Positions 1 through 6,732 of a stretch of 6,732 bases of DNA are shown one piece after another. The DNA comes from a virus. Lineage: Duplodnaviria > Heunggongvirae > Uroviricota > Caudoviricetes. The DNA is taken from the IMG/VR virus record IMGVR_UViG_2541047905_000015; one strand, written 5' to 3'. The first letter of the stretch is position 1. Every line of letters begins with the position of its first letter. The notes beneath the pieces were generated by a model. The model was not told the DNA's origin, did no database searches, and was given only the letters and a program-made list of their open reading frames with translations. The position numbers were made by a program, and so were the translations under genes.

Positions 1-111
1 CCAGACACGCAGAGTCTCCGGCGTACAGCCAATCTTTGGAGCAATGGAACAAATTGTCGCCCATTGTGAGTCATATTCGCCCTGACTTTCCAGAACCATA
101 CGGACTGCCCG

Positions 112-969
112 TTGACGGACTTCAGGGGAAAAACGAGTATTTTTAGTCATCCTGTTTACCTCTTTCTCAGGAAGTTTAGTCTCCAGGATTCCCGGGGCGG
201 TTCAGCGGGTATCGGTGCCGGTATTGAGAATACGCCAGCAGGAATGCAGAGTCAGGTGCTGCTGGCGGCAGACAGGATTGCGATGATTAATCCTGCGAAT
301 GGCAACACAAAGCCGATGTTTGTTGGTCAGGGCGATCAGATATTCATGAACGACGTGTTCCTGAAACGCCTGACGGCTCCCACCATTACCAGCGGCGGTA
401 ATCCTCCGGCATTTTCCCTGACACCGGACGGAAAACTGACCGCTAAAAATGCAGATATCAGTGGCAGTGTGAATGCGAACGCCGGGACGCTCAACAATGT
501 CACAATTAATGAGAACTGTCAGATTAAGGGGAAACTGTCAGCCAACCAGATTGAAGGCGATATAGTCAAAACAGTGGGTAAGGCTTTTCCGCGGGACTCC
601 CGGGCACCGGAGCGGTGGCCATCAGGGACCATTACCGTCAGGATTTATGACGATCAGCCTTTTGACAGGCAAATTGTTATTCCGGCGGTGGCATTCAGCG
701 GCGCTAAACATGAGCGGGAGAATAACGATATTTATTCGTCATGCCGCCTGATAGTACGGAAAAACGGTGCTGAAATTTATAACCGTACCGCGCTGGATAA
801 TACGCTGATTTACAGTGGTGTTATTGATATGCCAGCTGGTCGCGGCCACATGACGCTGGAGTTTTCGGTGTCAGCATGGCTGGTGAATAACTGGTATCCC
901 ACAGCAAGTATCAGCGATTTGCTGGTTGTGGTGATGAAGAAAGCCACCGCAGGCATCAGTATCAGCTGA
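112..969 (+). CDS. J: Central tail fibre / host specificity protein J, C-terminal receptor-binding region (partial; 5' boundary unresolved, possibly frameshifted)
   Basis: The 285-aa ORF reads like the lambda J C-terminus as I recall it ([54 protein letters not shown] motifs) and sits directly upstream of lom, as in lambda. This frame has a TGA at 67-69, so it cannot continue upstream. Only frame 3 is open from the window start, and it stops at 144-146. The ATG at 112 is just the first in-frame Met. Confidence 0.7.
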
Positions 970-988
970 ATTTTATAACCCCAATACG

Positions 989-1015
989 GGCGCCAGAAAT
1001 GGCGCCTTTTTTATT
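989..1015 (+). terminator. Rho-independent terminator between J and lom
   Basis: Perfect hairpin GGCGCCA (989-995), loop GAAA, TGGCGCC (1000-1006), followed by TTTTTTATT. Confidence 0.6.
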
Positions 1016-1036
1016 GCAGAAAAGCGAGAGGTAATT

Positions 1037-1636
1037 ATGCGTAAAGTTTGTGCAGCCATTTTGTCCGCAGCCATCTGTCTGTCCGTATCCGGTGCGCCTG
1101 CATGGGCGTCTGAACATCAGTCCACACTGAGCGCGGGGTATCTTCATGCCCGTACGAACGCTCCCGGCAGCGATAATCTGAACGGGATTAACGTGAAATA
1201 CCGTTATGAGTTTACGGACGCGCTGGGGCTGATTACGTCCTTCAGTTATGCCAATGCTGAGGATGAGCAAAAAACGCACTACAGCGATACCCGCTGGCAT
1301 GAAGATTCCGTGCGTAACCGCTGGTTCAGCGTGATGGCGGGGCCGTCTGTACGCGTGAATGAATGGTTCAGCGCGTATGCGATGGCGGGTGTGGCTTACA
1401 GCCGTGTGTCGACTTTCTCCGGGGATTATCTCCGCGTAACTGACAACAAGGGGAAAACGCACGATGTGCTGACCGGAAGTGATGACGGTCGCCACAGCAA
1501 CACGTCTCTGGCGTGGGGGGCTGGCGTGCAGTTTAACCCGACCGAATCCGTAACCATTGACCTTGCTTATGAAGGTTCCGGTAGTGGCGACTGGCGAACG
1601 GATGCATTTATTGTTGGTATCGGATACCGTTTCTGA
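1037..1636 (+). CDS. lom: Lom outer-membrane beta-barrel protein (Ail/Lom/PagC family)
   Basis: 199 aa with an N-terminal signal peptide (MRKVCAAILSAAICLSVSGAPAWA). Lambda Lom-like motifs GINVKYRYE, SVMAGP, SAYAMAGVA and the C-terminal AYEGSGSGDWRTD.FIVG.GY.F, ending in Phe as outer-membrane barrels do. Preceded by GAGAGG 7 nt before the ATG. Position between J and stf matches lambda. Confidence 0.92.
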   Translation: MRKVCAAILSAAICLSVSGAPAWASEHQSTLSAGYLHARTNAPGSDNLNGINVKYRYEFTDALGLITSFSYANAEDEQKTHYSDTRWHEDSVRNRWFSVMAGPSVRVNEWFSAYAMAGVAYSRVSTFSGDYLRVTDNKGKTHDVLTGSDDGRHSNTSLAWGAGVQFNPTESVTIDLAYEGSGSGDWRTDAFIVGIGYRF

Positions 1637-1741
1637 CAACAGACGCCGATTTATCTTCTGTAAATATTGTTATGATACGCAGGTTCATCCACCTTATGGG
1701 GTGAACTGCGTTTGAGGAAACGTAAAGTTACACTGTCCTGA

Positions 1742-1775
1742 AGCCCGTGGCGTCACTGCTGCGGGCTTTTTTTAT
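1742..1775 (+). terminator. Rho-independent terminator downstream of lom, just upstream of stf
   Basis: Stem AGCCCG (1742-1747) pairs with CGGGCT (1762-1767) around a 14-nt loop, followed by a run of seven T. Confidence 0.5.
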
Positions 1776-1787
1776 TGGTGGAAAAGT

Positions 1788-4700
1788 ATGACAGTAAAAA
1801 TTTCTGGCGTGCTTAAAGATGGCACAGGAAAACCAGTACAGAACTGCACCATTGTGCTGAAGGCCAGACGAACCAGCAGCACGGTGGTGGTGAACACGGT
1901 GGCCTCTGAAAATCCGGATGAAGCCGGACGTTACAGCATGGATGTTGAGCATGGCCAGTACAGCGTCACCCTGCTGGTTGAAGGTTTTCCGCCTTCACAT
2001 GCCGGGACCATTACCGTCTATGAAGGTTCCAGACCAGGTACGCTGAATGATTTTCTCGGTGCCATGACGGAGGATGATGTCCGACCGGAGGCACTGCGCC
2101 GCTTTGAGCAGATGGTGGAAGAGGTGTCACGTAACGCCTCCGCGGTTGCACAGAATACGGCAGCCGCGAAAAAATCAGCCAGCGATGCTAGTGCATCAGC
2201 CAGCGAGGCGGCAACTCATGCAACCGATGCTGCAGCCTCAGCACGTGCCGCCAGCACGTCAGCCGGACAGGCCGCGTCGTCGGCTCAGTCAGCGTCTTCC
2301 AGCGCAGGAACGGCATCGACAAAGGCCCGTGAAGCAGCAAAAAGTGCTGCTGCTGCAGAGTCATCAAAAAGCGCGGCAGCTACCAGCGCCAGTGCCGCGA
2401 AAACGTCAGAAACGAATGCCGCAGCATCACAAAAATCGGCAGCCACTTCTGCATCCACAGCGACCACGAAGGCGTCAGAAGCTGCCACCTCGGCACGGGG
2501 TGCGGCGGCCTCAAAAGAGGCAGCGAAATCTTCAGAAACGAATGCATCATCAAGTGCCAGTAGTGCAGCTTCCTCGGCAACGGCGGCAGGAAATTCCGCG
2601 AAGGCGGCAAAAACGTCCGAGACGAACGCTAAGTCTTCTGAAACAGCAGCGGGACAGAGCGCCTCAGCTGCGGCAGGTTCAAAAACAGCGGCTGCATTAT
2701 CTGCCAGTGCCGCGTCAACAAGTGCCGGGCAGGCCTCAGCCAGTGCCACCGCCGCCGGAAAATCGGCAGAAAGCGCCGCATCATCCGCTTCAACAGCCAC
2801 AACGAAGGCTGGCAAAGCCACTGAGCAAGCCACTGCAGCAGCGAGGTCTGCTTCTGCAGCAAAAACCTCTGAAACAAATGCAAAGACTTCAGCAGACAAT
2901 GCTGCTTCCTCTAAGGCGGCAGCCGCATCGTCAGCCAGTTCAGCGGCGTCATCGGCATCATCTGCGTCTGCTTCAAAAGATGAGGCGACCAGACAAGCGT
3001 CAGCAGCGAAAGGTAGTGCCACGACAGCAACAACGAAAGCATCAGAGGCGGCAGGCAGTGCGACGGCTGCATCTCAGAGCAAAGTTGCTGCTGAATCCGC
3101 GGCAACGCGCGCCGAGACAGCAGCAAAACGGGCAGAGGATATTGAATCCGCCGTGGCGCTGGAGGATGCGAGCACGACGAAAAAGGGGATAGTACAGCTC
3201 AGCAGTGCAACAAACAGCACCAGTGAAAAGCTGGCGGCAACGCCAAAGGCAGTTAAAACTGTTAAAGATAGTTCAGTTCAAAAAACTGGCGACACAATGG
3301 GAGGGCAGTTAAAAATCAGCACGATAAATGCTCTTCGAATATTCAACCAAGCCTTTGGCCTTATTTTTAGGCGTTCCGAAGATCATCTTCATCTTATTCC
3401 GACTAATGAAGGGGAGGGGGAAAATGGAGACATCGGTTCATTAAGACCATTCTCTATAAACTTAAGATCAGGGTTGGTGTCCATCGGTAATGGACTAAAA
3501 GTTGGTGGTAGTGTTACTGGTAATTTGACCGGAAACGCAGATACTGCGACCAAGATCAAGACAGCACGTAAGATTGGGGGCGTGGCATTTGATGGATCGG
3601 CAGATATCAACTTGCCTGGAGTCAACGCTACCGGTAATCAAAACACTACAGGTAATGCTGCGACCGCCACGAAACTTCAGGCAGCCAGAACGATTAACGG
3701 TGTGTCATTTGATGGTAGTGCAAATATCACATTGACCCCTTCAAATATTGGGGCATTGGCATTAACTGGAGGGACTCTTTCAGGTGGTTTAACTGCTGCT
3801 GGTGAGGTTATTTCAAGGTCAGCAAATGGTCTGCGTATTGCCTATGGCAACTATGGATTCTTTATCCGAAATGATGGATCAAACACATATTTTATGTTGA
3901 CAGATTCGGGTAACAGTCTTGGTACGCACAATAGCTTAAGGCCGTTTATAATTAGTAACCATACTGGCAATGTTACAATTGCAACTAAATTAAACGCGAG
4001 TGGTGGTATCACTGGATCTTTATCGGGTAATGCAAGCACAGCAACCAAATTGCAAACTGCAAGGACAATTAACGGCGTAAAATTTGACGGCTCGGCAAAT
4101 ATTGAAGCGTTTCCGCCAGGTGTTCCGCTGCCGTGGCCATCAGATACACCACCTGCAGGTTATGCAATCATGCAGGGGCAGACGTTTGATAAGGCAGCAT
4201 ATCCGAAACTGGCTATTGCCTATCCTTCAGGTGTTATTCCAGATATGCGCGGCTGGACAATCAAGGGCAAACCCGCCAGTGGCCGGGCCGTATTGTCTCA
4301 GGAACAGGACGGCATAAAATCGCACACCCACAGCGCCAGCGCATCCAGTACGGATTTGGGGACGAAAACCACATCGTCGTTTGATTACGGCACTAAATCC
4401 ACGAATAACACCGGGGCGCATACGCACAGTCTGAGTGGCTCTACGGGGTCTGCCGGTGTTCATACTCATGGTAATGGTATTCGTTGGCCAGGAGGCGGCG
4501 GTTCTGCGTTAGCATTTTATGATGGCGGTGGGTTCACTTATGTCCAGAATTCACAGTATCAAGTAAGCCCGGAGACTTCTTCCTATAGATCGTATTATCA
4601 ACGTATTCAGACACAGTCAGCAGGTGCTCATACCCACTCGCTGTCTGGTACTGCAGCAAGTTCTGGCGCACATGCACATACTGTAGGTATTGGTGCGCAT

Positions 4701-4814
4701 ACGCACTCCGTTGCGATTGGTTCACATGGACACACCATCACCGTTAACGCTGCGGGTAACGCGGAAAACACCGTCAAAAACATCGCATTTAACTATATTG
4801 TGAGGCTTGCATAA
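1788..4814 (+). CDS. stf: Side tail fibre protein, mosaic: lambda Stf-like N-terminus, Ala/Ser-rich shaft, tail-fibre repeat module, collar plus His-rich tip
   Basis: 1008 aa. The N-terminus ([22 protein letters not shown]...[14 protein letters not shown]) and the C-terminus ([62 protein letters not shown] ... [31 protein letters not shown]) match lambda Stf as I remember it. Its TAA stop overlaps the tfa start as TAATG (4812-4816). Confidence 0.93.
2130..3140 (+). repeat. Low-complexity Ala/Ser/Thr-rich imperfect tandem repeat region encoding the stf shaft
   Basis: About 330 codons dominated by GCN, TCN and ACN. The motif AAK(T/S)SETNA recurs at nt ~2401, ~2527, ~2611 and ~2861. This region also produces long spurious ORFs in other frames and on the opposite strand. 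Confidence 0.7.
3529..4107 (+). repeat. Three copies of a ~28-aa phage tail-fibre repeat inside stf
   Basis: [28 protein letters not shown] (nt ~3529-3614), [28 protein letters not shown] (~3650-3733) and [28 protein letters not shown] (~4027-4107). They resemble the Pfam 'phage tail fibre repeat' family (Phage_fiber_2, from memory). The surrounding stretch 3250-4080 looks more AT-rich than the rest of stf. Confidence 0.6.
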
Positions 4815-5398
4815 TGGCATTCAGAATGAGTGAACAAGCACGGACCATAAAAATTTATAATCTGCTGGCCGGAACTAATGAATTTATTGGTGAAGGTGAC
4901 GCATATATTCCGCCTCATACAGGTCTGCCAGCAAACAGTACCGATATTGCACCACCAGATATTCCTGCTGGCTTTGTGGCTGTTTTCAACAGTGATGAGG
5001 CATCGTGGCATCTCGTTGAAGACCATCGGGGGAAAACGGTTTATGACGTAGCGTCAGGGGACGAGTTATTTATTTCTGAACTCGGTCCGTTACCGGAAAA
5101 TGTTACCTGGTTATCGCCGGAAGGGGAGTTTCAGAAGTGGAACGGCACAGCCTGGGTGAAGGATACGGAAGCAGAAAAACTGTTCCGGATCCGGGAGGCG
5201 GAAGAAACAAAAAACAACCTGATGCAGGTAGCCAGTGAGCATATTGCGCCGCTTCAGGATGCTGCAGATCTGGAAATTGCAACGGAGGAAGAAACCTCAT
5301 TGCTGGAAGCCTGGAAAAAGTATCGGGTGTTGCTGAACCGTGTTGATACATCAACTGCACCTGATATTGAGTGGCCTACGAACCCTGTCAGGGAGTAA
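4814..5398 (+). CDS. tfa: Tail fibre assembly protein (chaperone for Stf), lambda Tfa-like
   Basis: 194 aa, same length as lambda Tfa and closely matching it as I recall it ([82 protein letters not shown]...). Start is translationally coupled to the stf stop. Confidence 0.93.
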
Positions 5399-5447
5399 TC
5401 ATTGGGATTATGCCGCAGCACGTCTTAAGCAAGAACGTGCTGCGGTT
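5233..5447 (+). repeat. Direct repeat copy 1: tfa 3' end plus ~50 bp downstream
   Basis: Aligns by eye with 6282-6497 at an offset of ~1050 bp, roughly 85-90% identical. It covers the last ~54 codons of tfa, the stop, and the downstream TAATCATTGGGATTATGCCGCAG...ACGTGCTGCGGTT. Confidence 0.8.
5413..5445. terminator. Hairpin between the convergent tfa and methyltransferase genes (candidate bidirectional terminator)
   Basis: Perfect 11-bp stem CCGCAGCACGT (5413-5423) / ACGTGCTGCGG (5435-5445) with an 11-nt loop. A T-run (5456-5461) follows on the + strand. No U-tract on the reverse strand, so termination for the methyltransferase would need to be U-tract independent. Confidence 0.4.
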
Positions 5448-5452
5448 GGATG

Positions 5453-6121
5453 CTATTTTTTCCCTGAAGCGGAAAACATTACTACAGTACCTTGAACCTT
5501 GGTTTTAACATTCTCGAAATGCTCTGAGAGTATATGTGTTAAGCCTTCTTCGGAATCTTTTGTGTTTGAAAAGATGCCTTTCTGATTGTAAATGCGCATC
5601 AGTTTTTGACCGAAGCTATTGTGCACAACTCCATCGCCAAGAATTGTGGCTCCGTATAGAGTTCCATCGTCAGTTAAGGCCTGCGCCGCATTGCGTATTA
5701 CACAGCTTTTTGTAGATATATTTCCAGGCAGGCAGTGAAGAAGGTAAAACATGGAAATGGAATCAAATTGACCATGTAACGCCGCGGGATAAGGTTCAAA
5801 AACATCATGGCTAATTTTATGTTTAATTTTTGATTCCCCAGCCCTTGTAGATGCCGCGTTCAGGCTAGCTTCGTTCAAATCCATTAAAGATATCAGACTA
5901 CTCTCAGGTACGTGAGTAAGGTAAAACCCAGTTCCAACACCAATATCCAGATGGTTGTTACCTACATGTTCCAGAAAGTGTGGAAGAAGGTGTTCCTTTG
6001 TAGGACATCCCCATGCAAGCCGATTTGATACTCCCAAAACCCACCAGTCATAAAGCTTTAGGGTAAGTGGTGTGTAAATTTTAGCCCCATCATCTGTGTT
6101 TTTTTTCATTGATTTCACCAT
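5453..6121 (-). CDS. Class I SAM-dependent methyltransferase of unknown substrate (moron), resembling YbcY of the DLP12 prophage
   Basis: 222-aa reverse-strand ORF with a Rossmann-fold SAM-binding motif I (HLDIGVGTGFYL), an acidic motif II (LMDLNE), and FDSISMFYLLHCLP. No DPPY/NPPY or PC-type DNA-methyltransferase motifs. The likely true start is the second Met (nt 6109, giving 218 aa), preceded by GGTGA. Composition looks clearly more AT-rich than the tail genes. Convergent with tfa. Confidence 0.8.
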   Translation of the reverse strand: MVKSMKKNTDDGAKIYTPLTLKLYDWWVLGVSNRLAWGCPTKEHLLPHFLEHVGNNHLDIGVGTGFYLTHVPESSLISLMDLNEASLNAASTRAGESKIKHKISHDVFEPYPAALHGQFDSISMFYLLHCLPGNISTKSCVIRNAAQALTDDGTLYGATILGDGVVHNSFGQKLMRIYNQKGIFSNTKDSEEGLTHILSEHFENVKTKVQGTVVMFSASGKK

Positions 6122-6150
6122 GTTATAGTTTTATTTGTGAATTAAATCAA
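6122..6150 (-). promoter_or_regulatory. Putative sigma70 promoter for the methyltransferase moron
   Basis: On the reverse strand: -35 TTGATT (complement of 6145-6150), 17-bp spacer, -10 TATAAC (complement of 6122-6127), then GGTGA and the ATG at 6109. Near-consensus spacing and hexamers; sequence-only prediction. Confidence 0.4.
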
Positions 6151-6177
6151 TTATGGCGATGAATTACAAGGGGTTAA

Positions 6178-6447
6178 ATGCTGCCGCAGCATAGCGATAT
6201 TGAAATAGCCTGGTATGCTTCGATACAGCAGGAGCCGAATGGCTGGAAGACCGTCACCACACAGTTCTACATCCAGGAATTCAGTGAGTATATTGCGCCA
6301 CTGCAGGATGCTGTAGATCTGGAAATCGCAACGGAGGAAGAAAGATCGTTGCTGGAGGCATGGAATAAATATCGGGTATTGTTGAATCGTGTTGATACAT
6401 CAACTGCACCTGATATTGAGTGGCCTGCAAATCCTGTCAGGGAGTAA
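6178..6447 (+). CDS. Truncated/chimeric tail fibre assembly protein fragment: novel 37-aa N-terminus fused to the Tfa C-terminal ~52 aa (resembles tfaX)
   Basis: 89-aa ORF with AAGGGG 4 nt upstream of the ATG. Residues ~38-89 are near-identical to the Tfa C-terminus; the N-terminus ([37 protein letters not shown]) is unrelated to Tfa. It may be a translated remnant or a pseudogene. Confidence 0.6.
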
Positions 6448-6497
6448 TCATTGGGATTATGCCGCAGATACGTCGTATGCAGGAACGTGCTGCGGTT
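6282..6497 (+). repeat. Direct repeat copy 2: 3' end of the tfa-like fragment plus ~50 bp downstream
   Basis: Same orientation as copy 1. Encodes ...[51 protein letters not shown], against ...[51 protein letters not shown] in tfa. Confidence 0.8.
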
Positions 6498-6561
6498 AGT
6501 TTGTGAGCTTTCGATAGTGGTTGTTATTTTTGCCCTTATTTGTTCCGGAGGCCATGGTTCA

Positions 6562-6732
6562 ATGGTCCGTCTGCCCCCTGTGGTGATGTCAGCAAAATCA
6601 GCCACTGCGCGAACCACAATAGCCCGGGAAGATGCTGAAGATCACCAGGTAAAGCTGTCAGCGCAGAAACTGGAAGAACTGCTCGCATCAATGGTTAAGG
6701 ATGAGGTTGATCGCAATGATGGGATTTATTGA
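6562..6732 (+). CDS. Small hypothetical protein (56 aa from ATG 6562; the ORF is open from 6451 if an upstream TTG or GTG is used)
   Basis: ORF ends with TGA exactly at the window edge. GGAGG at 6547-6551 lies 10 nt upstream of ATG 6562. Product MVRLPPVVMSAKSATARTTIAREDAEDHQVKLSAQKLEELLASMVKDEVDRNDGIY is charged and probably helical; I recognise no family. Confidence 0.35.
   Translation: MVRLPPVVMSAKSATARTTIAREDAEDHQVKLSAQKLEELLASMVKDEVDRNDGIY

Follow-up and report, generated by a model that had tools for sequence, protein, structure and literature searches.

The window, meaning the whole 6,732-nucleotide stretch of viral DNA analysed here, carries the genes J, lom, stf and tfa in that order, as read from the ORF map and Pfam matches; the order is identical in lambda and in E. 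coli VR50. Its left end (1–204, no strand assigned) is the end of an IS3-family insertion sequence, which adjoins the 3′ part of J. Positions 1–225 share 97–100% identity with transposase copies of the IS3 family (IS1203-like) from many E. coli genomes, all J matches start at nucleotide 205, and J is interrupted by the element in the present copy. The 3′ part of J (205–969; this and all features below lie on the plus strand) encodes the receptor-binding C-terminus of the tail-tip protein, matches PF12421 (Ig_GpJ_C) and PF09327 (Phage_Tail_Tip) and is annotated gpJ in VR50. It is followed by lom (1037–1636; PF06316, E = 1.3e-126), which encodes an Ail/Lom outer-membrane β-barrel protein, and by the side tail fibre gene stf (1788–4814), an intact ORF of 1008 residues annotated WP_000216487.1 in VR50. 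The start of tfa (4814–5398; PF02413, E = 1.9e-44), which encodes a 194-residue tail fibre assembly chaperone and is 92.5% identical in nucleotides to lambda tfa, overlaps the stf stop. The tape-measure gene is frameshifted in VR50; with this lesion and the insertion in J, the fibre may not be built into infectious particles in these hosts.

In lambda, Stf forms a trimer on virions and recognises OmpC as host receptor. The present product matches 55 PHROG tail-fibre families and has the traits of a lambda-type Stf: a PF08400 N-terminus, a position after J and lom and before tfa, and a gp37-type C-terminus. Ur-lambda Stf, rebuilt by joining orf-401 and orf-314 of NC_001416, has 774 residues, the length also stated in the literature (PMC7291167). 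The present protein is thus 234 residues longer, close to the excess of about 230 in the original prediction, which had described a three-part gene with an inserted AT-rich block acquired from another phage lineage.

The N-terminal tail-attachment domain (residues 1–134; 1788–2189) is indeed lambda-like, matching PF08400 with 234 bits against a cut-off of 26.6 (E = 5.6e-70). The N-terminal chain of lambda Stf (PDB 9e7m/9mgh) matches residues 1–94 (E = 3.6e-47), and residues 1–114 are 85% identical to lambda. The shaft that follows (residues 115–490; 2130–3257) consists of 37% Ala, 23% Ser and 11% Thr, with dispersed AAK(T/S)SETNA motifs and six diverged copies of a 33-nt motif; no Pfam family was found for it. 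It is 82% identical to the lambda shaft and 91–94% identical to those of other lambdoid Stf proteins. By protein alignment, a 105-residue stretch within it (residues 304–408; 2697–3011) is absent from lambda Stf and present in the other lambdoid relatives, and lambda DNA homology skips from position 2695 to 3001. An antisense ORF in the Ala-rich shaft can displace the 5′ half of stf in gene-caller output, a pitfall for reading such a locus from its letters.

The shaft ends in a junction motif (residues 467–490; 3186–3257) terminating in LAATPKAVK. The motif is conserved in all relatives, and homology stops right after it. It aligns with Mu S in 5yvq; Mu S (5yvq, 9ki1) and the present Stf share a joint of the form SSAT(N/D)S(T/P)SExLAAT(P/A)KAVK. 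In PhiR26_1 the motif is doubled, with TPKAVK at residues 490 and 534. Between this motif and a second one conserved across all relatives, PWPSD, lies an exchangeable AT-rich cassette (residues 491–781; 3258–4130) that shares no DNA homology with lambda, 204576, PhiR26_1 or Turner. The AT-rich block had been predicted at about 3250–4080; the homology breakpoints place it at 3258–4130, with a GC content of 0.434. An Rfam scan found nothing within it.

Three 28-residue repeats, as predicted, could be located in the cassette by internal alignment, at residues 582–609 (3531–3614), 622–649 (3651–3734) and 747–774 (4026–4109). They have 19–23 of 28 residues in common, with the consensus GNAxTATKLxxARxIxGVxFDGSxNI and a linker LPGVNxxGNQxTxGNA. 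Only 62% of their nucleotide columns are invariant and the units are dispersed and diverged, and we therefore reject a recent internal duplication; Tandem Repeats Finder reported no meaningful tandem array in stf. No Pfam family was found for the repeats, and a PDB search yielded no convincing solved homologue, the sole match being the stalk of phage L Dec (E = 0.19). The repeat unit shows about 78% identity between the E. coli prophage and a Prochlorococcus cyanophage.

Interleaved with the repeats are two knobs, each with an SLRPF motif: knob 1 (residues 513–572; 3324–3503; SLRPF at 551–555) and knob 2 (residues 679–737; 3822–3998; SLRPF at 716–720). Units of about 105 residues around them (501–605 and 667–770) are 42% identical by Smith-Waterman alignment, with a score 23.8 standard deviations above shuffled sequences that none of 500 shuffles reached, bearing out the relatedness first proposed for the two SLRPF segments; a BLASTP self-comparison of the cassette gave no matches. 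Knob 2 matches PF21446 (Gp34_trimer) with 94.6 bits over residues 620–722 against a cut-off of 27, and the right half of the cassette alone still scores 92.7 bits. Knob 1 falls under the cut-off (14.5 bits, E = 0.053), but its alignment with knob 2 supports it as a homologue and diverged copy of that knob. Knob 2 is assigned to the β-prism type of T4 gp34 P4 and Mu S by PF21446 and by PDB matches: residues 268–350 of Mu S (5yvq) match Stf residues 670–751 (E = 1e-25), and the core of T4 gp34 P4 (9x3r residues 997–1121; 4uxe, 5nxf, 5nxh) aligns with knob 2 with E of about 1e-17. In gp34, the stretch at about 1040–1100 is the P4 β-prism between triple β-helix segments, and P3 and P4 are described as structural parts of the shaft in the proximal half-fibre (PMC5537660). 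Five strands per knob are predicted in a low-confidence AF2 monomer model (pLDDT 62.7, pTM 0.33), as in the description of gp34 P3/P4 (PMC5537660). Unlike T4 gp34, the present protein is a siphovirus side fibre rather than a myovirus proximal half-fibre, and the domain occurs twice, interleaved with 28-residue repeats that have no convincing alignment with gp34.

The right junction at PWPSD opens the collar and proximal His-box needle (4131–4460), with Collar PF07484 at residues 778–825; PF03335 is also matched in the C-terminal part. The T4 gp37 tip (2xgf) matches residues 743–1008 (E = 1.2e-79). Collar and proximal needle are 86–92% identical to those of the relatives and 86–88% to lambda, so the expectation of a lambda-like end holds for these elements; it fails for the patch that follows between the His boxes (residues 892–951; 4461–4640). 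This patch is 98% identical to phage 204576 and only 16–23% identical to lambda, PhiR26_1 and Turner. Residues 893–943 are unrelated to the lambda tip patch (16%), and no DNA homology to lambda was found at 4464–4634. In the 2xgf alignment the patch is the counterpart of the divergent stretch of T4 gp37, and the distal tip is the part to which receptor specificity has been mapped in the gp37/Stf family (PMC9659904, PMC7291167); by analogy and from its divergence pattern, it is probably the receptor-binding head. The C-terminal His-box needle strands (4641–4814) are again conserved, at 88–100% identity to all relatives, and match T4 gp37.

Base composition sets the cassette apart, in part for a trivial reason. 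A sliding profile confirms the AT-rich block, with GC of 0.385–0.50 over about 3200–4100, and the cassette lies 0.151 below the shaft (0.434 against 0.585). Of this step, 57% comes from codon position 2, where the shaft has a GC of 0.77 and the cassette 0.51. Because the shaft is rich in Ala, Ser and Thr, this share of the step is not evidence of foreign origin; the shaft is GC-rich, as had been noted, but mainly as an amino-acid effect, its GC3 being only 0.447. That a GC step can largely reflect amino-acid content at codon position 2 is a pitfall for any reading from sequence alone. A true synonymous deficit persists once the amino-acid effect is removed, and to that extent the proposed composition break stands. 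Cassette GC3 is 0.340, the lowest of all segments, against 0.464 in the rest of stf (chi-square p = 4e-4), and lies 6 SD under the expectation from per-amino-acid codon use of the neighbouring genes. GC3 of the N-terminus, J and lom is 0.55–0.59, and that of the shaft is already lower. The alternative cassettes of relatives also have lowered GC3 (0.375–0.46), and low GC3 is therefore partly general to this class of module rather than the mark of one recent import.

To either side of the cassette, DNA homology is lost and regained abruptly. Phages 204576, PhiR26_1 and Turner align at about 88% from 1761 to 3256/3257, then not at all, and restart exactly at 4131; lambda homology breaks at 3256 and resumes at 4107. 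Each of these four lambdoid comparators carries a different cassette between the junctions, of 144 residues in lambda and about 270–420 in other relatives. Other lambdoid Stf proteins (those of 204576, Turner, PhiR26_1, mEp332 and ev099, and of two lambdoid prophage stf genes, L006 and L007) resemble the present one in the long shaft, both junction motifs and the general cassette vocabulary, but in each the cassette, or its right half, is another one. Amino-acid identity by segment is 82–94% in the N-terminus and shaft, 23–34% in the cassette, 86–92% in the collar and needle, 16–98% in the tip and 88–100% at the C-terminal end.

The cassette has a further breakpoint within it. L006 matches the window with zero mismatches over 3156–3661 and dense mismatches from 3662; L007 does so over 3213–3670, with dense mismatches from 3671. 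These two genes, whose architectures were read from two encoding contigs, are identical to the present one (100%) in the left half of the cassette and have different C-terminal halves from inside repeat 2 onwards; the change falls in the first 11–20 nt of that repeat. Phage 204576 is 75–89% identical at 4131–4325 and then differs at 5 positions in 2407 nt (4326–6732), sharing tip and tfa at 99.8% nucleotide identity. Zero-mismatch tracts of 458–506 nt beside tracts of 75–90% identity in the same pairwise comparison argue for recombination and not for divergence in place. Breakpoints coincide with short conserved motifs, at the TPKAVK joint (about 3156–3257), the start of repeat 2 (3662–3671), PWPSD (4131), within the collar and needle (about 4326) and at the His boxes round the tip. 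Nearest relatives change from one segment to the next, and identity changes in steps. Judged by these alignments, stf comprises at least six tracts that differ in their nearest relatives, the cassette itself being composite, in place of the three parts first described. Uniform composition and a single set of closest relatives throughout, which would have spoken against a mosaic, are contradicted by both the GC3 step and the differing relatives.

We considered whether the variation could arise from an invertible segment of the Cin/Gin/Pin/Min type and rejected this: the window ORFs include no serine invertase or resolvase by ORF list and Pfam, and positions 4000–6732 contain no inverted repeats of 20 nt or more. 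A second tfa fragment in the window is a direct repeat. By contrast, a DNA invertase follows tfa in several of the lambdoid relatives, namely L006, L007 and Turner.

The allele itself is common, being near-identical in about 420–470 complete E. coli genomes. In 430 E. coli records the cassette reaches 99% identity or more, followed by partial matches of 80–90%. Of 5426 E. coli genomes, 3793 contain the left flank (5681 places) and 423 the present cassette, and we therefore regard the cassette as one allele at a common polymorphic site. Donors were sought in phage DNA (near and distant search modes), by tblastn, in E. coli genomes and in a 5.8-billion-protein set, for the last of which the matches listed were all of 510 residues or fewer, many of them fragments, so that full-length architectures are not visible there. 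Among 50,697 phage records, 5,426 E. coli genomes and the protein set, no near-identical cassette was found outside this allele. Phages of unrelated morphology share modules with the present gene: P1/P7, Mu, P2, T4-like and 9g-like phages and Prochlorococcus phage P-TIM68. The best non-self relatives in protein are S/Sv′ fibres of P1/P7 type, at 65–78% identity; the best non-self DNA matches reach 82–86% over about 200 nt. Knob and repeats are shared with P7 Sv′, RCS47 Sc and CMS-2020a (P1/P7/p15B-type, phage-plasmids) at 65–78% in protein and 72–76% in DNA; the Mu/P1/P7 fibres differ in belonging to contractile-tail phages and in their N-termini and receptor-binding ends, and many lie in invertible segments. 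At such identities the P1/P7/Mu-type fibres cannot be named as donors, and we can only infer the direction and donors of the exchanges. The proposed horizontal origin of the middle block thus holds in that its history differs from that of its flanks, by the loss and return of homology and by low GC3; protein and DNA searches name no donor lineage.

We consider it probable (roughly 85%) that stf encodes a lambda-type E. coli prophage side fibre, assembled as a patchwork by repeated homologous recombination at short motifs that bracket its modules. The lambda-type domain would dock on the tail tip, and the Ala/Ser/Thr shaft leads to the conserved joint at residues 467–490. Beyond it, the exchangeable cassette alternates two β-prism knobs with three fibrous repeats, and PWPSD opens onto the collar, the T4 gp37/lambda-type His-box needle and the hypervariable, probably receptor-binding tip; the downstream Tfa chaperone would help to fold this end of the fibre. 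The fibre is presumably trimeric, with the cassette setting its length and the tip, rather than the cassette, binding the receptor. Recombination at the TPKAVK joint, the start of repeat 2, PWPSD, the collar/needle and the His boxes would swap modules. In place of the 144-residue PLDSPALTG…GAGENS module of lambda, this 284-residue knob/repeat cassette would add about 140 residues of rigid spacer, which may alter fibre length and receptor reach.

Compatible with the patchwork reading, and a refinement of it, is the view that this locus normally holds a knob-repeat cassette and that the short lambda module is the exception, so that the "extra" length reflects lambda's own history; we give this somewhat less than an even chance. 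Knobs of the Gp34 type and the GNAxTATKL repeat occur at the site in 204576, Turner, PhiR30_1, mEp332 and others, which also have the 105-residue shaft stretch; the knob and repeat in the cassettes of 204576 and Turner are 44–48% identical to the present ones. The lambda cassette has neither knob nor repeat, and its GC3 is 0.50. On this view, too, the allele here is recombinant.

A single recent import, with the entire AT-rich block inserted into a lambda-like stf as one foreign module that came from a low-GC phage lineage, accords with the lowest GC3 of any segment and with homologues of the modules in P1/P7, Mu and T4-like phages and even in a cyanophage. Lambda and every relative, however, already carry a cassette at this site, and the event was therefore a replacement, not an insertion. 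Nor does the block account for the extra length: about 105 of the 234 residues lie in the shaft and about 140 in the cassette, with needle and tip 11 residues shorter. No near-identical donor emerged from the records searched, and the left half is that of L006 and L007, whose right halves differ. The internal breakpoint at repeat 2 therefore refutes an import in one piece, a reading that we hold to be quite improbable.

β-prism and knob domains of some other phage fibres bind sugars, and the knobs delivered by the 28-residue unit could equip the side fibre with a second binding specificity. That the cassette has a second, independent binding activity, for instance towards a surface glycan, making the fibre bivalent, seems to us very improbable. 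The site is polymorphic in E. coli, as expected under host-range selection, but gp34 P3/P4 are described as structural (PMC5537660), gp37/Stf receptor specificity lies at the distal tip (PMC9659904, PMC7291167), and the cassette is 99–100% conserved in 430 records. Least probable of all is that no horizontal transfer took place, the composition step being a by-product of an Ala/Ser/Thr shaft beside a Gly/Asn/Ile/Thr cassette and the cassette having diverged in place under diversifying selection: the codon-position-2 share of the step, the already low shaft GC3 and the homology in kind of the relatives' cassettes fit this, but GC3 lies 6 SD under expectation, nucleotide identity of about 88% drops below detection over a few bases at each junction rather than gradually, zero-mismatch tracts adjoin diverged ones in the same pair, and the step-like profiles have incongruent nearest relatives from segment to segment.

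In T-even phages, tail fibres recombine at His boxes. The patchwork described here is a further example of long-known tail-fibre mosaicism (Montag 1989; Haggård-Ljungquist 1992; Sandmeier 1992, 1994, as cited in PMC3945230), in an allele that hundreds of E. coli genomes already contain under a generic annotation. As in the classic cases, nearest relatives differ by segment, breakpoints fall at short conserved motifs, and modules are common to unrelated temperate and virulent phages; there is no difference in kind, only one more allele. Recombination of lambda with resident prophages via stf/tfa homology has been demonstrated by experiment, and ancient stf exchange between unrelated phages has been termed well documented (PMC3945230). 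We find it unlikely that the 28-residue unit with its linker is a near-universal recombination adaptor, its DNA-level conservation permitting swaps of knobs and receptor ends between the fibres of unrelated phages.

For basic biology the locus carries little weight, as one more clear case of modular exchange in tail fibres. Its natural breakpoints, which lie behind LAATPKAVK, where a GNAxTATKL repeat starts, ahead of PWPSD and round the His-box tip, mark swap-tolerant positions useful in designing chimeric Stf for retargeted lambda-based delivery particles, which have already been built (PMC11338833). The fusion-point names MDETNR and GAGENS for engineered lambda Stf chimeras were not found in that paper and are not relied on here.

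The window comes from a lambda-type E. coli prophage and covers the end that encodes its tail fibres. By ORF map and Pfam search it holds the 3′ part of J (205–969), lom (1037–1636), the side tail fibre gene stf (1788–4814, 1008 aa), tfa (4814–5398), a class I SAM methyltransferase gene on the minus strand (5453–6121) and an 89-aa tfa fragment (6178–6447). Of 5426 complete E. coli genomes, 469 carry chromosomal prophages that match positions 205–6732, about 97% of the window, at 99.5–99.9% identity. In E. coli VR50, the prophage abuts a partial ompW (26832–26957), beside yciE and the trp operon, a position that suggests an integration site in ompW; stf is annotated there only as 'prophage tail fiber N-terminal domain-containing protein'. 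Both stf and tfa are intact in the window copy. The tail-tip gene J is interrupted or truncated, since one end of an IS3-family (IS1203-like) element occupies positions 1–204 (up to ~225) and only from 205 onward does the sequence match J; the window-copy prophage is probably defective. In VR50, J is intact and the tape-measure gene is frameshifted (12019–14592).

All the features that the original prediction listed for stf were found. The predicted excess of ~230 aa over lambda Stf came to 234 aa, measured against Ur-lambda Stf, which is 774 aa once orf-401 and orf-314 of NC_001416 are fused over the known frameshift; the same length is given in PMC7291167. The lambda-like N-terminus comprises PF08400 at aa 1–134, and the lambda Stf N-terminal chain of PDB 9e7m matches aa 1–94. 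A shaft follows at aa 115–490, with 37% Ala, 23% Ser and 11% Thr. Sliding GC falls from 0.55–0.64 at 2100–3200 to 0.385–0.50 at 3200–4100, and returns to ~0.54 thereafter. Within this AT-rich block lie three 28-aa repeats (aa 582–609, 622–649 and 747–774), identical at 19–23 of 28 residues, and two SLRPF segments, each inside a unit of ~105 aa; the two units are 42% identical, with an alignment score 23.8 SD above 500 shuffles. The collar, PF07484, is succeeded by a needle and tip of the T4 gp37 His-box type (2xgf, E 1.2e-79).

The edges of the block were located by blastn of the window against lambda and three lambdoid phages (204576, PhiR26_1 and Turner). The latter three match at ~88% from 1761 to 3256/3257, show no match beyond this point, and restart exactly at 4131. 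Lambda matches at 1763–2695 and 3001–3256 and restarts at 4107. The left edge falls immediately after the motif [24 protein letters not shown] (aa 467–490), and the right edge is at PWPSD, where the collar starts. The number of residues between the two junction motifs is 284 in the window, 144 in lambda and ~270–420 in the other relatives. Because lambda and the relatives each carry sequence between the same two motifs, the block (3258–4130, aa 491–781) is an exchangeable cassette; the insertion originally proposed gives way to replacement at an already occupied site. In PhiR26_1 stf, the motif …[12 protein letters not shown](S/T)LAATPKAVK has two tandem copies within aa 467–534, with a spacing of 44 aa, a doubling that looks like the scar of an unequal exchange at the motif.

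The block explains about 60% of the extra length, and the rest lies elsewhere: relative to lambda, the balance is +105 aa in the shaft (aa 304–408), +140 aa in the cassette and −11 aa in the needle and tip. The shaft stretch is absent in lambda and present in the other relatives. A 33-nt motif that encodes AAK(T/S)SETNA recurs in six diverged copies scattered across the shaft at 2394–2888. As one copy falls inside the stretch missing from lambda (2697–3011), unequal exchange between such motifs may explain the difference in shaft length.

The cassette, too, is a composite. Fragments retrieved by a protein search match its left half and diverge after it; they come from two contigs (L006 and L007) that carry full-length lambdoid stf genes with miscalled 5′ halves. 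Neither contig has a mismatch to the window over 3156–3661 (L006) or 3213–3670 (L007). Dense mismatches begin at 3662 and 3671, respectively, within the first 11–20 nt of repeat 2 (3651–3734), and past this breakpoint the two contigs encode different domains. At the distal end, 204576 is only 75–89% identical to the window over 4131–4325, and from there to the window end, tfa included, 5 of 2407 positions differ. The tip patch (aa 893–943) is 98% identical to 204576 and 16–23% identical to lambda, PhiR26_1 and Turner. Instead of the three parts first described, stf comprises at least six tracts with different nearest relatives, and the horizontal exchange proposed for the middle block did occur, but as several events rather than one.

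The Ala-rich shaft also contains a 245-aa antisense ORF on the minus strand (2285–3022), which corresponds to lambda orf206b and most likely arises from the periodicity of GCN codons. For both L006 and L007, the gene callers picked this ORF and placed the stf start at the internal Met504, which accounts for apparently truncated tail-fibre proteins in databases.

Base composition had been read as a sign of exchange, and this holds in part. GC at codon positions 1, 2 and 3 is 0.54, 0.77 and 0.447 in the shaft and 0.45, 0.51 and 0.340 in the cassette. Position 2 contributes 57% of the overall step of 0.151, owing to the richness of the shaft in Ala (GCN), Ser and Thr (ACN) codons; much of the step is therefore amino-acid composition, and the shaft, although GC-rich overall, is not so at silent sites. 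The synonymous deficit is nevertheless genuine: cassette GC3 is 0.340 against 0.464 in the rest of stf (p = 4e-4), and lies 6 SD under what the codon use for each amino acid in J, lom, tfa and the remainder of stf would predict. Low GC3 is partly a trait of the module class, since the alternative cassettes of related phages are also lowered (0.375–0.46), though that of lambda is not (0.50); the window allele is the extreme case.

Each SLRPF segment lies in a knob, at 3324–3503 (knob 1, aa 513–572) and 3822–3998 (knob 2, aa 679–737). Knob 2 matches PF21446 (94.6 bits), residues 268–350 of Mu tail fibre S (E 1e-25) and T4 gp34 at ~1040–1100 (E ~1e-17). In the crystal structure, this gp34 stretch is the P4 beta-prism, a five-stranded sheet amid triple beta-helix segments (PMC5537660). 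Knob 1 scores 14.5 bits against PF21446, under the Pfam threshold, and judged by its alignment to knob 2 is clearly homologous to it. An AlphaFold monomer of the cassette gives five strands per knob, weak support at a pLDDT of 62.7, a low confidence expected for an obligate trimer. The 28-aa repeats matched no Pfam family, and against solved structures gave no convincing match, only the C-terminal stalk of phage L Dec (E 0.19), itself modelled as a trimeric beta-helix. Window 3506–3717, spanning two repeats and an LPGVNxxGNQxTxGNA linker, resembles a fibre of the Prochlorococcus phage P-TIM68, a marine cyanophage (1501–1712; …[49 protein letters not shown]…) at ~78% protein and ~69% DNA identity, and related repeats occur in a Roseobacter phage and ocean metagenome proteins. 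The repeats are very widely conserved.

A search at ≥99% identity found the cassette in 430 E. coli records (423 genomes at ≥80% coverage), essentially always in the same gene. The left flank occurs at 5681 places in 3793 genomes, and the cassette is a minority allele, at ~7–8% of places, of a very common polymorphic locus. The next-best DNA matches are ~200-nt pieces of P1-like plasmids at 82–86%. Among 50,697 phage records, none exceeded 80% protein identity; the best were P1/P7-type fibres: CMS-2020a reaches 65% identity across 90% of the query, and P7 Sv′ and RCS47 Sc each reach 70% across 68%. These searches of phage records and E. coli genomes name no donor.

The best-supported account of the mosaic is homologous recombination guided by short conserved motifs that flank variable modules; exchange would take place at the TPKAVK joint, the GNAxTATKL repeats, PWPSD and the His boxes. 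Tail-fibre evolution is classically pictured in this way, and stf is one more case of a well-known kind of tail-fibre gene. Ancient stf exchange among unrelated phages has been called 'well documented' (PMC3945230, citing Montag 1989, Haggård-Ljungquist 1992 and Sandmeier 1992/1994), and in experiments reported there lambda recombines with Rac and Qin via stf/tfa homology. We infer that the cassette acts as a rigid spacer that lengthens the fibre. By analogy with the gp37/Stf family (PMC7291167, PMC9659904), the distal tip, folded together with Tfa, would determine receptor specificity.

Downstream of stf, two direct copies of the tfa 3′ end are present (5222–5447 and 6271–6497, ~88–89% identity, 1049 nt apart). 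The copies bracket the minus-strand methyltransferase gene, and the second lies in the 89-aa tfa fragment. Neither an invertase gene nor inverted repeats are present. Rfam RF02111 'IS009' matches 5157–5355 (+) within the 3′ part of tfa, at 225 bits against a gathering score of 117, and overlaps the repeated segment. Phage PhiR26_1 is annotated with the same tfa-repeat layout, including a 'YbcY'-like protein.

Follow-up and report, generated by a model that had tools for sequence, protein, structure and literature searches.

The DNA analysed here, a window of 6,732 nt, matches E. coli 118UI at 100%, with the gene order J–lom–stf–tfa–methyltransferase–tfa'–ompW'–yciE–trp. It covers the right-hand end of a lambda-like prophage in ompW, in which J, lom, stf and tfa are followed by leftward cargo up to attR. 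For EHEC prophages in ompW an attB of 21 bp has been described (PMC8112680); it is absent from the window and unrelated to the hairpin discussed below. A DUF4376 pseudogene that PGAP calls downstream of the second repeat copy was not reproduced by Pfam. The tail fibre assembly gene tfa (4814–5398, plus strand, 194 aa; PGAP WP_000885577, "tail fiber assembly protein") is intact and 91.5–91.7% identical in DNA sequence to lambda tfa, and its product matches the Pfam family Caudo_TAP (PF02413) over profile positions 1–130 (E 1.9e-44, 151.5 bits, cut-off 22.1). Beyond it lie a minus-strand gene (5453–6121) for a class I SAM-dependent methyltransferase of the YbcY family (222 aa; Pfam Methyltransf_12/23/25/11), a spacer of 56 nt (6122–6177) with a predicted methyltransferase promoter, and tfa' (6178–6447, plus strand), the tfaX-like 89-aa ORF of a 5'-truncated tfa.

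The 3' end of tfa recurs within tfa'. The original prediction had placed direct repeats of ~215 bp and 85–90% identity around the methyltransferase, ~1050 bp apart in the same orientation and made up of the last ~54 codons of tfa plus ~50 bp, and this was borne out: a global alignment of 5233–5447 with 6282–6497 has 193 of 216 positions identical (89.4%), and the true onset of homology in both copies is at AGTGAG (5234 and 6283). Copy A (5234–5447, plus strand) comprises the last 54 codons of tfa, its stop codon and 49 nt downstream; copy B (6283–6497, plus strand), at an offset of 1049/1050 nt and in the same orientation, is the 3' part of the truncated tfa pseudogene with a degenerate hairpin. 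A repeat search of the window returned 5222–5418 against 6271–6467 (197 nt, 89%) and, past a 1-nt indel, 5420–5447 against 6470–6497 (28 nt, 89%). Upstream of copy A, 5150–5233 is 33% identical to its counterpart, which is chance level, and past 5447 and 6497 identity between the two flanks falls to 26%. Within the coding part (5234–5398) 147 of 165 positions are identical to copy B, 15 of the 18 differences being silent at the protein level by a hand count, and the first 20 nt past the stop codon agree completely (100%). The copies share exact runs of 39 nt (5339–5377) and 35 nt (5384–5418); when the window was shuffled 200 times, exact repeats reached 17 nt at most. The methyltransferase ORF does lie between the repeats, but not exactly, as had been claimed, because the interval also holds the spacer and the leader of tfa'.

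By its profile match, tfa' is a C-terminal fragment of the Tfa family: residues 31–86 match Caudo_TAP at profile positions 75–130 only (88.3 bits), and a BLASTP alignment to the resident Tfa covers residues 27–89. The complete two-domain organization of Tfa is present in the gene of copy A and not in tfa', where the C-terminal domain (residues 36–89) is preceded by a leader of 35 residues, encoded by 105 nt (6178–6282) unrelated to the resident tfa (33% identity). This leader matched no Tfa N-domain and had no longer relative: among 5.8e9 proteins it was found on fragments of at most 142 aa and on nothing longer, and tblastn against 50,697 phage records returned no full-length tfa carrying it, so that the donor allele of copy B is hypothetical. 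One blastn match (H100), with what had been classed as a "full" context, was discarded as the donor, since it proved to be another deletion, one in which stf is joined to tfa'. The Tfa proteins of P2, Mu and P1 align only to residues 32–86 of tfa', the part encoded by the repeat. A passage of PMC9608196, citing North 2019, divides Tfa into an N-terminal domain that binds the fibre and varies, and a C-terminal trimerisation domain that is conserved. The repeat encodes this conserved, helical C-terminal domain, with the hairpin behind it, and coincides with the domain boundary.

We consider it unlikely that tfa' has been kept for a function of its own, whether as an 89-aa trimerisation-domain protein, for example a decoy against the fibre assembly of competing phages, or as a small RNA (Rfam IS009). 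The ORF is intact here, with AAGGGG 5 nt ahead of its ATG, and has 88–89 intact residues in 78 of ~103 fetched copies, but the remaining copies are disrupted, about a dozen by replacement of the last third and about ten by a stop or frameshift; the K-12 copy has an internal stop, the O157 copy is cut by IS66, and PGAP classes the ORF as a pseudogene without an N-terminus. RpoD is listed as binding the K-12 spacer in both directions (PMC3946193), as a function of tfa' would predict. In a P2-like prophage, dS is 0.02 in the methyltransferase, 0.11 in the leader and 0.62 in the repeat part of tfa'; given how far its dS exceeds that of the neighbouring methyltransferase, the low dN/dS of this conserved segment is explained by exchange with functional alleles, which confounds it as a measure of selection. 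The IS009 model (RF02111, gathering score 117) scores 112.5 bits on copy B, just under that limit, and 225.2 bits on the side of copy A (5157–5355). There it overlies the coding sequence of an intact gene, which makes family membership uninformative about RNA function, and the family is better read as a tfa fragment.

The hairpin at the end of tfa was predicted as part of the repeat and is present in both copies. Hairpin A (5412–5446) has a perfect stem of 11 bp (CCGCAGCACGT / ACGTGCTGCGG) and an 11-nt loop, and lies 13 nt past the tfa stop and 6 nt past the methyltransferase stop on the opposite strand. In a context of 81 nt it folds at -30.8 kcal/mol (z -4.5 on the plus and -5.1 on the minus strand); hairpin B (6461–6496), with a bulge and mismatches, has a weaker fold (z -1.3). 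Across 22 variants 95.5% of cells are paired, with compensatory changes at three pairs. Beside tfa the hairpin has no U-tract in either direction, and solo copies of the hairpin have one. A simple terminator scan gave a detection in locus L004 only; its loop limit of 8 nt misses this hairpin and makes the scan uninformative for L046 and L009. Most likely the hairpin acts as a terminator or 3' stabiliser of leftward cargo transcripts.

For the methyltransferase itself, no specific family was found in NCBIfam or PADLOC, the PDB gave weak similarity to UbiG and juvenile-hormone acid methyltransferase and nothing specific, and ybcY and tfaX appear in the literature in gene lists only. A sigma-70-like site is predicted on the minus strand of the spacer (6177–6150), and SELEX data list the K-12 ybcY/tfaX spacer as a divergent RpoD-binding site, with H-NS (PMC3946193). 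G+C across the gene is 0.385–0.45, against 0.47–0.525 in tfa. Homologues at 61–64% identity are ordinary chromosomal genes in Enterobacter with no tfa near them. The gene is missing from lambda, where tfa and the hairpin run straight into ea47, and from L214, L215 and L216, which otherwise carry the same ompW prophage. Low G+C, the promoter-like site together with the SELEX data, absence from collinear relatives and the Enterobacter homologues suggest a moron, as Juhala and Hendrix named the autonomous extra genes of lambdoid phages.

Other prophages share this arrangement, which is already annotated in K-12. There, DLP12 (tfaD'-ybcY'-tfaX'-appY) carries these three elements in identical order and orientation and shares the joint between methyltransferase and tfa', at 96.9% identity over 5.0–6.4 kb of window coordinates. 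In DLP12, which lies at argU, each of the three is a pseudogene (tfaD is missing its 5' part, ybcY carries a frameshift, and tfaX contains a stop and ends differently at 3'), whereas the present prophage lies in ompW and has an intact tfa and methyltransferase. The joint (6100–6290) was found in 3868 of 5426 complete E. coli genomes, with coverage of at least 80% in 3437. Its identity in ~3400–3900 complete genomes points to a single old event, inherited as a block, and not to an acquisition by this prophage; the YbcY methyltransferase, in about two-thirds of complete genomes, is among the most widespread prophage cargos of E. coli.

Empty sites with a single tfa, which the original prediction had led us to expect, were found in six complete genomes that carry the same ompW prophage without the methyltransferase and differ from it by exactly one repeat unit; a synthetic A/B recombinant query matched in one piece at 98–99.3% in 6 genomes. 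One of the empty alleles, L214, matches the window prophage at 97.9% across 5 kb to the left and at 100% to the right, and its tfa has A-type sites until 5338 and B-type sites from 5378, which places the switch within the 39-nt identical core. Ordinary, functional alleles of tfa adjoining the methyltransferase can likewise have the B-type 3' end, so that such "chimeric" tfa genes may be standing variation, and the empty alleles may reflect either gain or loss of the methyltransferase. The right flank is common to ~6 empty and ~375 filled alleles, and loss of the methyltransferase is therefore at most rare. A hybrid with an A-type hairpin and a DinI-type flank (L068) was rejected as a scar of such loss: it is present in 453 genomes and is better seen as one more mosaic combination.

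Exchange is seen on both sides of the cargo. On the left, homology to the window begins at 5233–5304 in many genomes and phages with other fibre genes, and in phage 2G7b and locus L010 copy A itself is just a remnant, which indicates that the whole repeat–methyltransferase–repeat block travels; the methyltransferase block also occurs behind a P2-like tail module. On the right, at least four different contexts follow tfa', and haplotypes switch inside the repeat. In related loci the repeat is a mosaic with breakpoints inside it, many of them in the tfa coding part. The suggestion that the repeats could mediate loss or exchange of the cargo is in keeping with these breakpoints and with the empty alleles, but the scarcity of the latter among filled ones weighs against frequent loss. 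The identical 35-mer of the tfa end occurs at least 113 times and leads into at least 20 downstream classes among the matches listed, which come from a redundant IMG/VR sample. The alternative cargos that had been predicted are thus present: those after the 35-mer include cdt, a TIR protein, a reverse transcriptase, T3SS effectors and lambda ea47, and Pfam confirmed CdtB, TIR, RT, a McrB-like AAA_5, a DNA methylase and T3SS effectors. The proposal of the tfa 3' end as a recurrent recombination "socket" stands as far as many cargos and breakpoints in the repeat go, but a second tfa fragment is missing beside most alternative cargos, whose recurring boundary is the hairpin.

The repeat, the common joint, the alleles with and without the cargo, the breakpoints in the mosaics and the range of other cargos are observed; from them we infer an order of events, a recombination pathway and the role of the hairpin. 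Copy A lies in the working tfa. With a probability of about 75%, copy B is the remnant of another allele of tfa, whose 5' part was lost through the following history. One illegitimate joint would have connected a leftward methyltransferase moron, by its upstream side, with the interior of the tfa of another phage, perhaps through unequal exchange between two phages that were co-resident or in tandem, giving stf–tfa1–hairpin–methyltransferase(-)–'tfa2–hairpin–next cargo. This product would have been viable because tfa1 was left intact. The methyltransferase would then be bounded on both sides by sequence found in nearly every lambdoid tfa and in some P2-like ones, and by this homology RecA- or Red-type recombination could move or delete the cargo or change its neighbours. 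Acquisition through recombination between the tfa genes of two phages, as first proposed, is upheld in that copy B comes from a different allele (11% diverged, with an unrelated leader). Recombination of tfa with tfa cannot by itself produce a duplication, and the sequence calls for an illegitimate joint between the upstream region of the methyltransferase and the tfa interior, at ~6205–6282.

This history would explain why the same cassette stands behind different fibre genes and even a P2-like tail, why empty and filled alleles occur at a single locus, and why virulence and defence genes (cdt, T3SS effectors, TIR, RT) share one slot, and the locus would give a sequence-level picture of one accessory gene turning into widespread prophage cargo. 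The copies are direct, in register and close together, as would also follow from a local tandem duplication of the resident tfa 3' end with later insertion of the methyltransferase between the copies and no second phage. That course of events is very unlikely: the copies differ by 11%, mostly at silent sites, as is typical of alleles that have diverged while still in use; copy B is preceded by 105 nt that show no relation to the resident tfa; other tfa alleles and contexts have the B haplotype or variants of it; and the methyltransferase with its hairpin also exists without copy B, next to ompT.

The stem-loop is repeated at cargo boundaries in lambda (24161–24195, with hairpin copies bracketing ea47) and in loci L018, L004 and L009, and is most likely also a shorter boundary of the same kind as the repeat, serving other cargos. 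At least six different left contexts join exactly at the hairpin base, each leftward cassette has one hairpin at its 3' end, and an HK633 record labels the element attP, all of which could be taken to mark the target of a dedicated site-specific system (cf. integron attC, IS200/IS605) whose enzyme moves the cassettes. We hold this to be highly improbable, since no recombinase or transposase accompanies the cassettes (Pfam found no recombinase domain in the seven main ORFs of the window), conservation is in sequence and not in structure alone, and many breakpoints lie instead in the tfa coding part. The hairpin is preceded by A-runs, which would suit an intrinsic terminator of leftward genes, and in that case junctions there would be those that survive selection. 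Returning to homologous exchange, we tentatively extend it to a reading that is possible but doubtful: that the conserved tfa 3' module, and more generally the ~36-nt hairpin, are portable recombination linkers in lambdoid and some P2-like prophages, and that the leftward "b-region" is an array of exchangeable promoter–gene–hairpin cassettes. Such linkers would account for the hairpin-bounded ea47 of lambda, cdt, defence genes, T3SS effectors and the YbcY methyltransferase; no description of this scheme for lambdoid phages was found in the searchable literature.

Duplicated tfa and stf ends near fibre genes are also typical of invertible tail-fibre segments (Mu G, P1 C, e14 P), and a Qin-like relative has pinQ directly after tfaQ, but a remnant of such a switch is extremely unlikely here, because those segments have inverted repeats and a Gin, Cin or Pin invertase, whereas our repeats are direct, the window has no invertase gene or second stf 3' end, and the interval holds a methyltransferase with its own predicted promoter. 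A transposable element was rejected, as there is no transposase, the flanks are 215 nt at 89% identity instead of short identical duplications, and the repeat search of the window reported no terminal inverted repeats around 5448–6282.

The locus is a well-documented case of known lambdoid mosaicism, of the kind seen in morons and exchangeable effector loci (EELs), and no new kind of system; mosaicism at conserved boundaries is already established, and the finding refines known biology without changing it. As in morons, an extra gene with a predicted promoter, a terminator-like hairpin and deviant G+C lies between elements that are adjacent in lambda and L214. Here, in contrast, the insertion left a gene remnant of 270 nt, which makes this a moron flanked by 215-nt homology, a feature outside the moron definition. 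Mirold and colleagues reportedly described in 2001 the transfer of a sopE cassette between P2-like and lambda-like Salmonella phages in the tail-fibre region; like the methyltransferase block, it is said to be one cassette behind the fibre genes of two unrelated phage families, though with a different cargo and host. In the PeSL system of T4-type phages, short repeated stem-loop regulatory elements flank non-essential genes at the boundaries of insertions, deletions and replacements, and recombination between neighbouring copies deletes or moves genes; the linkers, if real, would be its homologous-recombination counterpart. The phage group is different and the sequence unrelated, the present repeat includes a protein-coding gene end, and where PeSL units combine promoter and stem-loop and yield excised mini-circles, here the recurrence seen in the sequences is that of the stem-loop. 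Morons are also mentioned in PMC9122126; the P2 hotspot that Rousset et al. describe there was rejected here as a precedent, since it adjoins cos (old/tin) and not a tail-fibre gene. EELs are well-known cargo loci after the tail-fibre genes at the ends of lambda-like prophages, including ompW prophages (PMC8112680); they share with our locus the position at the prophage end past the fibre genes and a cargo that varies among related prophages, but carry T3SS effectors where we find a methyltransferase. Fragments of tfa and the hairpin are useful landmarks in searches for prophage cargo, and one EEL locus (L085) has two tfa 3' remnants among its effector genes.

The methyltransferase gene of the window lies between two direct copies of the 3′ end of tfa. 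The resident tfa (4814–5398, plus strand), next to stf (1788–4814), is intact and encodes 194 aa (Pfam Caudo_TAP, E 1.9e-44); its last 54 codons, the stop codon, and 49 nt downstream form copy A (5234–5447, plus strand). The class I SAM-dependent methyltransferase of 222 aa is encoded on the minus strand (5453–6121), and a 56-nt spacer separates it from tfa′ (6178–6447, plus strand), an 89-aa ORF that holds copy B (6283–6497). A repeat finder reported direct repeats, in the same orientation, at 5222–5418 versus 6271–6467 and at 5420–5447 versus 6470–6497, both 89% identical and the right copy longer by one base. Global alignment of 5233–5447 with 6282–6497 gave 193 of 216 identical columns, so that the ~215-bp direct repeats of 85–90% identity in the original prediction were accurately described, as was the position of the methyltransferase between two tfa 3′ ends. 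The edges are sharp (homology starts at 5234/6283 and ends at 5447/6497), the preceding 84 nt being 33% and the following 53 nt 26% identical. Exact runs of 39 nt (5339–5377) and 35 nt (5384–5418) are common to both copies; the longest exact repeat in shuffled windows never exceeded 17 nt. Counted by hand from the alignment and translations, the 18 nucleotide differences in the coding part cause merely five amino-acid changes, which fits two alleles diverging while both were functional.

Escherichia coli strain 118UI is 100% identical to the window, and its locus is the right end of a lambda-like prophage integrated in ompW, with the order J, lom, stf, tfa, methyltransferase (minus strand), a tfa pseudogene annotated as "missing N-terminus," a further pseudogene, truncated ompW, yciE, and the trp operon. 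The left part of the window resembles phage lambda, whose tfa is 91.5–91.7% identical in DNA; lambda has a single tfa, then the same hairpin, then ea47.

Residues 31–86 of tfa′ match the Pfam Tfa profile solely at profile positions 75–130, and residues 27–89 align to residues 132–194 of the resident Tfa with 81% identity (BLASTP). In P2, Mu, P1, and many other phages, Tfa aligns to this same C-terminal stretch of tfa′ alone, fitting the modular Tfa outlined where PMC9608196 summarizes North et al. 2019: a variable N-terminal domain binds the fiber and a conserved C-terminal helical domain drives trimerization. The left repeat edge is therefore a protein-domain boundary. A longer protein with the 35-residue leader of tfa′ (6178–6282) was not found in phage genomes or in a collection of 5.8 billion proteins, which held only fragments of up to 142 aa. 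Rfam lists a candidate small RNA, RF02111 "IS009," that reaches 225 bits on 5157–5355 (threshold 117) and 112.5 bits, against the same threshold, on the tfa′ fragment 6201–6404; the family seems to model tfa coding sequence and not an RNA gene. A good ribosome-binding site precedes the 89-aa ORF, and most copies of the ORF are intact, but truncations or interruptions affect many, and the Rfam match simply tracks the tfa coding sequence; it is improbable that either the ORF or an IS009 RNA is functional.

The joint between the methyltransferase and tfa′ is common. Of 5426 complete E. coli genomes, 3868 carry the segment 6100–6290 (methyltransferase start, spacer, and leader), 3437 of them with at least 80% coverage, and it is nearly always annotated as "methyltransferase" next to "tail fiber assembly protein." The equivalent in the DLP12 prophage of K-12 consists of a tfa pseudogene, a frameshifted methyltransferase, and a second tfa pseudogene, followed by appY; in K-12 nomenclature, these are tfaD′, ybcY′, and tfaX′. 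Because thousands of genomes, and different prophages, share the identical joint, it represents one ancestral event and not repeated acquisition. Variants with ompT after the methyltransferase, replacing tfa′, diverge from about position 6205, marking the right edge of the methyltransferase unit. The arrangement is common and already annotated, and exemplifies lambdoid mosaicism at the boundary of a conserved module. By its sequence features, the methyltransferase appears to behave as a moron. Its G+C content is about 0.39–0.45 versus 0.47–0.525 for tfa, a sigma-70-like site lies in the 56-nt spacer on the methyltransferase strand, and a strong hairpin follows 6 nt past the stop codon. The K-12 ybcY/tfaX spacer is listed as a divergent RpoD site with H-NS in genomic SELEX (PMC3946193). 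In Enterobacter, homologues of 61–64% identity are ordinary chromosomal genes with tfa absent nearby; defense, NCBIfam, and PDB matches indicated no substrate.

As a query for empty alleles, which have one tfa and no methyltransferase, we used the predicted in-register crossover, flanks included, in which copy A runs to 5376 and copy B takes over at 6426. This synthetic recombinant was matched in one piece, at 98.0–99.3%, by six complete genomes; the empty-site variants foreseen in the original prediction thus exist, and the three inspected are ompW prophages of the same type, in which J, lom, stf, and a single tfa run straight into the right flank of the window. In the empty locus L214, identity to the window is 97.9% across 5 kb of the left side and 100% for the right side. 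Its tfa is of A type at the distinguishing sites through 5338 and of B type at those from 5378 onward, B-type hairpin included, which places the switch within the 39-nt identical core. A filled allele next to the same right flank was counted in about 375 genomes; one repeat unit (1049 bp) is exactly what separates filled from empty alleles, without other scar, as would result from homologous recombination in the repeat in either direction. Either allele may be ancestral, as ordinary tfa alleles also carry the B-type 3′ end.

Exchange is seen on both sides of the cassette. In many genomes and isolated phages, homology to the window begins within copy A (5233–5304), behind unrelated fiber genes; in phage 2G7b and a further locus (L010), the left copy is itself a mere remnant, so that the whole repeat–methyltransferase–repeat block has been placed behind a different tail-fiber module. 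A diverged tfa–methyltransferase–tfa′ block followed by DinI (L209/L210 3637–5270) lies behind a P2-type module (Baseplate_J, Tail_P2_I, P2-type fiber, Tfa) in a prophage adjoining smpB/ssrA, and the cassette therefore crosses phage families. Between this block and the window, dS is 0.02 for the methyltransferase, 0.11 for the leader, 0.62 for the repeat part of tfa′, and 0.35 for the upstream tfa; the cassette core is young, its flanks having been swapped at the repeat. To the right of tfa′ there are at least four contexts: the window type, a DinI gene, a host potB junction, and an IS. Scored at the 18 coding-part differences between A and B, related loci proved to have many mosaic haplotypes, such as the tfa′ leader joined to a repeat of mostly A-like type with a DinI flank, or a left copy carrying B-type last sites.

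When viral contigs were scanned for a 35-mer common to A, B, and lambda, at least 120 stretches matched; at least 113 occurrences with enough downstream sequence fell into at least 20 downstream classes among the matches listed. The methyltransferase follows in at least 56, DinI in at least 18, the window's right flank in at least 12, lambda ea47 in at least five, a catalase/yciEFG-like set ahead of the methyltransferase, as in O157:H7, in at least three, and a host junction in at least three; the remaining classes are singletons and pairs among these matches. Some of them were identified by Pfam as CdtB, a TIR protein, a reverse transcriptase, a McrB-like AAA_5 ATPase, an N6/N4 DNA methylase, and a DUF2971 protein; further Pfam cargos are T3SS effectors of the IpaB_EvcA and OspG-kinase families, and one effector locus (L085) has two tfa 3′ remnants between effector genes. 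These cargos agree with the published exchangeable effector loci, which occupy the extreme end of lambda-like prophages, ompW ones included (PMC8112680). The proposal that the tfa 3′ end is a recombination "socket" for alternative cargos is supported, but what it describes is already known, here resolved more finely. Prophages of the O157:H7 type encode, between tfa and the hairpin/methyltransferase, a manganese catalase along with yciE, yciF, and yciG paralogues (L004 1331–3544; also L006 and L131), and the authentic yciE, yciF, and yciG adjoin the ompW attachment site of the window's prophage. There are hints that this set is captured host DNA flanking an integration site.

The hairpin also acts by itself as a boundary element: it recurs without tfa sequence directly 3′ of the methyltransferase in O157-type loci (L004 3995–4036), after cdtABC (L018 8123–8157), after pinQ-ydfK-ynfT (L009 5821–5856), and between ea47 and ea31 in lambda (24161–24195; L003 5189–5223). 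The latter lies 1.6 kb beyond the lambda hairpin that follows tfa (22573–22608), so that ea47 is bracketed by two direct copies. Lambda 24162–24265 is 88% identical to the hairpin-plus-flank directly 3′ of tfa in DinI-type prophages, an element present in 193 phage records and mostly unannotated. The HK633 GenBank record labels it attP (20680–20760; L217 2505–2585) based on similarity to the MG1655 ykgJ/yagV spacer, which points to either another copy in the chromosome or a wrongly assigned att site. In 22 variants compared, pairing of the 11-bp stem holds in 95.5% of cells, and compensatory changes at three pairs represent modest covariation. Because A-runs precede the solo hairpins on the plus strand, giving a U-tract for leftward transcripts, we think that the hairpin acts as a terminator or 3′ stabilizer of leftward cargo genes; a terminator scanner detected a U-tract hairpin in L004 only, and the hairpin adjoining tfa is without a U-tract. 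The closest described analogue is the promoter-stem-loop (PeSL) cassette system, which shuffles genes in T4-type phages (PMC2839356). A dedicated site-specific system acting on the hairpin is highly improbable, there being no enzyme candidate.

The original prediction had the cargo gained by recombination between the tfa genes of two phages; homologous exchange alone cannot duplicate the tfa end, which takes one illegitimate joint of the methyltransferase's upstream side to the interior of a second tfa. The single joint, the mosaicism, and the pair of filled and empty alleles are demonstrated. In the pathway and direction we infer, the joint could have arisen in co-resident or tandem prophages; recombination partners are plentiful, as a median of three places per E. 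coli genome match the query 4814–6732. The product would have survived because it kept an intact tfa and gained a cargo, and thereafter the methyltransferase would have had, on both sides, 215 nt of homology to a module in most Tfa-encoding phages. Exact runs of 39 and 35 nt are long enough for efficient RecA/Red recombination. This explanation, to which we assign a probability of roughly 0.75, covers how the cassette spread and came to have swapped flanks, as well as the rare empty alleles and its presence in a P2-like context. A local tandem duplication of the resident tfa end is contradicted by the divergence of the copies and by the unrelated leader. An invertible fiber switch is excluded, the repeats being direct and an invertase absent. 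Overall the repeat is real and its first interpretation was largely right; the comparison adds a quantified single origin, natural empty alleles, two phage families, and a recurring hairpin that also brackets lambda ea47.

Between tfa′ and attR, PGAP places a DUF4376 pseudogene with an internal stop (6544–6732; L001 10731–11000), which may be a third chaperone-like remnant; Pfam on the translation did not confirm DUF4376, giving only a weak DUF5646 match. A 45-aa ORF (5371–5508), named "hypothetical protein" and, in a K-12 record, "nucleocapsid protein," extends over hairpin A and the 3′ end of the methyltransferase; the gene call is probably spurious. Within stf, a long Ala/Ser/Thr-rich stretch (2160–3130) has degenerate 33-nt repeats with the motif AAKTSETNA (six copies listed); weak matches to Rfam isrG on its opposite strand are probably composition artefacts.

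Follow-up and report, generated by a model that had tools for sequence, protein, structure and literature searches.

An intact copy of ybcY, encoding a predicted class I methyltransferase, is prophage cargo between tfa repeats

The window analysed here, a 6,732-nt stretch of caudoviral DNA, carries on its minus strand, behind the tail fibre genes, a methyltransferase gene that is directed against the late operon. This raises the question of which gene this is, how it is inserted and expressed, and what its product may do for the prophage or its host. The gene is an intact copy of ybcY; it is already annotated, not new, and represents ordinary prophage cargo. Over gene and spacer, 732 of 740 nt (99%) are identical to ybcY of the K-12 prophage DLP12, and the window has the same tfaD-ybcY-tfaX order as DLP12, where the K-12 annotation also places tfa fragments on both sides. 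The protein matches phrog_2132 over its full length (1-218 of 218, E = 3.9e-157); by these sequence comparisons, the gene is a ybcY ortholog and a member of phrog_2132. The corresponding locus of UTI89 is 100% identical at the DNA level across window positions 5300-6300, and its product is annotated as WP_000240999.1. A first-pass annotation had regarded the function of this family as uncharacterised, and profile comparisons against NCBIfam and PHROG likewise yielded no characterised member. Literature searches on WP_000240999, c0651, STM1638, CssrB and moron methyltransferases found no functional study; in a K-12 microarray, the ybcY probe changed 2.7-fold (PMC4778652).

Direct repeats of tfa 3' sequence, 226 bp in length, flank the cassette of about 1.05 kb in which the gene resides. 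In order, this cassette consists of a hairpin, the minus-strand methyltransferase gene, a divergent spacer of 68 bp and the decaying remains of a tfa 3' end. The full-length tail fibre assembly gene tfa (4814..5398, plus strand, 194 aa; Caudo_TAP, E = 1.9e-44; phrog_105, E = 8.8e-101) is the last late-operon gene before the cassette. The first repeat copy (5222..5447), delimited by a repeat search and by aligning the two copies to the empty site, comprises the tfa 3' end, the stop codon and the hairpin. The second copy (6271..6497) is 89% identical to the first and bears a degenerate second hairpin at about 6462-6495, whose fold is no better than that of shuffled sequence (z = -0.96). The placement proposed earlier, antisense and flanked by tfa on one side and a second copy of the tfa 3' end on the other, is thus borne out. 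Downstream of the spacer, a tfaX-like ORF of 89 aa (tfa'; 6178..6447, plus strand) joins 31 unique N-terminal residues to the tfa C-terminus (Caudo_TAP positions 75-130 of 131; phrog_2341, 88/88). This remnant is always found on the promoter side of the methyltransferase gene, and its ORF is stop-interrupted in K-12-type alleles and in phage Kati.

Empty sites, in the form of a contiguous tfa-to-DUF4376' junction, were identified in 20 genomes, and this junction is a chimera of both repeat copies. In strain EFF60, the lom-stf-tfa set is likewise found at the ompW/yciE site, but the cassette is missing. The otherwise same prophage without the cassette at the same chromosomal site confirms that the window gene is an antisense addition to a lambdoid prophage at its tail-fibre end, as had been suggested. 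The cassette edges recur in unrelated contexts, and homologous recombination between the tfa 3' repeats could add the cassette to a prophage or remove it. The base composition is distinct as well. The methyltransferase gene has a GC content of 41.2% (GC3 35.6%) compared to 48-55% in J, lom, stf and tfa, and windowed GC analysis agrees with the lower GC noted at first reading: the gene lies at the lowest-GC stretch of the window, within the bottom 2% of sliding windows, with the middle of stf also dipping to 41-46%. The gene therefore shows two properties by which morons are recognised, presence or absence in otherwise collinear phages and deviating base composition.

The left edge of the cassette is formed by a perfect 11-bp inverted repeat (5413..5445; arms 5413-5423 and 5435-5445, 100% complementary) located 8 nt after the methyltransferase stop codon. 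Folding predictions give -23 kcal/mol for the minus-strand RNA (z = -5.5) and -28.5 kcal/mol for that of the plus strand. The perfect 11-bp hairpin described earlier is thus present at the 3' end of the gene; however, on the minus strand it lacks a downstream U-tract and is therefore not a canonical terminator for the methyltransferase gene. All 32 of 32 bases of the 3' hairpin in the Rfam model CssrB, a Shigella sRNA model in convergent orientation, match the window hairpin. The hairpin is the constant left cassette edge in several contexts, and similarity to phage Kati and to L012, L014 and L015 starts at 5413. An assignment of the hairpin to the tfa 3' flank alone was dropped, as the cassette common to other contexts starts exactly at the hairpin.

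With regard to translation, two in-frame start codons come into question. The longer ORF (5453-6121, minus strand; 222 aa) begins at an ATG at 6121 that adds four residues, and contains HLDIGVGTGFYL. Translation most likely begins at the second ATG (6109), as judged from the alignment of homologs, which gives a coding sequence of 218 aa (5453..6109, minus strand, stop included) that is recovered by ORF, Pfam and phrog_2132 matches. The predicted N-terminus would be MKKNTDD and not MVKSMKK. Homologs are mostly 217-225 aa long and align from the methionine at 6109, and alleles differ in codon 4 of the extension, which is Ser in some and Leu in others. A Shine-Dalgarno motif, GGTGA, is located at 6119-6115.

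The divergent spacer that separates the starts of the methyltransferase gene and the tfa' ORF (6110..6177, 68 bp) is AT-rich, with 27.9% GC, and contains two candidate promoters on the minus strand. P1 (6122..6150), the promoter proposed previously, consists of TTGATT (6150-6145) and TATAAC (6127-6122) separated by 17 nt; the usual 7-nt spacing would place its transcription start at about 6115. P2 (6150..6177), obtained from a consensus scan, consists of TTAACC (6177-6172) and CATAAT (6155-6150) separated by 16 nt, with a predicted start at about 6143. The hexamers are conserved among alleles, some of which have TATAAT, and upstream of the -10 hexamer the K-12 spacer differs from that of the window by only one substitution. 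The sequence TTGATT-17-TATAAC is, in addition, printed for ybcY in a genomic SELEX table for sigma-70 holoenzyme and H-NS, and the K-12 ybcY spacer coincides with an in vitro RpoD holoenzyme SELEX peak and an H-NS site (PMC3946193). The hexamers and 17-nt spacing of P1, described earlier as near-consensus, are thus present and listed. P1 and P2 each match the consensus at only 9 of 12 positions in AT-rich DNA, and the region contains two promoter-like sites compared to 2.9 expected from shuffled sequence. As the region is no richer in such sites than the shuffle, P1 is not significant from sequence alone. Moreover, P1 cannot serve the 222-aa ORF, because the last base of its -10 hexamer immediately precedes the first ATG, and for the 218-aa start it would leave a leader of only about 6 nt, with GGTGA lost from the mRNA. 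A transcript from P2 would retain GGTGA. The gene is most likely transcribed on its own from this spacer, against the late operon. The H-NS site points towards silencing, and expression is therefore probably low or conditional. Among the plus-strand entries up to about 1 Mb in K-12 Cappable-seq data, the nearest transcription start (U00096.2 position 582,147) would fall inside tfaX.

Profile, motif and model comparisons support the claim that the ORF encodes a class I SAM-dependent methyltransferase with motif I. The protein scores above the cut-offs of the Pfam families Methyltransf_12 (37.5 bits at a cut-off of 30), Methyltransf_23, Methyltransf_25 and Methyltransf_11. Motif I reads LDIGVGTG, and D55, G57, G59 and G61 are invariant in 36 homologs. 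An AF2 model (pLDDT 91) comprises a short N-terminal helical lid and is devoid of an RNA-binding or extra domain. By its modelled fold and the curated profile thresholds, the protein is a class I (Rossmann-fold) SAM-dependent methyltransferase with predicted activity. A restriction-modification methylase had been considered unlikely, and the small-molecule-type fold and the absence of PP and PC dipeptides from the translation support this view. The protein contains neither the (D/N/S)PP(Y/F/W) motif that N6-adenine or N4-cytosine enzymes carry after strand 4 nor their target-recognition domain, and has no partner nuclease; the PC dipeptide and the ENV motif of C5-cytosine enzymes are likewise missing from its sequence. 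Both readings were rejected on these motif and profile tests.

Structure and profile searches were less informative on the substrate. Foldseek, one of the checks proposed at the outset together with HHpred, retrieved class I methyltransferase folds but no match close enough to assign a substrate: the best hit was a phosphatidylethanolamine (PE) N-methyltransferase (8ys9, E = 9e-12), and TM-scores were only about 0.6 with identities of 15-17%. Sequence and profile searches of the PDB yielded remote matches only (JHAMT, UbiG, ToxA; E = 5e-6 or worse), and a comparison with BFVD viral structures generic methyltransferases only. Among 36 family members, weak NCBIfam matches were obtained to CpaM (32/36), RquA (30/36), Legionella-type PmtA (26/36), BioC (18) and UbiG (12), with best E-values of only 1e-7 to 1e-4, and none of these equivalog cut-offs was reached. 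The top Foldseek hit and the prevalence of CpaM, RquA and PmtA among these matches would be in keeping with an enzyme that, like PmtA, RquA or UbiG, acts on a lipid or quinone and alters PE or quinones in the lysogen membrane, a true lysogenic conversion. So would the conserved, aromatic-rich N-terminal helix of the family (LYDWWVL...AW) and the company of the envelope cargo ompT and lom with which the gene travels. We nevertheless consider this unlikely, since the window protein stays far below the curated thresholds (CpaM 18 bits vs 180, RquA 16.9 vs 175, PmtA 15.7 vs 390), the structural similarities are low and the protein has no evident membrane segment. To our knowledge, no methylated PE has been reported in E. 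coli, which also counts against this reading. Methyltransferases of tRNA, rRNA and proteins were also among the weaker structural and profile matches, consistent with an enzyme that modifies part of the translation apparatus (tRNA, rRNA or a protein resembling a release factor) and adjusts translation in the lysogenic host. These matches, however, were weaker and less consistent in NCBIfam than the small-molecule ones and approached no equivalog threshold, and the model offers only the short helical lid, which renders such a role rather improbable.

The distribution of the gene bears on whether it is of any use to its carriers. Of 5,426 complete E. coli genomes, 3,798 (approximately 70%) carry ybcY, the E. 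coli copies totalling 4,882. The gene also occurs in 15 E. coli lambdoid phage records, in those examined (ev243, Kati) beside the ompT cargo block; inducible or plaque-forming phages are among the carriers. Relatives in species genomes (527 stretches) belong to Gammaproteobacteria, Oxalobacteraceae and a few MAGs of other labels. No conserved partner gene was found in 80 clustered loci, in which only generic paralogous families occurred at scattered distances; the family is thus a stand-alone one, mainly of Gammaproteobacteria. The gene might be functionless, a captured bacterial gene that hitch-hikes by linkage to the recombining tfa sequences, as the inactivated K-12 allele, the decaying tfa' ORF next to it and the empty sites could suggest; further, a ybcY mutant had no phenotype in one assay found in the literature (PMC2408971). 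Several observations speak against such a passive retention. The cluster of 222-aa proteins comprises 6,589 sequences, far more than the clusters of truncated forms, dN/dS relative to homologs of Citrobacter, Enterobacter and Klebsiella is about 0.1, and an alignment of 36 sequences across genera has 57 invariant columns. The gene is also kept in functional phages, and we give little credence to the absence of any function.

Anti-phage defence or anti-defence roles had also been put forward. The variable region that follows the tail fibre genes could be a prophage accessory hotspot, and a predicted transcription unit of its own, carried by functional temperate phages, would suit a gene of this kind. 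Yet the only match in PADLOC-DB v2 was mad2 (E = 0.0096, 12.8 bits), which is not meaningful, the protein is not a DNA methyltransferase, and there is no partner gene in the 80 loci. Outside E. coli, the homologs are surrounded by ordinary chromosomal genes, and no phage gene lies closer than 8 kb. A defence function thus found no support and appears highly improbable.

Taken together, intact ybcY probably encodes a cytoplasmic 218-aa small-molecule-type methyltransferase, prophage cargo that is transcribed on its own and benefits the lysogen. The enzyme's most likely methyl acceptor, with SAM as donor, would be a small metabolite or xenobiotic of probably hydrophobic nature. This substrate would not be made by the neighbouring genes, and the methylation would benefit the lysogen rather than phage replication. 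Sigma-70 RNA polymerase binds the spacer in vitro in the published K-12 data, where it is also an H-NS target, so that the gene would be expressed at low levels or conditionally. Several points argue against this account: the H-NS site suggests that the gene may be silent, P1 is almost leaderless, both candidate promoters are ordinary 9/12 matches in AT-rich DNA, and no structural (Foldseek) or profile (NCBIfam) match is close enough for substrate assignment. In addition, the start codon was lost in K-12 without known consequence, and the mutant assay mentioned above showed no phenotype. That ybcY is a conditionally de-silenced lysogenic-conversion enzyme which methylates a membrane lipid, a quinone or an incoming antibacterial small molecule is a long shot; if true, about 70% of the complete E. 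coli genomes would harbour an unnoticed chemical modification or resistance trait, from which K-12 would be exempt because its ybcY allele is broken.

Little is at stake in terms of discovery, since public annotation and a published table already contained the gene with its layout and even the promoter proposed for it. Nevertheless, the methyltransferase is conserved and under purifying selection, and prophages have carried it into about 70% of complete E. coli genomes; the dead copy in the laboratory strain K-12 may be one reason why ybcY was never studied. For testing, the intact allele provides a clean starting point, together with the corrected start codon and two candidate transcription start positions.

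A comparison with known systems places the gene and its product as follows. Among solved small-molecule and lipid methyltransferases, PmtA (8ys9), juvenile hormone acid methyltransferase (JHAMT, 7ec0), DhpI (3ou2), MM_2633 (3dtn), CysG/BelI, SgvM and phosphoethanolamine methyltransferase share with the window protein the seven-stranded Rossmann-like fold, a similar size, the short N-terminal helical lid, motif I (DxGxGxG) and the acidic residue after strand 2. Identity to these is only 12-21% and none stands out; the ybcY family has conserved motifs of its own (YDWWV, YLLHCLPG, GATILG and YNxKGIFSN) that could be tied to none of them. The Salmonella homolog, taken to be STM1638 from its position beside cybB, is 56% identical, has the same length and motifs and is also uncharacterised; it lies on the chromosome among neighbours that differ from those of the window gene, and phage genes are absent for 8 kb around it. 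STM1638 has been described as a putative SAM-dependent methyltransferase next to rydC and cybB (PMC11340327). E. coli K-12 ybcY (b0562, DLP12) has the promoter hexamers and the hairpin in common with the window copy, but is annotated as a frameshifted pseudogene: it has lost the ATG of the 218-aa start and one A of an A8 run, both of which are intact in the window. The window cassette resides in a lambdoid prophage other than DLP12, at an ompW/yciE-type site in the closest genomes, in which, unlike at the K-12 locus, the prophage lacks the appY-ompT block. Lambda lom and bor and the HK97-type morons, reportedly defined by Hendrix and colleagues, are extra genes between conserved late genes and the prophage end, as is the window gene. 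It differs from classical morons in being bracketed by 226-bp tfa direct repeats, which is not their usual layout, in its hairpin, which has no U-tract and also serves as 3' end in a convergent sRNA model, and in the binding of H-NS to the K-12 spacer (PMC3946193). With classical lambdoid morons it shares the deviant composition, a promoter-like region and a 3' hairpin.

The antisense methyltransferase gene singled out in the first-pass annotation is real, yet already known as ybcY, phrog_2132 and WP_000240999.1, and its proposed promoter is already in print. According to ORF and Pfam annotation, the window represents the tail-fibre end of a lambda-like prophage, in which the C-terminus of J (112-969), lom (1037-1636), stf (1788-4814) and tfa (4814-5398) on the plus strand are followed by the methyltransferase ORF on the minus strand, opposite to the tail genes (5453-6121), by an 89-aa plus-strand ORF consisting mostly of a tfa C-terminus (tfa', 6178-6447) and, at the window end, by the start of a DUF4376-type remnant. 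All elements described earlier were found in the window, and the description was largely right: the ORF carries HLDIGVGTGFYL and exceeds the Pfam thresholds of four generic SAM-methyltransferase domains, and tfa is duplicated at its 3' end (5222-5447 and 6271-6497, 89% identity). Windowed composition bore out the low GC content, which is 41.2% for the gene (GC3 35.6%) and 27.9% for the divergent spacer, compared to 48-55% for the tail genes. The lowest GC content of the window falls on the gene; stf, in its central part, is likewise fairly AT-rich.

From position 205 on, the window is 99.9% identical to the chromosomes of several human E. coli isolates, e.g., VR50, and in UTI89 the same gene arrangement is located at the prophage end, adjoining a truncated ompW and yciE-trp. 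The first 204 bases, within the J C-terminal region, are outside the coverage of these best genome matches, suggesting that J contains a mosaic junction. In stf, the repetitive, Ala/Ser-rich part (2100-3200, both strands) has a high GC content with a strong AT skew and gives rise to spurious ORFs of considerable length, one of 372 aa in another plus-strand frame and one of 245 aa in antisense; on its minus strand, weak sub-threshold matches to the Rfam sRNA isrG occur at 2368-3129. A 45-aa RefSeq ORF ('hypothetical protein', or 'nucleocapsid protein' in K-12 records), transferred from the UTI89/K-12 annotation to 5371-5508 (+), runs across the tfa stop codon and the hairpin into the methyltransferase gene's 3' end and is probably a spurious call.

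Matches to the gene DNA that span at least 80% of the query were detected in 3,798 of 5,426 complete E. coli genomes, with at least 95% identity at the best place in all matching records and up to four copies per genome. One matching place is located at about 577.6 kb in K-12, inside the DLP12 prophage, where a tail-fibre-assembly fragment, a frameshifted 'class I SAM-dependent methyltransferase', a second tail-fibre-assembly fragment, appY and ompT follow each other. This order corresponds to tfaD-ybcY-tfaX-appY-ompT, with the gene names of the literature and of the K-12 map. In addition, the protein matched phrog_2132 over 218 of 218 residues, and proteins 98.6-100% identical to it are encoded in 15 phage records, all of lambdoid phages of E. 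coli (ev243, 2G7b, Kati, Turner and the PhiR series). In ev243 and Kati, the gene has ompT beside it in the accessory region that separates int from the tail fibre genes; in Kati, this region also holds a 750-nt transcriptional-regulator gene, the size of appY. Judged by these identities with the K-12 locus, the PHROG and the phage records, the window feature is thus a correct re-description of a long-annotated gene. The E. coli cassette also occurs, at 99-100% identity, on two short MAG contigs assigned to Firmicutes (L013 and L023, with the labels Bacillus sp. and Planococcaceae), most likely because E. coli DNA contaminated those bins.

The K-12 copy shares 732 of 740 positions with the window, but its second ATG is lost, lacking the G, and one A is gone from the following A8 run; a C-to-T change is located two bases upstream. 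Among 11 loci compared, this start-region change occurred only in K-12-type alleles. In the window, the run directly follows the start codon (6097-6109, minus strand; about 6650-6680 in the K-12 locus L002), and such a homopolymer could be prone to slippage. The attraction of the gene is that of a very common prophage gene under purifying selection whose function has never been studied, possibly due to the dead allele of K-12.

A profile search of 1.84 billion representative proteins identified a compact family of 423 clusters at E <=1e-30, mostly of 215-230 aa, and a one-genome-per-species scan confirmed 527 matching stretches. The best 80 of these 527 loci, all with at least 50% identity, belong mostly to Enterobacterales, the Pseudomonas syringae group, Xanthomonadales, Pasteurellaceae and Oxalobacteraceae, and neighbour clustering across the 80 loci found no conserved partner gene. 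Among the homolog loci L019-L024, the gene has a GC content of 35-43% in Enterobacter, Klebsiella and Citrobacter, which is below the typical value for these genera and suggests that it arrived horizontally there, too; for the Klebsiella and Enterobacter homologs the range is 35-42%. The homologs in Salmonella, Enterobacter and Yersinia are chromosomal singletons with no phage genes within 8 kb. That of Salmonella (L003, 8001-8663) adjoins cybB, which is where STM1638 has been described, beside rydC in the STM1638/rydC/cybB locus (PMC11340327). A less likely alternative is that the gene is junk DNA, for which the broken K-12 allele speaks; against it stand a dN/dS of about 0.1 versus the Citrobacter, Enterobacter and Klebsiella homologs and 57 invariant columns in 36 sequences, including YDWWV, HLDxGxGTGY, YLLHCLPG, GATI and YNxKGIFSN.

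The AlphaFold model is of high confidence (pLDDT 91, pTM 0.88) and shows a class I methyltransferase core with two N-terminal helices. As suggested earlier, the protein lacks DPPY/NPPY and PC motifs and is not of the restriction-modification type; PHROGs lists phrog_2132 under 'unknown function'. A defence role would be a rival reading; a PADLOC search yielded no meaningful match for the protein. Other rival readings place the target among lipids or quinones, or among RNAs or proteins. Sequence searches of the PDB returned only JHAMT, UbiG and ToxA/XrdM, at E 5e-6 or worse, and weak NCBIfam matches common to most family members were to CpaM, RquA, PmtA, BioC and UbiG, while neither the protein nor family members approached any NCBIfam equivalog threshold.

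The sequence left of the end of the first repeat copy was joined to that right of the end of the second. This query matched contiguously in 20 genomes, with up to 99.2% identity. The lom-stf-tfa set of strain EFF60 is the same and occupies the same ompW/yciE site; there, tfa continues directly into the DUF4376 remnant, and the junction follows the first copy up to the hairpin and the second copy beyond. The 1.05 kb between the repeats is thus polymorphic for insertion/deletion, and recombination within the duplicated 3' sequence of tfa resolves it; gain and loss are both compatible with these data. The tfa' ORF is always on the promoter side of the methyltransferase gene in Escherichia and Shigella loci. 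It has a plausible AAGGGG ribosome-binding site and matches its own PHROG, phrog_2341, in full length (88/88). As stop codons interrupt it in K-12-type alleles and in Kati, it looks like a decaying remnant rather than a small functional Tfa.

Past the 3' end of the gene, the two 11-bp arms of the inverted repeat (5413-5423 and 5435-5445) pair perfectly, and its fold of -23 kcal/mol is far better than that of shuffled sequence (z = -5.5). However, on the methyltransferase strand it is followed by CAUAAUCCC in place of a U-tract, and it is therefore no canonical intrinsic terminator for this gene. The Rfam model of the Shigella sRNA CssrB has a 3' terminal hairpin to which the plus-strand hairpin of the window (5413-5444) is identical in 32 of 32 positions. 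The Shigella flexneri locus L014 has a full-length CssrB match (6666-6845, minus strand; 230 bits versus a gathering score of 76), convergent with the methyltransferase gene and ending at the hairpin, 9 nt past the stop codon. In the window, the tfa 3' end stands where the CssrB body would be, and only the hairpin is left. As the stretch common to the window, Kati and three E. coli/Shigella loci (L012, L014 and L015) starts exactly at 5413, the cassette has the hairpin as its fixed left edge in all of them. Transcripts arriving from either direction may be stopped or stabilised by it. Another Rfam model, IS009 (RF02111), matches the 3' coding part of tfa (5157-5355, +; 225 bits, gathering score 117) and, with 112.5 bits, its duplicate (6201-6404, +), indicating that this 'sRNA' model falls on coding sequence for tail-fibre assembly; a possible reason is that the K-12 tfa copies are pseudogene fragments once regarded as intergenic.

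We take 6109 as the probable start, giving a 218-aa protein, since the alignments of most homologs (217-225 aa) and of the phrog_2132 profile begin at the second Met, codon 4 of the four-codon extension varies between Ser and Leu among E. coli alleles while the remaining protein is almost invariant, and the second ATG is preceded, at a distance of 5 nt, by a GGTGA Shine-Dalgarno sequence. The promoter proposed in the first-pass annotation, TTGATT-17-TATAAC, is present at 6150-6122 (minus strand), but it is a 9/12 match, and sites of this quality occur no more often here than in shuffled sequence (2 observed, 2.9 expected). Some alleles have the consensus TATAAT. Its -10 hexamer ends at 6122, one base ahead of the first ATG, and by the usual spacing transcription would start near 6115, excluding the first ATG and the Shine-Dalgarno sequence and leaving a leader of about 6 nt. 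A second candidate, TTAACC-16-CATAAT (6177-6150), would start near 6143 and retain the Shine-Dalgarno sequence. Independent evidence for the spacer as a promoter region comes from genomic SELEX in K-12, in which RpoD holoenzyme bound within the divergent spacer separating ybcY and tfaX; the table gives exactly TTGATT-17-TATAAC for ybcY, with hexamers picked in silico inside the bound spacer as distinct from a mapped start site, and the spacer is also marked as bound by H-NS (Shimada et al., 2014; PMC3946193). A 2.7-fold change of the ybcY probe in a K-12 microarray (PMC4778652) is a faint sign of transcription.

Our analysis gave no sign of an unusual mechanism. At the level of sequence, the comparisons show a conserved, intact class I methyltransferase without DNA-methyltransferase features or partner genes, carried in a recombination-bounded cassette of lambdoid prophages, and its K-12 upstream spacer is bound by both RNA polymerase and H-NS (PMC3946193). 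As the most likely mechanism, we propose that the gene would be transcribed independently, at a low or conditional level, and that its product would methylate a small, probably hydrophobic compound drawn from general metabolism or the environment rather than from a linked pathway, to the benefit of the lysogen. By analogy, this stand-alone, mobile and partner-less pattern would resemble detoxifying methyltransferases more closely than biosynthetic ones.
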